DNA of 64,000 bases from a bacterium. GTDB lineage: Bacteria; UBA8248. The position numbers and the translations under genes were made by a program. Shown in pieces: positions 1 through 64,000 of this stretch (positions are counted from its first letter, which is position 1; each line of letters starts with the position of its first letter). The stretch covers positions 3,264,001 through 3,328,000 of the forward strand of contig CBDBZU010000004.1 in assembly GCA_965213625.1 (NCBI GenBank). Direction: 5' to 3'. Under the pieces are notes generated by a model. The model was not told where the DNA came from. It made no database searches and saw only the letters and a list, made by a program, of their open reading frames with translations.

Positions 1-221
1 TTGGCTTTGCGCTCGAATTTCAATTTCCCACTTGCTTTGGCAAAAAGGGTATGGTCATTGCCTAAACCGACATTCTCACCAGGATGAAAGACCGTACCGC
101 GTTGCCTGACCAGGATGGTTCCTACGTTCACGCTTTCTCCCGCAAAACGCTTTACGCCCAAGCGGCGCCCGGCACTATCTCGTCCGTTCGATGAGCTTCC
201 ACCAGCTTTTTTATGCGCCAT
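1..221 (-). CDS. rpmA: 50S ribosomal protein L27 (runs off window start)
   Basis: Reverse strand reads [43 protein letters not shown]; lies directly downstream of rplU. Confidence 0.97.
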
Positions 222-233
222 TTTCTAATCCTT

Positions 234-551
234 TCATCCTGATGCAAGGATGTCTGTCACTTCAATTTGAGTATAAGGCTGTCTGTGCCCTCTTTTTGTC
301 CGAACTTTTTTGCGACGCTTGAAGCGAAAAGCGATAACTTTTTTCCCGCGCCCATGGTCACGAATCACCGCCCTTACTTTGGCATTACTCAACGCCTCTT
401 TGTCTGCAACAACTTCTTCTCCATTGACGATGAGTCGGACATCCTCAAACTCGACACTCTCTCCAACATTACCGGGCAAGCGCTCGACCAAGACTTGATC
501 TCCCGTTTCGATGCGCATCTGCTTACCCCCGGTTTCCACTACAGCATACAT
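234..551 (-). CDS. rplU: 50S ribosomal protein L21
   Basis: MYAVVETGGKQ N-terminus and KRGHRQPYT motif. Confidence 0.98.
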   Translation of the reverse strand: MYAVVETGGKQMRIETGDQVLVERLPGNVGESVEFEDVRLIVNGEEVVADKEALSNAKVRAVIRDHGRGKKVIAFRFKRRKKVRTKRGHRQPYTQIEVTDILASG

Positions 552-706
552 TCAAAAAATCTCCCTGGGCCCTAAATCAAGCTTTAGTCTTACAAATCAA
601 CGATTTTTCTAGCTTTTGGCTATACCGAGGAGGATATCTATCAACCCAGGCCCTAAATGTCAATTAAAGTATTTACAATCTGATTTTATTTTTCTTGATT
701 TCATTT

Positions 707-1099
707 TCATTTCTTCTTGATCATACTAAATGCCACTCGTTCGGTCCGAAACGATATGGTACGTCTGACAGGTAAATATCCTTTTTTCTGTACTGAAACG
801 GTAAAACCCTTGAAGACATCTTGCATGCCCACCTTGAATTTCAGACGCAAGGGTGTTTTACCCTGATAAACGTCATTGATGAAAACATCTGCCTGCGGAG
901 GATTCGACGTGACAATGAGTTGACGATCCTTGAATCCTTTGACCGGATTTTCAATATTCCTCTCCCACCATTTCCCCATTTGGTTCTTGGTTTTGGCGCA
1001 TCCCGGCACTCCCGATAGGAGTAAGAGGAAAATACTGAAACCTAGAATAAGCCTCAGTGAAGGTTTACACATATCCCTTTGATTCAATTTTCGAAACAT
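707..1099 (-). CDS. PEGA-domain putative lipoprotein
   Basis: Hydrophobic signal ending VPGC; PEGA-like LIVTSNPPQADVFIND..GKTPL and V.KKGY. Confidence 0.75.
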   Translation of the reverse strand: MFRKLNQRDMCKPSLRLILGFSIFLLLLSGVPGCAKTKNQMGKWWERNIENPVKGFKDRQLIVTSNPPQADVFINDVYQGKTPLRLKFKVGMQDVFKGFTVSVQKKGYLPVRRTISFRTERVAFSMIKKK

Positions 1100-1229
1100 G
1101 ATTAAAACCCTATCAAAATCGACCGATGCGTAAACACCAAAAGCTATTCATAACATCAGTTTACACTGAAACATCATGAAGAAAAACACCTTGTTATGAG
1201 GCTGCTCCGCATTTAGTAGCTGCGCCTAA

Positions 1230-2153
1230 CTACGCTGGTGGTTCGCCTACCTGCTGCCTCGACCATTCTTCAAACATTTGCAGCAATTCCGTCTGGTCCG
1301 AATCCGGCCCATATTTTTGTAAACCAAGACCATAAATCTGCCGGGCATGATTCAAATAAAACGCCGTCACACCGTTTTCTCGCGCCAAATCGCTCCCCAT
1401 CGAGAGGTCCTTGTGCATCAATCCCGTGGAAAAACCACAGGTGAAGTCCCTCGGGAGGAGAAAGCGGGGCCATTTATCTTTTGTAGCACTATTCATGCCT
1501 GAACCACCGTTGAAGACTTGAAGCGCCTTTTCAGGGTCTAGGCCTAACTTCGATGCCAAGACCATGGCCTCCATAGAAGCGAGCAGGCTCGTCGCTGAGA
1601 GAAAATTGTTTACACATTTCATTGCATGCCCTGATTCTGGTGTTTCATCAATATGCACAATAGTTTTACCCATTGTCTCGAAAATGGGCATCGCCGCATC
1701 CACAATCTCTTTTGGACCACCAGGCATGATGGCCAGAGTGGCGGCTTCCGCCCCAACGACGCCGCCCGAGACCGGCGCACCGATCAAGTGCAAACCTTTT
1801 CCTGCTACGCGAGATGCAAGCGTACTAGTTCTCGTGGGATAGGAGGAACTCATATCAATTATCAATTTCCCCTTGTCCAGATGCGCGGAAATTCCATCCG
1901 GTCCATCGACTACTGCATCCACGATATCGCTATCAGGTAACATCGTGATGACAACATCGGCGCGCTTTGCCAGATCGGCCAAGCTTTCAGCCGCTTGCAC
2001 CCCATCATCCCTCAAGCACTCGACATTGTCCGGCCTTGTGTCAAAGGCCACGACCGCGTAGTCACCACGTCTCAAATTTTTCGACATGGGTGTTCCCATC
2101 TTCCCGATTCCGACAAAACCGATAGTAACGTTTCCTGGTTCTAAAATTTTCAT
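1230..2153 (-). CDS. NAD(P)-dependent beta-hydroxyacid dehydrogenase (3-hydroxyisobutyrate/tartronate semialdehyde reductase family)
   Basis: IGFVGIGKMG, APVSGG and catalytic KCVNN motifs. Confidence 0.9.
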   Translation of the reverse strand: MKILEPGNVTIGFVGIGKMGTPMSKNLRRGDYAVVAFDTRPDNVECLRDDGVQAAESLADLAKRADVVITMLPDSDIVDAVVDGPDGISAHLDKGKLIIDMSSSYPTRTSTLASRVAGKGLHLIGAPVSGGVVGAEAATLAIMPGGPKEIVDAAMPIFETMGKTIVHIDETPESGHAMKCVNNFLSATSLLASMEAMVLASKLGLDPEKALQVFNGGSGMNSATKDKWPRFLLPRDFTCGFSTGLMHKDLSMGSDLARENGVTAFYLNHARQIYGLGLQKYGPDSDQTELLQMFEEWSRQQVGEPPA

Positions 2154-2334
2154 AGTTTCCTCGCTATCTGAACAAACTGTTTTTTAAAAAACACCACCTA
2201 TCGTTTAGTTGTTTTTGATTCGCTCTAAGGTTTTTGTCAATCCCCATTTGGAGTGGTAAGCTTGAATTTAATTTCAAGCTTCACTCATCATACCGCCCAA
2301 TTAATTTTCCATATGCCGTGCAAGGAGAAACAAA

Positions 2335-3060
2335 ATGGCGCCGATTTCGGCGGATGATGTTGTACTGTATTTGGAGGAAAATCCTGGTTTTTTCATAGAA
2401 CATCCAGACTCACTTCGCCAAAGTGGTCTTCTGACACAAGACAGTACTTCAGCAAAAGTCCTCAACTTACGGGATAAACTTTTTGACCGCTTAAAAGGCG
2501 AAAGAGAGGATTTGGTGCGACTTCTCGACGAAACGATAGAACTCGTTCGCCAAAATGAGCTAATCGAAAATGACTTTGTCGCTATTGAACAACTTTTATT
2601 TGAACAAGCTCCCTCACTGGCAAGCCTTACGGAAATCGTAAAAAATATCGAATCGCGCTTTGGGATTGAATACGCAGGTTTTTTGCTTTTAGAACCCGTC
2701 GATGGCATTCCAGTGCTCGCCGCAAAATCTGACGAATCATGCCGCATCCGCCCACTTGGTAAAATTGAAGAAGAACTCGTACCAATGGATGGAGGAGTTG
2801 TACTCAAGGGTAAATTAGAGGGCTGTGGGGGTCCGCTGTTTCCGAAAGCTTTGAGCGAAAGTATCAAATCAACCGCTATTGTAAGTTTAGAAATTCATGA
2901 GAAAAAAATCGGTTTTCTCATATTGGGTTCCAAAGATCCCGAGCGATATCAAGAGGGTATGGCGACCCACCTCCTCAGGCGTCTTGCAATGCGTTTGGCT
3001 TTGGGAATTTCCATCTTTCAGCGATTCAACAATGGAAAAACGGCGCAAACGATTTCTTGA
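2335..3060 (+). CDS. DUF484-family protein (GAF-like C-terminus)
   Basis: VVLYLEENPGFFIEHP N-terminus; GFLILGSKDPERYQEGMATHLL C-terminus. Confidence 0.8.
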   Translation: MAPISADDVVLYLEENPGFFIEHPDSLRQSGLLTQDSTSAKVLNLRDKLFDRLKGEREDLVRLLDETIELVRQNELIENDFVAIEQLLFEQAPSLASLTEIVKNIESRFGIEYAGFLLLEPVDGIPVLAAKSDESCRIRPLGKIEEELVPMDGGVVLKGKLEGCGGPLFPKALSESIKSTAIVSLEIHEKKIGFLILGSKDPERYQEGMATHLLRRLAMRLALGISIFQRFNNGKTAQTIS

Positions 3061-3107
3061 AGTAAAGCACTCGTTTAGCAATAGTCACATCGTCTGCTTA
3101 TGAGTAA

Positions 3108-4499
3108 TCAGGCTGGAACTCCCTCCGCTTTGGCCGCAAGTTCCATTACCTCGGAAATACTGCTCAGGTTTTCTAAATTCCTGACCCGCTCGATGATCAA
3201 ACCACCCGTTTCCTTTTCGAGCACTGGGGCAGTCATCACGTAGAATCGTTCGATCAACTCACCCCACGTCAACGGATTTCGAGAATCCCCCTTGGGATAA
3301 TCCTGATGCGCTTCGAAAACTCCGCGATCAGTCTCAATTTCGACATTCGCTTGCCATTTATCCGGAAATTCCTTTTCCATTTCGGCATCACCGTAGCATT
3401 CAATCTTCTTGATAATTGAGGAGTAAACCTGAGAGCGGAGGAAATCGTCTGCATACTCATCTAGCCCAGCAGCGCGCCTAAGAATCGCAACAGCCACGGC
3501 ATACTGAAGGCTGAATTGAGCATCAACGATATTTTGCGGATTCGTTTTCATATCATAGGGTTCGATGACTACCATTACGCTCGTCTCCGGAACCCGTACT
3601 TTTACTCGTCTGATTTCCTCTGGCTGAATATCATGCTTTTTGCAAACATCGATTGTGGCGTCAATCGAAGCGTGGTTATAACGACAACAAGCGTAGGGCT
3701 TTATCGCGCTCTCACAGATTTCCCAATACTCACCGAAGTGCTCCACCACATACTCAGGTGTATAGTCATCACTATGGCCATGCAAAAATCCCGTTTTCCC
3801 GCCCAAAATATCTTCCGGTCCCGTATAACCTTCCTGGGCTAAATAGGCGGCGATGATACCGCTATGCGCCGCCCATCCCGGGTGAAACCTCTTCGTCCAA
3901 GCGCCGTTATCGAGATATTGCATCGAACCAGCCGCCTGGCTGCCCGAGATGCCCATTGCATTTGAAGTGGCCTCGACCGAAAGCCCCAAAAGCTTCGATG
4001 CCGTGATCGAGGAGGCGAAAGTGCCGCATGTTCCCGTGGGATGGAAACCACGCTCATAGTGGCTCGTTGGATTCACGGCATTTCCGATGCGATTGGTGAC
4101 TTCATATCCTGCTACGATAGCGGCGATTACTCGCTTCGGATCAGGCTGATGCGCCTCGGCAACGGCTAACGTGCTTGGCATGACGCTGACTGCAGGATGC
4201 AGGCTTGAGCGCGTTGTCACATCATCCATTTCCGTGGCGTGGCTCACCCCCCCGTTCACCAAAGCGGCATGAGGGGCATCAGTTTTCAAACCCGAGCCTA
4301 TGATGGTGCAAGGCCCACCATGGGGAGCGCGCTTTTGGGCAAAATTATGAAACACACGAGAACTGGCCGCCTCCAATGCTCTCAATGTAACGCCGAGGTG
4401 ATCGAGCAAAAAATACTTTGCGCGGTCCCTGGCCTCATCGGACAGAGAACCATAAGTAATGGCGTGAACGTGTTCGACAAGCATTCGGCTGATATTCAT
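3108..4499 (-). CDS. MmgE/PrpD family protein (copy 1)
   Basis: HATEMDD, HP, GFHPTG, TKRFHPG, KPYACC, AQFS motifs; ATG at 4499 preceded by GGAG. Confidence 0.92.
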   Translation of the reverse strand: MNISRMLVEHVHAITYGSLSDEARDRAKYFLLDHLGVTLRALEAASSRVFHNFAQKRAPHGGPCTIIGSGLKTDAPHAALVNGGVSHATEMDDVTTRSSLHPAVSVMPSTLAVAEAHQPDPKRVIAAIVAGYEVTNRIGNAVNPTSHYERGFHPTGTCGTFASSITASKLLGLSVEATSNAMGISGSQAAGSMQYLDNGAWTKRFHPGWAAHSGIIAAYLAQEGYTGPEDILGGKTGFLHGHSDDYTPEYVVEHFGEYWEICESAIKPYACCRYNHASIDATIDVCKKHDIQPEEIRRVKVRVPETSVMVVIEPYDMKTNPQNIVDAQFSLQYAVAVAILRRAAGLDEYADDFLRSQVYSSIIKKIECYGDAEMEKEFPDKWQANVEIETDRGVFEAHQDYPKGDSRNPLTWGELIERFYVMTAPVLEKETGGLIIERVRNLENLSSISEVMELAAKAEGVPA

Positions 4500-4733
4500 T
4501 CGAACTTCTCCTTCCACTAGAAGCCAGTTTGTGATTTTGAGACTTTGGCCCACTGCTGTACAGGCAATTTTTACACTTCAAGCAATAATACCAGAACTTA
4601 TTGTATTCTGCCTCAGCGCAAGAGTGGATAAACCGCTCCAAGCCTTTGGGGCAAGGATGAATTTGTCATATGGTATTGCTTGCAGATACAATTCTCCATC
4701 ACTTGTACACTCTCATCATTTTGGAGACAGAAC

Positions 4734-5078
4734 ATGCAATCTTGCGTCTTTTGTAAAATCGTAGCAGGCGAGATTCCCTGCAAAAAAGTGTATGAAGATG
4801 ACGCATTGTTTGCATTTGAAGACGCCAACCCGGCGGCCCCCACACATATTCTGATCATCCCGAAAAAACACATGGAGACGCTCCATGAGATACAGGATGC
4901 GGACAAGGAACTGATTGGCTCGATATTCGTTGCGGCGAATGAAATCGCTCGCAAACAGGGAATCGCGCAAGAGGGTTTTCGTATCGTCGCGAATTGCGGA
5001 GATAACGGCGGCCAAACAGTCTTTCACATCCACTTTCACCTCTTGGGCGGACGCCAGATGGAATGGCCGCCTGGCTAG
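4734..5078 (+). CDS. HIT family nucleotide-binding protein (Hint-like)
   Basis: CVFCKIV start, HIHFHLLGGR triad, WPPG end. Confidence 0.95.
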   Translation: MQSCVFCKIVAGEIPCKKVYEDDALFAFEDANPAAPTHILIIPKKHMETLHEIQDADKELIGSIFVAANEIARKQGIAQEGFRIVANCGDNGGQTVFHIHFHLLGGRQMEWPPG

Positions 5079-5157
5079 CATATGCATCGTACATAAAATT
5101 GTTTGCGTCAATTGAACTGCCAGAGAACTCACCTGAGAATTGCTGCCCTCTTAGAAC

Positions 5158-5781
5158 CTACATCAATCGGAATCGCTGCTCCATGGCCCGGCTCCATTTG
5201 CTCGCTTGATCATGATCGAACAAAATATCCGGATCCGCAGGCGCCGTATACCAGTCTCCGCGCCTCATCTCGCTCTCCAGTTGCCCGGCCCCCCAACCGG
5301 CGTAGCCGACCACGATTACGATTTGCTTGGGCCGCTTGCCTCGAGCTATGGCCCGAAGCATCTCATCCACCGGACTTACCGCTACATTCTGTCCCAAGTC
5401 ATGTATCACATTGAGTTGATGTTCATTTGTATGGAGCACGAAGCCCGTATCGGGAGACACGGGACCACCGTAGTAGATATTCACCTGGCTCATCTCTCGA
5501 GGCGCTTTTATGCCAAAACTTCGGAAAAGCGCGGAGAGCGGTATTCTCTGCACCACACGATTTACTATCAGCCCGAATGCACCCTTTTCGCTGTGTTCCA
5601 CCAATAGAATGACACTCTGGCGAAACCGGCCGTCCGGCATGCCCGGTCGCGCGACCAGCAACACGCCCTCGTGATATCCAAGCAGTGGAAGGTATGGCCC
5701 TTCCGGGTTCTTATCCTGCTCCTGGGCAGAGGCGGTAACGGCGAAAAACAACACCATCGCAGCGAGAAGGATTCGTTTCAT
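5158..5781 (-). CDS. YqgE/AlgH (DUF179) family protein with N-terminal signal peptide
   Basis: FRQSVILLVEH..GAFGLIVNR, YGGPV, GYAGWGAGQLESE..GDW; start sits just after the mnmA stop. Confidence 0.9.
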   Translation of the reverse strand: MKRILLAAMVLFFAVTASAQEQDKNPEGPYLPLLGYHEGVLLVARPGMPDGRFRQSVILLVEHSEKGAFGLIVNRVVQRIPLSALFRSFGIKAPREMSQVNIYYGGPVSPDTGFVLHTNEHQLNVIHDLGQNVAVSPVDEMLRAIARGKRPKQIVIVVGYAGWGAGQLESEMRRGDWYTAPADPDILFDHDQASKWSRAMEQRFRLM

Positions 5782-5782
5782 T

Positions 5783-6844
5783 CTAAGCCACCCAGCCACC
5801 ACCGTAGAGCACGTCGGCGGAGTAGAAAACGGCCGCCTGCCCCGGCGCCACTGCGCCCAGATATGTGGGGTCATGGGGCCTGATTTCGACGATTCCATCC
5901 TCTTTGGGCGTCACGGCGCATGCGGCCGCGCGGCCCCTATGCCTCACCTGCACTTCCAGAGGAGATGAATCGGGGGGAATCGACCAATGCACGTCCCTCG
6001 CGATGAAAACCTCACGCGCTAGGGCCTCGCGTTCGCCCACCACGATAGTAGCCGATTCCGATTCGAGTTCCACCACGTAGCGCGGCGGGCCGCCTCCCAA
6101 ATCGAGGCCCCGTCTTTGTCCCACGGTGAAGTTGGTCACCCCCCCGTGCCTGCCGAGCACGTTTCCCGCGAGGTCCACGATGTCTCCCGGCCTGTCGATA
6201 CCGGGTTTCTCGGCCTTGAGGAAAGCGCGGTAATCATCCTTTGGCACGAAGCAAATCTCCTGGCTTTCAGGCTTCTCCGCGGTGGGGAGGCCCAGTTTTC
6301 TGGCGTATTCCCTCGTTTGCTTCTTCGTGAACTCCCCCAGGGGGAACGCGGTGCGCGCGAGTTGCTCCTGCGTCATGCCGAAGAGGAAATATGTCTGGTC
6401 CTTCTCCCTGTCCAGGCTTCTAGCGACGCTCTGGTGGCCGTCGACTTCCACCCGTCTGGCGTAATGCCCCGTGACGAGGACCTCCGCGCCGAACGCCATC
6501 GCGCGCTCGGCGAGATAATCGAACTTCACCACCTGGTTGCACTTGACGCAGGGCACGGGCGTTCTGCCGTTTTCGTATTCCGAGATGAAGTCCACGATCA
6601 CGCTTTCCTTGAAGGATTCGCGCACGTCCATCACATAGAAGGGAATGTCGAGCTGGGCCGCCACGGCGCGCGCATCGGCCAGGTCGCGCGGGGCGCAACA
6701 CCCCCTGTGAAACGACTCCTGCGCGGGCCTGTCGGCGAGGCGAAGCCCCACGCCGATGGTCTCATGACCGGCCTCCACCATGAGGGCCGCGGCCACCGAG
6801 CTGTCCACCCCGCCGCTCATCGCCACCACTACGCGCTTCGCCAT
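5783..6844 (-). CDS. mnmA: tRNA-specific 2-thiouridylase
   Basis: AMSGGVDSS, GCC, PCVKCN, TGHYAR, KDQTYFL, ESQEICF, FTVGQRRGL. Confidence 0.97.
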   Translation of the reverse strand: MAKRVVVAMSGGVDSSVAAALMVEAGHETIGVGLRLADRPAQESFHRGCCAPRDLADARAVAAQLDIPFYVMDVRESFKESVIVDFISEYENGRTPVPCVKCNQVVKFDYLAERAMAFGAEVLVTGHYARRVEVDGHQSVARSLDREKDQTYFLFGMTQEQLARTAFPLGEFTKKQTREYARKLGLPTAEKPESQEICFVPKDDYRAFLKAEKPGIDRPGDIVDLAGNVLGRHGGVTNFTVGQRRGLDLGGGPPRYVVELESESATIVVGEREALAREVFIARDVHWSIPPDSSPLEVQVRHRGRAAACAVTPKEDGIVEIRPHDPTYLGAVAPGQAAVFYSADVLYGGGWVA

Positions 6845-7256
6845 CACCGCCTCCCGAGGATGCCGCTCAAAGTCCGGCCACGTTATACACCACTCGCTTC
6901 GCCTGAGGCCACAGGGCGTGGAGAGGTTCCGCGCTGGAGCCACTGCGAGGAAATGCGGGTAAATGCGTGGTTCTTAAAAAAATTTTAATTCGATAAATTT
7001 CGATAATTACATAAAGTATTACTTTAGGTATATTTGATAAACTATTAAATGAATGTATAATGCCATGATAGTTTCGTCCATAAACTTTTTCGTAAATTTA
7101 TCCAATTTTATCGATATTTTCATGAATTCAAAACCCGGCGCACGCACGGCGCACGGGGGAGATTTCACCGCCTTTGCGCCTTCGTCCATCTCGCAACGCC
7201 TGCCATGGATTCGCCGAATCATCGCTTCACCTTTATCAATCCACAGTCGAGGTATT

Positions 7257-7398
7257 GATTTCACCGCCCAGTCCGTCCCTATGAATGCGGCTGTGAGGAA
7301 ACCAGATTCCTCCCGTCCAGCGTGCCCCTATGAAACGGCTGCGAAGAATCAATTCATACACCGGGCCTGCCCCTATGAAAGCGGCTACGAGTGGTTTG
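7257..7398. repeat. Degenerate ~47-48 bp tandem repeat with core YCCCTATGAAW(G)CGGCT (3 clear units)
   Basis: gtccctatgaatgcggct, gcccctatgaaacggct and gcccctatgaaagcggct near 7275, 7324 and 7369. Confidence 0.75.
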
Positions 7399-7530
7399 AA
7401 TGCGCCACCCTCTACGCCCGCATGAAATTCTCGCGCATCTCCAGGGAGGCGGGATAGCGCCAATTGCGGGGAAATGCGTGTCCGATTGATTCCGTCGTCA
7501 TGGCGGCGGTGGTCAATTTCGACCGAGTAT

Positions 7531-7548
7531 GACTTTTTCAACAACCTC
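7531..7548. mobile_element. Orphan IS1182-like terminal inverted repeat remnant
   Basis: GACTTTTTCAACAACCTC resembles the element ends at 20045-20062, 21619-21636 and 21697-21714. Confidence 0.45.
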
Positions 7549-7770
7549 AATGAGGGGAGGTTTCCGACCCATGCCCCAGAAACCACCACTTTTACGGCAA
7601 ATACTGATGGCAATCGACTGGTTGACCGTAAAGCGATGATTCTCGCCCACCAGTCCTTCGCCAGCGCCACTTCACCCTTGAGCACGGAATTGTGAAGTGG
7701 AAAACCTCGTGTCTGGCCAGTGATCCGGCGAAGCATTTTACTGATTCTTCGATCATTCAGCAGATTTTAA

Positions 7771-9114
7771 TCAGCCGGCCCCTCCCACCGCATGCTCGAA
7801 AACCATCATCGGCTCAAAATCCGCAAGCTTAATTTGAGGCAACGAAACGCCCGCATACGCTCCCGCCGCATGGAATTTCTCGAGCAGCTCCGTATCACTC
7901 AGCGGCTTTCCCGGCATCCCGCGGGCGGCGCCGCAGAACCCGGCCGCGGTGCGGCCATCGCTCAGGGTCAGCGTGAGGCGGATGCTTTCGGGATATTTCC
8001 CGCGCATCTCCTCGGTGGAAAGGTCCATCGCGCGCTTTACACTCACCCGCGCCATGAGGGCCTCCATCTCCGGGCTGACCCCGGCTCCGGGTTCGAGATC
8101 CTCAAACCGGACCTTGCCGTTAAGCGCGGCGCAGGCCAGCGCATATGGCAGGCTGAACTGCATCTCCTGCGGGGTGGCCGGATTCGGAAAGACGAGACTC
8201 CCGTAGACGAGCTCCGGTACTTCGGCGTGTATCCCGGCCACCTCATCAGCACTTGCGCCGAGTTCCGCCATGAGTCCGTTCATCTGTTCGATGGCCGAAA
8301 GCGCTGCCGAGCAGACCGGATTCGTCTTGAACAAGAGGCCCGGGTCGCACAGGCGCCAGCGCAGGCCGATGGTTTTGAGTTCGGACTCGACGGCTTCGCC
8401 CCGGTTCAGCAGCTTCAGGAAACCCCGGTTGTCCTCGAACGCGGCTTCCGGTCCTGTAAGCCCGGCCTGCGCAGCCCGGGCGAACGTAACGGCCCGACGC
8501 GCGGTCTCGCCGACGAGCATCGGCTTGGCGTCCGTACCGAGCACGGCCTTTCCCCCGCCGGAAGCGGCTGCCGCCAGGCCGATAGCGCTCGTCATCGCGT
8601 CCTCATCGAGCCCCAGCAGGCATCCGGCGGCGACGGTCGCGCCCGTGAGGCCGAAGGTGATCGTGCTCCACCAGCCATGGAAGTAGTGGTCGTGTGTGCA
8701 AAGATCGGCGAGGACGTACGCCACCTCGGAACCCGCGACGAAGGCGCGGCGAAGCGAATCAGCGCCCGTTTCGAGTTCCTGCGCCAGGGCCATGGCGGCG
8801 GGCAGCACCACCGCCGAGCCGTGCATGATCCCAGTGTAGGAGGTATCGTCGAAATCCCAGACGTGCGCCGCCATTCCGTTGATGAGCGCCGCGGCTTCCG
8901 GGTCCGCTCTCCCGCCGGTCGCCAGCGTCGCCTTCCCTTCCCCGCGCGTAGTCACTGCAGCCAGGGCGCGCACGGATGGATGCGCGCCCCCCGCGAGCAT
9001 GACGCCCAGGGTGTCGAGCATGGCCCTGTTTGCAACCGTCCTGACTGCGGAATCAACCCGTTCCAGACCGCAGGCGAACCTCGCGAACCGCCGGGCTATT
9101 GTGGGTGTTTTCAT
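7771..9114 (-). CDS. MmgE/PrpD family protein (copy 2, divergent)
   Basis: AALINGMAAHVWDFDDT, MQFSLPY; starts 21 bp after the grdB stop. Confidence 0.9.
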   Translation of the reverse strand: MKTPTIARRFARFACGLERVDSAVRTVANRAMLDTLGVMLAGGAHPSVRALAAVTTRGEGKATLATGGRADPEAAALINGMAAHVWDFDDTSYTGIMHGSAVVLPAAMALAQELETGADSLRRAFVAGSEVAYVLADLCTHDHYFHGWWSTITFGLTGATVAAGCLLGLDEDAMTSAIGLAAAASGGGKAVLGTDAKPMLVGETARRAVTFARAAQAGLTGPEAAFEDNRGFLKLLNRGEAVESELKTIGLRWRLCDPGLLFKTNPVCSAALSAIEQMNGLMAELGASADEVAGIHAEVPELVYGSLVFPNPATPQEMQFSLPYALACAALNGKVRFEDLEPGAGVSPEMEALMARVSVKRAMDLSTEEMRGKYPESIRLTLTLSDGRTAAGFCGAARGMPGKPLSDTELLEKFHAAGAYAGVSLPQIKLADFEPMMVFEHAVGGAG

Positions 9115-9135
9115 GTGGTGACGACACCCACCCCT

Positions 9136-10452
9136 CTAGTACTCGAACACCGTGGGGCCGTCCACTTTTTCGGTCAGCGCTGAAGCGGCGGCGCGTGCTG
9201 CGCCCAGGCGCCATTCACGCTCGGCCTCGGGCGTCCGGGAGGGGTCGCCGAATGGATGATGAAAATGCCCGGCGCGGTTGTTGACGATGCGGTTGACCCC
9301 GATGTCACGCGCCACGTCCGGCAGGCATGTGACGATGACGGTGGGGATGCCCTCCCGCTCGAGCGCTCTCGCCAGCGCAGCCCCGCTGCGCGTGCCGGTG
9401 CCTCACGTTGCGGGGAGCACGACGCCCTCCACCCCGGTCTTTTTGAGTTCCGCGGCCCAGGCGCGGCCGATGCCGTCCATCTCGGCGAAGGCGCCGCCGT
9501 TCCCGCAGGTGCTGTGGAAATCATCGTGGAGCTCGGCGATCTCGCCCTCCTCCGCAAGCCGCCGGAAGGCGTCCACGGCGAGCATGCGGTCCGGCTCCTC
9601 GTTCACGAACACGGTGTTGAAGCCCCCATGAATCGAGATGAACGTGCCGCCCGGCAGGGCGTCTTTCCCCTTAAAGGAGTACGTGGCCCAGTTCTCATTT
9701 CTCGAGCCGGCGAAGCGGTCCGGGTTGCCGGGGGGCACCATGCCGCCTTCGGATACGATGGCGATGCGCGCTTTTTTAAGATCGGCGATCGCCTCGGGCG
9801 GCGCAATCTCTTCCAGAACGGGAACGTCGAGTTCCGTCTCGTAGGGCTCGCCCTTGATTTTTCGTAAAACCATGTCGACGGCGCGCTGCGAAGTCGGTAG
9901 TTCGGCGACTTCGTTGTAGCGGACCCCCCGAGGCAGGTATCCCTCCTCGGCCGCATTGCCGATCTCCTCGCCCCGGGCAAGCTTGAGTCCAAGGCGGGCG
10001 GCGGCTTCCAGGGCTTCCTCCATCCCGACGGCCGAATCTGCGGCGGGTACGGTGTGGACACCGGTACCGGCAGCGGGAAAGCCCGGATTCTCGGGGTGCA
10101 TGGCAGTGACGACGGGAACGCTCGCCTCATGCGCTGCGCGGCATACGGCGGCGCAGGCCAGCCCGAAGCGCCCGGCGTTGAAAGCGGGCCCGGCGAGAAC
10201 GAGATCAGGAGAATATTCGAGAATCCTAGCGAGAGCCTCTGCGGCGCAGTCTTCCTCGTTTTCGGCGATAAGGCCGTCCCCCGCAAAGACGGTGCCGACC
10301 ACTTCGGCGTCTTCCCCCAGAATTTTATCGAGCAAAACGCCGGGGCCAACCGGGCCTGTCTGCGCAGATACAGGATGATCGCTCTTCTCCTCGCCCCCGA
10401 CGCCTGCAAAGAACTGGTTCAAGTAGTGAACGACCCGAAGTTTACCGCTCAT
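9136..10452 (-). CDS. grdB: Glycine/sarcosine/betaine reductase-family selenoprotein B (438 aa, Sec350)
   Basis: VVHYLNQFFAGVGGEEK, AGPAFNAGRFG; in-frame TGA at 9403-9405 continues as GTGTRSGAALARALEREGIPTV..NRIV..HPFGDP..PTVFEY, matching the GrdB C-terminus. Substrate subfamily uncertain. Confidence 0.93.
9375..9391 (-). promoter_or_regulatory. SECIS-like hairpin of grdB
   Basis: GCGCAGC-GGG-GCTGCGC stem-loop separated from the UGA by 11 nt. Confidence 0.7.
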
Positions 10453-10547
10453 AGCCTGGCCTCCTGTATGAATTCATTCAATTCAATATTTCAGTGTACA
10501 TGGTGAACACCCGTTTGGGCTAATATCTCCTTCACAGGCTCCCGTCC

Positions 10548-11831
10548 TCAATAATCCTTGCCCACCATGTTGTTGATGTCCTTCGCCCACTCGCTGGCGT
10601 AGTAGTCGCTGTCGGCCAGGGTGAAGGCCTCGCGGACGTTGTGTCTCTTGCCGTTGTAGAACTCGACGATTTCCGAGCCGATGACCCGCTCCACCGCCGG
10701 GGCGGCGATGCGCTCCCCCTGCATTCCCTTGGATACAATGGCGTCGGCCTCGGGCACGTGAAAGACGAGCGGGAACTCGCCTGAGCCCGGCCGGCCCACC
10801 TCGTAGATTATCGGAACGGCGCTCACGCCCATCTGCTCGAGCGCCTGGACGGTGAGCCAGTAGTCCACCGTGGAGTTGCCGCCGCCCTCAAAGGCGAGAA
10901 CCGCGCCTTCGGCCTTCAGGAGCGCGGCCAGCTTGGCCACGTATTGCGCCGAGCGCTCCTTGAGCGCCTGGTTGTCGTGGTGGCCGCGCGTGATGATCAT
11001 GCCGGCGAAATTAAGGTCCACACCGTGGCGGCGGTATAGCTCGTAGATGAGCGGTAAGTTGCAGTGCAGGTAGGTCGGCACCTTCTGCTGCGTCTTGTAG
11101 TTCGCCCCCACCACCGCGCCGTCGAGCATCTCGTTCGGGTGAATGAGGGTGGGAAGCGAATCCCCCAGATTCTTGCCGTACATGAAGGTCTGCACCATAG
11201 ACGCCTGGTGCATCACCTGATCGACAAAGACAACCCGGGGCAAATCGGGCGCGACGTCGCCGATCTCGAACGTCTCGACGCTCACAGGTTTGAGTTCCGC
11301 CGTGTGCGCGGCCAGCCGGGACGCGATTTTGAGCGTCGCCAGGCGCACGGCGTCGTCATGCGCTTCGTTCGAGGCGCCGGCCAAAGGCTCGTAGCAGGCG
11401 ACGAGGTTCGCGGTCTCTGAATTCGTGCAGTGCACGGCCCCTGGACCGGACATATCGATGATGCCTTCGCGAAAGCTCATGATGCCCGTCATGGGCCCCA
11501 GGAAATGGGTGGTGCTGATGACGCACATACCGGCCAGCTTGTGGGTGCGGCCCTGGCCGGCCGTCTTCGCCGGACCGAGGAATCCCGGAAAAGCGCAGGA
11601 GCGACCGCTTACCTTGTAGAGAGGCTCCACCGCGTCCAGCACGTTGGTGATCCGCACCGAATCGCCCGGCATGGCGGCGTCAAAGCGCACGTCCTCGAGA
11701 CCGCCGTCTTCGAGCGCAAGCTCGCGCAACTCATCGGCATCCACGGTGAGCGTACCTTCTTTGTACTCAAAGCGCGCACCGATGATGATTTTCGATACGG
11801 GGAATAACCCCATCTCCAGTCGCATGGACAT
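10548..11831 (-). CDS. grdE: Reductase complex component B proprotein subunit (GrdE/GrdG/GrdI family)
   Basis: PGDSVRI..VLDAVEP..KV, GQGRTH.L.G, GIIDMSGPGA, PTLIHPNEMLDGA, KERSA, EGGGN. Confidence 0.9.
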   Translation of the reverse strand: MSMRLEMGLFPVSKIIIGARFEYKEGTLTVDADELRELALEDGGLEDVRFDAAMPGDSVRITNVLDAVEPLYKVSGRSCAFPGFLGPAKTAGQGRTHKLAGMCVISTTHFLGPMTGIMSFREGIIDMSGPGAVHCTNSETANLVACYEPLAGASNEAHDDAVRLATLKIASRLAAHTAELKPVSVETFEIGDVAPDLPRVVFVDQVMHQASMVQTFMYGKNLGDSLPTLIHPNEMLDGAVVGANYKTQQKVPTYLHCNLPLIYELYRRHGVDLNFAGMIITRGHHDNQALKERSAQYVAKLAALLKAEGAVLAFEGGGNSTVDYWLTVQALEQMGVSAVPIIYEVGRPGSGEFPLVFHVPEADAIVSKGMQGERIAAPAVERVIGSEIVEFYNGKRHNVREAFTLADSDYYASEWAKDINNMVGKDY

Positions 11832-11842
11832 CGTCGCCTCCC

Positions 11843-12295
11843 CTATCCGGCCGTGCGCATCGAGGCCAGGTCGCTTTCTATCTGCTCCAGATCGAGCACC
11901 ATTTCCATCATGAGGAGCTTTTCGGCGTACAGATTCTCTGGAACCTGGGCGCGCACCTTCTCTTCTAGAATGTGAAAAACGGGGAGTCCCAACGAGACTC
12001 CCGCCAGGGGCCCGGCCCAGCTGGGGTCCCCGGTGGTCAGCGTTTCGGCTGCGAGCCGAAGGCCTTCACCGGGCATTCCCAACACCACCATCAGGTTCTC
12101 CGACCCCACTTCATCGGCAATCGATTTGATGGCGGCCTGGTTCTCCAGGTCCATGGCGCCAGCGGAGGTTCAGACGAAACACTCCGTCTTCTGGAACACG
12201 ACCTCCGCACCCGCCGCCTCAATACACTCGGCAATCAGCGGACCGGGTACGCCGTCGCGCTCACCCAGCGCGATCACCTTCTTGCCTTTGAACAT
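11843..12295 (-). CDS. grdA: Glycine/sarcosine/betaine reductase selenoprotein A (150 aa, Sec42)
   Basis: [27 protein letters not shown](12170-12172)[11 protein letters not shown]..[12 protein letters not shown]; GGAGG RBS; downstream CCTGG-AGAA-CCAGG hairpin. Confidence 0.95.
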
Positions 12296-12328
12296 GTGTG
12301 TCCTCCACTTGCCTGAAAAACGAACGAA

Positions 12329-13750
12329 TCACGCTTCTATCAGCACCGAAGCCCCGTCGGCCTGCTGGGACATCCGGCCTAAAAACAGACTCCCTTTGGC
12401 GAGGATCATTGTACTCGCAAGGCTCCCCGCCCGCATCCGCTCCAGCGCGTGTCCGAGAAAGGGAACGCCTGCGGGAATATGCCCCTGCGTCGGCGCGAAT
12501 CCGGGCATCCCGTGCGCCTCGATGAAAGCCGGAATCTCCTCGCGGGCGATCTCCCCGCCCATCACCGCCATGGCGGCCAGCATCTTGTAATTCGTAGCCG
12601 CCACGTCTCCCGCCCCCGCGGGCAGCATGACTTCTGGATTATGGAGTTCGACGGCGTACTTATCGACGCTGGTCAGCTTGCGCCCGGCGCGGGCCAGCGG
12701 GTCGCGCACCATAGCCTCCGCCAGCCCTTGCGGCGTGGATGGCCTGCCCGCCGCGTGGCGTCCGGCTATCTCGAGATTCACGCGAGGGCCGTCCCCTGAA
12801 TTTTTCGTGAGAAAAAACGCGACCCCACCCAGTACGTCTTCCAGTACGGGCATTCCCTTTTCCAGATGGTAGTACGCCTTCATCCCGAGCTTCGCCATCG
12901 AACCGCCCCCGACGACGACGGCGTTCTCGACGACACCCGCCTGAATAAGCGCCGCCGCATGCACCAGAGCGTACACCGGCGCCGCGCAGAAAGACTTCAC
13001 GTCCACGCCGGCCGCATTGGCGCAGCCCGCCATCTCGGCGATCGCCTTTGCAAGATTGCCGCCGCCGCGATTGTAGCGATCTCCAATAGCTTCCTCCGAA
13101 CAACTGATCACGTACTCTACCTGTTCGGGCGCGATGCCCACCCCCACGAGCAACCGCCTGAGCGCATAAGCGCCGCTCGCCTTGGCCGAGAGGTTTTCCA
13201 ACAATATTCGGGCGTCCAGGGATTCATCGGCGTCATGATCGCGGCGTACGCACCCGATCATGTCCCCGTCCTGAAACAGCGGCAGGGCCTCTCCTCGCTC
13301 GATGCGTTCAATAATGTCTTCTTGTTTGTAATCCTTCGGAGGATTTTCTTTTTCGAGAAGCGCGTCGGCGGATTCAGAACCCACGCCGCGCGGCCCATCA
13401 CGCTCCTTATCGAGCATTATCAACCCGAACTGATCCGCCGCTTCGAGCAAGGCATAGAAAGAATCCTGCGGGAGGATTTCCCCGAATTGGCTCTCAAGCG
13501 AAGCGCCTGCGGGGGAGTTCTCGTACCACGGAGTTGGAATTTCGTTCAGATTTTCGGGCTGCAGATTGCCGATGAACGCCTGGTTCGGCGGGTAGCCGAC
13601 CACTTCATCAAAAGAGCGCAGGTCGTTGAACGAGTCGCCCGGCGCCTGATTGTTCCTGAAAGCCTCGCGCCAGGGCTTCGAGCCGTAGCGAACCAGATCT
13701 GGAACATGCACGAGAACGTTCGCAGCAGCACGCAGGTACGCCATCATCAC
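12329..13750 (-). CDS. grdC: Glycine reductase complex component C beta subunit (FabH-like)
   Basis: HVPDLVRYGSKP, YPPNQAFIGN, CSEEAIGDRYNRGGGNLAKAIAE, FCAAP, GFAPTQGHIP, GSLFLGRM. Confidence 0.93.
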   Translation of the reverse strand: MMMAYLRAAANVLVHVPDLVRYGSKPWREAFRNNQAPGDSFNDLRSFDEVVGYPPNQAFIGNLQPENLNEIPTPWYENSPAGASLESQFGEILPQDSFYALLEAADQFGLIMLDKERDGPRGVGSESADALLEKENPPKDYKQEDIIERIERGEALPLFQDGDMIGCVRRDHDADESLDARILLENLSAKASGAYALRRLLVGVGIAPEQVEYVISCSEEAIGDRYNRGGGNLAKAIAEMAGCANAAGVDVKSFCAAPVYALVHAAALIQAGVVENAVVVGGGSMAKLGMKAYYHLEKGMPVLEDVLGGVAFFLTKNSGDGPRVNLEIAGRHAAGRPSTPQGLAEAMVRDPLARAGRKLTSVDKYAVELHNPEVMLPAGAGDVAATNYKMLAAMAVMGGEIAREEIPAFIEAHGMPGFAPTQGHIPAGVPFLGHALERMRAGSLASTMILAKGSLFLGRMSQQADGASVLIEA

Positions 13751-13841
13751 ACCCGCCCAATAACGAGGAAGAAAAGTTTACTCAGGAATTTGTACTCGAA
13801 ATGAAACGCCGCCGCCATGCCTGTTGGTCGCCATCACCGCC

Positions 13842-14627
13842 CTAGCCCGCGGTATAGCCGCCGTCGGCGTAGAGGATGTGGCCCGTGTAAAAGTCAGACG
13901 CCCGCGACGCGAGGAACAGGAGCGGCCCGGCCAGATCCTCGGGCTCGCCCAGCCTGCCCTTCGGTATCCGGCTCACGATGTTCTCGCGCGTCTTCACCGC
14001 CTTTGGCGCGTCAGTGAACATCCAGTCCGTAAGCACCGAGCGGAAGACGGTCGGCCCGACCGCGTTAACGGTGATTCCCGTCGGGCCCAGTTCGCAGGCC
14101 AGCGCCTTCGTGATGCCGTCGACCGCCGCCTTGGAGGCGCAATAGGCGGTATAGCCCGCGGGGTGGCCGAGAATCCCGCGCGTCGAGGAGACGAGGACGA
14201 TCTTGCCGCCCTCTCCCTGCGCCTTCATCTGCCGCGTCGCGGCGCGCGCCAGAAGCCACGACTGCGTGACGTTCGCGTCCATCACGTCGGCGAACGCATC
14301 GGGCGCCATCTCCTCGATCATCCCCACCCTGTTGATGCCCGACGCCACCACCAGAATGTCGAGGCGGCCATGGGTCTCGACGGCTTTCTCCACCATGGCG
14401 TCGGCCGCCGCTTCAGATTCCGGGCGCGCGTTCACCGTGGCGACCTCGGCTCCAAGCTCGCGGCACTCGCCCGCGACGGCGTCGAGCGCGTCCGTGGTGC
14501 CGGCTGTAAGCGTGAGGCGGCAACCGGCCCCGGCCAGGGTCCGCGCGGCCACCGCGCCGAGTGCGCCCGATGCGCCTGTGATGAGCGCGGAGCGTCCGCT
14601 GACGTCGAATAATTCCGAGGGTCTCAT
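13842..14627 (-). CDS. SDR family oxidoreductase
   Basis: TGASGALG, YCASK, NAVGP, DGG motifs. Confidence 0.92.
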   Translation of the reverse strand: MRPSELFDVSGRSALITGASGALGAVAARTLAGAGCRLTLTAGTTDALDAVAGECRELGAEVATVNARPESEAAADAMVEKAVETHGRLDILVVASGINRVGMIEEMAPDAFADVMDANVTQSWLLARAATRQMKAQGEGGKIVLVSSTRGILGHPAGYTAYCASKAAVDGITKALACELGPTGITVNAVGPTVFRSVLTDWMFTDAPKAVKTRENIVSRIPKGRLGEPEDLAGPLLFLASRASDFYTGHILYADGGYTAG

Positions 14628-14695
14628 ATCGTGTTGTCCTGATGGGGGATCACGAGCAGCGTCCCGCAGGCGTGAAAGAAGAATACGTATGCCCC

Positions 14696-14725
14696 ATGCT
14701 AGGTATCAAGCGGGTGTGGTGTCAA
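14696..14725 (-). promoter_or_regulatory. Putative sigma70 promoter upstream of the SDR-grd cluster
   Basis: TTGACA-18bp-TAGCAT on the minus strand. Confidence 0.5.
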
Positions 14726-14778
14726 GAATAGCGAGAGGATGTCCATTTCAGGGGTCAGACTCGATCGATTGAGGTTTT

Positions 14779-14955
14779 GTAGGGACAGGTCGCGACCTGT
14801 CCTTCTGGCTTTTCTTCCTATCGCCAGGAAAATCGCGATTGTAGGAACAGGCCCCCGCGCCTGTCCTGGCGAGGGTGGCCGCGGTAGCCGGACAAACCAA
14901 ATGCGAATCAGACAATTGGCCCTCAAATACGAGTGGACACGTAGGCCCACCCCTG
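14779..14955. repeat. Cluster of GTAG-type REP-like hairpins
   Basis: GTAGGGACAGGTCGCGACCTGTCC (14779-14802), GTAGGAACAGGCCCCCGCGCCTGTCC (14841-14866), inverted CAGGGGTGGGCCTACGTGTCCACTC (14931-14955). Confidence 0.75.
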
Positions 14956-14990
14956 AAAAATAATTTTCGAGATTGCCGACAGAACGCGCG

Positions 14991-16304
14991 TCAAACGACC
15001 TCGACCCAGGTCTTCATGCCAGACGCCTGGTGGGCCAGGGTGTGGCAGTGGATCAGCCATTTGCCGGGGTTGTCGAACACGCAGAGGACGTCCCGGCTCC
15101 GGCGCGGATCGATCAGGGTGGTGTCGCGGTAATGGCCGTGCGCGCCGTCCTCGCCGACCTCGTGGAAGTGATGGCCGTGGATGTGGATGCCGTGCGGGAA
15201 AACGGTATCGTTCTTCATGGTGATCAGCGCCGTCTCGCCTCGGGCGAATCGCCGCCAGGGCGTCTTTGGCATGCCGGAGTGGCCGTTCAAGGCCCAGAAA
15301 TCCCCGCCGCGCATCATGCCCATCATGCCCATCCCGCTCATCGCGCCGCCCTGCATGGCGAGCGTAAGCCGCCGCGCCTTTCTGCGGTCCGGCGACGGGA
15401 TGTCCACCGGCGGCAGGGGCGCGATAGGGACGTCGATGGGCGCGGGGTTGACGCCCTGCGCCGCTATTTTGCCGAGTTCATATGCTCCGCCCCGCGTCGC
15501 CATGGCGAAGGTGACCGGCTCGGCGACGTCGAGGATGACGTCGGTCCGCTGTGCGGGCGCCAGCACCAGCTCGCCCAGGGGCTCAGGCTTAGCCAGCGGC
15601 ATCCCGTCATGCGCCACGATCATGCCGGCGCCGCCGATCCGCACCCGGAAAATCCGCGCCGTCGCCGTGTTGATCAGCCGCAGGCGAACCCGGTCCCCGC
15701 GCCGCACCTCCTCCCGGGAGAGGAGCGCCCGGGCGAAGTTGCCGAGCCGCCCCTCATGGGAGAAGTCGTGGCGGTTGCCGAAATTCGGGTCCAACTCGCC
15801 GCTGCGCGTCAGACGCCAGTCGTCGAGTACCACCGTGATGTCGTGGTCGACGCGCGGGGGGTCGCGTTCCTCGACGATCAGTGGGCCGTAGAGTCCCTTC
15901 GCCACCTGCTCCCAGGAACGCTCATGCGAGTGGTACCAGTAGGTGCCGGGGTGAGGTACGTCGAAAACGTAGTCGAACGCGCCGCCCGGCTTTACCGCCG
16001 CCTGGGTGAGGCCGGGAACGCCGTCCATCGCGTTGTCGATGTGGATGCCGTGCCAGTGAACGGCGGAGGCGCTGTCGAGCCCGTTCTCAAAGGAGATGGC
16101 GACCCGGCCGCCTTGTCGGGCGCGTATCTCGGGACCGGGAGATGAGCCGTTGAACCCGAGCATGCGCGTCTCGCCTTGCCCGTCCGGCAGGAGGCGGACC
16201 GTGACGGGTTCGGCCCTGAGACGGAAACCCGATGGCGCCGCCCACCCGGTCGCGGGGGTCAGCGCCGTCGCCGCCAACGCCAGCAGAAAATCCCTTCGGT
16301 TCAT
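14991..16304 (-). CDS. Tat-exported multicopper oxidase
   Basis: MNRRDFL Tat motif; HWHG, WYHSH, HGIHIHGH, HCHTLAHQASGM copper ligands. Confidence 0.95.
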   Translation of the reverse strand: MNRRDFLLALAATALTPATGWAAPSGFRLRAEPVTVRLLPDGQGETRMLGFNGSSPGPEIRARQGGRVAISFENGLDSASAVHWHGIHIDNAMDGVPGLTQAAVKPGGAFDYVFDVPHPGTYWYHSHERSWEQVAKGLYGPLIVEERDPPRVDHDITVVLDDWRLTRSGELDPNFGNRHDFSHEGRLGNFARALLSREEVRRGDRVRLRLINTATARIFRVRIGGAGMIVAHDGMPLAKPEPLGELVLAPAQRTDVILDVAEPVTFAMATRGGAYELGKIAAQGVNPAPIDVPIAPLPPVDIPSPDRRKARRLTLAMQGGAMSGMGMMGMMRGGDFWALNGHSGMPKTPWRRFARGETALITMKNDTVFPHGIHIHGHHFHEVGEDGAHGHYRDTTLIDPRRSRDVLCVFDNPGKWLIHCHTLAHQASGMKTWVEVV

Positions 16305-16425
16305 GATTCTTCTCCCTCGTTCGCGTTCTCTCACGGCGCGATGATTTTATTACTCGCGCCAGGCGGCGGCAATGGATTCGACCCGGACGAGGATGAAGAC
16401 TCTTACGAGAAGAGAAAACGCGCCC

Positions 16426-16450
16426 GTAGGGACGGGTCGCGATCTGTCCC
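16426..16450 (+). repeat. GTAG-type REP-like hairpin
   Basis: GTAGGGACGGGTCGCGATCTGTCCC, 22/24 identical to 14779-14802. Confidence 0.75.
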
Positions 16451-16541
16451 AGCTCTTCGTCAAGGAAAATCCCGGTTGCGGATGGTGGTCACGGCTGTGG
16501 GACGACTCCGGGGAGGGGTCGCCCCTTCGCCTCTTGTATTC

Positions 16542-17942
16542 TTAGACGGGACTCGGTTCCCGCACCGGCTCCGCCAGCATGGCCGTGAGGGAGGCGACGT
16601 CCTCCACCTCATCCAGCTGCCGCCAGGCGTCCCAGGCGGCCTGGGCTTTTTCTTCGGTGAGGCCGGCGGCGCATTCCAGGAACTTTTCCCGGAGTTCGAG
16701 ATTGGTGATCGGGTTTTCGATGTGTCCGCGCGCGCGGGGGAAAAAGCGGGTGAGTTCGCGCCCGTCTTTCAGTTTCACCCAGACCCCGGCCGCTTCGGTT
16801 TCGGGGTCCTCACGCGCCATGTCTTCATCGAGCTCGAACGCAACGCGCTTTTGGAGAGCGGCTATCTCTGGCCGCTGTACGCTGTCTTCCTCGAACTGGC
16901 GGATGCCGACCTTGCGGTCCACGAGGGCGGAGGCGATGCAGAACGGCATGGAGAATTTTCCCTCCAGGCCCGTGGTCGCCTCCTTGTAGCGCAGCACTTT
17001 GAGCGTCATGGTCGAGGCGCGCGCGCCCAGGGCCGCCACGTCCGAGACCGCGATGTCTTCGCTCTTCACCAGGTCGAGCATGGCGTCGATGCCCGGATGC
17101 GTCATCGCGCAGCAGGGGTGGAGCTTCACGCAGACGCCCTCCTCAACATCCCAAGGCCGCCCCCACGTGCCGACCGCGCTCTCCCAGTCCGCGAATTCAT
17201 GCGCGGTGGGTCCGATTTCCTCTGCCGCCATGGCCGACGTGAAGCCTGTCTCCAGCGTATCCGCCGCCGCCGTGAAGCCGTCTTCGGCCAGTTTCGCCGC
17301 GACGAGTCCCGCCCGTGCGGACTGGCCCGCGTGAAATGGCTTCGTCATCGTGCCGAAGTTCGACACCAGCCCCGCCGAGCCGCTCGCCCCCAGGCTCAAT
17401 GCGTTTCGCGTCTGCTCCTCATCCAGTTCCAGCAGATACGCGCTTGCGCCCGCCACGCCGACCGAGCCGAGCGTGGCCGTGGCGTGAAAGCCCCGGCGGT
17501 AGTGTTTGGGGTTCACTGCGCGGCCCAGGACGTGCAAGAGCTCGAAACCGATCGTGTAGGCCTCGAGAACCTTTGCGCCCCCGATTCCCCTTTCCTCCGC
17601 CAGTGCGATGAGGGCAGGAACCAGGGTGACGCTCGGGTGACCCAGCATCACGAAATCCACGTCGTCATAATCAAGCGCATGGCCCGCCGTTCCGTTCACA
17701 AAGGCGGCCCAGGAGGCGCTCGTACGCTCCTCCGTGCCGATCAGGCGCGCTGCGGGAACGCCACCCTCCGAGACCGCCAGCCGGTGCGCCAGCCGCGCGC
17801 AGTCATCGTCCCGGCCCGCCAGATTCACGCCCAGCGTATCGAGCACGGCGTTTCGCGCCTGCGCGCGTGCCGCCTCGCCGATGTCAGAGGCGTGAACCGC
17901 CGCGATTCGCTTCGCCAGTTCCCTGGTGGCCTGATATGTCAT
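16542..17942 (-). CDS. MmgE/PrpD family protein (copy 3)
   Basis: NGTAGHALDYDD, GHPS, GFHAT, NFGTMTKPFHAG, KLHPCC, KFSMPF. Confidence 0.93.
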   Translation of the reverse strand: MTYQATRELAKRIAAVHASDIGEAARAQARNAVLDTLGVNLAGRDDDCARLAHRLAVSEGGVPAARLIGTEERTSASWAAFVNGTAGHALDYDDVDFVMLGHPSVTLVPALIALAEERGIGGAKVLEAYTIGFELLHVLGRAVNPKHYRRGFHATATLGSVGVAGASAYLLELDEEQTRNALSLGASGSAGLVSNFGTMTKPFHAGQSARAGLVAAKLAEDGFTAAADTLETGFTSAMAAEEIGPTAHEFADWESAVGTWGRPWDVEEGVCVKLHPCCAMTHPGIDAMLDLVKSEDIAVSDVAALGARASTMTLKVLRYKEATTGLEGKFSMPFCIASALVDRKVGIRQFEEDSVQRPEIAALQKRVAFELDEDMAREDPETEAAGVWVKLKDGRELTRFFPRARGHIENPITNLELREKFLECAAGLTEEKAQAAWDAWRQLDEVEDVASLTAMLAEPVREPSPV

Positions 17943-17990
17943 GGAGGAATCTCCTTGCGTGCGGATGAATCTGGGGGTGTGAATGAATCT

Positions 17991-18027
17991 AAAGGGGCGA
18001 CCCCCAGCAGGGCCGCCCCTGATTTTA
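17991..18027. terminator. Hairpin, putative intrinsic terminator after leuA
   Basis: AGGGGCGACCC-ccagca-GGGCCGCCCCT with short A/T flanks. Confidence 0.55.
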
Positions 18028-18029
18028 CG

Positions 18030-19664
18030 TCAGATGCCGCGCGGACGCTCGGCGGGTTCTTTTGCCTTGCGCCCCTTGCCCACGGGTTTACGCATATCTT
18101 CACTGAGCTTGAACTTGTTCACCGCGTTCACGAAGGCCTTGGCGCCCGCCTCGACGGTGTCGGGGCTCGTGGCGTGGCCCGCTATCTGCAACCCTTCGTC
18201 GAACTCCACCATCATGTTCACCTCGGCGAGCGCGTCGCGCCCCCGCGTGACGGCGTTCACCGAAAAATCCGCCAGGCGGCATTCGATGCCCACGACCCGG
18301 CAGATGGCGTTGATGGCCGCGTCCACGGGGCCGTTGCCCTGGCTTACGTCTGAGAACTCCTCCTCACCCTGCCGGATGCGCACCGTGGCCGTGGAGGCCG
18401 GCTGCGTGCCTGTGGAGGACGTGACCTGGAGGAACTCGAGGTTGTAGTAGTTCTCCCCGCCCTCGGCGCGGTTTTGCTGCAACAGCGCAATCAGGTCCTC
18501 GTCGTAGACCTCTTTTTTCTTGTCCGCGAGATCGATGAAGCGCGGGTAGATGGCCGTAATGTCCTCGCGCGACATCTTGAAGCCGAGCTGATCGTAGCGC
18601 TTTCGCAAGCCCGCGCGGCCCGAGTGCTTGCCGAGCACGAGCGTGTTCGAGGGCCTGCCCACCGACTTGGGCGTCATGATCTCATAGGTGATGGCCTTCG
18701 ATATCACCCCGTGCTGGTGGATGCCCGCTTCGTGCGCGAAGGCGTTCTTGCCCACCACCGCCTTGTTCGGCTGTACGGGCACGCCCGTCATGGAGGTCAG
18801 GAGCCTGCTCGTGGGGTAGATCTCGCGTGTCTTGATCCCCGATTTGTAGTTCAGCTCATCGCTGCGAGTGGAGATGGCCATCACGAACTCCTCGAGCGAG
18901 GCGTTGCCCGCCCGCTCACCGATGCCGTTGATGGTGCATTCCACCTGGCGCACGCCGGATTCGATGGCCACGATGCTGTTCGCCACCGCGAGGCCCAGGT
19001 CGTCGTGGCAGTGCGCGCTGAATACCACGTTGTCGTAACTGGGCACCTTTTCGAAAATGTGCTCCCAGAAGCGCTTGAACTCGCTCGGGATGATGTAGCC
19101 CACCGTGTCGGGGAGGTTGATGGTGGTCGCCCCCTCCTCGATAGCGATTTTCACCGTCTCGGCCAGGAAATCCCAGTCCGATCGCGTCGCGTCCTCAGCG
19201 CTCCACTCCACGTCCTTGCAAAGGCTTCGCGCATGGCGCACCGAGGCGGCAATCTCCTTCAGGAGCGCTGCGCGCGTCATCTTGAGCTTGTGCTTCAGGT
19301 GAATGTCCGACGTCGCGATGAAGGTGTGGATTCTGGGTTTCTTCGCGTGGCGCACCGCCTCCCAGCAGCGGTCGATGTCCTCACGCGCGGAGCGCGAAAG
19401 ACCGGCGACGACCGTCTTGGTCACCGCCTTGGCCACGTCGCGCACCGATTCGAACTCATCGTTCGACGCTATGGGAAACCCGGCTTCGATGATATCCACG
19501 CCCAGTTTTTCGAGCTGTAGCGCCATCTGCACTTTCTGGAAATGATCCATACTGCAGCCGGGCGACTGCTCCCCGTCCCTGAGCGTGGTGTCGAAAATAC
19601 GGATTCTGTTCGAGGCTCTGCCTCTGGATGGTTTCTTTCGTATTGCCGTGGCTTGTTTCGCCAT
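18030..19664 (-). CDS. leuA: 2-isopropylmalate synthase
   Basis: DTTLRDGEQSPG, IEAGFP, PDTVG, HCHDDLG, GIGERAGN, HEAGIHQ, regulatory GNGPVDA. Confidence 0.96.
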   Translation of the reverse strand: MAKQATAIRKKPSRGRASNRIRIFDTTLRDGEQSPGCSMDHFQKVQMALQLEKLGVDIIEAGFPIASNDEFESVRDVAKAVTKTVVAGLSRSAREDIDRCWEAVRHAKKPRIHTFIATSDIHLKHKLKMTRAALLKEIAASVRHARSLCKDVEWSAEDATRSDWDFLAETVKIAIEEGATTINLPDTVGYIIPSEFKRFWEHIFEKVPSYDNVVFSAHCHDDLGLAVANSIVAIESGVRQVECTINGIGERAGNASLEEFVMAISTRSDELNYKSGIKTREIYPTSRLLTSMTGVPVQPNKAVVGKNAFAHEAGIHQHGVISKAITYEIMTPKSVGRPSNTLVLGKHSGRAGLRKRYDQLGFKMSREDITAIYPRFIDLADKKKEVYDEDLIALLQQNRAEGGENYYNLEFLQVTSSTGTQPASTATVRIRQGEEEFSDVSQGNGPVDAAINAICRVVGIECRLADFSVNAVTRGRDALAEVNMMVEFDEGLQIAGHATSPDTVEAGAKAFVNAVNKFKLSEDMRKPVGKGRKAKEPAERPRGI

Positions 19665-20116
19665 GGGTTTCAGGCTCCTTAGGAATTTGTTCGTGAAGGT
19701 GCGCCTTGAGCGGAACGCCGGGTATTAGAGAGTGGATGGGCGCTTGCGCGCAAGACTGGTGAACGCGCTGGTTTCCTAAGAAGCCAGTGGATCGCGGGGC
19801 GTCTTGAACACGCCCCAGGAACTCCTGAGATCCTGATGCCTCATCGAATCAATACTCCATTTCGCTCAATCAAAGGCGAGGCGCATGGTTAAACGGGCGG
19901 AATCCACGCAGGTCCTCGCAAATACAATACGATCTTATGGGTCAAGCGCGAGCCGAGGTCAAGTCCCATGTTTCGTTTTTTTCGATTTCCGGGGTCAACG
20001 CCCCGAACGCCAAGACTGAATTACACTTGAAACCGCCTCCTATTGGGGCTGTTGAAAAAGCCCCGGTGAGCGATTTTGGTTGCTTGCGCGCTTTTGAAGT
20101 TCACTCCCCCCTTGAG

Positions 20117-21636
20117 GGGGCTGTTGAAAAACCCCCGGCATTGTGATTGGGTGTAATGACACTATCTCGCCCGAGATGGGAGTTCCCGAGATGATAGGCA
20201 GCAAGGGGCGCGAGCAGATGGATTTGTTCGTGGCCGGTTCGCTGGAACGGTTGATCCCCGAGGATCACGTCCTGATGCGCGTGGACCGCGTACTGGATTT
20301 GAGTTGGCTTCGCGCGGAGGTGGCGGATTGCTATTGCGCGGATAACGGTCGACCGGGGATCGACCCGGAGGTGGCGTTGCGCCTGATGCTGGCGGGTATG
20401 TTGCTGGGCTACGTACACGACCGGCGTCTGCTTCGCGAGGCGCGTGCGCACCTGGCGATCCGGTGGTTCATCGGGTACGGGCTGCACGAGGATTTGCCGC
20501 ATCATTCGAGCCTGACGCGGATTCGTCAGCGGTGGGGGGAGGCTCGGTTCAAGGAGATATTCCGTCGCACGGTGCAGGCTTGCCTGGAGGCGAATGTGGC
20601 GAAGGGGGAAGTGGTGCACGTGGACGCCTCGTTGATACGCGCGGACGTGAGCTGGGAGAGTCTGGCGGCGCACCACGCGGAGAAGGTGATTCGGGAGAAT
20701 CCCGTCGATGATGAGGGGGAGAAGAAGGGAGGAGGCCGCGGTGGCGGGGGTCGGGTGAGCCGGACGGACCCGGACGCGCGGCTTGCGCGCAAGAGCGCGC
20801 GGGCGGGGTTCGAGCCGAGCTACAAGCAGCACGCGGCGGTGGACGATGAGCGGGGTGTTGTTCTCGACGTGTCGGTGACGGAGGGGACGCGGAACGAGCG
20901 TGAGATGATGGCGTCCCATATAGAGGCGGTAAGCGAGTTGTCGGGCCGCGCGCCGGAGATGGTGACGGCGGATTCGGGGTACGCGTACTCGAAGGTTTAT
21001 GGCGAATTGGAGCGGCGGGGCGTGGAAGCGCTGATACCAGCGAAGAAGGAACCCAGCCAGAGCCGTGTTCCGCTGCAGTTGTTCCACTACGACGCGCGCA
21101 ACGAGGTGGTGAAGTGTCCGGGAGGCAAGACGCTGCGCCCCCGGCAGGCGACGGAGCGGGGGCGCTCCTATGTATCGAAGACGCGGGATTGCGCGGGCTG
21201 CGCGCTCCGTGCGGATTGTCTGTCGAAGTCGCGCACGAGCAGGACGGTGTTGATTCCGCACGCGTATCCGGCGCTGTTGCGCGCGCGTCGGCGGCATGCG
21301 CGCTGGGGGGAGGAGGAGAAGCGTCTCTATGGCCGCCACCGTTGGCGCTCGGAGGGCTACCACGGCGAGGCGAAGAGCCGGCACGGACTGGGGCGGGCGG
21401 TGCGCCGGGGCCTTGCGAACATGAGGATCCAGTCCTACCTGACGGCGATAGCGGTGAACCTCAAGCGGCTGGCCGCCGCTTTTGCGGCGCGTATATTCGC
21501 CCTCTGGACGGCCTGTGCCGCCCGGAGACGCCGTCTAAGCGCACATGGCGCCCTCACGCGCCGATTGGGCTGCCTCCCCGCCGCCGCGTGAGCCGCCAAA
21601 ACGCCCGCTTCCAACACCGGGTTTTTCAACAGACCC
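20117..21636 (+). mobile_element. IS1182-family insertion sequence
   Basis: 18-bp terminal IRs GGGGCTGTTGAAAAACCC / GGGTTTTTCAACAGACCC (17/18 match); flanking TTGAG duplication at 20112-20116 and 21637-21641. Confidence 0.9.
20191..21591 (+). CDS. IS1182-family DDE transposase
   Basis: LIPEDH.L, GRPGIDP, PHHSSL, VDAS, TDPDA, ADSGY, R.RSEG..GEAK..HGL.RA..RGL. Confidence 0.93.
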   Translation: MIGSKGREQMDLFVAGSLERLIPEDHVLMRVDRVLDLSWLRAEVADCYCADNGRPGIDPEVALRLMLAGMLLGYVHDRRLLREARAHLAIRWFIGYGLHEDLPHHSSLTRIRQRWGEARFKEIFRRTVQACLEANVAKGEVVHVDASLIRADVSWESLAAHHAEKVIRENPVDDEGEKKGGGRGGGGRVSRTDPDARLARKSARAGFEPSYKQHAAVDDERGVVLDVSVTEGTRNEREMMASHIEAVSELSGRAPEMVTADSGYAYSKVYGELERRGVEALIPAKKEPSQSRVPLQLFHYDARNEVVKCPGGKTLRPRQATERGRSYVSKTRDCAGCALRADCLSKSRTSRTVLIPHAYPALLRARRRHARWGEEEKRLYGRHRWRSEGYHGEAKSRHGLGRAVRRGLANMRIQSYLTAIAVNLKRLAAAFAARIFALWTACAARRRRLSAHGALTRRLGCLPAAA

Positions 21637-21713
21637 TTGAGGGGGAGTGGTTGTTGGCAATCTGCAAAGGGGAGAATGGTTTGGCGCAACCCGCAAGGAC
21701 TTTTTAAAAACCC

Positions 21714-22475
21714 CTACTGCGCGTACTGCCCGCCGTCCACCACGAGGGTCGAGCCCGTCATGAAACTCGAAGCGTCGCTCGCCAGAAAGAGAATCGCACC
21801 CTTGAGCTCCTCAGGCTTGCCGACCCTTCCCATCGGGATGTGGGCCTTGATCATCCGCTCGCCCGCATCGGACGCGAAGAACTTGCTGTTGATGTCGGTC
21901 AGGAAATATCCCGGCGCAAGGGCATTCACGCGCACGCCCGTTTTCGCCCATTCGAGCGCAAGCGTCTTGGTGAGCTGGATCAGGCCGCCCTTGCTCGCCG
22001 TGTAGGCGGAGAGCATCTTCACGCCGATGAAGCCCGCGACCGAGGCCACGTTCACTATCGCGCCGCCGCCGCGTTCGATCATGCCCGGCGCCACGGCCTG
22101 GCACATCAGGAATGCGCCCCGCAGGTTCGTCTCCAGCACCTGGTTCCAGCGCTCAATCGGCAGATCGGTGGCCCAGCCCTCACCGCTCACGCCGCTGTTG
22201 TTCACCAGAACGTCGATGGACCCCAGCGCGTCTTCCGCCTCTCGCGCCGCCTCTTGGACCGAGTCGGGATCCGTCAGGTCGCAGCCAGTGACATGGGCTG
22301 TGCGGCCGAGTGCGCGAATCTCCGCCGCCGCCTCCTCGAGCTTCTCTTTTCGCCTCGCCGCCAAGGCGACGTCGGCGCCTGCTTCGGCCAGCGCATGGGC
22401 CATCGCGCGTCCGAGGCCCGTGCCACCTCCTGTGACCAAAGCCCTCTTTCCGCTTAAATCAAATAGTTGTGGCAA
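21714..22475 (-). CDS. SDR family oxidoreductase
   Basis: TGGGTGLG, NNSG, YTASK, NALAPG, VDGG. Confidence 0.92.
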   Translation of the reverse strand: MPQLFDLSGKRALVTGGGTGLGRAMAHALAEAGADVALAARRKEKLEEAAAEIRALGRTAHVTGCDLTDPDSVQEAAREAEDALGSIDVLVNNSGVSGEGWATDLPIERWNQVLETNLRGAFLMCQAVAPGMIERGGGAIVNVASVAGFIGVKMLSAYTASKGGLIQLTKTLALEWAKTGVRVNALAPGYFLTDINSKFFASDAGERMIKAHIPMGRVGKPEELKGAILFLASDASSFMTGSTLVVDGGQYAQ

Positions 22476-22510
22476 CTCTCTTTCCCCTGTGTGTAAAGTT
22501 TTTATAATAT

Positions 22511-22544
22511 TTGCTCACAGAATTCGTGAATAAGTTGTGGATAA
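22511..22544. promoter_or_regulatory. DnaA-box triad (DARS-core-like arrangement)
   Basis: Perfect TGTGGATAA (22536-22544), CGTGAATAA (22525-22533) and oppositely oriented TTGCTCACA (22511-22519) in an AT-rich intergenic region. Confidence 0.55.
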
Positions 22545-22753
22545 GTATGTTAAATGGGCCTCTAAATCCCCTATTTTCCGTCACTTAATACATATTGACA
22601 CTTTTTTGAGCAAACCTTTTAATTCAAGCAATATCAGTAACATACATTAAATTTTCGCCCCTTCGGCCCTTGTGTTTTCATTTTAAGCATTGTTTTTGCA
22701 CAAGTTTTACCGACGAAATTCCGTTTCGCCTCCCATCGCGCTGCAAAAAATTT

Positions 22754-23347
22754 CTATTTTCTTTCGCCAGCATCGTCCGGTAACCCCGCCGAATTCGCCT
22801 CAAAGAAGAGCAAGCACGTATCGCCGTATCGCCTCTCGCGCACGAGCCTCACCCCGCAGACCTCGCTTTCCCGCTGCGCGTTCCGGGGCGCTTCCATCAC
22901 GAGGCTTGCGCATATCGGCTCGGGTGCAAATACGGCCTCTAAAACCTCTCGCCGCAGCGTGTCTTCGCGCCAGGGCGGGTCGGCGAAGGCCAAGTCGGAC
23001 CTGTGCGGAGATTCCGCCCGGATTCGTTCGATCTCAGCGTTCACGTCCGCGCTACGCACTTCCAATCCTTCCGCCAGGCCAAGAACTTCTGCATTTCGCC
23101 GCATCGCCTCGCAAAGACGACGGTTTTTCTCCACTGCTACAACACTGGTCGCGCCCCGGCTGAGCGCTTCGAGCGAAATCGCGCCCGAACCCGCGCACAA
23201 ATCGAGCACGCGCGCGCCTTCCACCGCGCCTCCCCAGATGTTGAACAGCGCCTCACGCACCCGCTCGCCCGTGGGCCTTACGCCCTCTTCTTCGGGCGAG
23301 GGAATCCTCCGGCTCCTTGCCGCGCCGCCGATAATCCGGAGCGACAT
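22754..23347 (-). CDS. rsmD: 16S rRNA m2G966 methyltransferase
   Basis: LRIIGG, RPT.ERVREALFN, LDLCAGSG, EALSRGA, DPPW, RRYGDT. Confidence 0.93.
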   Translation of the reverse strand: MSLRIIGGAARSRRIPSPEEEGVRPTGERVREALFNIWGGAVEGARVLDLCAGSGAISLEALSRGATSVVAVEKNRRLCEAMRRNAEVLGLAEGLEVRSADVNAEIERIRAESPHRSDLAFADPPWREDTLRREVLEAVFAPEPICASLVMEAPRNAQRESEVCGVRLVRERRYGDTCLLFFEANSAGLPDDAGERK

Positions 23348-23356
23348 CGAATGTCC

Positions 23357-24265
23357 TCAGAGACGCTCGAAGTGGGCCAGTTCGCTGAACGCCCGGAAAC
23401 GCGCATCTATTTCTTCTGTCGATAGCGCGCGCATCCGGTCGTAGCTGAACGATTCCACGTTGAACGACGCCATGACGCTGCCGTATACGACCGCCCTGCG
23501 CATCCCCGCCTCGCTCAGGTCGCCCGTGGCGGCGAGATGACCCATGAAGCCGCCCGCGAAGCTGTCGCCTGCCCCAGTGGGGTCACAGACGTCTTCAATC
23601 GGAAGTCCTGGGGCGGAGAACACGCCGTCCTCGTGAAAAAGGAGAGCGCCGTACTCGCCCTGTTTCACCACCAGGGTCTTCGGGCCAATCTCGTGGATTC
23701 GGCGCGCGGCGCGCGCGATGTTCGCCTCCCCCGAGAGGGCGCGCGCCTCCGCGTCGTTGATGACCACCAGATCGACCATCGAGAGCGTTTTGAGCAATTC
23801 CTCGCGCTTGCCCTCGATCCAGAAGTTCATGGTGTCGCACGCCACGAGCTTGGGCGAGCTCGCCTGGCCCAGCACAGCGGCCTGAAGCACCGGGTCGATA
23901 TTCGCCAGAAACACGAACTCGGTGTCATTGAAATTATCCGGCAGCTTCGGCGAAAAACGCTCGAAGACGTTTAACTGCGTGTCGAGTGTGTGGGCGGTGT
24001 TCAAGTCGAACCCGTACTCCCCCTTCCAGCGGAAGGTCTCCCCCTCGCTTCGCTCAATGCCCGATATATCGATTTTCCGCTCTTCCAGGAACGCGAGCGT
24101 ATCTTCCGGGAAATCCGCCCCCACCACGGCCACGAGCCGCACGTCCGTGAAATAGCTCGCCGCCACCGAAAAATAAGTGGCCGATCCCCCCACCGCCTCC
24201 TCACGCTCGCCGAAGGGCGTCTTCACTGAATCAATCGCCATGGAACCGACCACCAGAAGACTCAT
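23357..24265 (-). CDS. PfkB family carbohydrate kinase
   Basis: GGSATY and DPTGAGDSFAGG signatures. Confidence 0.93.
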   Translation of the reverse strand: MSLLVVGSMAIDSVKTPFGEREEAVGGSATYFSVAASYFTDVRLVAVVGADFPEDTLAFLEERKIDISGIERSEGETFRWKGEYGFDLNTAHTLDTQLNVFERFSPKLPDNFNDTEFVFLANIDPVLQAAVLGQASSPKLVACDTMNFWIEGKREELLKTLSMVDLVVINDAEARALSGEANIARAARRIHEIGPKTLVVKQGEYGALLFHEDGVFSAPGLPIEDVCDPTGAGDSFAGGFMGHLAATGDLSEAGMRRAVVYGSVMASFNVESFSYDRMRALSTEEIDARFRAFSELAHFERL

Positions 24266-24304
24266 CTTTCCCTCACCTCTAAATTTGTATCCGATCAAGC
24301 AAAG

Positions 24305-24355
24305 TTGACAAAAACAATAGAAATACATGTATATGTAGAAATATATACATGTCAA
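24305..24355. promoter_or_regulatory. Divergent promoter region with inverted-repeat operator
   Basis: TTGACA at 24305 (+) and 24350-24355 (-); ACATGTATAT-8bp-ATATACATGT at 24325-24352. Confidence 0.55.
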
Positions 24356-24391
24356 AGCTGCCTACATCATTAGAATCCATACGATAAAGAT

Positions 24392-24733
24392 ATGTTGAAT
24401 GAAGCATTTAATCCTTACGGGGCTTTAGAAGAACTCCAGGAGACAAATGAATTCCAAGCATGGATTGGAGAATTGCAAAGAACTGATAGGAATCTCTATC
24501 GGAAAATCGAATCGGAAAAATTGAAATTGATGGTAGGTCTTGGGAATAGAAAATTCGAGAGAGAAGGCGTCTATGCCTATCGATATCGTGGACAGCCATC
24601 CGCATTTCGATTATATTATGGCGTTGTGGATAGTCGGGCTTGGTTATTGTGGGGCGACACGAAACCTTCACAACGCCAACAATCCAGGGAAATCGACAAA
24701 GCGGTTGAACTATTGGAAAGATTAAGGACATGA
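24392..24733 (+). CDS. RelE/ParE-superfamily toxin (addiction-module killer type)
   Basis: T.EF.AW..L, GLGN.K...GV, RLYY, LL.G.K..Q.REI.KA pattern; AT-rich; ATGA overlap with the next gene. Confidence 0.75.
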   Translation: MLNEAFNPYGALEELQETNEFQAWIGELQRTDRNLYRKIESEKLKLMVGLGNRKFEREGVYAYRYRGQPSAFRLYYGVVDSRAWLLWGDTKPSQRQQSREIDKAVELLERLRT

Positions 24734-24930
24734 AAATTACAAAATCCTTGAGAGACACTACAATCAAAAGACTTTCAGAAGAAGAGGACAGGTTGGCGCT
24801 TTTGGAAATGGCCAAAGAAGAGAACGATCCAAAACATTACGAAGCCGCCGTCAAAGTTGTAGACGCCGCTCGCAAATATCATAAGCATCAAGAACAAGAG
24901 AAAACCTGCAAATCTACTTCAGTCGCATAA
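24730..24930 (+). CDS. Putative antitoxin (addiction-module antidote N-terminal-like, no HTH)
   Basis: L..EED..A.L..A.EE.DP.....A...V..AR pattern; translationally coupled to the toxin. Confidence 0.6.
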   Translation: MKITKSLRDTTIKRLSEEEDRLALLEMAKEENDPKHYEAAVKVVDAARKYHKHQEQEKTCKSTSVA

Positions 24931-25219
24931 ATCAACCCTGAAACATCATCTTGTCAACTGCGCTCAATTCACTGACGAGATTTTCTTACCGGCAGTCGTA
25001 GGTCGTCTCCTAAATCCACAACGCCTCCCTTGCATAGGAAATCCTTGGCTAAGGCGCGTCCATACCCATATCGTTCTCCAGGACGCCAACTCTAACGACA
25101 AAGCACGCACGTTTCAAAGGCTGTATCCATTTCCCGGCGAAATATGGTTTAATATCTCAAAACCCTGACAGTAAGCGGTCACACTCTTTTTTGCCGCTTC
25201 ATGGGTGAAGGAGAGCCGC

Positions 25220-26317
25220 ATGGACGCGAAACACCCCCTCGCCACGCGCGAGGAGTTGGCCAACCTCGATTTTTATTCCGATCTCGCCGATCGCTACCTC
25301 GCCGTAGACGGTCTGGAGGCGCGCTGGGTAAGTTTCACCAAAAAAGAGGTTCTCCCAGACAAGAATACCGCCGAGCGGATGCACTATCTCGTCTCCCTCG
25401 CGCGCGCAGTCGAGGAAACGCTCGATTCCGCCTTCCGCTCAGGGCACATCCCCGGCACCGCCTTTTTCGGCAGGGGAAACGAGGGGGCGAGCGTCGCCAG
25501 CGCGATGTGTCTCGAAGATCACGAATGGCTCGTACCCATGCACCGAAACTGCGGTGCGCACCTCGCTAAGGGGCATCCACCCAGGAGCATCATGTCGCAC
25601 TTTTTCGGTCGCGCCGACGGCCCCTCGGGCGGGCGCGACGGGAACTTCCACATGGGCTATAGGCCCAAGCGCATCACCCAGCTCATCAGCCACATCGGCA
25701 CCATGGTCCCCATCGCGACGGGCGTGGCGTGGGCGGCCAAGGCGCGCGGCAAGGGCGAGGCTACCATCAACTATATCGGAGACGGCGGCACGAGCGCGGG
25801 TGATTTCCACGAAGCGGTGAACTTCGCCGCCGTGAGAAAACTCCCGCTCGTCATCATCATCGACAACAACCAGTACGCCTACAAGACGCTCCTGAGCGAT
25901 CAGTACGCCTGCGACGCGCTGGTGCTAAAGGCGCCCGGCTACGGAATTCCCGGCTATCTCATCGACGGCACGAACGCGCCTCTGGTGCACCACGTCTGCA
26001 GCGAGGCCCTCGCGCGCGCGAGAGCGGGCGACGGCCCCACCTTGATCGAGAGCATCACCATGCGCGCCGCGGGCCATTCGGTGTATGACAAATTCTCCGA
26101 CTACGTGGACATGGAGCATTTCGAGAAATGGACCAACGAGCGCGACCCCATCAAGCGCCTCGATGAGACGCTCGTCGAGTTCGGCCTCATGACGGCCGAA
26201 GATGTCGCCACCTCCCATAAGCGAGCGAGAAAAGACGCGGAAGACGCGCGCGATGAGGCGCTTAAGAGTCCGATGCCGGATCCAACGCACCTGACCGAAG
26301 GAGTGTTCGCCGAATGA
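25220..26317 (+). CDS. TPP-dependent 2-oxoacid dehydrogenase E1 alpha
   Basis: GRGNE, GRDGNFH, GDG..NN TPP motif, RAAGHS. Confidence 0.92.
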   Translation: MDAKHPLATREELANLDFYSDLADRYLAVDGLEARWVSFTKKEVLPDKNTAERMHYLVSLARAVEETLDSAFRSGHIPGTAFFGRGNEGASVASAMCLEDHEWLVPMHRNCGAHLAKGHPPRSIMSHFFGRADGPSGGRDGNFHMGYRPKRITQLISHIGTMVPIATGVAWAAKARGKGEATINYIGDGGTSAGDFHEAVNFAAVRKLPLVIIIDNNQYAYKTLLSDQYACDALVLKAPGYGIPGYLIDGTNAPLVHHVCSEALARARAGDGPTLIESITMRAAGHSVYDKFSDYVDMEHFEKWTNERDPIKRLDETLVEFGLMTAEDVATSHKRARKDAEDARDEALKSPMPDPTHLTEGVFAE

Positions 26318-27306
26318 TCACCTACCGGGAAGCGCTGAGCGAAGCCATGTGGGAGGAGATGGAGCGCGATGAGGAGGTCTTTCTCCTGGGCGAGGACATC
26401 GGCCTGGGCGGCGGGGCCTTCAACATCACCAAAGGGTTCATGGAAAAATTCGGGCGCGACCGCGTGGTGGACGTCCCCCTGAGCGAGGCGGGCTTCACGG
26501 GTACGGCCATAGGTGCGGCCTTGTGCGGCATGCGGCCCGTAGTGGAGTTCCAGTTCGCCGATTTCGTCACCGAATCCTACAAGATGATCGTGGACTACGC
26601 GGCCGGGAATCATTACCGGCAGATGGGGCCGGTGCCCATCGTCCTTCGCCTGCCCGCCGCCGCACTCGTGAGCGCGGGCCCGTTCCACAGCCAGAACCCC
26701 GAGATCTGGTTTTTCGGGACGCCGGGCCTCAAGATCGTCGCGCCCACAACCGCTTATGACGCCAAGGGAATGCTCAAGGGAGCGATAAGAGACCCCAACC
26801 CCGTCATCTTCATGGAATACAAAAAATTCTATAACTATCCGGTGGATGAATTGCCCGAGGTTTTGAGGCCCGAAATTCCCGAGGACGACTTCACCGTACC
26901 CTTCGGCGAAGCGAAAACCCTGCGCGAGGGGGACGACATATCGCTTATCACCTTCGGCACCACGGTGCTCGAAGCCCTGGAAGCGGCGGAAGTGCTCGAA
27001 AATGATGGCGTGTCGGTGGAGGTCATCGATCTCAGAACCCTGGTTCCGCTCGATAAAGAAGCGATCCTGGATAGTGTCAAGAAAACGGGAAAAATCCTCT
27101 TCTTGCACGAGGCGAGAAAACGAGGTGGCGTGGGCGGCGAGCTGGCCGCCATCGTAAGCGAGGAGGTCTTTGAATATCTGGACGCCCCCGTCCGCCGCAT
27201 CGGCGCGCCCGAAGCCCACGTACCGCTCAGCCCCCCGCTCGAGCGAGCCTACCTGCCCAGCACGGAAAAAGTCGTGAACGAACTGCGCGATCTCGCCGCG
27301 TTTTAG
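26314..27306 (+). CDS. 2-oxoacid dehydrogenase E1 beta
   Basis: LGEDIG, PLSEAG, EFQFADF, FHSQ, IDLRTL.PLD. Confidence 0.93.
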   Translation: MITYREALSEAMWEEMERDEEVFLLGEDIGLGGGAFNITKGFMEKFGRDRVVDVPLSEAGFTGTAIGAALCGMRPVVEFQFADFVTESYKMIVDYAAGNHYRQMGPVPIVLRLPAAALVSAGPFHSQNPEIWFFGTPGLKIVAPTTAYDAKGMLKGAIRDPNPVIFMEYKKFYNYPVDELPEVLRPEIPEDDFTVPFGEAKTLREGDDISLITFGTTVLEALEAAEVLENDGVSVEVIDLRTLVPLDKEAILDSVKKTGKILFLHEARKRGGVGGELAAIVSEEVFEYLDAPVRRIGAPEAHVPLSPPLERAYLPSTEKVVNELRDLAAF

Positions 27307-27386
27307 CCCCGCTTCATCTGGCGCAATCCTAAGTTTTCGAGTAAAACAAATTTTCGATTTTCTTCATCACGCTTGAGGGAGCCCCC

Positions 27387-28670
27387 ATGTACACTGCGCG
27401 CATCAGAATGCCCCGCATGGGAACCAGCGTGCACGAGAGCACCGTGGTCGCCTGGAAGAAGGCGGTGGGCGATACGGTGGCGAAGGGCGAGGTGCTGCTT
27501 TCGGCGGAGAGCGACAAGGTGGAGTTCGAAGTCGAGGCTCCTGCCGACGGCGTGATCACCGAGATATTGGCGGAAGCGGAAGAGACGGTGCCCGTCGGTG
27601 AAATACTCGCGACCATGGAGACAGCAACCGAGGTCGCCGACGAAACGCCCGAACCGGAAGTAACAGAACCGGCCGTGAGCGACTGGGCGGCCCCTGTGGC
27701 GCCGTTGCAACCCAGGGAAAAACCCGTCATCCCGGCGGCACGCGTGGTAAAAGCACCCCGTCCATCAACTGAGGGGAAAGCCTGGCTCTCTCCGCGCGTT
27801 CAGAGCCTTGCCGCCGCGCACGGGGTCGGGCTGGACGTAGTCGCAGGAATCGAGGGCACGGGAACGGGCGGACGTGTTACCGCGCGCGACGTAGAGGCCT
27901 TCATCGCGGGCGGCGGCGCGCCGCCCAGAATCGAGATGTCGACGAAACCGCTCAGCGATAACATGGATGAGCGCGTGGAACACCTCAGCAGGGTCAGAAA
28001 GCGAATCGCTGAAAACCTCACCCGTTCGGTGCGCGAGATACCCCAGGTCACCAGTTGGCTTGAGGTGGACATGAGCAGCGTTTCGGCCTTTCGGGACGCG
28101 AACAAAGAGGCGTTTCGCGAAAAACACGGCGTAAACCTCACCTACACGCCCTTTTTCATCATGGCGCTCGTCCACGCGCTCAGAAACGAGGGCAACGAGC
28201 GCTTTAACGCCACGTTTGAAGACGATGCCCTCATCATCAGGCGCTACCTGAACTTAAGCGTCGCCGTGGACTCCCCGGGCGGCCTCGTGGTTCCCGTCTT
28301 GAAATCGGCGGACTCCATGAACCTGGTGGAACTCTCGGCCAGGCTCGACGATCTGGGAACCCGCGCTCGTGAGAGCGCGCTCACGCCCGAAGACGTCCGG
28401 GGCGGGACGCTCACGCTCACCAATTTCGGCGCCTCTGGCGCGCTGGGTGGTAACCCCATCATCAACCCGCCCGAGGTGGCCATCATCGGAACGGGGGCCA
28501 TCGCGCCGCGCCCCGTGGCGCTGCCGGGCGGAACAGTCTCCGTGCGGCCCGTCATGATCCTGGCGATCACCTTCGATCACCGCGTGAACGACGGCATGGC
28601 GGCGGGCAGGTTTATTTCCGACGTCCGCGCTGCGCTCGAGAACATGGACTTTTCCCATTTGGAGTATTGA
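27387..28670 (+). CDS. Dihydrolipoamide acyltransferase E2
   Basis: Lipoyl ESDKV, E3-binding GTGTGGRVT..D, catalytic DHRVNDG. Confidence 0.93.
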   Translation: MYTARIRMPRMGTSVHESTVVAWKKAVGDTVAKGEVLLSAESDKVEFEVEAPADGVITEILAEAEETVPVGEILATMETATEVADETPEPEVTEPAVSDWAAPVAPLQPREKPVIPAARVVKAPRPSTEGKAWLSPRVQSLAAAHGVGLDVVAGIEGTGTGGRVTARDVEAFIAGGGAPPRIEMSTKPLSDNMDERVEHLSRVRKRIAENLTRSVREIPQVTSWLEVDMSSVSAFRDANKEAFREKHGVNLTYTPFFIMALVHALRNEGNERFNATFEDDALIIRRYLNLSVAVDSPGGLVVPVLKSADSMNLVELSARLDDLGTRARESALTPEDVRGGTLTLTNFGASGALGGNPIINPPEVAIIGTGAIAPRPVALPGGTVSVRPVMILAITFDHRVNDGMAAGRFISDVRAALENMDFSHLEY

Positions 28671-28741
28671 ATACGGGAATCACATAACCCTTCTTCCTTT
28701 GCTACCAGCAAGCGAACAAGACACAAGGAGCAAGAAACCTC

Positions 28742-29656
28742 ATGGCCAGACCAGACATCGACACCCCCTTGCGCTCCATGCTCTTCATCCCCGGTTCGAG
28801 CGAGAAGATGGTGGGGAAAGGTCCCACCATCGAGGCGGACGCTGCCCTGTTCGATCTCGAGGATTCCGTCGCCCCCCAGATGAAGGAAGCGGCGCGCGAA
28901 CTCGTGCGCTCAGGCATCGCGGAAACGAGCAGCGCGCCCGGCGGCCCATCCACCATCCTCGTACGCGTAAACGACGTGGAATCGGGCATGCTGGATGAGG
29001 ACATCGACGCCATCGCGGTCGAAGGGCTCGACGGTATCTTCCTGCCGAAACCGGAGAGCGCGGCGGACGTGAGAACAGCCGATGCGATTTTATCGAAATA
29101 CGAGCGTGAGCGCGGCCTGGAGGAAGGCGGGGTCGGCATCATCGCCCAGATAGAGAGCGCCTCGGGCGTCGTGCATTGCTACGACATCTGCAAGGCGGCG
29201 GATCGCGTTGTGGGCGTGAACTTGGGCAGTGCTGAGGATGCGGACCTCTGCCGCAGCCTGGGGGCCACCTGGACGGAAGACGGAACCACGCTCCTCTACA
29301 CGCGGAGCAAGGTGCTCGTCGAGGCGCGCGCAGCAGCCTTGCCCCACCCCACCGACGGCGTCTACATGCGTTTACAGGACGACGACGGCTGCCGCGCGGA
29401 CGCGGAGTTCGCCAAAAAACTCGGCTATACCGGCAAGGCGGCCATTCACCCGAGGCAGGTACCCATTTTCAACGACGTCTACTCGCCGAGCGAGGAGGAG
29501 ATCTCCTACTACACCGAGATGGCCGAAGCCTACCGCGAGGGCGAGGCGCAGGGTCTCGGCGCGGTTTCCTTCCAGGGGAAGATGATCGATATCGCCATGG
29601 TCAAGCATGCGGATAACGTGCTCGCGCGCGCCCGCGCCATCGCCGAAAAAGCATAG
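28742..29656 (+). CDS. HpcH/HpaI-CitE family CoA-ester lyase
   Basis: RSMLFIPG, DLEDSV, VRVN, LPK, IESA.G, GK.AIHP.Q, GKMID. Confidence 0.9.
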   Translation: MARPDIDTPLRSMLFIPGSSEKMVGKGPTIEADAALFDLEDSVAPQMKEAARELVRSGIAETSSAPGGPSTILVRVNDVESGMLDEDIDAIAVEGLDGIFLPKPESAADVRTADAILSKYERERGLEEGGVGIIAQIESASGVVHCYDICKAADRVVGVNLGSAEDADLCRSLGATWTEDGTTLLYTRSKVLVEARAAALPHPTDGVYMRLQDDDGCRADAEFAKKLGYTGKAAIHPRQVPIFNDVYSPSEEEISYYTEMAEAYREGEAQGLGAVSFQGKMIDIAMVKHADNVLARARAIAEKA

Positions 29657-29666
29657 GCTTAAGCAA

Positions 29667-30692
29667 ATGGCGGATCCATCAGACCTTATCGAACATTTTT
29701 TCGCGCAGCCCTGGTCCGACGGCCTGCCCGTCGTCGTCCCGACCGAAGAGCGCTTATCCACAATGCTAGCGAACCACGCGCCCGATGCGCTCATCGGCCA
29801 TGTGCCGCCAGCGAACCATCCCGCGACTACCGAGGCCGTGGCAATTCACGCCGTCATGGCGGGTTGTAAGCCAGAATATTTTCCGGCGCTGTTATGCGCG
29901 CTCTCCTGCATTCTGGACCCAAGCTTCAACATGAACGGTATCCAGGCCACGATGAACCCCGCCGGCCCCCTCATCGTCATGAACGGCCCCTACCCCCGCG
30001 AAATCGGCGTACACGGCGGTACGGGCTGCCTGGGACCGGGTTTCCGGGCGAACGCGACCATCGGCCGCGCGCTACGACTCATGCTCCTGAACCTGGGTGG
30101 GGGGATTCCCGGCGTGGTGGATATGAGCACGTTCGGCAGCCCGAGCAAATTCGCCTACTGCCTGCGCGAGAACGAGGAAATCAGCCCCTGGCCCTCACTG
30201 GCCGTAGAACGCGGATTCGCGAAGGATGAGAACGTCGTCACCGCCTGTGCGGGGGAAGGTCCGCGCGTCGCGCTCGATGATTCGAGCGATCATCTCGACG
30301 GCGTGCTCACCACGATTGCGAGCACCATCTCCACCATGGGCACGCGCCACGCCTACTCGCCCGTTGGCCTCACGGTCATCATGGGGCCGGAACACGCCCA
30401 GCTTCTCGCCGACCACGGCTTCAGCCGGGACGACGCCAAACAAGGCCTCGTCGAGCGAGCTCAGCTGCCCGTAGGGCTGCTAAAGCGCGGCGGACGCTAT
30501 CGTGGTAAAGATAAAAGCGAATGGCCCGATTGGGTGGATCACGACGACGATGACTGCATGGCGCCCATGATCCGAAAACCCGAAGACGTGACCCTCTTGG
30601 TGGCCGGCGGCCTGCCCGGGCCGTCCTCGTTCATTATCCCGGGATGGAACAACACCAACCGGCCCGTCTCCAAGTCGTTCGTGGTGGTGTAG
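29667..30692 (+). CDS. Conserved hypothetical protein (WSDGLPV.PT family, often adjacent to UGSC-type redoxins)
   Basis: WSDGLPVVVPTEER, AIHAVMAGCKPEY, GPGFRANATIGRALRL, ENEE.SPW. Confidence 0.75.
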   Translation: MADPSDLIEHFFAQPWSDGLPVVVPTEERLSTMLANHAPDALIGHVPPANHPATTEAVAIHAVMAGCKPEYFPALLCALSCILDPSFNMNGIQATMNPAGPLIVMNGPYPREIGVHGGTGCLGPGFRANATIGRALRLMLLNLGGGIPGVVDMSTFGSPSKFAYCLRENEEISPWPSLAVERGFAKDENVVTACAGEGPRVALDDSSDHLDGVLTTIASTISTMGTRHAYSPVGLTVIMGPEHAQLLADHGFSRDDAKQGLVERAQLPVGLLKRGGRYRGKDKSEWPDWVDHDDDDCMAPMIRKPEDVTLLVAGGLPGPSSFIIPGWNNTNRPVSKSFVVV

Positions 30693-30724
30693 CCGGGAGG
30701 CTCACTTAAACTGCGCATGCCCCC

Positions 30725-32257
30725 CTAACACCCGTAGGCCTTGCCCTCCTGGGGAGTGAGACGCTTCCAGGCCATCGCCAGTTCGGCGAGAATCCGCACG
30801 CCCACGCCGGTGCCCCCCTCGGGGCGGTAGGCCTCGTCCTTGCCGGTGTGTGAGGGTCCCGCAATATCGAGATGCACCCAGGGCGTCTCGTCGGCGAAGT
30901 GCTGCAAGAACGCCGCGGCGGTGTTCGCGCCACCCCACCGCGCCCCCGAGATGTTGCACATATCGGCTATCTTGCCCTTCATCGCCTCACCGTATTCCGG
31001 GAACAGCGGCATGTGCCAGACGCGGTCGCCCGTACGCTCACCCAGGTCGCGCACGCGCTCCAGCAACTCATCGTGCGTGCCGTACATGCCTGTCACCTTC
31101 TGGCCCAGCGCCACCATGCACGCGCCCGTGAGCGTGGCGAGGTCGATCATGCACTGGGGCTTGTATTTCTCGTGCGTATAGTGGAGCGCATCGGCGAGTA
31201 CGAGCCTGCCCTCGGCGTCGGTGTTGTGGATTTCAATCGTCGTTCCCTTCATGGAGCGCACTATGTCGCCGGGCCGCGTGGCATCGCCGTCCACCATGTT
31301 CTCCACGAGGCCCGTCACGCCGATTACCGGCACGCGGGGCTTTGCGCGTGCGACGGCGAGCATCGCCCCCAGGACGGCGGCGGCGCCGCTCATGTCGGTC
31401 GTCATGAGCTCCATCCCGCTGCTCGGCTTGATGGATATGCCGCCCGTGTCGAACGTCACCCCCTTGCCGACGAAGGCGATGGGTTTCTGGCTTCTGGCAC
31501 CCTGTGGCCTGTACTCGAGAATGACCATGCGGGGCGGCTCGCTGCTGCCACGGTTCACGGAGAGAAGCGCGCCCATCTTCTGCCTCGCCATCTGCTTTTC
31601 ATCGAGTATCCGGCACCTCAAGCCCTCGCGCCTGGCCATCGCGCGCGCCATATCGGCCAGCGCGGGCGGACGCTTCTCGTTGCTGGGCGTGTTGATGAGG
31701 TCGCGCGCAAAGTTCGTCCCCTCGCAGAGCGCGCGCCCGTAGCGCACGCCGCGCCGCATCGCGCTCAAGTTCTTGGCAGGCCCCCCGCAGAGAATGACGC
31801 GCGATATCTCGGTTTTCTCATCCTCATCCGCACTCTTGTATTTATCCATCCGGTAGAGACCGAGTCCCACGCCCTCGACTATCGCTTGGGCCGCCTCGCG
31901 AGCTTCGAGACCATCTCCGGTCGTGGAGGACGCCGAAACGGAGACGCTCTCAAGGCCTTCTGAGCGCGCACGCTTGACCGCCTGAGCGCTGGCGCAGCGA
32001 ACCGATTCGGGCGACACATCATCGCCCAGACCTGCAAGAATCACGAATTTGGGCGCTCCGCCTCCCTCGGGCACGGGCAGAACCGAGACTTGCCCCTCTT
32101 TTCCCTCGAACACCTTGCGCTCGCGCAAGGAGGCCAGGGCGCCACCCAGAATTTTTTCGAGTTGTTCGTTTTTCTCATCTTTCGCCATGAGGCAAACCAG
32201 GGCGTCCGTCCCCTGGTCGAAACCCTCACCGCCCACAACGGAGAACCGCATAACCAT
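30725..32257 (-). CDS. pepA: Leucyl aminopeptidase (M17)
   Basis: GKGVTFDTGGISIK, DMSGAA, NTDAEGRL, ATLTGA, WVHLDIAG. Confidence 0.96.
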   Translation of the reverse strand: MVMRFSVVGGEGFDQGTDALVCLMAKDEKNEQLEKILGGALASLRERKVFEGKEGQVSVLPVPEGGGAPKFVILAGLGDDVSPESVRCASAQAVKRARSEGLESVSVSASSTTGDGLEAREAAQAIVEGVGLGLYRMDKYKSADEDEKTEISRVILCGGPAKNLSAMRRGVRYGRALCEGTNFARDLINTPSNEKRPPALADMARAMARREGLRCRILDEKQMARQKMGALLSVNRGSSEPPRMVILEYRPQGARSQKPIAFVGKGVTFDTGGISIKPSSGMELMTTDMSGAAAVLGAMLAVARAKPRVPVIGVTGLVENMVDGDATRPGDIVRSMKGTTIEIHNTDAEGRLVLADALHYTHEKYKPQCMIDLATLTGACMVALGQKVTGMYGTHDELLERVRDLGERTGDRVWHMPLFPEYGEAMKGKIADMCNISGARWGGANTAAAFLQHFADETPWVHLDIAGPSHTGKDEAYRPEGGTGVGVRILAELAMAWKRLTPQEGKAYGC

Positions 32258-32502
32258 CTCCTCTCCCGATAATACGTAAAGTAGAAAGCGAATGGACCAA
32301 AGTGTATCCCAGAGCGGCGCGCGCGGCTATGCAGAGCAGCCTATCCCGCCTTTTTCTCGTGAGATTGAGCGCGCGGATTGTCTTACTTTGTACCCTGCCC
32401 CTAGAATGCCCGGCAATATCGGAATCAGACGAGCGGGCCGGGCGCAACGAAGCCCTGCATGCTCAAACGATAATTTTTTCCTCTCACGCGAAGGAATACA
32501 CC

Positions 32503-32940
32503 ATGAGTTTCTATAACTGGGATATGCTCCCCTTGAGTCACGACCGCCCCGGCGTCGCGCACAGGCGGATTTTTGGCGACAACATTCAGATGCAGCACTT
32601 AATCACCGAACCGGGCGGCACGCCCTCGAAAATGCACAATCATCCCGATCACGAGGAGTTCTTCTACATCCAGGCGGGCGAGTGGGAGTTCACGCTCGAA
32701 GACGAGGTGCGGCGAATTGGGCCGGGCGATGTGGTGCACGTCAAGGCGGGCGCGATGCACACGTTGAAATTGGTGAGCGAAGAGCCGGGAATGGCGCTCG
32801 AGGTGTTCTACCCGATGTGGAACCCGGAACTCGCCGGTGACAAGGAGGATTTCACGATAGACGCCATCAAGAGCCGCATGGAGTTCGCCGAAGAGCCAGA
32901 CGAAATGAACCGGGGCCGCCCACCGGGACACGAGGAATAA
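32503..32940 (+). CDS. Cupin domain protein
   Basis: HNHPDHEEFFYI..G and GD......GAMH motifs. Confidence 0.88.
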   Translation: MSFYNWDMLPLSHDRPGVAHRRIFGDNIQMQHLITEPGGTPSKMHNHPDHEEFFYIQAGEWEFTLEDEVRRIGPGDVVHVKAGAMHTLKLVSEEPGMALEVFYPMWNPELAGDKEDFTIDAIKSRMEFAEEPDEMNRGRPPGHEE

Positions 32941-32987
32941 CGGGAGAGCCGCCTTTTCCTGGGAGGCGGATTTTCGGAATTTCGCAC

Positions 32988-33028
32988 AAAAAAAACAGGC
33001 GGCGCCCGTCGACGCCGCCTGCTGTTTT
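32988..33028. terminator. Bidirectional intrinsic terminator
   Basis: A-tract, CAGGCGGCG-loop-CGCCGCCTG, then TGTTTT. Confidence 0.8.
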
Positions 33029-33073
33029 CGAATTTCCCTCAATGTTCCGTTTCAGGTAACACCAAGGGTCAGC

Positions 33074-33169
33074 TTAGGGTTTTTTCAGAACCCTCTTCCG
33101 GTGGTGAGCCGTTTTCAGCACCCTCCGGAGAGATGTGTTGTAGGCGGTTACTATCAAGTTCCTTACCAT
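33074..33169 (-). CDS. Putative 31-aa basic small protein MVRNLIVTAYNTSLRRVLKTAHHRKRVLKKP (or ORF inside a structured sRNA)
   Basis: AGGAGGG RBS 5 nt before ATG; own promoter and terminator; below the ORF-track size cutoff. Confidence 0.5.
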   Translation of the reverse strand: MVRNLIVTAYNTSLRRVLKTAHHRKRVLKKP

Positions 33170-33218
33170 GACAGCCCTCCTCTTGCTACTCGTTACTACT
33201 CGCTGTTTGTACTCTCAA

Positions 33219-33247
33219 ATCCTAGCAAAGGGCCCGAATCGTGTCAA
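33219..33247 (-). promoter_or_regulatory. Near-consensus sigma70 promoter
   Basis: TTGACA-17bp-TAGGAT with extended -10 TG. Confidence 0.75.
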
Positions 33248-33360
33248 GAATTTTTTATCCTCAAAAGCGCCGGAAAATATCAGCTCCACATATTTCAACA
33301 CTTTATCCGCAAAAATTCATGGGCGACTCACCTGCTCTCCTGGCTCGACGCGCCCGTCAC

Positions 33361-34467
33361 TTACGCCTCGATGATGGCGGAGACCACCCCTCCGCCCACG
33401 GGTCCCTGATGGAACACGAGGCCGGCCGAGACGTATACCGCCGGGTCCTGCACCACCGAGGCGATGACGGCGTTCGCCACGGCGCGCACGGGCCGCGTGC
33501 CCAGAACCGAATCCGTAAGCAGCGTGACCCGCTTACCCAGAAGCCTGCCGTCCCAGGGAGCGCCCGCCTTTGCAAACGCGTGCACCACCCGCTTCAATTC
33601 CTCCACACCCGGCAAGCCGTCAAAGGCCAGTCCTGCATTCTTGAGCGCCTGCCTCACGGCGTCCGCGTCGATCAGGTGCTGCATCACCGCCCGGCCGATC
33701 TTGTAGCGGCTCACGGATTGTGAGGAATTCGCCAGTACGACGACTTCAGAGCGCATGAGTTCCACGCCCGCCGAGCAGGAGATCATCTCAGAATACAGGT
33801 CGCCCCGGCTGCACACGTCCGATATCTCGAAAGACGCCCTGTCGATCTCCCCGATACCCACCGCCGCGCCCAGGGCCGAACAGCCGTTCGAGAGGCTCAT
33901 CGAGCGCGTAGTATCCGTGCTCACCACCTTCTTGCCGCGAGAGGCCGCATCGTTGATCCGGTCCGAGGTGAGCAGCGGGCATTTCACCTGCACGTAACCC
34001 ACGTCATCCAGCGAATCCACGCCCGCCTTATCGAGCGCCTCCGCCGCCGCCTCGGCCACCAAGTCCACCTGCGCCATCGTGCCCAACTCCTCGGGCAGCA
34101 GCTCTCGGGTGAAGGCGACTCCCATCGAGAGGCGCTTCTCCCCCGGGCTTTCTGCATCACCCACGTCGGTCTTGGAAATGGCCACCGCGTGGGGACTCAT
34201 GATCCCCTCGCATCCGCCCGACATCACCATCGCGCACATGCCCTGCACCTCGTCGCGGGAGAGGCCCAGCTTCTCCATCATGTAGTCCTCGAAGGAATGG
34301 AGCGCATAGGGCCTCGAATAGTCGTTCACCCGGCCGTTTCCCTCCGTCTTGGCGATGATGGCCTGAATGTCCGCCGCCTGAATGCGGCCTTCCGCCACTG
34401 CATCCGCGAGGCCCGAGACGTCCTCGGGTCCTGCCATCTGAAACTTCACCACCTGGGTATCAAACAC
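33361..34467 (-). CDS. Ring-opening cyclic amide hydrolase (cyanuric acid hydrolase/barbiturase family)
   Basis: KTEGNG.VNDYSR, MSGGCEG..SPH, VQVKCPLLT, SAGVEL, HQGP.GGG. Confidence 0.92.
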   Translation of the reverse strand: MFDTQVVKFQMAGPEDVSGLADAVAEGRIQAADIQAIIAKTEGNGRVNDYSRPYALHSFEDYMMEKLGLSRDEVQGMCAMVMSGGCEGIMSPHAVAISKTDVGDAESPGEKRLSMGVAFTRELLPEELGTMAQVDLVAEAAAEALDKAGVDSLDDVGYVQVKCPLLTSDRINDAASRGKKVVSTDTTRSMSLSNGCSALGAAVGIGEIDRASFEISDVCSRGDLYSEMISCSAGVELMRSEVVVLANSSQSVSRYKIGRAVMQHLIDADAVRQALKNAGLAFDGLPGVEELKRVVHAFAKAGAPWDGRLLGKRVTLLTDSVLGTRPVRAVANAVIASVVQDPAVYVSAGLVFHQGPVGGGVVSAIIEA

Positions 34468-34515
34468 GATTCAGTCTCCTTATTCATCAAGGGCGCCCGA
34501 TGCATGAACGCCGTG

Positions 34516-35919
34516 TCAATCTCCCGGAACCATCAAACCCGCGCGCTCGACGATGGCTGTGGAGGCCGCCTGCGCTTCCTCGCGAATCGCGCGCTCCTCA
34601 TCCTCGCTCATCTTGCTCAGGCGTCCCGCCTCCATGAGCGGCTCGCCATCCACCCAGACCCAGCGCACCTCCGTCCCGTGGGTCTGATACGCGAGAACAG
34701 AAGGCAAATGATGATTCGGGAGCATATGCGGGCCGCTCATGTCGAGCAGAATCATGTCCGCCCGCTTGCCCACCTCGATGCTCCCTGTCTCCGCTTCGAG
34801 TCCGAGCGCGCGCGCCCCATTGCGCGTGGCCATATCAAGCACCTGCTGCGCCGTGATGGCGGCGGGATCCTGATGCACCCCTTTATGGAGCAGGCAGGCG
34901 AGCCTTATCTCCCAGAACATGTTTACCAGATCGTTGCAGTTAGCGTTGTCAGTCCCCAAGGCCACGGGTATTCCGTAGCCCAGCATGCGGGGCACAGGCG
35001 ACACGCCCGAACCCAGATACATGTTGCTCGATGGGAGATGCACCACCTGAGTTCCTGATTCCTTCAAGAGCCGAATGTCCTCCTCGCTCAAGTGGATGCA
35101 GTGGCCGGCGACGAGGCGCTCCGAGAGCAGCCCCCAGGCCGCCAGGTGCTGTACGACGGGAAGACCGCCCACTTCCGATTCCATGGGGTCTTCCGATACG
35201 TGCGTGGAAACGCGGAGCCCGCGCGCTCCGGCCCATTCATCCACCTCGCGGAAGGTCTCCGGCTTCACGTAAACGGGGATGTTCGGCCCTGGCCAGACGA
35301 GAACGCGTCCCGCCGAGCGGCCGTGGTATTTATCCACCAGATGGGATGTCTCCTCGAACACCTCTTCCCTCGTCTTGAGGCTGGGCGGAAAGGTCTTGCC
35401 CCATGCGGCGATGTGGGAGTGCGCCCGCTCGGCGAGTTTTCCAGAAGGAGATATTTCGTTGAAACTCAAAGCGAAAACGCTCCGCATACCCGAATCGTCC
35501 ATGGCCTCTATCATCGCTTCGGCCAATGGGATGGGGACGCGCTCGTTCGTCACTACCGCCGTGGTGCCCGAGCGAATCGCCTCGCACGCGAAGAGTTTGA
35601 CGGAGAGCGCCGCATCCTCCGGCGTATAGGCAACCTGGCCGGGCGCCATGACGTTCAGTCGCCAGTCCATCAGCCGCCTGTCCGCGCCCAGGCCGCCGCG
35701 CAGCAGAATGCACATGATGTGGCTGTGGGCGTTCACCAACCCCGGCATGAGGGCCATTCCCTCGCCATCTACAACCTGCGCTGCGCCGGCATTAATCTTG
35801 GACTCTGAAACATCGGCGACCCGGCCATCCTCGACCAGCACGGATGCGCGAGGGATGACCTGACGCGTCTCGTCTTGCGTCAGGACGCAGGCGTTTTCGA
35901 CCACGAAACGACCCGCCAT
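34516..35919 (-). CDS. AtzA/TriA-like metal-dependent amidohydrolase
   Basis: NAHSH..ILLRGG, DW..NV..PGQ, EAIRSGTT, HVSE, GHC.H, GTDNANCND, GKRAD. Confidence 0.9.
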   Translation of the reverse strand: MAGRFVVENACVLTQDETRQVIPRASVLVEDGRVADVSESKINAGAAQVVDGEGMALMPGLVNAHSHIMCILLRGGLGADRRLMDWRLNVMAPGQVAYTPEDAALSVKLFACEAIRSGTTAVVTNERVPIPLAEAMIEAMDDSGMRSVFALSFNEISPSGKLAERAHSHIAAWGKTFPPSLKTREEVFEETSHLVDKYHGRSAGRVLVWPGPNIPVYVKPETFREVDEWAGARGLRVSTHVSEDPMESEVGGLPVVQHLAAWGLLSERLVAGHCIHLSEEDIRLLKESGTQVVHLPSSNMYLGSGVSPVPRMLGYGIPVALGTDNANCNDLVNMFWEIRLACLLHKGVHQDPAAITAQQVLDMATRNGARALGLEAETGSIEVGKRADMILLDMSGPHMLPNHHLPSVLAYQTHGTEVRWVWVDGEPLMEAGRLSKMSEDEERAIREEAQAASTAIVERAGLMVPGD

Positions 35920-36062
35920 GGGAAATCCTCCTGTTAGATGTTTCAGCAGAATACGACAATCGGGCGGATTTGAGTATCTCCGCTGTAAGCCGCGCCTTGC
36001 CAGAGAAGGAAAAGAGCATTATTAGTGTGAGAGAAAATCCGACACCTTGAGGAGAGACGCCG

Positions 36063-36458
36063 ATGTCCAAGATCAAATTCCTGCAGCATTTCAGCATCTA
36101 TTGCCGGGATTTACCGGCCATGCACAAATTCTACAACGAAATTCTGGAACTTCCCGAAATGCCCCGCCCGCACTTCCCCTTCCCGGGTTACTGGTACGAG
36201 GCGGGAACGGACCACCAGATCCATCTCGCCAAGGTGAGCGATACGCACGTGTCCCACTCAATCAGCGATAATGAGGATGGATACATGGACCACCACTTCG
36301 GGATGGTGACCGAAGATCTCGAGGGGATGAAGGAGCGGCTCAAGGCGCATGGCGTCCCGTTTCACGATGAGCCTTACGGCTACCCCCAAATTTTCTTCAG
36401 AGACCCGGAGAACAACCTGATCGAGGTCGCGTCCACCGCGATGTTCGAAATGGAGTAA
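36063..36458 (+). CDS. VOC/glyoxalase family protein
   Basis: H.SI...D.....FY..ILEL, HFG, FFRDPENNLIE. Confidence 0.9.
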   Translation: MSKIKFLQHFSIYCRDLPAMHKFYNEILELPEMPRPHFPFPGYWYEAGTDHQIHLAKVSDTHVSHSISDNEDGYMDHHFGMVTEDLEGMKERLKAHGVPFHDEPYGYPQIFFRDPENNLIEVASTAMFEME

Positions 36459-36592
36459 CCGGCGCGCGACGAGGGTGGGTGCGCACTCCGCCTTGGTCTC
36501 ACTATGTACCGGCTGTCAAGGTTGTAATTGCGGCGATGGAGCGTCATCGCTCCCCCATCGTGGCTTGTCCGATGATTTCTGGAGACAAAATC

Positions 36593-36985
36593 ATGTCATT
36601 TCAAAAATTCCACACCACGCATGTAACCGCCGGGGCGGGAAGCTACTCCCAGGGCCTTCTCGCGGGCAGGACGCTTTATCTCGCGGGCCAGACCGGAGAG
36701 GGGCTCGACGGCGCACCGCCCGCCCTCGGCGACGCGGCGGCCCAGGCTCGACAGGCGTGCGAGAACATAAAGCAGCTCCTCGAAGAGGCGGGCGGCAACC
36801 TCTCCCATGTCGTGAAGCTCACGAACTACATCACCGACAGGGCGTACCGGAAACCCGTCTACGCGGTGATCGCGGAATATTTCGGCCCCCATGCGCCCGC
36901 GAGCACGGGCGTGATCGTAGACGGGCTGGCCTCAGAGGATTTTCTCGTGGAAATCGACGCCACGGCCTATATTCCCGAAGCTTGA
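36593..36985 (+). CDS. Rid (YjgF/YER057c/UK114) family protein lacking the catalytic Arg
   Basis: YSQG, LAGQ, PAST.V.V.GL, LVEIDA. Confidence 0.88.
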   Translation: MSFQKFHTTHVTAGAGSYSQGLLAGRTLYLAGQTGEGLDGAPPALGDAAAQARQACENIKQLLEEAGGNLSHVVKLTNYITDRAYRKPVYAVIAEYFGPHAPASTGVIVDGLASEDFLVEIDATAYIPEA

Positions 36986-37093
36986 GAGGAAATGGCGTAT
37001 TGAGTAATGCGCCTTAACAAGGCAGAATAGTGACACATACAGACAAGTTCGTAAGCAGCCCGTGTGGCTGAGTCCTTTCAGAGGAGAGGGATC

Positions 37094-38680
37094 ATGACCG
37101 AATCTTACGATGGATTGTTCGTCGGCGGCGGACACAATAGCCTGGTATGCGCCGCCTATCTGGCGAAAGCCGGGAAAAAGGTAGCCGTACTGGAACGCTC
37201 AGGCATCGCCGGCGGTGGCTGCTCCACGCATGAAGTCACCCTGCCGGGCTTCAAGCACAACCTGCATTCGAACTACTACGTGGGTTTGGAGAGAAGCCCC
37301 ATCCTCAGCGACCTGGAACTCCACGAATACGGCTTCAGCCTCATCTTCCCGGAGTTTCAACAGGGCTGCGCCTTCAGCGACGGCACGGCGTTCGTCATCC
37401 ACCGCGACGTGGAAAAGACCGTCAAATCTATCGAGCGGATCAACAAAAACGACGCGAAAACCTACCGCGACCTCCACGTCAAATTCACCGAGGGGATGCT
37501 CGATATCATCACCTCCTTCATGTACTGCGCCCCCCTGCCGCCCGAGGAATTGAAAGAGCGCTTCGCGGGGCCGCTGGGACGTGAGTTCCTAAGCTATGCG
37601 AACCTCAGCATGTACGAGGCGGTGGACCAGCATTTCGAGGACGACAGGCTGCGCGTGCTGTTCAAGCTCTTCCTCGGATCCTTCACCCTCGAGAATACGC
37701 CAACAACCGGCATTTTCTTTCCGAGAATCTTCTCGCGCATCGCTAGCTTCGCCCTGCCCGTGGGCGGGTCGGTGAACTTCACCCGCGCGCTCGAGCGCGT
37801 GGTCGTGAGAGGCGGCGGAAAGGTGCTCACCAACGCGGAAGTCCGCGAGATCACGGTCGAAAGTGGTGACGCAACCGGCGTCATACTGGAAGACGGCACC
37901 CGCATCGAGGCCACCGAGTTCGTGGCAAGCGGTGTGAACTGGCCGCTCACTGTGCGCCTGGCCGGGGAGGATTACTTCGGCGGCAGGCTCGCCAGGGCGG
38001 CGCTCGAGTTCCAGTGGGCGAGCCACGGGCTTTGCACCATCCACCTCGCGCTCAAGGAAGCGCCCGACTTCAAGGCCGCGAAATTCGATCCCGACATCAA
38101 CAAGACGTTCAACATCTTCTGGGGCGCGGATTCGACCGAGGAGATCAACGAGTGCTTCGAAACAATCCACGACGGCGAACTGCCCAAGCTCATGGGCAAC
38201 GGCGGGAGCAACAGCCACTTCGACCCGACCTATTCGCCCGACGGCACGCACGTGGGCTACTGGTGGCCGTTTGCGCCCTATGAACTCAAAGACGGCGGGG
38301 CCGAGGCGTGGGACACGCGGCGCGAGGAGTACACCCAGCACTTCATCGACTCCTGGAAGCCCTATGCGCCCAACATCAACCACGACAACATCATGGGCAG
38401 CTATCTCTACACGCCGCTCGACATCGTGCGCATGAACCCGAACTTCGTCCGTGCGAGCCACCACGTGGGCGCCTACATTCCCGAGCAACTCGGCTACAAC
38501 CGCCCGCATCCGGAAGTGAGCGACTTCCGCACGCCTGTCGGGAAACTGTATCTCTGCGGTTCTAGCTCACACGTGGGCGGTGCGGTGACGGGTGCGCCCG
38601 GCTACAACTGCGCGAACGCGATCGCCGAGGATCTGCACATCGATCGCTTCTGGGCGCCGGTCGAAACCATGATGGCCTGA
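37094..38680 (+). CDS. Phytoene-dehydrogenase-like FAD-dependent oxidoreductase
   Basis: GGGHNSL..AAYL, GGG..T.E.TLPGF.H, TP.D, RTPV..LYLCGS..H.GG.V.G.PGYN. Confidence 0.88.
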   Translation: MTESYDGLFVGGGHNSLVCAAYLAKAGKKVAVLERSGIAGGGCSTHEVTLPGFKHNLHSNYYVGLERSPILSDLELHEYGFSLIFPEFQQGCAFSDGTAFVIHRDVEKTVKSIERINKNDAKTYRDLHVKFTEGMLDIITSFMYCAPLPPEELKERFAGPLGREFLSYANLSMYEAVDQHFEDDRLRVLFKLFLGSFTLENTPTTGIFFPRIFSRIASFALPVGGSVNFTRALERVVVRGGGKVLTNAEVREITVESGDATGVILEDGTRIEATEFVASGVNWPLTVRLAGEDYFGGRLARAALEFQWASHGLCTIHLALKEAPDFKAAKFDPDINKTFNIFWGADSTEEINECFETIHDGELPKLMGNGGSNSHFDPTYSPDGTHVGYWWPFAPYELKDGGAEAWDTRREEYTQHFIDSWKPYAPNINHDNIMGSYLYTPLDIVRMNPNFVRASHHVGAYIPEQLGYNRPHPEVSDFRTPVGKLYLCGSSSHVGGAVTGAPGYNCANAIAEDLHIDRFWAPVETMMA

Positions 38681-38725
38681 AGATGAAAATTTGACTCGCG
38701 TTATTTGAGGAAAGGATAAAATTTC

Positions 38726-39436
38726 ATGGAACTGATCGACCTCTCACAAACTGTGGCGGCGGGCGGATTCGAGCGCCCGTTCCACCCCAAGGTGGCCATT
38801 GAGCCGATGATGACGCACGAGGAGTCGTCCGGAAGATTTCACGGGAAATTCTCTTTCGCCGCCATGAAGCTCACGCTCTCGGATCACACCGGAAGCCACG
38901 TGGACGCCCTGAACCATTACGTGCCCGGAGACGCCCCCTCCATCGACCAGTTGCCGCTCGATCGCTTCTATTCGGGTGCTATCTGTGTGGATTTTTCGGA
39001 CATCGCGCCCAAGACCTACATCGAAACCGAGCACATCGAGCGCGAACTGGAAAAACACGGGCTTTCCATCGAAGAAGGCGACGCTTTTTTGTATTACACG
39101 GGCCATTTCGAGAAGAGCTTCAAAAACCCCGACCCCGATGTATGGTGGAAGGAATTCGCAGGATTAAGCCGGCCCGCCACCGAGTATCTCGCCGATCGGG
39201 GCGTTCGCAACATCGGCTGTGAGGCGTTCACGATAGAAAACCCCACGCAGATGTTCCCCGAATCGGAAGAACCCTACCCGTCTCATCAGGTGTGCAAGGA
39301 GCGGGGGATGCTCAACACGGAGAATCTGGTGATCCCCAAGCGCCTGGTGGGCAAGCGCTTCACGTTCCTGTGCCTGCCCATCAAGCTGAAAGACGCCACC
39401 GGCTCCCCGGTGCGCGCCGTGGCGGTACTGGACTGA
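38726..39436 (+). CDS. Cyclase / kynurenine formamidase-family metal hydrolase
   Basis: HTGSHVDA..H, ENL, GSPVRAVA. Confidence 0.9.
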   Translation: MELIDLSQTVAAGGFERPFHPKVAIEPMMTHEESSGRFHGKFSFAAMKLTLSDHTGSHVDALNHYVPGDAPSIDQLPLDRFYSGAICVDFSDIAPKTYIETEHIERELEKHGLSIEEGDAFLYYTGHFEKSFKNPDPDVWWKEFAGLSRPATEYLADRGVRNIGCEAFTIENPTQMFPESEEPYPSHQVCKERGMLNTENLVIPKRLVGKRFTFLCLPIKLKDATGSPVRAVAVLD

Positions 39437-39437
39437 C

Positions 39438-40328
39438 CTATAGGCCGAAGCCGAAGAGTGCGTTCGCGTTGCCGAAGGCGGCTTTTTCGATCTCCGCCTC
39501 GGCGATGCCGCCCCGGCGCATGGCGCGAATCGCCCGGGGGATGCAGTAGAGGTCGTTTGACGTGTAGGGGATGAGGTCGGAGTTGAGCATTATGCGCCCC
39601 GCCCCGTGGCGCCGCACCCACTCCACGATGGCGGATGGGGGAATCGGGCGAAGGCGGCTACCGAGACTCGTCGCGCACCATGCGCCCGTCTCTTCGTGCA
39701 CGAAATCCACTATCGTCGCATCCAAATGGTCGACAACGAGCAGCGAGTGGTCGAGACCCGCTGCATTGATGACTTCCAAATCCATTTTCAGGTAATGGAG
39801 CCTGAACTCTTCTGGCGAAACCTCTCCTTGCGTGTCCACGCCGCCCAGGAATTCCTTTGGATTTTTGTAGGTAGGGGTGTGTAAAATCAAAGGCTTTTTA
39901 AGTTCCGCTGCGAGGCGCGCTTGCGCTTCTAAACATCTGGCCTGATCTTCCAGATCCCAGGAAAAGCCGAAATACTGCCCCGGGTCCAGACCCACTTCAC
40001 CCAGGGCGGCCACCCGTTCGTTCTCCAGATATCCGGGAAGCGCGTCGATGAGCCGCTCCCAGCCGTCCACCCGCGTCATCGAACTGACGCCCACGGCGCA
40101 CATGGCGCGAATATGGTGCTTGGCTTCGGCGGCTTCCGCCATTCTGAGAGGGCTATCCCAAAGCCTCTTCACATCCTCTGATTCGGGCGCGCTCTTCCAT
40201 ATTTCGCGGTGCACGTGGGGGTTCCCGCACGAGAGAATAGAACCAACCATTCCGCACATCCCCTGCAGTTCCCAGTCGTCGAAACTGAATCCATGCAGGT
40301 GATTGTGGCAGTCGATGTACCTGTCCAT
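39438..40328 (-). CDS. TatD-related amidohydrolase-fold protein
   Basis: DCHNH, LGEVGLD, ILHTP, VVDH, NSD, N...F. Confidence 0.82.
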   Translation of the reverse strand: MDRYIDCHNHLHGFSFDDWELQGMCGMVGSILSCGNPHVHREIWKSAPESEDVKRLWDSPLRMAEAAEAKHHIRAMCAVGVSSMTRVDGWERLIDALPGYLENERVAALGEVGLDPGQYFGFSWDLEDQARCLEAQARLAAELKKPLILHTPTYKNPKEFLGGVDTQGEVSPEEFRLHYLKMDLEVINAAGLDHSLLVVDHLDATIVDFVHEETGAWCATSLGSRLRPIPPSAIVEWVRRHGAGRIMLNSDLIPYTSNDLYCIPRAIRAMRRGGIAEAEIEKAAFGNANALFGFGL

Positions 40329-40329
40329 T

Positions 40330-41121
40330 CTAGGCCTCTGGTTTCTTCGCCAAAAACACGTAGCGGTTGAGACTGAAAAAATACTCACCGCGCTCGCCCA
40401 GCGTCATCAAATCCTCCGCCCAGGCTTTGGCCTCTTCTTTCGGCACGCCACCCTTGCGGATGACGAAGGGCACGATGACACTCACCATCCCGTGGCTGTA
40501 GTTTTCCGCAGGATACTCCGTATTGAGTAGAGGCAAAACCCTTACGTCTGCGATCTCAAAGCCGGCGCCTTGCAGCAGAGGCGATAACCTCCTCGGCAAG
40601 TGCGGGTCGGCCAGATGCGCGTCCCACGCGGTGAATATTTTCTTCGCCTGCGCGGCGTCCTGCGCGTTCCAGACGAGCGAGCCCCAGTCGGTGTCCATGA
40701 TGAGGGCGCGGCCGCCGGGCCTGAGTACGCGGAAAAGCTCCGACAGGGCAGCATCCATGTCGGTGACGTATTCATATACCTGGGAGATGATGGCTGCATC
40801 GAAATCATCATCCGCAAATGGCAGGCTCAGCGCGTCGGCCTCCCGGAACGACACCTGCGGCTGCGAGGTGCAACGCTTCTGGGCGAGGGCGAGCATCGGC
40901 GCGCTCTTGTCCACGCCGAAAACGGCGCCCCCCTCCCCCACCATGCGCGCAGCTTCCAACGTCATGAAACCCGGGCCAGAACCCAAATCGAGTACGCACT
41001 CCTCCGGTCGGGGTGAAACCATCTCCAAAAGGGCGCCACGCTGCGCGGCTACATCCGCCGTCGTGTAGACGGCCTCCACTCGCCGGGCTGCTTTTTCATC
41101 GAATCCCGGGGGCTGGCTCAT
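40330..41121 (-). CDS. Class I SAM-dependent methyltransferase (UbiE-like)
   Basis: VLDLGSGPG, GVD.S..ML, DALSLPF.D, RVLRPGG. Confidence 0.9.
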   Translation of the reverse strand: MSQPPGFDEKAARRVEAVYTTADVAAQRGALLEMVSPRPEECVLDLGSGPGFMTLEAARMVGEGGAVFGVDKSAPMLALAQKRCTSQPQVSFREADALSLPFADDDFDAAIISQVYEYVTDMDAALSELFRVLRPGGRALIMDTDWGSLVWNAQDAAQAKKIFTAWDAHLADPHLPRRLSPLLQGAGFEIADVRVLPLLNTEYPAENYSHGMVSVIVPFVIRKGGVPKEEAKAWAEDLMTLGERGEYFFSLNRYVFLAKKPEA

Positions 41122-41401
41122 GCGTTGTTCTCTCTCATCACTGTGTTGACCCGAACGAAAGGCCAAGTGTCCTCGCCCGCACCGGGGGTAGTCAAGCGCC
41201 TCGGCGTCTTCATCCGCACATAAATCGCCTCATGATGCGGCGTTTCGCGCCAATTATTCTCAGAAATCAAGGCTTGGAGACCAGACGGCTCACTCTCTCC
41301 TTTTCACGCGCATGGGCCGCTCGGCATTGACGCGCGTTTTCCCCAGAACCTATAAGCCTAATGAAAGTATTTTTCGCGTCCCAGTCACCAGTGGAAGCCC
41401 C

Positions 41402-42598
41402 ATGGCCCCATCGAAGATATTCAACCTTTTCGCGATTGCGGGCAGCCACGCCGTCAACGCCTTCTATACGCAGCTTTTGATACCCGTCCTCCCGCTCATC
41501 GTCGCGGAATTCGAACTCAACTACGTGCAGGCGGGCCTCATCGTGACGACCTATTCGGTAGCAAACAGCGTCTTTCAGTTCCCCCTTTCCTTCATATCGG
41601 ACTACACACGGCGCTGGCGGACTGTCCTCGCCCTCTCCCTGCTCACCCAGGCGCTTCCCGTTCTGCTATACGGCTACGCGGCGAACTACTCCCTTCTGCT
41701 GTTGTTCGTCTTCATCGGCGGCATCGGGAGCGCGGCCTACCACCCGCCAGCCGTGGCGCTCATCACGCGAGAACTGCCCGAGAGGCGCGGGTTCTGCACG
41801 GGCCTGTTCAACGGCGGGGGCGAAATGGGGAACATCATCTCGCCGGCCATCGTCGGCTGGCTCGCCGTCTATCTGGCGAGTTGGCGCATGGCGGCGCAGT
41901 TCTACGTGATACCCGGCGTCATCTGGGCGGCGCTCATCTGGTTTCGCTTTCAGGATCAACTCGGAGAGCGCCTCCCCTTCCGCCAGGCGGCGAGGTCCAC
42001 TTTCGGCGCGCTTTTCAGCAACAAATCTTTGATGCTCCTCATCGCCCTCTCCTCGTTTCGGATCATGGGTTTTCGCGGCTTCATGGCCTTTTTACCGCTC
42101 CTACTGGCGGAGCAATTCGGCTTCGACACCAAGGGGGTGGGCTGGATGCTCAGCGCCTATTTCCTGATAGGTTCGACAATGTCCATCATTATCGGCAGGT
42201 GGTCGGACAAAACGGGCAGGACGAAGCTCATCGTCGTACTCACTTTCATGTGCGCAACCGCCATGGCCTCTCTCACCTGGGTGGCAAGCCTCACGACGCT
42301 GTTACTCGCGCTTTTCGCCGTCGCCTGCATCCTCACGCCGGTGCCCACCCTGGTGCTGGCCGTCGGGACGGAACTCGTGGACGAGCGGGTGCGATCGAGC
42401 TCGGTGGGTATGATCTATGGCTTCAACGAAGCCGCTAGCGCGCTCTCGCCGCTCATCGGCGGCCTGGTGGCCGAAGCGATGGGGCTTCAAATGGCGTTCA
42501 CCTTCTACGCCTCGATGTTCTTGGTCGGCGGCTGCATCGCCGTTTTCCTGCATAGAGAAAGCGCCCTCCAACCCCAGGTGCAAGTGAGCGAATCATGA
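41402..42598 (+). CDS. MFS transporter
   Basis: Multiple hydrophobic segments; H.VN..Y, G.AAYHP, G.WSDK.GR. Confidence 0.9.
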   Translation: MAPSKIFNLFAIAGSHAVNAFYTQLLIPVLPLIVAEFELNYVQAGLIVTTYSVANSVFQFPLSFISDYTRRWRTVLALSLLTQALPVLLYGYAANYSLLLLFVFIGGIGSAAYHPPAVALITRELPERRGFCTGLFNGGGEMGNIISPAIVGWLAVYLASWRMAAQFYVIPGVIWAALIWFRFQDQLGERLPFRQAARSTFGALFSNKSLMLLIALSSFRIMGFRGFMAFLPLLLAEQFGFDTKGVGWMLSAYFLIGSTMSIIIGRWSDKTGRTKLIVVLTFMCATAMASLTWVASLTTLLLALFAVACILTPVPTLVLAVGTELVDERVRSSSVGMIYGFNEAASALSPLIGGLVAEAMGLQMAFTFYASMFLVGGCIAVFLHRESALQPQVQVSES

Positions 42599-43797
42599 GC
42601 CGGGCGGAAGAGATCGAAACGGGAGCAGGTCCGCAAGACCCGGCGCAGGATATCCCCTGGGGCGCGCTCGCCATCCTGTTCACCGCCCACTTAGTGGTGG
42701 ACGGCACGATAAATTTCATCGCACCTCTGCTGCCCCTGATTCGAGAGCAATTCCAGGTTTCCCTCTCAACGGGCGGTCTGCTCCTCACGTTCGCCTCGAT
42801 GAGTGCGGCGCTCTCACAACCGGTGACGGCGATTCTCGTGGACCGCTGGCCCGGGCTCCCCTGGCTCGCCGTCGGGATGGTGGGCAGTGCGCTGTTCATC
42901 ACCTCCATCGGCTGGGCGCCCAACTTCACGGTGCTCACCCTCATGGTCGCGGTCGGCGGCTCGATGGTCGGCCTGTGTCATCCGGATATGGCATCGCGCG
43001 CGGGCGCGCTATCAGAAAAACGAAAGGGGCTGGTGGTGAGCGTTTTCATCGCCGGAGGTCGCGTGGGCCACGGCCTTGGACCCGTTATCGCCATCGGCAT
43101 CGTCTCACTAGGCGGCATGAAATGGCTCTGGGCGTTTACCCTCGTCGCCATCGGGATGGCCCTGGCGGTGAAATTCGGGCTGCCGAAGCCTGAGTCGCCC
43201 CCAAGCAGCGGAGATAAGAAAGACTCCATCTGGGATTTCGTAACAGCGCTACGCACAGCAGGCACGCCGCTACTTCTTCTCTCGGGCGTCACCATTTGCC
43301 GCGCCGTCGTGAACATCAACTTCATCAGTCTCATTCCTTCTCTTTACGCCGAACACGGCATGAGCATCTGGAGCGGGGGAGCGGCCAGCGCCATCATGCT
43401 CATCTCGGGCGCAGTGGGCGTCCTGGTAGGCGGTTTTTTAGGAGATCGTTTCGGGAAAAAAGAGCTTATCGTCGGCGGCATCGGAATAGGCGCCTTGTGC
43501 GTCTGTGCATTTTTGATTGCGCCGCCCGAGTGGGGCTTCGTGCTGCTGGCTTTCCTGGGCGTCGCCACCTACCTCCCGATGGGAGTGACGATGGCCTTCG
43601 CCCAGCAATTGATGCCACACAACAGGGGTCTGGCCAGCTCCATCACGCTCGGCCTCTCGTGGTTCATCGCGAGCCTTTCGGTCTACCCGATGTCCGTTCT
43701 CGGCGAGTGGTTCGGCCTGGCGAACGCATTCTGGGCCCTTCCCGGCTTTTTCATCGCCGCGTGCGCGTTCGCGCTCTTCCTGCCGAAAGTCCGCTAA
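42595..43797 (+). CDS. MFS transporter (Fsr-like)
   Basis: AH.VVD, SQP, HP, GG..G..LGP, GG.LGDRFGKK; ATGA overlap with the upstream MFS. Confidence 0.9.
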   Translation: MSRAEEIETGAGPQDPAQDIPWGALAILFTAHLVVDGTINFIAPLLPLIREQFQVSLSTGGLLLTFASMSAALSQPVTAILVDRWPGLPWLAVGMVGSALFITSIGWAPNFTVLTLMVAVGGSMVGLCHPDMASRAGALSEKRKGLVVSVFIAGGRVGHGLGPVIAIGIVSLGGMKWLWAFTLVAIGMALAVKFGLPKPESPPSSGDKKDSIWDFVTALRTAGTPLLLLSGVTICRAVVNINFISLIPSLYAEHGMSIWSGGAASAIMLISGAVGVLVGGFLGDRFGKKELIVGGIGIGALCVCAFLIAPPEWGFVLLAFLGVATYLPMGVTMAFAQQLMPHNRGLASSITLGLSWFIASLSVYPMSVLGEWFGLANAFWALPGFFIAACAFALFLPKVR

Positions 43798-43812
43798 CCC
43801 ACATACGCACAT

Positions 43813-43843
43813 AAAAAAACGGCCCCGAAGAGCCGCCTTTTTT
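43813..43843. terminator. Bidirectional intrinsic terminator
   Basis: A7-CGGC-loop-GCCG-T6 between convergent genes. Confidence 0.65.
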
Positions 43844-43858
43844 GTTGTTTCGCTTCGC

Positions 43859-44497
43859 TTAAGCCGTAACACCCTGCTCGGTGAGCAATTCATCGAGCAC
43901 CCGGTCAACCCTGGGCTGCTCCGTCCAACTCGCCTTGTAGGCGATATTCCCCTCTTTATCGATGACGAAGACCATGTTCGGCATGCGCCCGTAGGCGTTC
44001 ACCACCGCCTCGTCGACGTCGTCCACCAGAACGGGGATTTTCATCCCGAATTCAGCCACCAGTTCCTTCGCATAGTCCATCTTGTGTTCGAAGGTAGTGT
44101 GCTGGGTGTATTTTTTGAAGTACTTGCGCTCCTGCGCGTGGGGTTCCTTGGAGTAGACGACGAAGAATTCGACGTCCTTATCCTTGTAACGCTCTTGCAG
44201 TTCATCCATGCCCGGCACCTGCCGGCGGAAGGGCGGTCACGTGATGGCGCCGAACTCCAGGACGACGTTCTTCTTCTCGCGAAAATCGGCCAGGTCCACG
44301 GTTTCTCCCGACGTGCTCTGGAGTTTTACCGGAGGCGCGGGCTGGCCTGGTTTCAACTGATCCTCAAACGCCTTGTGGCGGACTTTCCTGAATCCGCTGA
44401 GCTCGCGCTTGATCATCAGAAACGGGTCCAGATACCACATACTCCACAAGCCCCCCAGGGGGCCGGGCGGCCTGTCGATAAAATCTTCTTTCTGCAT
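43859..44497 (-). CDS. Iodothyronine deiodinase-like thioredoxin-fold selenoprotein (212 aa, Sec87)
   Basis: Two track ORFs join in frame through TGA at 44237-44239: VVLEFGAIT-U-PPF..VYSKEPHA..AYG.MPN.VFVID..G.I.YK. Confidence 0.9.
44212..44225 (-). promoter_or_regulatory. SECIS-like hairpin
   Basis: CCGGC-AGGT-GCCGG separated from the UGA by 11 nt; GGU-containing loop. Confidence 0.78.
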
Positions 44498-44603
44498 TTA
44501 TCAATCTCCTGAAAGATGAATGGCGAATACAGAAGGGTAGTTTATTTTCGGGATATTGTCGATTCCGTGCGAAAACCCGCCTCTTGCGCGGGAAAATGGG
44601 AAA

Positions 44604-45377
44604 TCAGGATGCGGTATCGCATCTTTCAAAGGCGCTCCAGTAGACATCCATCACTCGCTTGAAGCCCACACTTTCAAACACGCGCTCGGATGCCTCGTTT
44701 CCTTCCACGATATAGCAATACGCCTCGCGTCCTCTGGCGATTTGCGCCTCGACCTGTGCGGAAACCACCACGCGCGCAAGGCCTTGTCCGCGGAAATGCT
44801 CCATCGTGTGCAGCATGCCGATGGAGCCGTTCGCATGAACAACCATGTAGGAGGCGAGTTCACCGCCGATGCGTATCGCCGCTGTGGGGGCGCTTTGGAT
44901 TCTCGCCAGGGCGTATTCCTCCCCCTGGTCGTAGGGTGAATTCTCGGCCAGCGTCTTCGCGTCCTCGATTTTGAGGCTCTCAATCCGGTGGGTGCTGAAG
45001 ACGGGCCTGAAATCTTTTTTCTCGAGAATGTACATGCCCACGGGAGAGCCCCGGATGAGTTTTCTTCGCCTCTCAACGGCCTTCTGAACCTCAAGCGGGA
45101 TAGAGGAAAACTTGAGATAGCCGTCGCTCTCCTCCATCTGCGCGGAGAGCCGCTCCATGCCTTCTAGTTTCGCGAGTATCGCCTCGGGCCGCCCCAGCGG
45201 CGCGAGCCAGCCGCGACCGGTGTTCACCACCATCTGGGGCGCAGCAAGATCGTCCACCCAGAGGGGGACCTCCCTTCCCCCTTCCGCGATTGTTCCCGTA
45301 ATGCGCATCCGCAGCGGCCCCTGCGAGCGCAGGAATTTCTGGATAGATTCGCTCCGGGGGTTCTCCAACCGAATCAA
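44604..45377 (-). CDS. GNAT (FR47-like) acetyltransferase
   Basis: IGMLHT.EHFRGQGLA, N.AS..VF...GF. Confidence 0.85.
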   Translation of the reverse strand: MIRLENPRSESIQKFLRSQGPLRMRITGTIAEGGREVPLWVDDLAAPQMVVNTGRGWLAPLGRPEAILAKLEGMERLSAQMEESDGYLKFSSIPLEVQKAVERRRKLIRGSPVGMYILEKKDFRPVFSTHRIESLKIEDAKTLAENSPYDQGEEYALARIQSAPTAAIRIGGELASYMVVHANGSIGMLHTMEHFRGQGLARVVVSAQVEAQIARGREAYCYIVEGNEASERVFESVGFKRVMDVYWSAFERCDTAS

Positions 45378-45495
45378 TTTTCGTTAAACTCCCTTACTGA
45401 TGGAAACGCCGCTCCCTTGGAGGAGTGATTATACCCGCTTCTCCGCGCAGATGTAGAGGCAGTAATCCGCCAAACAAAATACTCCAGGAGAGAAA

Positions 45496-46569
45496 ATGAA
45501 GGGATATCGAATCATCACCATCCCGGGGGACGGGATCGGCCCGGAACTCATGGAATCCACCATCGCCGTTCTCGAAGCCGTGCAGGGCACAAACGAGACC
45601 TTAACGCTGAGACTGGAAGAACACGAAGCGGGAGCGGGCCGCTACGCCAGGTACGGCAAGCGCATCAGCGATGAAACCATGCAGGCCTGCCGCGAGGCGG
45701 ACGGCGTCCTCAAGGCGCCGGTCGGGAATCCGGCCGTCCGCACGCCGGAGGGTACCGAGGCGGGGCTTCTGGGCGGCGTGCTCAGAACGGGGCTCGACCT
45801 GTTCGCCAACATGCGGCCCGTCAAACTCTACCCGGGCATCCGGAGTCCACTGGCGGGCTATGCGCCCGGCGGCATCGACTACGTCGTGATTCGCGAGAAC
45901 ACCGAAGGCCTCTACGCCTCGCGCGACAAGGGCGTGGGCGGCCCCAACGCCGTGGCCGACACCATGATCATCACCCGCCCGGGCGTGGAGCGCGTCGTGC
46001 GGTTTGCCTTCGAACTCTCGCGCACAAGAAACGGCGCGCCAGAAGACGGCGTGCGGCGCGTCACCTGCGTGGACAAGAGCAACGTGCTTCGCTCCATGGC
46101 CCTGTTCCGCGAGGTATTCTTCGAGGTGGCGGCGGTTTACCCCGACATCGAGGCCGAGGCGGTCTATTCGGATGCCTGCGCCAACCATCTGGTGATTCGC
46201 CCGGCGCACTACGACGTGCTGGTGATGGAGAACATGCTGGGAGATTTGTTGAGCGATTTGGGAGGCGCCACGGCCGGCGGCCTCGGCATGTGTCCTTCGG
46301 GGAACATCGGGGAGAAATTCGCGTTTTTCGAGGCGGTGCATGGCTCGGCTCCCGACATCGCCGGGCAGGGAATCGCCAATCCGTTGAGCCTCATCCTCTC
46401 CGCCGCCCTCATGCTCGCCCACATCGGGGAGAGCGAGGCCGCGAACCAAATCGAGACCAGCGTGTGGGGAGCGCTTGAGGCCGGGGAGATTCGCCTCGAT
46501 AACAAGGGGCGCTCTGTTGACGGCTCCAAAGCCATCACCGAGGCGGTGTGCGCCCGCGTGAGGGGATGA
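45496..46569 (+). CDS. Isocitrate/isopropylmalate/tartrate dehydrogenase family
   Basis: PGDGIGPE, LFANMRP, RENTEGLY, VDKSNV, GD.LSD, FEAVHGSAPDIAG. Confidence 0.92.
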   Translation: MKGYRIITIPGDGIGPELMESTIAVLEAVQGTNETLTLRLEEHEAGAGRYARYGKRISDETMQACREADGVLKAPVGNPAVRTPEGTEAGLLGGVLRTGLDLFANMRPVKLYPGIRSPLAGYAPGGIDYVVIRENTEGLYASRDKGVGGPNAVADTMIITRPGVERVVRFAFELSRTRNGAPEDGVRRVTCVDKSNVLRSMALFREVFFEVAAVYPDIEAEAVYSDACANHLVIRPAHYDVLVMENMLGDLLSDLGGATAGGLGMCPSGNIGEKFAFFEAVHGSAPDIAGQGIANPLSLILSAALMLAHIGESEAANQIETSVWGALEAGEIRLDNKGRSVDGSKAITEAVCARVRG

Positions 46570-46570
46570 T

Positions 46571-47257
46571 TCAGGAAAACCGCTCGCGCAGGAGGGTCCA
46601 CACGGCGATAAAGCCGTCTCGCCAGGTGATTTTCTTGCCCTCCGCATAGGTGCGGCCGTAGTAGGATATCGGCACCTCGTAGATGCGCCATTTCGCGGGT
46701 TTCAGGATTTTTGCTGTAAATTCCGGCTCGAAGTCGAACCCCTTGGCGCGAATTGTCATATCCTTCACCACCTCACGGCGGAACATCTTGTAGCAGGTTT
46801 CCATGTCGGTGAGCGTACAGTTGAACAACATGTTGGCGAGAGTGGTCAGCATGTGGTTTCCCACCTTGTGCCAGAACATGTGCACACGCTGGGGCTTTCC
46901 GCCGAAGCGCGTGCCGTAGACCACGTCGGCCGCCCCCCGGCGGATGGGATCGTAAAGATCGGCGTATTCGGCAGGGTCGTATTCGAGGTCCGCATCCTGC
47001 ACGACGATCACGTCCCCGTTCGCCGCCGCGAATCCATCGCACAATGCAGCTCCCTTCCCCTCGTTTTTCTCCCGGTAAATGACGCGCGCACCGTTTTGTT
47101 CGATCTCGGCCAGGATGTCCCGGGTGCCGTCCGTACTGCCGTCGTCAACGATGATGAGCTCGATGTTCATCGGCACCGCCCGGACTCTTGCGACAATTTC
47201 GCGAATCGTGTCCCGCTCATTAAAACATGGCATCACCACGCTTAGTAAATCCGTCAT
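46571..47257 (-). CDS. GT2 glycosyltransferase (DPM synthase-like)
   Basis: P.FNE, VDDGSTDGT, QDADLEYDP, TDMETCYK, EGKKI.W.DG. Confidence 0.93.
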   Translation of the reverse strand: MTDLLSVVMPCFNERDTIREIVARVRAVPMNIELIIVDDGSTDGTRDILAEIEQNGARVIYREKNEGKGAALCDGFAAANGDVIVVQDADLEYDPAEYADLYDPIRRGAADVVYGTRFGGKPQRVHMFWHKVGNHMLTTLANMLFNCTLTDMETCYKMFRREVVKDMTIRAKGFDFEPEFTAKILKPAKWRIYEVPISYYGRTYAEGKKITWRDGFIAVWTLLRERFS

Positions 47258-47470
47258 TGGGCCACCATCGCTCACAGCAGATCTCTCCATCAAGGGTCGA
47301 GCACTTCATTCGTTTATGAGGGCATCGCGCCAAAGCCTACATCCTCACCCCCGCACGGTCAATTTATTTTAATCGCCAATGGCTCTCAGGCTTGGCAAGC
47401 GCTCCCCCCCGTGAGAGTATTGCCGCGTCCAGGAATTCATCGAAAATGATCATATTTTCGGGATTATGAA

Positions 47471-48598
47471 ATGCCGTCGCCCCTGCTCGATAGAATGAAG
47501 ACGCTCTGTTCCCTGCCCGGCCCTCCCGGCCACGAAGGCGCCGTGCGCGACACCATCGCGGAGATGCTAAAAGACAGCGCGAGTGCGTTGCGGCGCGACC
47601 CTATCGGGAACCTCATTGCCCGCCACGATGCGAACGAAGCGGCTCCTCACCTCGTTCTGGAGTGCCACATGGACGAGGTCGGCTTCATCGTCACGGGCGT
47701 GGAAGCGGGCGGCGCCATCCGCTTCGAAAAAGTGGGACTCGTGGCGGACGCGATTTTCCCGGGACGCGAGGTCTCTCTCCTGACACTGGACGGAAATCTT
47801 CACCGGGGTGTCGTCAACGTGCGCAGCGGGCATCTCCAGTCCTTACAGGGCCAGGAACACCCCGGCGTCGATGAGATGTGGATTGATTTAGGCGCTTCGG
47901 ACGATGCGCCGATTCGCGCCCTCGGCATTGAGGCGGGCACACCGGGTGTATTCCACAGCCCCTTCATCCAACTCCCCGGCGGAGCGTGGAAGTCGAAGGC
48001 GGTGGACAACCGCTCGGGCTGCGCCCTGTGCGTGGAGGCGTTCATCAACACCGCCAACTCGCTCTCGGACAAGCTCCGCCTGAGCGCCGCCTTTTGCGCG
48101 CAAGAGGAAATCGGCGGGCGCGGCGCCTCTGTGCTTTCGGTGGATGAGGAAGGGAGAAATCCCGCCTCTCTCGCCATTGTGCTCGACAACGTACCCTCGG
48201 ACGGTCCGGGCCGCTCCGACGCCCGTGGCTCCAAGATCGGAGCAGGGCCGGTATTGCGCAGGTACGATCACCAGCCCACGAGTCTTTACGGCTACATCAC
48301 CCCGCCAGAGCTTATCCAGTGGGTGAAAGACGTGGCGAGCGACGCCCACGTGCCACTGCAGGAAGACGTGTTCGTGGGTACGTTTCTCGATTCCGCCACC
48401 TTGAGCAAATCCCGCCCTGGTGGACTGCCTATCGTGCCGCTCAATATGCCAAGGCGCTATTCCCACAGTCCGGTGGAGACTTTTATGGAATCGGACCTGG
48501 AAGCCATGGCTGCGCTCATCGGTGCTCTTTTGCGCTCCGCTGCCGAGGGAGGTGCGCCGGATTTGAAGCGGGATTATCTATCGCCCTCTGATTCTTAA
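47471..48598 (+). CDS. M42 family metallopeptidase
   Basis: HMDEVG, KAVDNR, QEE.G, R.SHSP.E. Confidence 0.88.
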   Translation: MPSPLLDRMKTLCSLPGPPGHEGAVRDTIAEMLKDSASALRRDPIGNLIARHDANEAAPHLVLECHMDEVGFIVTGVEAGGAIRFEKVGLVADAIFPGREVSLLTLDGNLHRGVVNVRSGHLQSLQGQEHPGVDEMWIDLGASDDAPIRALGIEAGTPGVFHSPFIQLPGGAWKSKAVDNRSGCALCVEAFINTANSLSDKLRLSAAFCAQEEIGGRGASVLSVDEEGRNPASLAIVLDNVPSDGPGRSDARGSKIGAGPVLRRYDHQPTSLYGYITPPELIQWVKDVASDAHVPLQEDVFVGTFLDSATLSKSRPGGLPIVPLNMPRRYSHSPVETFMESDLEAMAALIGALLRSAAEGGAPDLKRDYLSPSDS

Positions 48599-48627
48599 TA
48601 TCTAGCGAAAACCGCACTTTTGGAGAA

Positions 48628-49488
48628 ATGAAACCTGTGTCAAAAGTAATTCGCGTCGCCCATAGCCCCGATTCGGACGATGCCTTCATGTTCCACGCCT
48701 TGGCGAACGGGAAGATCGCGCAGGGAGAATATGAATTCATCCATGAACTCCACGACATCGAGACGCTGAACCAGGCCGCATTCCAAGGCAAATACGAGGT
48801 GAGCGCCATCAGCTTTCACGCGTATTGCCACTTGGCAGACCGCTACGCGATTTTGCCGCACGGGGCGAGTTTCGGGGAAAATTACGGACCTGTCATCATT
48901 TCGCGAGAACCGATGACGACCGAGGCGCTCCGGGACGTGGAAATCGCCATCCCTGGCCTGCTGACGACGGCATACCTCACTCTCCGCCTGTATATGGGAG
49001 GCGAGGAGCCCAAACACCGCGTGGTGCATTTCGACGACATCATGGACGAGGTGAAAAAAGGAGCCTCACCTGCGGGACTTCTCATTCACGAGGGCCAGCT
49101 CACCTATGAGCAGGAGGGCTTTCATCTTGTGGAAGACCTCGGAAAGTGGTGGATGCGCGAAACCGGCGGCCCACTGCCCCTGGGCTGTAACGTCATACGA
49201 AAAGATTTAGGGCCGGAGGTTGTGGTCGAAGTGAGCCGCCTGCTGCACCAGAGCATCGTCTACGCACTCGAAAACCGGGACGAAGCGCTCGACCACGCCA
49301 TGGCCTACGCCAGGGACCTGCCGCGCGATAAGGCGGACGTTTTCGTCGGCATGTACGTGAACGAATGGACGCGCTCATACGGCGACGCCGGGCGAAAGGC
49401 CGTCTCCACGCTGTTGAACCGCGCCGCGGAGGCGGGCATCATACCGAGAAAAATTGAGCCGGAATTCGTATCCTCACCCACCGACTGA
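48628..49488 (+). CDS. mqnD: 1,4-dihydroxy-6-naphthoate synthase (futalosine pathway)
   Basis: HSPDSDDAFMF, DIETLN, G.SFG..YGP, TTAYL, LIHEGQ, PLPLG, MYVN. Confidence 0.88.
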   Translation: MKPVSKVIRVAHSPDSDDAFMFHALANGKIAQGEYEFIHELHDIETLNQAAFQGKYEVSAISFHAYCHLADRYAILPHGASFGENYGPVIISREPMTTEALRDVEIAIPGLLTTAYLTLRLYMGGEEPKHRVVHFDDIMDEVKKGASPAGLLIHEGQLTYEQEGFHLVEDLGKWWMRETGGPLPLGCNVIRKDLGPEVVVEVSRLLHQSIVYALENRDEALDHAMAYARDLPRDKADVFVGMYVNEWTRSYGDAGRKAVSTLLNRAAEAGIIPRKIEPEFVSSPTD

Positions 49489-49505
49489 CAAGCGGAGGCG
49501 GATTC

Positions 49506-49889
49506 ATGCTGGAGGGAATGCACCACATATCCATCAGCGTCGATGACCTCGAAGAAGCGCGCGATTTCTACGCCGGCCTGCTGGAACTTGCGGAAATCGA
49601 CCGCCCGGACCTGCCGAACCCGGGCTACTGGTTCCAGGCGGGAGCCTGCCAGCTTCATCTCACGGGCCGCCAGGAACGCGCGAGCGAAACGAGTATTCCG
49701 GGCACCGGAGCCGGCGAGACTCATTTCGCCTTTGCGGCAACTGATTTGGAACCCGTAAAGCGAAGGCTCGAGATTGCCGGCGTGGACGTAAAAGACGGCG
49801 TCAACGCCGGGCTGGGATTGCGGCAACTGTTCTTCAGAGACCCCTCGGACAACCTCGTGGAAGTGTTCTGCACGCTGGAAGAGTCATGA
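49506..49889 (+). CDS. VOC/glyoxalase family protein
   Basis: HHISI.VDDL....FY, QLHL, HFAF, FFRDP..N.VE. Confidence 0.9.
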   Translation: MLEGMHHISISVDDLEEARDFYAGLLELAEIDRPDLPNPGYWFQAGACQLHLTGRQERASETSIPGTGAGETHFAFAATDLEPVKRRLEIAGVDVKDGVNAGLGLRQLFFRDPSDNLVEVFCTLEES

Positions 49890-49913
49890 TGGAAATCGCA
49901 AGAAGCTTATCCG

Positions 49914-50996
49914 ATGCCGAAACCCAATAATTATTCGACCGGCTTAACCCGCCGCACTTTTCTCCTAGGTCTCGGCGCTGCGGCGGCTGGCCTGAGTCTT
50001 TCACCTCGGAACGCCTGGAGCACCGAAAACAAAAAGCTGAACTTCTACAACTGGGACACCTATATCGGCGAAACCACGCTGGCCGATTTCAAGGCCGCCA
50101 GCGGGGTTGAAGTGAAGATGGATATATTCGCCGACAACGATGAATTATTCGCCAAACTTAAACAAGGCAATCCCGGCTATGACGTCATCGTGCCGACAAA
50201 CAACTACGTCGATCGCATGATCGCTGCCGGTATTCTGATGCCGCTCGATCATTCCCTGATCCCCAACAAAGCGAACATCGACCCGATTTTTCAGAACGCC
50301 GCCTATGATCCGGGCCGCAAGTATTCCCAGCCCTATATGTGGGGCACGGCCGGGATAGGCTACCGGAAATCCCGCGTCGAGGGCATTCCTGACAGTTGGA
50401 AGTGGCTGCTTGCTTCGGATAAATACAAGGGCCGCATCGCCCTTATGGGTGATAAGAGCACAGCAATTCAGATGGGGCTCAAACTATTGGGTCACTCCCT
50501 GAACACAACCGACGGCTCCTTGGTAAAGCAGGTGGAGGATATGCTCATCCGCCAGAAGCCCCACATCAAGTTATTCGCCGAGGATGATGGCCAGGACTTG
50601 CTGCTCGCAGGCGAGGTCGATCTGGCCATGGAGTGGAACGGCGACATACTCCAGGTCATGAAAAAAGACGCCGACATCGGATACGTCGTACCCAGGGAAG
50701 GGGGACTCTTGTGGCAGGATTGCCTGTGCATTCCCAAAAGTGCGCCACACCCGCAAAACGCGCACAATTTCATCAATTTTCTTTTGAGAGCCGACGTGGG
50801 CGCTTCGATTGCCGACTTCATCCAGTACGCCACTCCAAACGCGGCGGCGAAAGCCAGAACGTCGGCTGACTACCGGAATAATACGGCCATTTTTCCGCCT
50901 CCTGAAGTCACCAAAGCGTCGGAGTTTCCGGTATATCTGGGCGAGGACTACGAACGCCTGATCGAGAAAACCTGGGCGCGCATCCAGGCAGCCTGA
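49914..50996 (+). CDS. Polyamine ABC transporter substrate-binding protein (PotD/PotF family), Tat signal
   Basis: TRRTFL; YNWDTYI, YDVIVP, PYMWGT.GI.Y, WNGD, P.EG...W.D. Confidence 0.92.
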   Translation: MPKPNNYSTGLTRRTFLLGLGAAAAGLSLSPRNAWSTENKKLNFYNWDTYIGETTLADFKAASGVEVKMDIFADNDELFAKLKQGNPGYDVIVPTNNYVDRMIAAGILMPLDHSLIPNKANIDPIFQNAAYDPGRKYSQPYMWGTAGIGYRKSRVEGIPDSWKWLLASDKYKGRIALMGDKSTAIQMGLKLLGHSLNTTDGSLVKQVEDMLIRQKPHIKLFAEDDGQDLLLAGEVDLAMEWNGDILQVMKKDADIGYVVPREGGLLWQDCLCIPKSAPHPQNAHNFINFLLRADVGASIADFIQYATPNAAAKARTSADYRNNTAIFPPPEVTKASEFPVYLGEDYERLIEKTWARIQAA

Positions 50997-51015
50997 GCGA
51001 GATAAGGACACCACC

Positions 51016-51444
51016 ATGAAGCAAAACAGATTTCACCTGGCCGGGGCCGTACCCTGGCGTAAGACCGAGGATGGGTTGGAAATCCTCCTCATCACGGCGC
51101 GCGACAGACCCCTGGACGACGACAATTTCTGGTGGATCGTGCCCCAGGGCGGCGTGGAGCCGGGGCAGACCGCCCAGGAAGCCGCCATCGCCGAAACCTG
51201 GGAGGAAGGCGGTGTCCGAGGCATGGCGTCGGAGGAGCCCATAGCGCGTTATGAATACGACATCGGCGCGGGCAGGTGCAAGGTCGACATCTACGAAATC
51301 GAGGTCGACGTCGTCGAGGACGACTGGCCCGAGAGCCACGAACGAAGGCGCGTCTGGCTGTCCCCCGAGGACGCCCTGGATACCATCTCGGGAGAAACGC
51401 TTAAAACTATCCTGGAAGAATTCCTGCGGAGAAAGGGAATTTAG
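51016..51444 (+). CDS. NUDIX hydrolase
   Basis: GGVEPGQTAQEAAIAETWEEGG Nudix box; WPE...R.R.W. Confidence 0.88.
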   Translation: MKQNRFHLAGAVPWRKTEDGLEILLITARDRPLDDDNFWWIVPQGGVEPGQTAQEAAIAETWEEGGVRGMASEEPIARYEYDIGAGRCKVDIYEIEVDVVEDDWPESHERRRVWLSPEDALDTISGETLKTILEEFLRRKGI

Positions 51445-52136
51445 GGCTTTCGCGCCACTATGAGCACGCGGTTGTAGTGCAAATACAACGGCGAGGCCAA
51501 TAAGCCCGCGGCCGCAAGCCACGCGAGTTGATCATCCAGTTTTGCGGGGTAATCGTCTTTCGAATCGTAGCGCTCTCGATATTCCTGATAGCTCATCGGC
51601 GCATCCACACCCCGGTTCTGACGAATCCACACGCGCTCATACGCATCGGGAAAGTCGTCAAAGCGCGTCTGGAACCGGTCCAGTATGTAAAACGCGCCTC
51701 CCGGACGAAGCAATTCGAACACTTTTTCATAGACAACGCGTTTGCTCTCATGCGGAATCTCGTGCAGGGCCTGGCTGCTGAATACCGCCGCATAAGGCGC
51801 ATGGGGAAACTCGACCGCCCTCAGACGGTTCATATCGCCCGGAAGTGGATAATATCTGTCCCCATTAGCGTGCAGGCGCTCTGAGGCGAGTTTCAACATC
51901 TCCTCCGAGCTATCGAGGCATACTATACTTGCATGGGGTATGCGTTCGAAAATGAGGGCTTCCACCTGCCCCGAACCGGAACCCAAATCCAGCATCCAGC
52001 CATCATCCGGCCCCACACTTTCGAGAAGGGTGATCAACAAATCGAGTTGATTCGCCCGGTCGGGATTGTCCCGCGCCGCGTTCACCGCATCCCAGTTTTG
52101 GGCGAAACTCCCCTCTCCCCAGGCGTCTTTCTTCAT
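51441..52136 (-). CDS. Class I SAM-dependent methyltransferase
   Basis: LDLGSGSG, LDSS.EML, LRPGG; start overlaps the stop of the upstream PrpD gene. Confidence 0.87.
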   Translation of the reverse strand: MKKDAWGEGSFAQNWDAVNAARDNPDRANQLDLLITLLESVGPDDGWMLDLGSGSGQVEALIFERIPHASIVCLDSSEEMLKLASERLHANGDRYYPLPGDMNRLRAVEFPHAPYAAVFSSQALHEIPHESKRVVYEKVFELLRPGGAFYILDRFQTRFDDFPDAYERVWIRQNRGVDAPMSYQEYRERYDSKDDYPAKLDDQLAWLAAAGLLASPLYLHYNRVLIVARKP

Positions 52137-53512
52137 CAAGCAGCCCTGCAAGCGTTCATCAAAGAGCTCGCGTCCGGCGCCATTTCGAACGCCACGACGG
52201 CCTTAACGGCGGATTCGACTTTGGTCTCGGGCAGAACGCGGCTCGCATTGCCCCGGAACTTGGCCTGCACGTCCGTCCATTCCATCGGGTTTTCGGGATT
52301 TCCCCAGTTTATGGGTTCATCCCGCTCCAGGACGCGGCCGTCTTTGAGCGTCATTTTCACGCCGCCGTGCAGGTATTTGGGAAAGCGACCCGAATCCACG
52401 CCCGAGCACTTCACCTTCCCGGCCAGTTCGAGCACCTGCTGATCGCTCAGATTTTCTTCCTCGAAATCATCGAGCGTAGCCCGGCCCTTCACCACGTTCA
52501 CCGCCAGACAAAATGGCAGGCTGAAAAGCGCCGCATACTGGGTGTTGGGCTTTCTCTTGTGCTCGATGGGTTCGCATACGATGTGGAGGACCGGCTCGGG
52601 CGTGATGGTCTCGATCTCATCGATCTCACCAATAGATATGCCCGCTTCGCTCACCAGATTTTTGGCCGCATCCATCGTCGCGTGATTGAAATGGCAGCAA
52701 GGATAGGGTTTGAACGATATGCGCAGCGTCTCCCATCGTTCCCCGAGTCCGCCCGCCAGGATTTCCGCATCGTAGGCCGGCTCGCTCAAGTGCGTGGCAT
52801 AAAGGCCGAACCTGCCTTCCAGGACCTTTCGGGGACCCATGAATCCGTGCCCCGCCATCTGCGCGGCGGTGATTCCCGCATGGGAAGCCCAGCCCGGATG
52901 GAAGCGCTTCACCCAGCTTCCATCGTCCAGAAACTCCTGAATCCCCGCCGCCTGGCTCCCGCACACGCCGAAGGCGTTGGCGATTGCCTCGGGCGAATGC
53001 TTCATCAGACGCCCCATAATGGCCGCCGCACCAAATGCGCCGCATATCGGCGTGGCGTGATAACCCTCGGCGTGAAACGCCCCCGGCACCGCGCCCCCGA
53101 TTCTGGCGATGACTTCATAACCCGCCACCATGGCCGCTAAAATATCCTGGCCGCTTGCGCCCACCGCCTCGCCCGCTGCCAAAGCCGTTGGCACCACACA
53201 GGCGCTCATGTGGGTGATGGAATCCGTATGCGTGTCGTCGAAATCAAGGCCATGCACGTAGCTGCCATTCACCATGGCGGTGTGTGCGACGGGCAGCTTG
53301 TCCCCATAGCGCCAGATCGTGGCCTGTGGATTACCGCCCCAATCGCGCGCCGTTTTCGTTACCGCGTCGGCGTATGGCTCCCTCGTTGCAGCAAGTCCTA
53401 TCCCCAAGGCATCCAAAAGGTGGAGCTTCGCCTTATCGACCACCTGCCCGGGAATGTCCTCAAAAGATAAACCGGCGGCGAATTGCGCCAGTTTGTCGCT
53501 CATCGTTTCCAT
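52136..53512 (-). CDS. MmgE/PrpD family protein (copy 4)
   Basis: HGLDFDDTH, GYHAT, KRFHPGW, KPYPCCHFNH, FSLPF. Confidence 0.93.
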   Translation of the reverse strand: METMSDKLAQFAAGLSFEDIPGQVVDKAKLHLLDALGIGLAATREPYADAVTKTARDWGGNPQATIWRYGDKLPVAHTAMVNGSYVHGLDFDDTHTDSITHMSACVVPTALAAGEAVGASGQDILAAMVAGYEVIARIGGAVPGAFHAEGYHATPICGAFGAAAIMGRLMKHSPEAIANAFGVCGSQAAGIQEFLDDGSWVKRFHPGWASHAGITAAQMAGHGFMGPRKVLEGRFGLYATHLSEPAYDAEILAGGLGERWETLRISFKPYPCCHFNHATMDAAKNLVSEAGISIGEIDEIETITPEPVLHIVCEPIEHKRKPNTQYAALFSLPFCLAVNVVKGRATLDDFEEENLSDQQVLELAGKVKCSGVDSGRFPKYLHGGVKMTLKDGRVLERDEPINWGNPENPMEWTDVQAKFRGNASRVLPETKVESAVKAVVAFEMAPDASSLMNACRAA

Positions 53513-53539
53513 GTTCGTCTCCCGATCCTGAGTCCGCTC

Positions 53540-54904
53540 CTAGGCAAGATTCGTCACCAATCCGCTCATCGTTTCCATCTCATCGAGGTGCGAGGCGGCC
53601 TTTATCAACGCATCCTGTGCGTCAGGCGATATAACGCCTCCCGTTATCTGTCTGAATTTCCCCGCCACCATATCGAAATCCATCGGGTTCTGGGGCGAGC
53701 CCTTGGGTCCGGCGATGCGACTCTCGAGCTCACGGCCATCACGCGTGCGAATCGCCACTTTGGCAGGAAAGGTTTTGGGATAGAGCTGTTCGATCTCAGG
53801 GTCCACCGTGAAGCGCGCCCGCCGCGCGAGACTCACCAACTCAGGGTCGGCGATGCGTTCGGGAGTGAACTGGCCAGGCCCTGCCTCCCCGTCGGTCAGC
53901 GCAACTGCGGCGCAATACTCGATGTTCATCTGTGCGCGGAGTGAACTCACCGGCTCATAACGCCAGGAACATTGCTGCTTCACCACGCTGTGGTTCAATA
54001 TCTCCATTTCTTCCACGTCATCAGGAGCGACGCCATGTTCCCTGCGCAGGGCGAGAACGGCGTCGATGGTCGAATGTGTGCTCCCGCAACAGCAATATGG
54101 TTTGAAGGAAACTCCCTCCGCCTCCCAATGTTCACCTAAACTTCTTGTCAGCGGCTCAGGGTCCCCGCATCCGCTGAACGCTCGAATGAATCCGCCGTCT
54201 CCGTACTCGAAAATCTCCTTGGGTCCCGTATAGCCGCCCTCTGCTAAAGAGGTTGCCATCAGGCCGCTCTGGGCCGCCCGGCCTGCGTGAAAGCGCTTCG
54301 TCTCCGAGCCATCACACTGAAAGGCCCAAGTCCCCGCCCCCTGTGTTCCCGCTAACCCCAAAGCGTTGGCTGTCTGCTCGGGGTTCAAGCCCATCAGATG
54401 CGCCGCAGCAGCGGCGGCTCCAAAGGGACCGCACAGGCCCGTGAGGTGAAATCCCCGCCTGCGCACCTCCAGGCAGTCGGCGGCGATGCTCGCGCGAATC
54501 ATCGTTTCATAGCCCACGGCGCAGGCGGTCATGAACGTCCTGCCGTCCACGCTTAATTTCTCGGCAAGCGGATACGCGGCAGCGAAGACCACTGCGCCCG
54601 GGTGGAGCTTGGCGCCGCTGTGGTAATCATCAAGTTCGAACGCGTGCATCCAGGTGCCCAGACAAAGCGCGACAGGCCCCACCGGTCCACGCCAGTCGTT
54701 TTTCCAGAGAGTGGATTGCGCGCTTCCACCCTGATCCTGAATGAAACGAGACAGTATGCGTCCCGACTCGGTGGTTGTGCCATAAATTCCGCAGCCGACG
54801 GCGTCCAGAAAATACTTGCGCATACAGGCGCGCAGGTTTGCGGATAAATCTCCATAGGAAGTCTCACTGATGAATCGCGCGAGTTCGCGAGTGTGGCCGT
54901 TCAT
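53540..54904 (-). CDS. MmgE/PrpD family protein (copy 5)
   Basis: HAFELDDYH, HPG, GFHLTG, KRFHAG, KPYCCCGSTH. Confidence 0.93.
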   Translation of the reverse strand: MNGHTRELARFISETSYGDLSANLRACMRKYFLDAVGCGIYGTTTESGRILSRFIQDQGGSAQSTLWKNDWRGPVGPVALCLGTWMHAFELDDYHSGAKLHPGAVVFAAAYPLAEKLSVDGRTFMTACAVGYETMIRASIAADCLEVRRRGFHLTGLCGPFGAAAAAAHLMGLNPEQTANALGLAGTQGAGTWAFQCDGSETKRFHAGRAAQSGLMATSLAEGGYTGPKEIFEYGDGGFIRAFSGCGDPEPLTRSLGEHWEAEGVSFKPYCCCGSTHSTIDAVLALRREHGVAPDDVEEMEILNHSVVKQQCSWRYEPVSSLRAQMNIEYCAAVALTDGEAGPGQFTPERIADPELVSLARRARFTVDPEIEQLYPKTFPAKVAIRTRDGRELESRIAGPKGSPQNPMDFDMVAGKFRQITGGVISPDAQDALIKAASHLDEMETMSGLVTNLA

Positions 54905-54911
54905 TCTAACC

Positions 54912-55787
54912 TCATTTTCTTGGTAGGTATTCTGCTTCTATCGCATGATACGCGTCGTAATCGAGGAGGCGGTAAAGTTCCTTGCGCGTCATCATGTTGT
55001 CCAGATAATCCACCATCGTACCTTTATTTTTCAGTTCATCGAGCAGCAATTCGCCCGCCTTGAGCATCGTGCGCATGATGCTCACTGGAAACAGGACAAA
55101 TTTATAGCCCATCTGCTCAAAATCCTCTTTTGAGATATGTGGCGTCTTGCCGAACTCCGTCATGTTAGCTAGCAGAGGGCCCGGGCAACGCTCGGCATAT
55201 TCGATGAACTCATCACGCGTCTCGAGCGCTTCGATGAAAATGACATCCGCCCCGGCGTCGAGTGCCGCATTGCCGCGTTCGACGGCCTCACCCATACCGT
55301 GGACGTATTTTGCGTCGATTCGCGCCATGACGGCGAAATCCGGATCCTCACGATGGTCCACGGCGGCGCGGATTTTTCCCATAAACTCCTCGCGGCTCAC
55401 CACCTGTTTTCCGTCCAGATGTCCGCAGCGCTTGGGCAGCACCTGATCTTCTATCTGAATACACGCAACGCCCGCACTTTCGAAATCGCGCACAGTGCGC
55501 ACCACGTTCACAGCATTGCCGTAGCCTGTATCTACGTCCACTACCAGCGGGATATCCACGGCGTCGGCCATATACCTCGCGTTCATGAGCACTTCGCTAA
55601 AAGAAGCCAGGCCGTTGTCGGGCAACCCCGCCAAAGCGTTCACCACACCCGCTCCGGACATGTAGACGGCCTCGAATCCCTTGGACGCGATGAGTCTGGC
55701 CGTAAGCGCGTCGTGCGCGCCGGGGATGATCGTCGTCCCCGGTCGTTCAATAATTTTTCTGAATTTTTTTCGTACCGACTCGGCCAT
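54912..55787 (-). CDS. prpB: Methylisocitrate lyase-like (ICL/PEP mutase family)
   Basis: G.HD.L.A, DVDTGYG, EDQ..PKRCGH, ANMTEFGKTP. Confidence 0.82.
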   Translation of the reverse strand: MAESVRKKFRKIIERPGTTIIPGAHDALTARLIASKGFEAVYMSGAGVVNALAGLPDNGLASFSEVLMNARYMADAVDIPLVVDVDTGYGNAVNVVRTVRDFESAGVACIQIEDQVLPKRCGHLDGKQVVSREEFMGKIRAAVDHREDPDFAVMARIDAKYVHGMGEAVERGNAALDAGADVIFIEALETRDEFIEYAERCPGPLLANMTEFGKTPHISKEDFEQMGYKFVLFPVSIMRTMLKAGELLLDELKNKGTMVDYLDNMMTRKELYRLLDYDAYHAIEAEYLPRK

Positions 55788-56031
55788 GCACCTTTCCTTC
55801 CCGGCAAAATCAATGGATTGAAGCGTAGGTCACCTAATCACCGAACCGCATCTTCTCCTTGATATAAAAGAACTTATCCGCCGCCCCCGCCTCAACGCAA
55901 CCACCCTTGATTCTTTCACATCATCCGGCGGCATCGCCATAGCCTAAAGCCGATTTTTCCTTGACAAACCGCCGACGAGAAGTGGCATAATTTCAGATGG
56001 CGTGGGGGGTTAGAACTTGGAGAGTTTTACG

Positions 56032-56568
56032 ATGACGAATGAAAACGAAGACGTGAGTTTCGACGAAAAATATGAAGAAGAATCCAAGGTCAACTCCGAC
56101 CTCAAGCGCGCCCTGGATCTTTTGAATCAAGGCGGCGTTGCCCATGCGAAAGGAAACCTCGACAAGGCCATCGAATTGTATAGGGACTCCATCGCCTACT
56201 ACCCCACAGCAGACGCGCACACCTATCTGGGCTGGATGTACAGCAAACAGGGCCGCCTCGAGGAAGCCATCGAGGAATGCCACATGGCCATAGAGGTCGA
56301 CGATGAGTTCGGAAACCCCTACAACGATATCGGCTGTTATCTCATGCAGTTGGGCGAACTCGATGAGGCGGCCAATTGGCTAGAGAAAGCGAAGGCAGCG
56401 CCGAGATACGAGCCGCGCCATTTCCCCTACATGAACCTGGGTCGTATCTACCTTAAGAAAAAAGAGTACGGCAAGGCGCAAGGCGAGATTTACGAGGCCA
56501 TCAGGCGCGCGCCCGAAGTGGAGGGCCTGAAAAAGAATTTCCTGGAATTGGTGTCGATGCTCAACTAG
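56032..56568 (+). CDS. Tetratricopeptide repeat protein
   Basis: PTADAHTYLGW, GNPYNDIG.YL, APRYEPRHFP..NLG repeats. Confidence 0.88.
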   Translation: MTNENEDVSFDEKYEEESKVNSDLKRALDLLNQGGVAHAKGNLDKAIELYRDSIAYYPTADAHTYLGWMYSKQGRLEEAIEECHMAIEVDDEFGNPYNDIGCYLMQLGELDEAANWLEKAKAAPRYEPRHFPYMNLGRIYLKKKEYGKAQGEIYEAIRRAPEVEGLKKNFLELVSMLN

Positions 56569-56582
56569 AAATCAACCCACGA

Positions 56583-56613
56583 AAAAAGCCGGCCCTTGTG
56601 CGGCCGGCTTTTT
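56583..56613. terminator. Bidirectional intrinsic terminator
   Basis: AAAAAGCCGGCC-7nt-GGCCGGCTTTTT between convergent genes. Confidence 0.85.
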
Positions 56614-56630
56614 CTTTATGCTCTCGATGA

Positions 56631-57083
56631 CTAACCTGGAATTTTGTCTCTCGTATCCTCTTCCATCCATTCGTTTTCCACGTAAATCGTCTTGGCGGCG
56701 TCACGGTTGGGACAATTGCCATAAGTAAAGACAAGTTCGGCGTCCTCGGTTTCGCTCGGGTTGTAGAGACCGTGGATCTCGCCCGCTGCGCAATAGACGA
56801 AAGTGCCCGAGGGCACCGTATGTTCTTCCCTGTCCTCTCCCATCCAGACAATGATCGGGCCTTTCACGATGTAGAACGTTGCGTCGCACACGTGGTAATG
56901 CCTCTGGTTGCGGCCCTTCGGCGGAATAATGGTGCGCCCCATCGTGATGGTCTGGGTGCCTGTGGCATTGCTGTCCACGCCCCATGCGATGATGAGGGGC
57001 GGCTCGTACTTCTTGTCCACGCCGATGGCAGTGGAATCGATGAGACACCAGCGCTGTTTCGTGGGTGCGGATATGGCTGACAT
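56631..57083 (-). CDS. Cupin domain protein
   Basis: RHYH....FYIVKG and G.F.....GEIHGLYN. Confidence 0.87.
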   Translation of the reverse strand: MSAISAPTKQRWCLIDSTAIGVDKKYEPPLIIAWGVDSNATGTQTITMGRTIIPPKGRNQRHYHVCDATFYIVKGPIIVWMGEDREEHTVPSGTFVYCAAGEIHGLYNPSETEDAELVFTYGNCPNRDAAKTIYVENEWMEEDTRDKIPG

Positions 57084-57194
57084 GGAAGCTCCTTTTGATT
57101 GGTAACGATATGAAAATACCCGTTCACTCGAAGGTGGCCTAATCTAGTCGTTCGTTTCTCAGAGCGCAAGGGCGGAGCCGATATGAGTGAGTCT

Positions 57195-58214
57195 TCACCC
57201 TTCCAGGAACATCTGAACCTCGCTCAAGAGTTCCATCCTGCGTTTTTCCAGTTCCATGAAATGCGTCCCGTCGTTGATGATGACGTAGCGCTTGCCCCGG
57301 CTGTTGCGAAGCGCTTTGTACAGCCCCCAGGCTTCAGGGTCAGCCGAGGCGCCGTCCTGATCCCCCCGGATGAGCAATACGGGACACGTAATCTTGCTCG
57401 CGTCATAAAGCGGTATGTTCCTCGCCCGATCGTACAGATCCGCCAGGGAGCCGTTTGCCAGCCGGAACGCGGGCGTCTTGCGACTGGCGCCTTGTGAGTC
57501 GTAGCCAAGCAGTTCGCGAAAATACGTCTTGACCACTCTGTGTTCGCGCCATTTGTGGTGGGCGTCTCCCGGTATATGGCCCCACCATCGCTGGTGCACG
57601 TCTTTTTCCGTACACCAGGACCACGCCCCTCGCCTCGCGTCGAATACCCCGGGCATTCGGGGGTCTTCCATCTGCTTCGCGCGCTGAGGGTTGTCATATG
57701 CGTAATAAGGCGCATATAGCACGAGCTTGTGCACCTTCTTCATATTATCAGCCGCATACGCCGGGCTCGTCGTCGTTCCCCATGAGCGGCCCATAATACT
57801 GAGCTTGTTTACGCCCCGCTGCTCGCTAATGAAATCGACTGCCGCCTTGATGTCCCTTACGGCCACCTTTCCCGGTATCGCGGGAGGTTTGCCTTTAGGG
57901 CTGGCGAACATCTCCTCCGGCCAGGTCGATTCGCCAAAACCCCGAATCGAGAGCGCGAAAACGTCGAACCCGCGCGAGGCGATGTAATCCATCCAGGAAT
58001 AGCCGGGAACTGGGAGGTCATAGGCTACGGGGCCGGGCGCCATCCGCCCGTGCACGATGAGGAGCGTGGCCTGATCCCCAAATATTTTCTTGTCCTTGGG
58101 TCGCTTTTCTCTCAGGTGCAGCCTGATGCCGGGATCGAGCGAGTCGATGTAGTGATCGATCCGCTCCACTCCCTTCGAAGCGGAATTCTTTCGTGGCGCA
58201 GCGCTCAAATCCAA
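57195..58214 (-). CDS. Alpha/beta fold hydrolase
   Basis: HG, RGFGES, GRSWG nucleophile elbow, G..D, GTHF. Confidence 0.88.
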   Translation of the reverse strand: MDLSAAPRKNSASKGVERIDHYIDSLDPGIRLHLREKRPKDKKIFGDQATLLIVHGRMAPGPVAYDLPVPGYSWMDYIASRGFDVFALSIRGFGESTWPEEMFASPKGKPPAIPGKVAVRDIKAAVDFISEQRGVNKLSIMGRSWGTTTSPAYAADNMKKVHKLVLYAPYYAYDNPQRAKQMEDPRMPGVFDARRGAWSWCTEKDVHQRWWGHIPGDAHHKWREHRVVKTYFRELLGYDSQGASRKTPAFRLANGSLADLYDRARNIPLYDASKITCPVLLIRGDQDGASADPEAWGLYKALRNSRGKRYVIINDGTHFMELEKRRMELLSEVQMFLEG

Positions 58215-58220
58215 ATTCCC

Positions 58221-59177
58221 TTAATTTTTCAGGTGTGAATAATCCTGGTCATACGCGGGCGGCAAAGCGCCTCCTTGTCCCTGAATGACGTGAAGCTTGC
58301 CCCATCCCTTGCCTGAATTGCGAAATCCGCGCTGTACTCCAGCAGGCGCCCAGCACATGTCCCATGGCTCGAGCACTGCCTGATGCGAATCTCCCCTCTC
58401 ATCCGTCCAGAATACCGTCCAGTCGCTCTCAAGAGGAATGAAGGCTTCTTCCAGATCAGGATGATCGTGCAGCGGAGCGCCCGAACCCACCCGATTCTCG
58501 TTGATAACGAAGGAGAACTCTCCCTCCGATAAGGACGGGGGCGGACCCACGCCTTCGAGTTCACCACCCACATGTCCTATGTAGCGTCGAATCCCCCGTA
58601 CCCCTTCGGGCAGTGAGGATTCATGATAGACTTGGAAATTCTTGGGACAATCATCGTAACGAACCAACTGGGTGAGCGGATCGACGAAAGAGGCCCCATC
58701 GTCCTCCGCGCCATCCCCTTCTCCCTGAAATATGGGCGGCTCGTAAACGCCGCGCCCGTGAATGTAGTAGAGAAATCCATCGCAATCGCCTGAATTCCTG
58801 TAGCCGCGCATGACGCCCGCCGGCATTCGGATGGCGTCGTAACGCCCGAGTTCAACTTTTTTGATTTCCCCGTCGCGCGCGTCGACCCAGAAGACTTCAA
58901 ACACGCCCTTCCACACCATGAAAACTTCCTCGAACCCATGACTGTGCAGTGGAGCACCGTTTCCAGGTGGCGCCATCACAATACCATTGGCGAATTCCCA
59001 GCCGGGGAGCGCCGCTTTGGGCTCTCTATCGCGAGATCCTCCGATATAGCGATAAACCGCCCGGTGGTGTCCCTCCTCGCGGGCATTGGGCGATGAGTCC
59101 CAGTCAGGCATGATCTCGGCGAAACGGACTATCGTGGTGGGGACAGCTTTGGAAGTTTGATTCGTCACCTTCAGCAC
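58221..59177 (-). CDS. Bicupin protein
   Basis: Duplicated GAPLHSH..EE / GAPLHDH...EE and PAGV.RG.RNSG motifs. Confidence 0.87.
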   Translation of the reverse strand: MLKVTNQTSKAVPTTIVRFAEIMPDWDSSPNAREEGHHRAVYRYIGGSRDREPKAALPGWEFANGIVMAPPGNGAPLHSHGFEEVFMVWKGVFEVFWVDARDGEIKKVELGRYDAIRMPAGVMRGYRNSGDCDGFLYYIHGRGVYEPPIFQGEGDGAEDDGASFVDPLTQLVRYDDCPKNFQVYHESSLPEGVRGIRRYIGHVGGELEGVGPPPSLSEGEFSFVINENRVGSGAPLHDHPDLEEAFIPLESDWTVFWTDERGDSHQAVLEPWDMCWAPAGVQRGFRNSGKGWGKLHVIQGQGGALPPAYDQDYSHLKN

Positions 59178-59193
59178 CTCGCCGGTTATCAGG

Positions 59194-60549
59194 TCAAGGA
59201 AGCGTCGCGTTTAGATACACGCCTTCCGCCTCATACGCTTCATCGAGCAAGACGACGGGATGCACCACCCGAAGGTCCATGTCCCGCTCTCGGGCGCCGA
59301 ACGCGATTTGAATCTGACAACCAGGATTGCCCGTGCAGACCACGGGCGCTTCAGAATCTTTCACATGCCCCATTTTTCTGTCGAGAAGCTGCATGGATAT
59401 TTCCGTTTGCGTGAGATTGTAGCTGCCAGCGGAGCCACAGCACCAATCGCTCTCCTTGAGAGGCACCGTCTCGACATTGCGAATCGCGGAAAGAACTTCG
59501 AGAGGCTCCTTGCGAACTTTGAGCGCGTGAAACAGATGGCAGGGGTGGTGATACGCGATTTTCCGGGGCGAGGGGTGCGCCGCTTCCCGTACGCCGATTC
59601 TGGAGAGAAACACGGTGACGTCCATCGCCTTGTCACTGAACACCTCGGCGCGGCTCGCGTAGAGAGGATCTTTTGCGAGCAAATCTTTGTATTCATGGAG
59701 CATCGCTCCGCAGCCGGAGACGGCCAGGATGACGGCGTCGTACTCGCCCGCGTCGATGGCGTCTATGTTCTCGCGCGCCAGGATTCTCGCTGCCTCTCTG
59801 TCGCCTGCATGGGCTTGCAGCGCCCCGCAGCAGGTCTGCGAAGCGGGGAACACCACGCGCACCCCGTTCGCCGCCAACGCGCGTATAGCGGCCCTGTTCA
59901 CATCGCCGAACAGGGTGGATTGAATACATCCGCCGAAGAAGGCGACGCGGTATTTTTCCTCTCCGATGGGCGCTACTTCCGTAGGAAGAGCTCTCATCGA
60001 GGAGACCGGCGGGGCTTCTGGCATCATGGGTTCGAGTTCGGCCAGTTTTTTGGGCATAAGACCCAGACCCCACACCACGCTTTTCAAAAACGTGGTCTGA
60101 TAAAGACGGGTGGCCACGCCCGCCAGGTTGAGCAACGTCCTGTTCGGCAAAAGCCAACGGAAGAGGATTCTTCTCAAAATCCGCACCGACAAGGGGCGTT
60201 TTCGTACTTTTTCTAGCCCTTCGCGCGCCGCCTCGATCAAGGAGCCATAGGGCACACCCGATGGGCATGCCGTCTCGCAGGCGCGGCAGTCCAGGCAGCG
60301 GTCGAGATGTTTCATCACCGTCTCGTTCGGCGCCATCTCGCCGTCTGTCACCATGCGCATGAGGTAAATTCTCCCCCGGGGGGAGTCCATCTCGTTGCCG
60401 AGCAGCGTGAAGGTGGGGCAACTCGTGCCGCAAAACCCGCAATGGATGCAACGCTGAATCATCTCCCTGTCGGGAGCTTCCGGGCCGACGAAGGGATTTT
60501 CGTATTCGGGAAAAACTTGAGCGAAACCTGCTTTTTGGTCCGTGGCCAC
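59194..60549 (-). CDS. glcF: Glycolate oxidase-type iron-sulfur subunit
   Basis: CIHCGFC..SCPT, CLDCRACETACPSGV, CCG domains. Confidence 0.9.
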   Translation of the reverse strand: MATDQKAGFAQVFPEYENPFVGPEAPDREMIQRCIHCGFCGTSCPTFTLLGNEMDSPRGRIYLMRMVTDGEMAPNETVMKHLDRCLDCRACETACPSGVPYGSLIEAAREGLEKVRKRPLSVRILRRILFRWLLPNRTLLNLAGVATRLYQTTFLKSVVWGLGLMPKKLAELEPMMPEAPPVSSMRALPTEVAPIGEEKYRVAFFGGCIQSTLFGDVNRAAIRALAANGVRVVFPASQTCCGALQAHAGDREAARILARENIDAIDAGEYDAVILAVSGCGAMLHEYKDLLAKDPLYASRAEVFSDKAMDVTVFLSRIGVREAAHPSPRKIAYHHPCHLFHALKVRKEPLEVLSAIRNVETVPLKESDWCCGSAGSYNLTQTEISMQLLDRKMGHVKDSEAPVVCTGNPGCQIQIAFGARERDMDLRVVHPVVLLDEAYEAEGVYLNATLP

Positions 60550-60563
60550 TTGGTCGTGTCCTC

Positions 60564-61943
60564 CTACATCCGGTCCACGAAGCGGCCGGGACTCAAAGTT
60601 CCTTTCGGGTCATAAGTTTTCTTTATATTTCGCATTACACGCAGCGCAGCGGGTTCGAGCGCGTCCTCACCCCATACGGATATCTGATCTTTCAGTGATT
60701 CCGGCCCCGAATCGAGGCGCAGGTGTACCGAGCGGGCTTGCGACTTATCCCTCCCCTCTTTGCAAAGAGAATTAAAAACGCGCCACGCATCGAGCGGTGA
60801 GGATTTCTCATCCTCGGGCGTGAGCCAGCACTTCAGTACACCGCTGCCCGCGTGAGCCGAAATCTCGCAGCAGTATTTCCCTGCCTCAGCGGCGCGCCTC
60901 GCCGCCTCCGCGAAACGGGGCAGCTGATCGAGTCTGCCTGAGACTCTGAGAGCAAGCGTCTCGGGACCGGAGAAATCTCTTCCAGGTGGATCGGCCAGGA
61001 CGCGGCCTAACCGCGTGGTTTCCCCGTCATCAATGCGCAAGATGTCTTCTGCCCCCTCTATTGCGAGGATTTCCTCGAAGCGGGCAAGTTGATCGTTCAA
61101 CCCATCTTCGAAATCACCGAAGGAGGCAACCAAGCTTACGGGGCCAGGTAAGGCGATGCCACAGCCCGACGCCAACGAGGCATTACGCGCATCGTCCAAC
61201 ACTTCCGCCCATATGGGCATAAGGGGCGAGGCCATCAGCGCCCTGGCCGCGTTAAAAGCGGCGTCTGTCGATGAAAAAGAGGCCGCTCTAGCTCCAATAC
61301 GCTCGGGGGCCTTATAGAGACGAATCGCCAATTCAGTGACGACGGCCAGCGTTCCCCAGCTTCCCGACATGAGGCGATTCATGTCGTAGCCGGTGACGTT
61401 TTTCACCACAAGCGCGCCATAGGTGTGGGTCTCTCCGTCGGCCAGTGCCACCTTCATGCGCATCACACGGTCGCGCGCCTTACCCCAGCGCACCCGCATG
61501 GGACCCGAGCGATCCGCAATGATGGTTCCCCCCACCGTGGAGGTTCCCGGGTACTGGGGGTCGAGTCCTGCCGTCTGGCCCTCAGCGCCTGTCAGCTTAT
61601 CGAGGCCTTCGATACTCATTCCCGCTTCCACAACGGCGGTTAAGTCATCTTGCAGAAACTCCACCGCCTTCGACATGCGCTCCAAAGAGAGCGCGACGTC
61701 GTATTTCCCGGGCGCATAGCCCGTCCCATGCCCCGTGCCTCCTCCCCAGGGGAATACGGCCAGGCCCGCTTCATTCGCGCGAGCGAGAACCCGGCAGAGA
61801 GACTCATGGTCGGAAGGGCTCACTACGACAGAGGGCGTCTTGCCTCCAAGTTTGAAGGACTCCGCACTCTCATTCGACAGCTGAACGGAGTCTCCTAAAT
61901 CTGCTTCAATGGATTGGGCGAACGAATCGAGTTTGAGAGCCAT
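60564..61943 (-). CDS. glcE: Glycolate oxidase-type FAD-binding subunit
   Basis: GGGT, TVGG, VVKNVTGYD..L..GS.GTL, DP.G.L.PGR. Confidence 0.88.
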   Translation of the reverse strand: MALKLDSFAQSIEADLGDSVQLSNESAESFKLGGKTPSVVVSPSDHESLCRVLARANEAGLAVFPWGGGTGHGTGYAPGKYDVALSLERMSKAVEFLQDDLTAVVEAGMSIEGLDKLTGAEGQTAGLDPQYPGTSTVGGTIIADRSGPMRVRWGKARDRVMRMKVALADGETHTYGALVVKNVTGYDMNRLMSGSWGTLAVVTELAIRLYKAPERIGARAASFSSTDAAFNAARALMASPLMPIWAEVLDDARNASLASGCGIALPGPVSLVASFGDFEDGLNDQLARFEEILAIEGAEDILRIDDGETTRLGRVLADPPGRDFSGPETLALRVSGRLDQLPRFAEAARRAAEAGKYCCEISAHAGSGVLKCWLTPEDEKSSPLDAWRVFNSLCKEGRDKSQARSVHLRLDSGPESLKDQISVWGEDALEPAALRVMRNIKKTYDPKGTLSPGRFVDRM

Positions 61944-61950
61944 GGTTTTC

Positions 61951-63396
61951 CTACTTCGTCATTCCCCCGCCCATTCGGGCGACGGTGCCACCGAGAGCAA
62001 CCGGGAACACGTTTTCCTCATCAGGTATGAGTTTACCGGGGTTCATCAAGCCATCTTCGTCGACTGCGTCGCGTACGCGCTCCATTATCTCGAGCGTGGG
62101 TTCATCGAACTGATCTTTCATCTCTCTGATCTTCTCGATGCCGATGCCGTGCTCGCCAGAGAGCACACCCCCGGCGCGTATGCAGGCGCGGAGCACCTCC
62201 GCACCGCATTCTATCGCCCGCTCGGTCTCTCCGGGCACCCGATCGTCGAACAAGACGTTGGGATGCAGGCTCCCGTCTCCGGCATGGAAGACGTTAGTGA
62301 TACGCAAATTAAAGCGTGCGGATATCTCATCGAACTCTTCGAGCACCTGTGCCAGTTTCGAGCGGGGAACCGTGCCATCCAGGCAATAGTAGGCAGGCGC
62401 GATAACCCCGAATGCTCCGAACGCTTTTTTCCGGCCCATCCACAGGCCCTCGCGCTCCTCTTCTGTCTCCGCGATCCGGAACGAGGAGCAATTGTTCTTC
62501 TCACTGACATCTCGAATTAAGGTTTCGAGCGGTTTGATGGAAGACGGCAGACCGTCGAGTTCGATTAGCAAGACGGCCTCGGCGTCCTTGGGATAGCCAG
62601 CCTGCACCACCGTCTCGACCGCCTCGATAGTGTAGCGATCCATCAACTCCATCGCGGCGGGCACCGCCCCTGCCGCAATGACGTCGCTCACCGTCCGGCA
62701 GGCATCCCCTACCTGCGTGAAACAAGCGAGCATTGTGCGCACGCTCTCGGGATTCGGCGTAAGTCGCACGGTGAGTTCCGTGATGACGGCGAACGTACCC
62801 TCGGAACCAATGAAGAACCCGCGCAGGTCCAGACCCGGCGTATCCTCCCCGTCCGCGCCCAGATGCGCCACCTCGCCCGTAGACAAAACGACGGTCATCT
62901 CCATGATGTGGTTTGTCGTCATACCGTATTTCAGGCAATGCGCGCCCCCTGAGTTTTCCGCCGCGTTGCCACCGATGGTGCAGGCCGCCTGACTGGAAGG
63001 ATCAGGCGCGTAATGAAAACCATGCGGCAGCGTCTCGCGGGAGAGGTGGAGGTTCACAACCCCCGGCTGCACGCGCGCGAGGCGGTTCTCGTAGTCGAGT
63101 TCCAGAATCTTGTTCATCCGCGTAAAGACGATAAGCACGCCACCCGGCAGGGGCGTCGCGCCTCCTGAGAGACCTGTGCCCGCACCTCTGGCGATCAGGG
63201 GCACGCGGTAATCGCGGCAGGTTTTCACGATCTGGCTGACTTCTTCGGTGCTCTCGGGCAATACGACGGCTGATGGAATGCCCTTGTAAATCGTGAGGCC
63301 GTCGCAGTCATACGTCCTGAGCGCCACCGGATCCGTATGGATGAATTCCTCCCCCACCACATCGGTTATTTTCTGAATGAATCCGGCGCTATCCAC
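61951..63396 (-). CDS. glcD: Glycolate oxidase-type FAD-linked subunit
   Basis: RGAGTGLSGG, PDPSSQ.ACTIGGN, GSEGT, HAGDG, GEHGIG. Confidence 0.92.
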   Translation of the reverse strand: MDSAGFIQKITDVVGEEFIHTDPVALRTYDCDGLTIYKGIPSAVVLPESTEEVSQIVKTCRDYRVPLIARGAGTGLSGGATPLPGGVLIVFTRMNKILELDYENRLARVQPGVVNLHLSRETLPHGFHYAPDPSSQAACTIGGNAAENSGGAHCLKYGMTTNHIMEMTVVLSTGEVAHLGADGEDTPGLDLRGFFIGSEGTFAVITELTVRLTPNPESVRTMLACFTQVGDACRTVSDVIAAGAVPAAMELMDRYTIEAVETVVQAGYPKDAEAVLLIELDGLPSSIKPLETLIRDVSEKNNCSSFRIAETEEEREGLWMGRKKAFGAFGVIAPAYYCLDGTVPRSKLAQVLEEFDEISARFNLRITNVFHAGDGSLHPNVLFDDRVPGETERAIECGAEVLRACIRAGGVLSGEHGIGIEKIREMKDQFDEPTLEIMERVRDAVDEDGLMNPGKLIPDEENVFPVALGGTVARMGGGMTK

Positions 63397-63494
63397 TTCA
63401 AAACCCTCGCGGCGCTTCCTGAATGAACAAAAACCCATTAGAGTGGCGCCATTATACCCATGCGAATGAAAAAAACGAATAGAAAGGCAACTTT

Positions 63495-64000
63495 GTGAGC
63501 AAATCCGGCGGTTTCACTCCACTTTCCGGTTATCCTGCCAGATCCGGGCGAACAAGTGGTTTATATTACGGATGGGTGATCGTCGGCGTATCGTTCATCA
63601 CAATGGCCTTCCACATGTCGGCAAGTTTCTCGTTTTCCCTGTTTCAGGTTCCCCTCATTCAGGAATTCGGCTGGAGCCGGGGCGCTCTCGGCGGCGCATT
63701 CGCCCTGAGCATGAGCCTCTACGCCATCTGTAATCCCAAGGCGGGCTCCATCCTCGAAAGGAAAGGCCCCAGGGCCCTGATTCCATGGGGTTCGGTCTCG
63801 ATTGCCTTGGGACTCATGCTGGGCTTTTTCATCTCATCTCTTTGGCATGTTTATCTTTTTATTGGTGTTTTCATCGGCCTGGGGCTTTCGATGAGTGGCT
63901 TCGTGACGCACAGTGCGCTCCTGCCGCGATGGTTTTTCAGAAACCGGGGTCTGGCGGCGGGCATCGCCATCTCGGGCATCGGCATCGGCTCTTTCATCTT
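63495..64000 (+). CDS. MFS transporter (OFA/MCT-like), runs off window end
   Basis: Reads YYGWVIV..F..EFGWSRG..RWF.R.RGLA.GI..SG.G; start codon uncertain. Confidence 0.85.
   Translation, partial: MSKSGGFTPLSGYPARSGRTSGLYYGWVIVGVSFITMAFHMSASFSFSLFQVPLIQEFGWSRGALGGAFALSMSLYAICNPKAGSILERKGPRALIPWGSVSIALGLMLGFFISSLWHVYLFIGVFIGLGLSMSGFVTHSALLPRWFFRNRGLAAGIAISGIGIGSFI

Follow-up and report, generated by a model that had tools for sequence, protein, structure and literature searches.

A glycine-reductase-type operon with a predicted selenocysteine lacking its neighbouring cysteines and a partner subunit lacking the pyruvoyl precursor

Characterised GrdB, GrdF and GrdH proteins share a UxxCxxC motif (Wagner 1999, cited by both PMC6778437 and PMC13188914), and its CxxC cysteines are said in print to protect the adjacent selenocysteine (Sec) from oxidation. 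Published work has also relied on the motif to decide whether a GrdB copy is functional, PMC6778437 regarding one devoid of UxxCxxC as a likely pseudogene. The locus described here raises the question of whether a protein B can retain Sec and function without either cysteine, and which kind of substrate such an enzyme might reduce. It is situated in the window, i.e. the whole stretch of 64,000 nucleotides that was analysed, and encodes a GrdB-like protein (GrdB') in which Sec is followed by G-T-G-T-R-S. The reading that we regard as likely is that the window holds a four-gene glycine-reductase-type selenoenzyme operon, the GrdE'/GrdB' pair of which represents a distinct, conserved and uncharacterised branch of protein B acting on a non-amine substrate. 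The lineage is under strong purifying selection and retains Sec along with a SECIS element, yet neither cysteine is found in it, which implies that UxxCxxC is no requirement of the family and makes the lineage a natural experiment on the role of the cysteines beside selenium.

The operon and its in-frame UGA codon

The four genes are encoded on the minus strand, as are all features given below, in the order grdC-grdA-grdE'-grdB'. The product of grdC (12329..13750), the beta subunit of component C, matches NF040746 at 587 bits (cut-off 450). It is followed by grdA (11843..12295), the 150-codon gene of selenoprotein A with the canonical C-F-V-U and its UGA at 12170-12172, by the grdE-like gene of the second protein B subunit, GrdE' (10548..11831; 427 aa; PF09338 at 354.9 bits), and by grdB' (9136..10452), the final grd gene, which encodes the Sec subunit of protein B in 438 codons plus TAG. 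The frame of the latter contains a single in-frame TGA at 9403..9405, corresponding to residue 350, and continues for 88 residues until the TAG at 9136-9138. TIGR01918 matches the protein over residues 6-437 and hence across the TGA (413.6 bits, cut-off 65.45), which bears out the initial annotation of an open, GrdB-like readthrough; PF07355 matches at 397.2 bits (cut-off 22). Across the genome, GRDB is matched in full once, and Gly_reductase and GRDA are likewise matched once each.

The TGA might nevertheless be a true stop codon or a sequencing error, the frame beyond it being a relic. Gene callers do end the gene at this position, and most database relatives finish at about residue 349. Against this, the TGA lies inside the match in all 35 matches from 41 related genomes as well as in all 50 from 51 genomes of the phylum, and is kept in every homologue found. 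The initial annotation had named homologues that terminate at the UGA, with an unconserved frame downstream, as evidence for a stop, yet the downstream frame turned out to be conserved: over the 88 codons past the TGA, dN/dS amounts to 0.02-0.16 in seven comparable ortholog pairs and in six of the seven does not exceed that of the 349 preceding codons. On these ratios, the tail is under purifying selection. Moreover, SelA, SelB and SelD score above their NCBIfam cut-offs in the genome, which also possesses a tRNA-Sec.

A hairpin placed 11 nt after the UGA by the initial annotation is present as well (9375..9391). This SECIS-like element comprises a 7-bp stem (9385-9391 paired with 9375-9381) and a GGG loop. 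Judged from the window sequence alone, it is no better than chance in this G+C-rich DNA (z = -0.26; 79 of 200 shuffles fold equally well), and its support is supplied by conservation instead: none of the 210 pair cells from 30 distinct sequences departs from standard pairing, and the loop reads GGN. Changes on both sides of a pair are seen at a G-C pair, which is retained in 26 sequences and replaced by A-U in 4, and at a C-G pair, which is retained in 20 and replaced by U-G in 4 and by U-A in 6. One of the compensatory changes entails an Ala-to-Thr replacement in the protein. When the hairpin region was searched against Rfam with E up to 1, no family matched.

With respect to assembly, no TGC, which had been named as the sign of an error at the glycine and serine codons, occurs there in the orthologues. 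Contigs from two public runs are identical to the window stretch (0 differences), though they may be its source data. A contig of 908 nt from another study, 94% identical, spans the motif, and none of its listed differences falls inside it (64 others are unlisted). The contigs of two RNA and metagenome runs with small shares indicate the presence of relatives, not expression. Since TGA conservation, tail selection, the stem changes, the Sec machinery and independent assemblies concur, the assembly-error and stop-codon readings are rejected, their probability being close to nil, and grdB' is a genuine selenoprotein gene with a predicted Sec350. The full-length profile match, together with the in-frame UGA, the SECIS-like hairpin and the Sec machinery, places GrdB' within the glycine/betaine/sarcosine/D-proline reductase selenoprotein B superfamily.

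Variation of the Sec motif and a candidate subfamily

In its context, the Sec site of GrdB' reads ...VVLPAT-U-G-T-G-T-R-S-GAALA..., encoded by TGA-GGC-ACC-GGC-ACG-CGC-AGC, exactly as initially annotated. The codons for G351-T352-G353-T354-R355-S356 occupy 9385..9402, and G353 and S356 stand in the places of the two UxxCxxC cysteines, at +3 and +6 from Sec. UGTGTRS is common to all 32 intact orthologous loci, which range from 56 to 100% identity and may include some genomes reached twice via two collections. A further locus, L186, is unreadable past UGTG and is not counted among the 32.

Beyond the orthologues, the proposed tally of motif variants was made from DNA because protein entries rarely cross the Sec site: only four of the best 150 protein-database representatives do so, while the others mostly end at or before it. 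Among the best 80 loci from species genomes, 71 encode UGTCTRC, one UGSCTRC, four UGTGTRS (three orthologues and a Dehalococcoidia MAG), two UGSGTRS (both Thermodesulfobacteriota MAGs) and two UGTGTRC. The best 80 metagenome loci comprise 68 with UGTCTRC, one with UGSCTRC, five with UG[TS]DTRC, three with UGTGTRS, one with UGSGTRS and two with UGTGTRC, and both tallies are ranked by likeness to the window protein and thus do not represent unbiased frequencies. UGTCTRC, the cysteine-bearing form attributed to the known proteins, is accordingly the commonest among these best-matching loci, with UGTGTRS in a minority, and it predominates in Bacillota. Two related genomes have a second paralogue with UGTSTRS, and FarB, the protein B of a fluoroacetate reductase, has UGTSSRG or UGTSSRC; UGTCNRC and UGTSTRC were encountered as well. 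The Sec motif of the family is therefore best written U-G-[TS]-[CGSD]-x-R-[CSG].

Whether the double loss defines a subfamily, as the initial annotation had suggested, was addressed with maximum-likelihood trees, from which near-identical sequences (85% cut) were omitted. In each of the three trees (70, 52 and 50 rows), a single branch separates the UGTGTRS and UGSGTRS rows from the remainder; its SH-aLRT values are 94, 90 and 89, respectively, none of which attains the threshold of 95 for starring a branch. The 50-row tree was built without the motif columns and additionally omits the fragments P0003, P0090, P0106 and P0127 as well as the duplicate L137. Members of the branch are the window orthologues, a 47%-identical paralogue found in three congeneric genomes, and proteins of Thermodesulfobacteriota and Dehalococcoidia. 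FarB and the UGTSTRS paralogues constitute a separate, starred clade, but an AU test did not reject a tree in which the window clade is joined with the FarB clade (p = 0.2), and so the cysteines may have been lost once or more than once. Hence, the suggestion stands as regards a motif fixed in its lineage and a single branch in three trees, while the branch values of 89-94 leave UG[TS]GTRS a candidate subfamily, spanning Nitrospinota-labelled relatives, Thermodesulfobacteriota and Dehalococcoidia. In the literature found, loss of the cysteines with retention of Sec is already in print for FarB, whereas the UGTGTRS clade is not. No paper on this clade was found, though it may appear in supplements (PMC9751293 Fig. 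S6) or in the alignments of PMC6778437 and PMC10838667, and the main text of PMC10839748, which deals with Nitrospinota genomes, contains none of the terms 'grd', 'selen' or 'betaine'.

Cysteines elsewhere in the protein had been proposed to compensate for the loss, namely Cys316 in STCGNG (9505..9507) and Cys376 in VTCLP (9325..9327). An AlphaFold2 model of GrdB', computed from a 51-sequence alignment (pLDDT 92.6), places Sec350 after strand 343-347 and before helix 351-366, and positions 353 and 356 about one and two turns down this helix, which would be the geometry expected of a UxxC/CxxC redox relay. Cys316, Sec350 and Cys376 follow strands 311-314, 343-347 and 371-375, respectively, at a distance of 1-3 residues, and from this topology we infer that the three share one edge of a beta-alpha-beta-alpha-beta unit. 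A sequence search against solved structures gave no match, and a Foldseek comparison with the PDB yielded nothing beyond weak whole-chain matches resembling periplasmic binding proteins (TM about 0.2). None of the 32 intact orthologous loci lacks either cysteine, and Cys316 is lineage-specific, occurring in 7 of 8 non-redundant variant rows versus 0 of 53 canonical rows. On the other hand, the distant UGTGTRS members L103, L188 and L242 possess neither, and 87% of canonical GrdB rows have a cysteine in the column preceding 376. The proposal of compensation is thus borne out for the orthologues and fails for the clade as a whole: in the window lineage, Cys316 and Cys376 may have taken over the protective function.

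The partner subunit and the probable substrate

Glycine reductase requires a second protein B subunit, GrdE, that is processed, and in C. difficile the pyruvoyl group of GrdE resides on a residue derived from Cys242 (available text of PMC9908766). In the alignment, this cysteine of GNCVSAC, which is residue 242 in four Peptostreptococcaceae GrdE proteins, is opposed by Tyr245 in GANYKTQ of GrdE' (11097..11099). In the loci read, loss of both Sec-site cysteines is accompanied by loss of this partner site. In the 94 partners that were read, one of which has a site that was not located, 64 exhibit the G-N-C site and all 64 are encoded beside a UG[TS]CTRC protein. Conversely, GrdB forms without both cysteines have a partner without Gly-Asn-Cys in 22 of 22 cases (16 UGTGTRS, 5 UGSGTRS and 1 UGTSTRS), and two of two further metagenome partners agree. 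FarE, the partner of FarB, is devoid of the G-N-C site in all 8 loci, as are the partners of GrdH-like proteins. Where a partner of a UG[TS]DTRC protein was found, i.e. in 4 of 5 cases, it has the G-N-C site.

The converse of the rule fails, given that betaine-type proteins and some same-class proteins combine UGTCTRC with an unprocessed partner. Because betaine-type proteins thus keep CxxC next to partners without the processing cysteine, loss of the pyruvoyl group alone is no explanation for the loss of the cysteines. Nevertheless, that the double-cysteine loss is always paired with loss of the pyruvoyl precursor provides a sequence-based criterion by which amine-activating protein B components can be distinguished from those acting on other leaving groups. 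As far as sequence can tell, the lost precursor of the partner is more telling than the Sec-site motif itself: since the partner subunit is devoid of the group needed to bind glycine, the enzyme probably reduces a compound other than glycine. It would then be a candidate reductase in Nitrospinota-labelled, Thermodesulfobacteriota and Dehalococcoidia genomes.

This bears directly on the conservative alternative, according to which GrdB' is an ordinary glycine reductase subunit that still reduces glycine and whose motif has drifted neutrally. Such a protein would be expected to match TIGR01917 (GrdB) over its full length, as GrdB' does, and to have a canonical GrdA (CFVU) as well as GrdC encoded alongside it, as is the case in the window. 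The score of 394.9 bits, however, remains below the cut-off of 602.2. According to the available text of PMC9751293, GrdB is diagnosed by YxNx6GGE, CGD ... GPxF[NF]AGRYG ... AHGGxD[QTAP] ... RV[IL]PxD ... TxGNxTxV, of which GrdB' displays the first block, YxNx6GGE, while the other five of the six are absent; the full motif is found in 0 of 25 UGTGTRS rows versus 67 of 86 UGTCTRC rows. Together with the missing Cys242 precursor and a motif that is fixed rather than drifting in the 32 orthologous loci, these differences render an ordinary GrdB highly improbable. The model of sarcosine reductase GrdF (NF040794) is not reached either, at 412.2 bits against a cut-off of 800, and the published GrdF motif (IHGGYDR ... 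TTGTGT; PMC9751293) is absent from GrdB'. GrdE' is likewise below the GrdG cut-off.

A betaine-type (GrdH/GrdI-like) reductase of quaternary amines, in which the protective cysteines were merely lost, would account for the unprocessed partner, a feature shared with the GrdH-like proteins L157 and L158, whose GrdI-type partners are unprocessed too. In addition, relatives of the window proteins occur in marine and sponge-associated metagenomes, settings in which betaines are common. Yet the GrdH model (NF040795) gives the lowest score of the three full-length models, 354.9 bits against a cut-off of 775, the GrdH-like proteins, in which UGTCTRC is retained, cluster in a starred clade of their own, and no BCCT-type transporter was seen in the annotated loci, so that this identity is possible but unlikely. 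The gene neighbourhoods, moreover, vary and provided no shared hint at a substrate across the annotated loci. In the window, the operon is neighboured by SDR and MmgE/PrpD genes, and the adjacency of MmgE/PrpD is retained in locus L053 and absent from L052 and L054. Locus L052 features cyclase, acyl-CoA dehydrogenase, enolase-family and FAA hydrolase genes, and locus L103 Mo-hydroxylase, MFS and amidase genes.

Proposed mechanism and comparison with known systems

Without a pyruvoyl carbonyl, GrdE' would offer no Schiff-base activation of a primary or secondary amine, and the substrate is therefore more likely to be acetate or a similar acid with a ready leaving group on its alpha carbon, for instance a quaternary ammonium, a sulfonium or a halide. 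In the scheme proposed here, the selenolate of Sec350 would attack the alpha carbon and expel the leaving group, upon which the carboxymethyl (or related) group would be passed to Sec42 of GrdA, with Cys39 of GrdA acting in resolution. Subsequently, GrdC would take over the acyl group and the thioredoxin system would re-reduce GrdA, while the selenium of GrdB' would maintain its redox state throughout. In the textbook scheme, too, the GrdB selenol need not change its redox state. The transfer to GrdA follows that scheme (Andreesen 2004), as summarised in the available texts of PMC13188914 and PMC10838667. Since the selenium would not be oxidised, the CxxC cysteines would be dispensable, as in FarB. 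The initial annotation had taken their loss beside a retained Sec to imply a different redox chemistry; on the textbook scheme, the cysteines of the Sec site may simply be expendable.

Of the two subunits of a complete component C, GrdC and GrdD, only GrdC was found. The best match to GrdD (NF040747) in the genome of the window scores 20.2 bits and falls on a single locus of the PlsX family (PF02504). None of 41 related genomes, a set that includes the genome itself, and none of 4 further genomes with the variant yielded GrdD. GrdC occurs in 24 of the 41, and the Synergistota genome G118, taken as a control, gives 561 bits for GrdD. In the textbook enzyme, GrdD forms acetyl phosphate. Without it, the scheme proposed above may end differently. 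A bolder possibility, which we consider tentative and on balance unlikely, is that UG[TS]GTRS, pyruvoyl-less partners and GrdD-less operons together mark a separate class of selenoenzyme. Such a class would act on a non-amine or onium substrate, with its selenium either working without a neighbouring thiol or, in the window lineage, resolved within protein B by the relocated Cys316/Cys376, as in proline reductase, and would form no acetyl phosphate. If this were true, marine and sponge-associated bacteria other than the classical Stickland fermenters would employ a C-X bond reductase derived from glycine reductase.

Among the known systems, the GrdB/GrdE pair (TIGR01917) of Peptoclostridium acidaminophilum and Clostridioides difficile resembles the window pair in fold family, length and an identity of about 43-46% to GrdB'. 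In GrdB as in GrdB', Sec occupies the same position past a strand ending in ...(A/S)T, and both are co-encoded with GrdA (CxxU) and GrdC. The pairs differ in that UGTCTRC and the Gly-Asn-Cys242 site of GrdB/GrdE are opposed by UGTGTRS and Tyr245 in the window. The betaine reductase pair GrdH/GrdI (NF040795) shares with the window pair a partner that is unprocessed and has no cysteine at the cleavage site, and its substrate requires no Schiff base (available text of PMC10838667), in contrast to which its Sec subunit preserves the neighbouring cysteines.

The closest parallel is provided by FarB/FarE of Cloacibacillus porcorum MFA1. According to the available text of PMC10838667, farB is devoid of the conserved CxxC and farE of the cysteines for pyruvoyl formation, and these paired losses were confirmed in all 8 FarE-adjacent loci examined here. 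The window pair carries the same set of features, namely a protein B with Sec kept, CxxC lost and a partner without the processing cysteine, together with a presumed hand-over to GrdA, and a FarB/FarE orthologue, i.e. a fluoroacetate reductase, would also agree with the joint clade that the AU test did not reject. Such an orthologue is nonetheless improbable: GrdE' scores 127.1 bits against the FarE model NF053623, whose cut-off is 675, the FarB motif reads UGTSSR[GC] versus UGTGTRS, and the FarE site reads WRYWEPNY versus GANYKTQ. In the best trees, moreover, FarB groups with the UGTSTRS paralogues apart from the window clade, no farA/farC-like transporter or radical-SAM gene was seen beside the window operon, and the genomes hosting FarB, such as the control G118, possess GrdD, whereas that of the window does not. 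Taken together, FarB/FarE and the window pair represent two protein B forms in which Sec is retained while both the CxxC cysteines and the pyruvoyl precursor are lost, and which differ in Sec motif, partner site and component C.

Deviant members close to the window clade and further forms of the motif

Clustering with the window clade, whose members carry UG[TS]GTRS at the Sec site, is P0106, a metagenomic protein of 273 aa in which Sec is replaced by Thr (T-G-T-G-T-R-S) and both cysteines of the window lineage, Cys316 and Cys376, are missing. P0106 may constitute a non-catalytic relative or result from an error. In the ortholog L186 (G300:C200), the motif begins as U-G-T-G and is thereafter divergent (RATPKR...), with the match stopping at residue 357; a frameshift, a break in the assembly or decay of this copy may account for the divergence. 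In addition, the metatranscriptome run X21 yielded a 226-nt contig corresponding to window positions 9220-9445, which is 93% identical and extends across a relative's UGA codon. This contig shows only the presence of that relative in the RNA library and is no proof of transcription.

A further form of the Sec-site motif, U-G-[TS]-D-T-R-C, in which Asp takes the place of the first Cys, occurs in five metagenome loci (L190, L196, L201, L204 and L205), and the partner protein retains the G-N-C pyruvoyl site in 4/5, that is, in every locus where a partner was located. Beside the far operons of Synergistota, short proteins adjoining the fluoroacetate reductase genes farE/farB (L169, L172, L174 and L175) have their Sec residue substituted by Cys (C-G-T-S-[TS]-R-C), and their match to the family model is limited to approximately positions 183-421.

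Other selenoprotein candidates of the source genome

Three short PrdB-like genes on contig C4 of the source genome, L002 (C4:754651-755040), L003 (C4:1299266-1299661) and L004 (C4:1105001-1105303), all located outside any grd operon, contain an in-frame TGA on read-through. The resulting motifs, P-V-U-P-L-C-[MN]-R-S and P-A-U-G-L-C-N-R-S, retain the first Cys and feature Ser at the second position. Moreover, selD (C4:1518852-1519814) holds an in-frame TGA inside the gene, and therefore the selenophosphate synthetase of this genome is probably a selenoprotein itself.

Neighbouring genes and component C

Three MmgE/PrpD-family paralogues reside on the minus strand of the window, less than 15 kb apart (3108-4553, 7771-9114 and 16542-17942), the second of which lies directly downstream of grdB'; this adjacency is retained in the ortholog locus L053 and absent in the compared loci L052 and L054. 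The operon follows the gene order C-A-E-B, and neither trxA nor trxB was recognised within the annotated window region 1230-24355. A profile search for GrdD, the alpha subunit of component C (NF040747), did not recover it in the source genome, 40 relatives or four other variant-bearing genomes (G042-G045), despite the presence of GrdC in genomes with these operons, while the same model recovered GrdD in the Synergistota control genome with 561 bits.

What the first reader, a model, noticed from the sequence alone, without database searches (positions are those of the whole stretch)
33361..34467. Toblerone-fold amidase with mixed cyanuric-acid-hydrolase and barbiturase signatures, paired with the AtzA-like gene
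Seen: SMSLSNG, AKAG, TRPVRA and YVSAGLVFHQGP; the gene starts 48 bp after the amidohydrolase. Known (recalled): cyanuric acid hydrolases have Arg in S..SRG, a metal-binding Glu in AKAE and SGGxEHQGP; barbiturases have Asn at that Arg position and SVSAAHQGP. Here the Asn is barbiturase-like, the TR..RA segment is AtzD-like, the Glu is lost and the last motif has a one-residue insertion. Inference: a two-step deamination plus ring-opening module for an asymmetric triazine or pyrimidine, possibly an undescribed pathway.
Basis: partly seen in the sequence, partly recalled or inferred. Interest (0 to 1): 0.75.

Follow-up and report, generated by a model that had tools for sequence, protein, structure and literature searches.

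The report
Unclassified ring-opening amidase with deaminase partner
This gene belongs to an untested branch of the enzyme family that opens cyanuric acid and barbituric acid rings; one corner of its active site is rebuilt and it travels with a relative of the atrazine/melamine-degrading enzymes, which points to a two-step breakdown route for a nitrogen ring compound that is not yet identified.

Summary
The ORF, its motifs and the 48-bp gap are as described. The protein is a Toblerone-fold amidase (model TM 0.96 to Moorella cyanuric acid hydrolase, CAH) with all three Ser-Lys dyads and two of three arginines. It is not a one-off mix of signatures. It belongs to a clade (97/97 support; 124 of 221 full-length relatives examined) with a fixed signature: Arg/Lys46, Asn194, no Glu297, Thr320, Arg324, Ala344 and a longer, usually aromatic, C-terminal loop. 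That matches none of the six groups in the 2013 classification. Except for the metal glutamate, the changes map to one substrate subsite and the entry channel. It fails both published CAH criteria, yet NCBIfam's CAH model accepts it. All 31 genome hits are MAGs. The AtzA/TriA-family neighbour (37% identity, metal ligands intact) lies upstream in 20 of 21 close loci, including three with different flanks, but in 0 of 10 distant ones. Best reading: ring deamination, then serine-nucleophile ring opening of an asymmetric triazine or pyrimidine dione, possibly anionic. The substrate is inferred, not shown. A CAH in which Arg46 replaces Arg194 remains possible.

The parts
33361..34467 (-). Toblerone-fold ring-opening amidohydrolase of the Arg46/Asn194 clade, 368 aa; K40/S83, K162/S232, K300/S347, R52 and R328 intact
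34516..35919 (-). Metal-dependent amidohydrolase of the AtzA/TriA subfamily, 467 aa; metal ligands and catalytic Glu intact; probable ring deaminase
34468..34515 (-). 48-bp intergenic spacer holding the ribosome-binding site of the amidase; consistent with co-transcription (inferred)
   Evidence: no terminator-like site listed between the two genes

Best explanation
The gene encodes an active cyclic-amide hydrolase from an untested clade of the AtzD/barbiturase family. In this lineage it is the second step of a two-gene module. Step 1 (inferred): the upstream mononuclear-metal enzyme hydrolyses an amino or other leaving group off a six-membered N-heterocycle to give the oxo form. Step 2 (mechanism inferred from conserved residues): Lys162-activated Ser232 attacks a ring carbonyl held by Arg52, forms an acyl-enzyme, and water releases a linear acyl-urea or biuret-type product. 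Subsites A (Arg328) and B (Arg52) still read ring carbonyls. Subsite C and the entry channel are rebuilt (Arg to Asn, its Glu partner replaced by an aromatic residue, a new Arg46, Tyr187 lost). So the physiological substrate is probably neither cyanuric nor plain barbituric acid, but a triazine or pyrimidine dione with a different group at the third position. Both enzymes gained arginines in their pockets, so an anionic substituent (for example the carboxylate of oxonate) is my first guess and an amino group (ammelide-type) my second.
For: Shown: fold and catalytic residues; fixed clade signature in 124 of 221 proteins; monophyly 97/97, and SH-aLRT 99 with the signature columns removed. From papers (passages read): R194 and the S-G-G-X-E-X-Q-G-P motif define CAH (PMC9118981); R188Q cuts CAH activity 23,000-fold and Ser226/Lys156 is the proposed dyad (PMC4051656); this Arg binds the site-C carbonyl and salt-bridges the loop Glu (PMC6557486); Cys45, Tyr188, Met191, Arg195 and Thr326 line the entry channel (PMC5366886). 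Pair: present in 20 of 21 loci at 75% identity or more, including L017, L020 and L023, which share none of the other 19 window genes tested. The partner keeps His66/68/243/276, Asp327 and Glu246, is TriA-like at 84, 217, 219 and 331, and has Arg at pocket positions 88 and 128. Genes next to distant members include an HpxZ/AtzH gene (L003), TctC/TctABC (L014, L003) and metabolite:H+ symporters (L007, L016, L030).
Against: No activity data exist. 17 of the 20 paired loci are syntenic with the window and count as one inheritance; L017, L020 and L023 also share an upstream cupin or its remnant, so there are only about two independent contexts. L009 (76% identity) has no partner in the 650 bp before its contig ends, and 0 of 10 distant loci have it. 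The partner carries Asn328 with Cys331 and Leu84. TriA D328N was inactive on all three substrates tested, although AtzA S331C/F84L with the same triad had weak deaminase activity (PMC3387218). NCBIfam's CAH equivalog passes (398.7 against 360). Barbiturase has Asn194 and still binds a three-carbonyl ring, so Asn alone does not require a non-carbonyl group. Model coordinates were not returned, so the position of Arg46 rests on the literature. The transporter evidence is weak: the three symporter loci are close relatives.
Confidence: 0.55

Rival explanations
1. It is still a cyanuric acid hydrolase. Arg46 reaches along the entry channel to replace Arg194, the metal loop is stabilised without a metal, and the neighbour is an ammeline or ammelide deaminase that feeds it cyanurate.
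For: Closest to TrzD (47.5%) and Moorella CAH. Passes the NF052395 cutoff. Arg/Lys46 and Asn194 occur together in 124 proteins, and position 46 lines the same channel as Arg194. Calcium was not essential for Moorella CAH activity. An AtzH/HpxZ gene is adjacent in L003. A TriA-like gene and TrzD lie within about 11 kb on a Klebsiella plasmid.
Against: Both published CAH criteria fail. Even R188K costs 5,000-fold, so the geometry is strict. No biuret hydrolase, AtzEG or allophanate hydrolase was seen among the window neighbours or the locus neighbours scanned; whole genomes were not available. AtzH genes are usually not linked to atzD (PMC6219798).
Confidence: 0.2
2. It is a barbiturase-like enzyme acting on barbiturate or a 5-substituted or 2-amino barbiturate, produced by deamination of an aminopyrimidine by the neighbour.
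For: Asn194, SCSAG at the second dyad, loss of the loop Glu, and a small hydrophobic residue at 344 all resemble barbiturase. With the signature columns removed, a joint clade with barbiturases is not rejected (p-AU 0.13).
Against: It has Thr320, Arg324, Ala344 and Gly345 rather than His, Lys, Val and Ser/Ala, and lacks the metal Glu that barbiturases keep. It falls apart from barbiturases in all trees; on the full alignment a joint clade is rejected (p-AU 0.03). Identity to a barbiturase-type protein is 42.7%.
Confidence: 0.15
3. The two genes are co-inherited neighbours in a heterocycle-scavenging region but act on unrelated substrates.
For: The partner is absent from 10 of 10 distant loci and from L009; most paired loci are syntenic copies; a methyltransferase-like ORF separates the two genes in L010.
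Against: The pair is the only part shared between the window and L017, L020 and L023, in the same order and orientation with short gaps, at 64-68% and 75-79% identity.
Confidence: 0.1

Closest known systems
Cyanuric acid hydrolases AtzD, TrzD and Moorella CAH (Groups I-III of Peat 2013; PDB 4BVQ, 5T13, 6BUM)
   Same: Fold (TM 0.95-0.96), three Ser-Lys dyads, Arg52, Thr320, Arg324, Gly345; 43-50% identity
   Different: Asn for Arg194, Arg for Cys46, Thr for Tyr187, Ala for Gly344, no metal Glu297, no loop Glu, one deletion and one insertion near the channel mouth; separate clade
Barbiturase (Group VI; PDB 5HWE)
   Same: Fold (TM 0.93), Asn194, SCS at the second dyad, no loop Glu
   Different: Thr/Arg/Ala/Gly instead of His/Lys/Val/Ser-Ala; metal Glu lost; Arg46; 40-43% identity; not sister in the trees
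Groups IV and V of the family (Acidithiobacillus; Frankia protein PDB 5HY0)
   Same: Family members with a non-CAH, non-barbiturase signature
   Different: Group IV is Arg/Met-Thr/Arg/Thr/Arg and Group V lacks position 195; 34-35% identity
AtzA atrazine chlorohydrolase and TriA melamine deaminase (neighbour gene)
   Same: Best PDB hit (333 bits); same metal ligands; member of a 40-row clade with them (SH-aLRT 100)
   Different: 37% identity; Cys for Gln71, Arg at 88 and 128, Asn328 with Cys331; a separate sub-branch, while other uncharacterised proteins are up to 58% identical to TriA

Membership tests
AtzD/barbiturase (Toblerone-fold) family | PF09663 / TIGR02714 above cutoff | tested here: met
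   403.5 against 25 bits; 387.7 against 153.1
AtzD/barbiturase (Toblerone-fold) family | Three-repeat Toblerone fold | tested here: met
   Model pLDDT 96.5; TM 0.96, rmsd 1.3 A to 6BUM
AtzD/barbiturase (Toblerone-fold) family | Three Ser-Lys dyads and Arg52 | tested here: met
   K40/S83, K162/S232, K300/S347, R52
Cyanuric acid hydrolase (Groups I-III) | Arg at AtzD 194 | tested here: not met
   Asn194; criterion from PMC9118981
Cyanuric acid hydrolase (Groups I-III) | Arg at AtzD 324 and Thr at 320 | tested here: met
   R328, T324
Cyanuric acid hydrolase (Groups I-III) | Motif S-G-G-X-E-X-Q-G-P-X-G-G-G-P | tested here: not met
   SAGLVFHQGPVGGGV
Cyanuric acid hydrolase (Groups I-III) | Metal-binding Glu297 | tested here: not met
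   Gly302; 0 of 124 clade members have Glu
Cyanuric acid hydrolase (Groups I-III) | NCBIfam equivalog NF052395 above cutoff | tested here: met
   398.7 against 360; 9 of 9 other clade members tested also pass
Cyanuric acid hydrolase (Groups I-III) | Hydrolyses cyanuric acid | not testable with these tools
   needs an assay
Barbiturase (Group VI) | Asn at position 194 | tested here: met
Barbiturase (Group VI) | His320, Lys324, Val344, Ser/Ala345 | tested here: not met
   Thr, Arg, Ala, Gly
Barbiturase (Group VI) | Groups with barbiturases in a tree | tested here: inconclusive
   Separate in the free trees; joint clade p-AU 0.03 on the full alignment, 0.13 without signature columns; only two barbiturase-type rows, neither one assayed
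Barbiturase (Group VI) | Hydrolyses barbituric acid | not testable with these tools
   needs an assay
Groups IV and V | Arg/Met-Thr/Arg/Thr/Arg signature (IV), or position 195 absent (V) | tested here: not met
AtzA/TriA subfamily (neighbour) | His66, His68, His243, His276, Asp327 metal site and Glu246 | tested here: met
TriA melamine deaminase (neighbour) | Leu84, Asp328, Cys331 | tested here: not met
   Leu84 and Cys331 present, Asn at 328
AtzA atrazine chlorohydrolase (neighbour) | Phe84, Asn328, Ser331 | tested here: not met
   only Asn328 present

The most novel reading that the evidence does not exclude
The pair is an undescribed natural pathway for an anionic amino-s-triazine, such as an oxidised-purine product (amino-oxo-triazine carboxylate, deaminated to oxonate, then ring-opened). 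The clade would be a new specificity class of Toblerone enzymes, and the module would show the kind of natural chemistry from which the AtzA/TriA and AtzD families were recruited for herbicide and melamine degradation. The purine-oxidation chemistry is recalled; I saw only a reference-list title on cyanuric acid precursors from a guanine lesion.
Probability: 0.2. Interest if true: 0.8.

Novelty: new variant of a known kind. Interest (0 to 1): 0.55.

Why it matters
Cyanuric acid is described as not a known natural product (PMC4051656), so the natural substrates of this family, and of AtzA/TriA ancestors, are an open question. Here a whole clade has one subsite rebuilt and, in one lineage, a fixed partner from the AtzA/TriA subfamily. 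That gives a two-enzyme system that can be screened directly against a small panel of rings. It also matters for annotation: the clade passes NCBIfam's cyanuric acid hydrolase model and is often named so by JGI, which could inflate estimates of triazine-degrading potential. If Arg46 simply replaces Arg194, that would still be a neat second solution to the same active site.

Tried and rejected
A one-off chimera or decaying gene: rejected (clade-wide signature; dN/dS below 0.13). Fusion clue: P0187, P0168 and P0223 carry only PF09663, and the two I read (P0187, P0168) have Arg at the 194 position; no dedicated search for longer forms was run. A conserved pathway around distant members: none found; neighbours vary over 10 loci. 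The neighbour as the closest natural relative of AtzA/TriA: rejected. A haloarchaeal relative of the neighbour lies beside xanthine-dehydrogenase-type genes and a nucleobase transporter but no amidase of this family. Rfam found nothing in the window. Plasmids hold family members at 47.5% identity or less among the best 40 listed of 132. Cluster-member look-up and Atlas searches gave no result. Peat 2017 and Seffernick 2012 could not be read, and Aukema 2020 was not requested, so the clade may appear unnamed there. Paper searches found no description of this signature in the held library. No complex prediction was run; adjacency alone did not justify one.

Full report
Observation. The finding is a 368-codon ORF at 33361-34467 on the minus strand, 48 bp downstream of a 467-codon amidohydrolase at 34516-35919. 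All four quoted motifs are present. It scores 403.5 bits on PF09663, and 7 PDB sequences match, all from the AtzD/barbiturase family. An AlphaFold model from an 88-sequence alignment has pLDDT 96.5 and overlays Moorella cyanuric acid hydrolase (CAH) at TM 0.96, barbiturase at 0.93-0.94 and the Frankia enzyme at 0.91. dN/dS against 5 related loci is 0.04-0.09 for the amidase and 0.07-0.12 for the neighbour, so both genes are maintained.

Active site. In pADP-1 AtzD numbering, K40, R52, S83, K162, S232, K295, T320, R324, S343 and G345 are kept. The changes are C46R, Y187T, R194N, E297G, H322P and G344A, plus a one-residue deletion before T320 and a one-residue insertion in the last loop, where Phe replaces the Glu of GGxEHQGP. 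Peat 2013 (PMC3758960; passages and the specificity section read) sorts the family into six groups by five positions. This protein reads Asn/Thr/Arg/Ala/Gly, which fits none. It fails both CAH criteria in PMC9118981 (section read). In Moorella CAH the equivalent Arg binds the site-C carbonyl and salt-bridges the loop Glu; calcium was not essential for activity, and removing the metal Glu lowered stability (PMC6557486, passages). In TrzD, Cys45, Tyr188, Met191, Arg195 and Thr326 form the entry channel (PMC5366886, passages). In Azorhizobium CAH, R188Q lowers activity 23,000-fold and R188K 5,000-fold (PMC4051656, passages). So the changes are not scattered: apart from the metal Glu they fall on subsite C and the channel above it. 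This mapping rests on the papers, because model coordinates were not returned.

A clade, not a chimera. Three searches gave 221 family proteins of 330-400 aa, including the query; shorter and longer hits were dropped. Of these, 124 have Arg/Lys46 with Asn194. None of the 124 has Glu297, all have Thr320, 123 have Arg324, 123 have Ala344, and 119 have Tyr or Phe before HQG. The searches were seeded with this clade, so 124 of 221 is not its share of the family; one search counted 5,908 family proteins among 8,000 candidates, and its best 120 were mostly members already seen. Ten other proteins have Asn194 without Arg46, and one has Arg46 with Arg194. In a 43-row tree, 17 chosen members form one branch (bootstrap/SH-aLRT 97/97), which holds at SH-aLRT 99 without the signature columns; a 119-row FastTree agrees (0.984). 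Barbiturase-type rows lie elsewhere. Forcing them together is rejected on the full alignment (p-AU 0.03) but not without the signature columns (0.13). An independent origin of Asn194 is therefore likely but not shown. Against this reading, NCBIfam's CAH equivalog accepts the protein (398.7 against 360) and 9 of 9 other members tested.

Distribution and synteny. One GTDB scan with a clade-specific pattern, which misses the Lys46 variants, gave 31 loci, all titled as MAGs. That may explain why classifications built on cultured strains lack the group (inference). Twenty-one loci are 75-97% identical to the query; 6 are labelled Nitrospinota or Nitrospinaceae and 15 only 'bacterium'. Twenty of the 21 carry the neighbour upstream in the same orientation: 19 directly, and L010 with a 1.1-kb insertion. 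Seventeen are syntenic with the window and count as one inheritance. L017, L020 and L023 share only these two genes out of 21 window genes tested, and they share an upstream cupin or its remnant with each other. L009 has no partner before its contig end. The 10 distant loci (Chloroflexota, Alpha- and Betaproteobacteria, Bacillota, unlabelled; 48-55% identity; L030 is cut by the contig end) have no orthologue of the neighbour. Their neighbours vary: HpxZ/AtzH and TctABC (L003), TctC (L014), metabolite:H+ symporters (L007, L016, L030), and an NMT1/SsuA-type ABC transporter with a distant amidohydrolase downstream (L008) (105 of 145 called ORFs scanned with Pfam, a few with adjusted starts). No biuret hydrolase, AtzEG or allophanate hydrolase was identified among them or among the 15 window proteins scanned.

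The neighbour. Its best solved relative is AtzA (333 bits), at 37% identity to AtzA and to a TriA-like gene. The metal ligands and Glu246 are intact. At the positions that separate AtzA from TriA it is TriA-like at 84, 217, 219 and 331, and AtzA-like at 255 and 328. Noor 2012 (PMC3387218, parts 1 and 2 of 4 read) shows Cys331 is the first step to deaminase activity. The Leu84/Asn328/Cys331 triad gave weak activity in the AtzA background and none in the TriA background, so melamine or atrazine is unlikely to be its substrate. Gln71 is Cys, and pocket residues Leu88 and Asp128 (listed in PMC4356373, passages) are both Arg, a pattern seen only in this lineage's orthologues. It sits in a clade with AtzA/TriA but on its own branch; other proteins are up to 58% identical to TriA.

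How it most likely works. Shown: fold, catalytic residues, clade signature, conserved pairing within one lineage. Inferred: the neighbour hydrolyses a ring amino group; the amidase then uses Ser232-Lys162 to open a ring amide held at Arg52, as proposed for CAH. The rebuilt subsite C suggests an asymmetric dione. New arginines in both pockets, and carboxylate-type transporters beside several distant members, hint at an anionic substituent such as the carboxylate of oxonate (chemistry recalled). An ammelide-type amino group is the next guess. I put this reading at 0.55, a CAH with an arginine swap at 0.2, a barbiturate-type enzyme at 0.15, and an uncoupled pair at 0.1.

Novelty. I found no description of this signature in the held library (listings seen). 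Peat 2017 and Seffernick 2012 were not available, Aukema 2020 was not requested, and no supplements were read, so the group may appear unnamed in those. I also read passages of PMC6219798 and PMC12623156. Verdict: a new variant of a known enzyme family with a probable new substrate and a directly testable partner; interest 0.55.

Noticed in passing
window 33074-33169 (-): A 31-codon basic ORF ending in a conserved RRVLKTAHxRKRVLKKP-type tail, with a GAGGAGG ribosome site, an extended sigma-70-like promoter at 33247-33219 and a terminator at 33023-32994. Intact in 17 of 17 syntenic loci, not found in L009, L017, L020 or L023. No Pfam or NCBIfam match for a 31-residue frame shifted by one codon.
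   Followed up: partly
L010 10150-11250: A methyltransferase-like ORF (judged by eye from the translation) is inserted between the amidohydrolase and the amidase.
   Followed up: no
window 36063-39436 (+): Divergent run of VOC/glyoxalase, Rid-family, FAD-dependent CrtO-like oxidoreductase and cyclase/arylformamidase-like genes. Conserved in the syntenic loci but not in L017, L020 or L023; may be a linked catabolic unit.
   Followed up: partly
P0309, P0293, P0313: Uncharacterised proteins 50-58% identical to TriA with its Gln71/Asp328/Cys331 pattern; better candidates for natural ancestors of TriA/AtzA than the window's gene.
   Followed up: no
P0124, P0135, P0147, P0034, P0081 and others: Further Toblerone groups with signatures outside the six published ones, including other Asn194 lineages and an Arg194 group lacking the metal Glu.
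   Followed up: no
window 29607-30692 (+): A conserved protein of about 350 aa with no Pfam or NCBIfam match, downstream of a CitE-like lyase; present in most syntenic loci.
   Followed up: no
window 9406-12154 (-) and L030 4754-7980: Glycine/sarcosine/betaine reductase-type genes (Pfam-confirmed in L030; window copies judged from the translations).
   Followed up: no
L016 1572-2687 and L030 1-188: One MAG carries two clade members, each directly downstream of a metabolite:H+ symporter.
   Followed up: no

Follow-up and report, generated by a model that had tools for sequence, protein, structure and literature searches.

[quoted passage not shown] This AtzD-family neighbour is the strongest functional clue for AH. 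Since AH adjoins the gene of a ring-opener in a group of Nitrospinota, the two enzymes probably act together to release the nitrogen of a naturally occurring, nitrogen-rich ring compound. With moderate confidence, we take AH to be a deaminase of an oxo-rich amino-s-triazine of the ammelide or ammeline type, or of a very similar amino-heterocycle, whose oxo product would be handed to AtzD2 for nitrogen scavenging. The coordinates of the features discussed below are listed in Table 1.

Table 1. Location of AH, AtzD2 and their features within the window
Feature	Positions	Strand	Basis
AH, amidohydrolase of the AtzA/TriA-containing subfamily, 467 aa	34516..35919	-	intact ORF, ATG start
HSHIMC: ligands His65 and His67; Cys70 where AtzA/TriA have Gln71	35710..35727	-	alignments
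Pocket helix, Leu83 (position 84) to Arg87 (AtzA Leu88 replaced)	35659..35673	-	alignments; pocket list PMC4356373
Arg127 replacing AtzA Asp128, pocket/channel position	35539..35541	-	alignments; invariant in family
Loop Asn213-Ile214-Pro215-Val216-Tyr217, corresponding to AtzA Ala216-Thr217-Thr218-Thr219-Ala220	35269..35283	-	alignments
GTDNANCND motif, residues 322-330: Asp324 (34948-34950), Asn325 (34945-34947), Cys328 (34936-34938)	34930..34956	-	alignments
Spacer AH/AtzD2, 48 nt; AAGGAGA 7 nt before the AtzD2 GTG start	34468..34515	-	sequence and terminator scan
AtzD2, AtzD/TrzD-family ring-opening amidohydrolase, 368 aa, divergent paralogue type, GTG start	33361..34467	-	NCBIfam, Pfam PF09663
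Asn194 of AtzD2, replacing substrate-binding Arg (Arg193 Moorella, Arg188 Azorhizobium)	33886..33888	-	alignment; PMC4051656, PMC6557486
Terminator-like hairpin, 13 pairs and T run, downstream of AtzD2, shared with convergent gene 32302-32940	32994..33023	-	scan; site number not above chance

In 20 of 21 genome loci, AH is immediately followed by an AtzD-family gene in the same orientation, the exception being a second paralogue in one genome. Among the 51 Nitrospinota genomes searched, all 24 with an AH orthologue show the pairing, which is also present on one metagenome contig (L110), and the genes that flank the pair differ between sublineages. In a genome that is 99% complete (G025), the syntenic locus is without an amidohydrolase and only fragments of the AtzD gene are left; both genes were therefore lost together. 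The flanks of the distant relatives hold genes for an M20 peptidase, a small cupin, oligopeptide-type permeases, hydantoinase B, a creatinase-like protein, an amidase and a molybdopterin domain protein, and no partner common to all of these contexts was found besides the AH-AtzD pair itself. The sequence-only reading of this DNA had not mentioned the AtzD-family gene right after AH.

AH and AtzD2 each have a ribosome-binding site, which for AH is the AGGAGG preceding its start codon, and no terminator-like site was found in a scan of the 48-nt spacer between the two genes. The numbers of terminator-like sites (4 found, 2.8 +/- 1.8 by chance) and of promoter-like sites (1 found, 1.0 expected) in the region are not above chance. 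The RNA-Seq run X22 yielded a single contig of 259 nt over 35632-35890 with 4 differences and a depth of 3, which is not a demonstration of transcription, and a second possible RNA run had no match to the region. Which of the two reactions comes first does not follow from the gene order.

The Pfam model Amidohydro_1 matches AH with 193.6 bits, and AtzA of pADP-1 (PDB 4V1X) is the best solved match in both sequence (E 2.1e-98, 333 bits vs 188 bits for the runner-up) and fold. The predicted model of AH has a pLDDT of 96.3 and lies at a TM of 0.96 and an rmsd of 1.5 A from AtzA, compared with a TM of 0.87 to 0.88 or less for the other structural neighbours. This model was built on 119 diverse alignment rows, and the pLDDT was 38.7 when only the 14 close family members were used. 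The metal ligands His65, His67, His240, His273 and Asp324 and the catalytic Glu243 of AH correspond to His66, His68, His243, His276, Asp327 and Glu246 of AtzA, and each of these positions is conserved in 245-254 of the 255 homologues. With all ligands and the catalytic Glu kept, AH can on its sequence be assigned to the mononuclear-metal deaminase/dechlorinase branch of the amidohydrolase superfamily. A search of the ESM Atlas returned generic amidohydrolase clusters only.

Two trees place AH within the AtzA/TriA-containing subfamily, one built with FastTree on 255 rows (clade of 99 rows, support 99) and one with IQ-TREE on 76 rows (clade of 50 rows, SH-aLRT 100). The sequence-only reading had counted AH among the relatives of AtzA and TriA, and the tree check bore this out by setting AH apart from the MTA/SAH- and 5'-deoxyadenosine-deaminase-type proteins with a support of 99-100. 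It was also right in calling the gene chromosomal: AH is vertically inherited, synteny is kept across the loci of its genus, and its lineage is found in Nitrospinota only. The description as an ancestral-type member, by contrast, was not supported, as the AH family branches off deeply on its own as the sister group of the remaining 45 subfamily rows with a support of 94 in the IQ-TREE analysis, and AH shows just 37% identity with either AtzA or TriA and shares few of their pocket residues (see below). TrzA, the s-triazine hydrolase of Rhodococcus corallinus, is a distant relative of AtzA that deaminates melamine and dechlorinates dealkylated chloro-triazines.

The catalytic dyad was examined in an HMMER alignment of AH to the AtzA chain of 4V1X, in which the chain number minus 20 gives the AtzA number, and in a MAFFT alignment of AH with AtzA of pADP-1 and the TriA-type protein of a Klebsiella plasmid (L099:5986-7410). 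In both, the motif GTDNANCND, which had correctly been located at bases 34930-34956, aligns without gaps, and, as previously proposed, Asn325 falls on Asn328 of AtzA and Asp328 of TriA and Cys328 on Ser331 of AtzA and Cys331 of TriA. The peptides quoted for the protein at that time (ILLRGG, RRLMDW, LNVMAPGQ, PED, VKLF and EAIRSG) were all recovered in its translation. Among the 14 members of the AH family, which are 66-93% identical, Asp324, Asn325 and Cys328 are invariant (14/14) and Leu83 is invariant or nearly so, so that these residues are no peculiarity of a single sequence. The suggestion of TriA-like Leu and Ile residues stood with regard to their identity, since Leu83 occupies position 84 (Leu in TriA, Phe in AtzA) and Ile214 position 217 (Ile in TriA, Thr in AtzA), but Leu84 is not specific for TriA, being the default in 224 of 255 homologues. 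[quoted passage not shown]

AH thus shares with TriA the fold class, the metal ligands, Cys331, Leu84, Ile217 and the subfamily, and the TriA-type gene on the Klebsiella plasmid is likewise clustered with a gene for a ring-opening amidohydrolase. It differs from TriA in having Asn instead of Asp at position 328 and Cys, Arg, Arg, Ser, Asn and Tyr in place of Gln71, Leu88, Asp128, Met155, Ala216 and Ala220, and in its chromosomal location and vertical inheritance in Nitrospinota, whereas TriA is plasmid-borne. With AtzA it has Asn328 and Gly255 in common, but Ser331 is replaced by Cys, Phe84 by Leu, and the residues that touch the alkyl groups of atrazine are not kept.

This combination of Asn and Cys had been interpreted as a hybrid state, intermediate between AtzA and TriA. 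The distribution of the dyad speaks against this: it is fixed in the AH family and is present in 24 of the 255 homologues, 11 of them outside that family, while AtzA's own Asn/Ser pair was seen in a single one of the 255. In the well-supported clade of AtzA, 14 of 16 rows have Asp/Cys together with Leu84; the path between AtzA and TriA therefore starts at Asp/Cys and does not lead via the state found in AH. The Asp/Cys pair and Leu84 in the relatives closest to AtzA favour a TriA-like ancestor for AtzA. Asn/Cys, in turn, is an independent and stable natural state, a fixed family trait rather than a half-way stage.

The main determinants of the dechlorinase specificity of AtzA are Ser331 with Asn328 and Phe84 (Noor 2012; PMC4356373), of which AH matches Asn328 only (Asn325), having Cys328 and Leu83 at the other two positions. 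Of the TriA-type set (Cys331, Asp328 and Leu84), Cys and Leu are present in AH and position 328 is Asn. The same Asn/Cys pair was created in AtzA by the substitution S331C, which kept an atrazine activity of 3,200 s-1 M-1 and gained activity on ametryn and on melamine (50 s-1 M-1), and the double mutant S331C/F84L, with the same Leu/Asn/Cys triad as AH, reached 910 s-1 M-1 on melamine and 650 on atrazine (Noor 2012, Table 1). In the TriA background, the Asn/Cys mutant D328N turned over none of the three substrates assayed (Noor 2012, Table 1). The effect of the dyad therefore depends on its context and is not to be read across at 37% identity. From the ten pocket residues common to AtzA and TriA (Q71, W87, L88, Q96, N126, M155, A216, A220, E246 and D250; Noor 2012, Fig. 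2 legend), only four are identical in AH (W, Q96, N126 and E246), and D250 is replaced by Glu. With Arg87, Arg127, Asn213 and Tyr217, the predicted pocket would be better suited to a ring that is polar, oxo-rich or anionic than to an N-alkylated herbicide.

The partner AtzD2 scores 398.7 bits against the NCBIfam equivalog for cyanuric acid amidohydrolase (NF052395), above the cut-off of 360, compared with 525 bits for the canonical paralogue found in a genus relative. As in AtzD/TrzD and in the cyanuric acid hydrolase of Moorella (PDB 6BUM), the three Ser-Lys pairs (Lys40/Ser83, Lys162/Ser232 and Lys300/Ser347 in AtzD2) are all kept, and so are two of the three substrate-binding arginines, Arg52 and Arg328 in Moorella numbering. 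The third, Arg193, is replaced by Asn194; further differences from the Moorella enzyme are Glu351 to Phe with a one-residue insertion, Gly348 to Ala and Cys46 to Arg in 21 of 21 paired copies, which gives AtzD2 the active-site signature Arg46/Asn194/Ala348/Phe352. The equivalent exchange, R188Q, lowered the activity of cyanuric acid hydrolase 23,000-fold; at that time, only the Bacillus subgroup (Lys) and barbiturase (Gln) were known to lack this Arg (PMC4051656). As C46 is near the active site of the Moorella enzyme (PMC6557486), the substrate-binding arginine may simply have moved, Arg46 serving as a substitute for the lost Arg193. AtzD2 and the canonical cyanuric acid hydrolase of genomes of the same genus share only 43% identity, and the canonical enzyme is also encoded elsewhere in most of these genomes; their coexistence hints that AtzD2 may have another substrate.

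Asn194 and Phe352 were also considered as proof against a cyanuric acid hydrolase role of AtzD2. This argument was softened, given that the Asn signature occurs in 101 of 125 AtzD-family rows, a biased sample of the 120 best matches to AtzD2 plus five reference rows, and that homologues with the AtzD2 signature adjoin AtzH-like and amidase genes in two (L118, L127) of the three such metagenome loci scanned.

According to our preferred reading, deamination of an amino-triazine or a very similar ring, a metal-bound hydroxide would attack the sp2 ring carbon that bears the exocyclic amino group, as in TriA, and Cys328, backed by Asn325 rather than by Asp, would give the proton with which ammonia leaves. 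The substrate would most likely be of the ammelide or ammeline type, AtzD2, presumably made from the same transcript, would open the ring of the resulting cyanuric acid or closely analogous oxo compound, and the nitrogen would end as ammonia or urea and be assimilated. Deamination is supported by the Cys at position 331, the residue that confers deaminase activity on AtzA (Noor 2012, Table 1), and nitrogen scavenging by the presence in this genome of urease and of an allophanate hydrolase above cut-off as possible downstream sinks. The poor conservation of the AtzA/TriA pocket and the loss of one substrate-binding Arg in AtzD2 argue against this reading, as does the failure to find the BiuH, AtzH-like and AtzE steps above cut-off: BiuH was found in none of the 51 Nitrospinota genomes, and neither an AtzH-like gene nor AtzE was found in this genome. 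No cyanase was found either, and there was no match above cut-off to the model of the type II DMSO-reductase alpha subunit that would have pointed to nitrite oxidation by the organism. The one study found in which nitrifier genomes had been examined for atzD recovered no copy (PMC12625717), and in the literature on Nitrospinota together with cyanuric acid, triazine or melamine we found no description of the AH-AtzD2 pair.

The same two steps might instead take place on a pyrimidine or another non-triazine ring, with AH deaminating an amino-oxo-pyrimidine, e.g., of the 6-aminouracil or azacytosine type, and AtzD2 acting like a barbiturase on a less symmetrical oxo ring. In AtzD2, the Arg of cyanuric acid hydrolases indeed gives way to an amide residue (Asn194; Gln in barbiturase), and Glu351, the salt-bridge partner of that Arg, to Phe; AtzD2 is relatively nearer to barbiturase (340 bits to the Moorella enzyme vs 247 to barbiturase) than the canonical paralogue (485 vs 275), which many genomes possess in addition, and isocytosine deaminase (TM 0.88) is among the structural neighbours of the AH model. 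We nevertheless regard this as rather unlikely, since AtzD2 is still closer to the cyanuric acid hydrolases and passes the equivalog cut-off, the new Arg46 may stand for a moved arginine, the AtzH-like and amidase genes beside relatives of the same signature are typical of cyanuric acid catabolism, and the closest characterised kin of AH act on s-triazines. Another thought is that AH acts after the ring-opener, on a linear product such as biuret, carboxybiuret or a similar ureide or amidine, thus replacing the BiuH or the AtzE/AtzH steps. All characterised close kin of AH (AtzA, TriA) act on ring carbons, its Cys/Asn dyad and pocket shape match a TriA-type ring deaminase, and the 14 amidase-family genes of this genome could perform those steps, so that we hold this to be quite improbable despite the missing BiuH, AtzH-like and AtzE genes in the presence of an allophanate hydrolase, and despite a reaction order left free by the gene order. 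This second alternative also draws on formiminoglutamate deiminase, a linear-amidine enzyme in this branch of the superfamily that is among the NCBIfam matches of AH.

Removal of a different leaving group (halide, methylthio or alkylamine) from a triazine-like ring, as by AtzA or its promiscuous Asn/Cys variants, would be in line with the atrazine and ametryn activities of AtzA S331C. It is very unlikely for AH, in which Ser331 is absent and the hydrophobic residues that hold the N-alkyl groups of atrazine are replaced by polar or charged ones, and whose family is conserved on the chromosomes of uncultured Nitrospinota, unlike a recent plasmid gene. We give just as little credence to AH being a nucleoside or purine deaminase (of the MTA/SAH, 5'-deoxyadenosine, guanine or 8-oxoguanine type) that stands beside the ring-opener by accident of descent. 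Such families provide the top NCBIfam matches, with 306 bits for 5'-deoxyadenosine deaminase, yet all of these remain far under their own cut-offs, the trees separate AH from these groups, 143 of 255 homologues, including the MtaD/DadD-like rows inspected, have Gly at position 328, where AH has Asn, and the AH-AtzD2 pairing holds through changes of its flanks and, in one genome, a joint loss.

AtzA and TriA serve as textbook examples of how rapidly enzymes can evolve; we know of no natural amino-triazine source for these bacteria. Cyanuric acid itself was not known as a natural product according to the 2014 Azorhizobium paper (PMC4051656). A lineage-wide chromosomal enzyme of the AtzA/TriA subfamily, together with a ring-opener, provides a concrete and testable pair for the search for natural substrates. 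More tentatively, we consider it possible that uncultured Nitrospinota, many apparently from sponge metagenomes, maintain an ancient two-enzyme route, passed on vertically, for a natural amino-triazine or a close ring, composed of an Asn/Cys deaminase and a relative of cyanuric acid hydrolase with a moved arginine. If this were true, the sea would hold s-triazine-type compounds as natural sources of nitrogen, and such a role would have existed in the subfamily that gave rise to AtzA and TriA long before herbicides. With respect to nitrogen cycling, the AH-AtzD2 route would add the scavenging of ring nitrogen to Nitrospinota. A distant Asn/Cys amidohydrolase is also encoded near the AtzD2-signature homologue in the metagenome locus L118.

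One lineage of Nitrospinota stably carries on its chromosome a gene of the AtzA subfamily followed at once by one of the AtzD family, an arrangement undescribed in the searchable literature. Such a pair was found nowhere in the searchable papers on Nitrospin* with cyanuric acid, triazine or melamine, and the one study found that sought atzD in nitrifier MAGs reported none (PMC12625717). The first gene encodes the amidohydrolase AH, whose intact reading frame the sequence-only reading had placed exactly, and the second encodes the AtzD/TrzD-family protein AtzD2. AH matched Amidohydro_1 with 193.6 bits in the profile search; no NCBIfam equivalog reached its cut-off, the top one being 5'-deoxyadenosine deaminase (306 bits, cut-off 522). 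When all solved structures were searched, AtzA (4V1X) ranked first over residues 7-463 (E 2.1e-98, 333 bits), followed by an MTA/SAH deaminase with 188 bits. The AlphaFold model of AH, obtained with 119 diverse homologues as input (pLDDT 96.3), resembled AtzA with a TM of 0.96 and an rmsd of 1.5 A, and further structures reached a TM of at most 0.87.

AH-family members (64-97% identity) were found at 21 loci, one genome per species, in records titled Nitrospinota, Nitrospinaceae or just 'bacterium'. An orthologue is present in 24 of the 51 genomes of the phylum: 21/23 in the genus of the window (own genome included), 1/5 in another genus and 2/2 in a third. An AtzD-family gene is paired with AH at 20 of the 21 loci, and by coordinates all 24 orthologue-bearing genomes hold the pair. 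The lone unpaired locus (L018) is a second AH copy in genome G039, 19 kb from the paired copy (L019), and each of the two follows a small cupin gene (133-134 aa). The pair is also present on the metagenome contig L110 (identities 66% and 77%), with a cupin gene in the same position and an M20 peptidase before it, and is wholly spanned by one sponge-metagenome contig at ~94% identity. Given that the counts come from kin genomes and are not independent, the argument for pairing rests instead on changing flanks and joint loss. Within the genus the flanks are constant: one side carries genes for VOC and RidA-family proteins, a CrtI-like flavoprotein and a cyclase, and the other a small unknown gene and that of leucyl aminopeptidase. 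In three more distant sublineages the flanks have changed and the pair alone is retained, in some cases preceded by genes for a small cupin and an M20 peptidase. Both genes were lost together in G025, a congeneric genome with 99% completeness, whose syntenic locus L104 holds the AtzD gene only as fragments, one with in-frame stops, and gave no match to AH or to the VOC gene. At one locus (L013), a 282-aa ORF is inserted between the two genes; its motifs make it a candidate SAM-dependent methyltransferase, and its final ~20 residues duplicate the C-terminus of AH, as if the 3' end of AH had been copied at insertion.

Coordinates of the gene pair, its surroundings and the loci compared with it (window coordinates unless a genome or locus is named)
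Feature	Position	Strand	Remarks
AH	34516-35919	minus	Intact ORF read from 35919 to 34516, 467 aa; ATG start with AGGAGG ribosome-binding site in front
AH-AtzD2 spacer		minus	48 nt; AAGGAGA precedes the GTG of AtzD2
AtzD2	33361-34467	minus	AtzD/TrzD-family ring-opening amidohydrolase, GTG start; directly downstream of AH
Gene run divergent from AH	36063-39436	plus	VOC/glyoxalase-fold, RidA-family, CrtI-like flavoprotein and cyclase/arylformamidase-like genes; conserved within the genus, absent in distant relatives of the pair
Low-G+C stretch	1-4000		
L104, syntenic locus of G025	G025:C10:966000-982000		
Cupin gene of L110	L110:1620-2045		
Inserted 282-aa ORF (genome G033)	L013:9583-10431		
Carbamate kinase and canonical cyanuric acid hydrolase genes of G014	L101:5015-7374		
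Allophanate hydrolase of G000, the window's genome	G000:C4:2384546-2386135		Outside the window

The sequence-only reading had grouped AH with AtzA and TriA, and this clade membership stands, since in both trees AH lies outside the generic MTA/SAH deaminases, the placement that would have refuted it. The alignment comprised 255 rows, namely 251 of 264 proteins (those outside 400-520 aa removed) plus AH, AtzA, a TriA-type protein and a haloarchaeal 5'-deoxyadenosine deaminase. The AH family and AtzA/TriA were united by FastTree, with all rows, in a 99-row clade (support 99) and by IQ-TREE (LG+C20 PMSF, quick search, 76 hand-picked rows representing each clade) in a 50-row clade (SH-aLRT 100), supports that are less safe than those of a full bootstrap search. 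In the IQ-TREE result, the five rows of the Nitrospinota family hold together (support 100, stem 0.71) and form the sister group of the remaining 45, with a support that, at 94, falls short of the star level. HMMER, aligning AH to AtzA, and MAFFT, aligning it with AtzA from pADP-1 and a TriA-type protein from a Klebsiella plasmid (8/9 TriA residues), were concordant: AH keeps the metal ligands and Glu246, and the residues named from the sequence align as claimed, Asn325 and Cys328 at the dyad positions 328 and 331 (Asn/Ser in AtzA, Asp/Cys in TriA) and the TriA-like Leu83 and Ile214 at positions 84 and 217.

The further proposal that this dyad is a hybrid or intermediate state was not borne out. 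Asn325 and Cys328 are invariant in all 14 family members of a deep sister lineage, as are Arg87, Arg127 and Ile214-Pro215-Val216-Tyr217, with Leu83 and Cys70 conserved in at least 90%; no evolutionary intermediate is shown. Searching 5.8 billion proteins with AH returned a compact group sharing 66-93% identity, beyond which the matches dropped to at most 41%, and a representative protein library gave a like pattern. Dyads among the 255 homologues were Gly/Ser (88), Gly/Cys (43), Asp/Cys (35), Asn/Cys (24, 13 of them from the AH family), Asn/Leu (15) and Asn/Ser (1, AtzA itself); Leu occupies position 84 in 224, Cys position 331 in 107 and Asn position 328 in 51. On this evidence, Asn/Cys is fixed in the deep lineage of AH, which stands apart from that of AtzA, and the closest natural relatives of AtzA suggest that AtzA had a TriA-like ancestor with Asp/Cys: in its clade with TriA (16 rows, support 99), 14 rows carry Asp/Cys with Leu84. 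AH is 37% identical to each of AtzA and TriA; with this identity and a dyad fixed in a separate deep lineage, AH as INTERMEDIATE was rejected. The mutant data on the Leu/Asn/Cys triad in Table 1 of Noor 2012 cut both ways: AtzA S331C/F84L is bifunctional, with 650 s-1 M-1 on atrazine and 910 s-1 M-1 on melamine, whereas TriA D328N, which sets this triad in a TriA background, is inactive on all substrates tested. The value of AH and AtzD2 is that of a clean pair for finding a natural substrate of this enzyme lineage, not of evidence for an evolutionary intermediate.

AH belongs to the same subfamily as AtzA and TriA but is the orthologue of neither, and it failed the residue tests for both. At the nine positions that differ between them, as listed in section 3.3 of PMC4356373, three are TriA-like (84, 217, 331), two AtzA-like (255, 328) and four like neither (92 Met, 125 Thr, 219 Val, 253 Val). 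Against the pocket-lining residues listed for AtzA in PMC4356373, Gln71, Tyr85, Leu88, Val92, Asp128, Ala216, Ala220 and Asp250, AH has Cys70, Met84, Arg87, Met91, Arg127, Asn213, Tyr217 and Glu247. The two arginines and two polar side chains gained in this way argue for a ring that is small, rich in oxo groups and possibly anionic, and against an N-alkylated herbicide. The mononuclear metal site, Glu243 and the putative proton donor Cys328 give AH the full equipment of a TriA-type deaminase, and it is predicted to work in the TriA fashion. Given that a ring-opener is its obligate neighbour, the simplest scheme is that AH would turn an amino-oxo-ring into an oxo-ring and ammonia, after which AtzD2 would open the ring for further hydrolysis; the best-fitting known reaction would be that of ammelide to cyanuric acid. 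We consider it likely that AH deaminates some amino-heterocycle whose product AtzD2 opens, and give even chances to AH being a deaminase of the amino-triazine type.

AtzD2 is unusual as well. It cleared the 360-bit cut-off of the cyanuric acid amidohydrolase equivalog with 398.7 bits and scored 403.5 bits on PF09663, 340 against Moorella CAH and 247 against barbiturase. Many Nitrospinota genomes of the AH set, including most of the window's genus, carry two AtzD-family genes, the other being a canonical copy (525 bits on the equivalog, 485 against a solved cyanuric acid hydrolase, 275 against barbiturase) with 43% identity to the paired type; it is missing from the window's own genome, and in G014 it directly follows a carbamate kinase gene. 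AtzD2 retains all three Ser-Lys pairs, Arg52 and Arg328. In contrast to Moorella CAH, all 21 paired copies have Asn for Arg193, Phe for its salt-bridge partner Glu351 after a one-residue insertion, Ala for Gly348 and Arg for Cys46, differences upheld against plasmid sequences of AtzD, a TrzD-like protein and the Rhizobium enzyme. At the Arg193-equivalent, Lys and Gln were the only exceptions recorded in a survey published in 2014 that covered 119 sequences (PMC4051656). We therefore considered that AtzD2 may act on a ring other than cyanuric acid. This is tempered by the frequency of Asn at that position, 101 of 125 rows in a sample biased to the AtzD2 type (its best 120 matches and five references), and by two Asn-type genes beside AtzH-like genes, among three metagenome loci scanned (L118 and L127). 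Since AtzH is part of the cyanuric acid operon atzDGEHF (PMC6219798), a fair alternative is that the arginine has moved, with Arg46 putatively standing in for Arg193. One of these two loci also has an amidase, an MFS transporter and a distant Asn/Cys amidohydrolase nearby. Arg46, Asn194 and an aromatic residue 352 in place of Cys, Arg and Glu recur in many AtzD-family proteins from a variety of taxa (P0278-P0384, loci L112-L130).

For the steps after ring opening, BiuH was above cut-off in none of the 51 Nitrospinota genomes, and the window's genome has no AtzH and no AtzE above cut-off. It encodes 14 amidase-signature genes, an allophanate hydrolase and urease. The allophanate hydrolase match covers model positions 2-412 of 563 with two TGA codons inside, and two more amidase genes lie within 10 kb. 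Five of seven genomes of a related family (G001-G004 and G007) gave 11-30 matches each to AH-type amidohydrolases, which together with the 14 amidase genes suggests a heavy investment in organic-nitrogen hydrolases. At the start of the window, the G+C content is 0.46-0.47 compared with ~0.6 over most of it, and the genes there include those for 3-hydroxyisobutyrate-dehydrogenase-like, PrpD/MmgE and DUF484 proteins.
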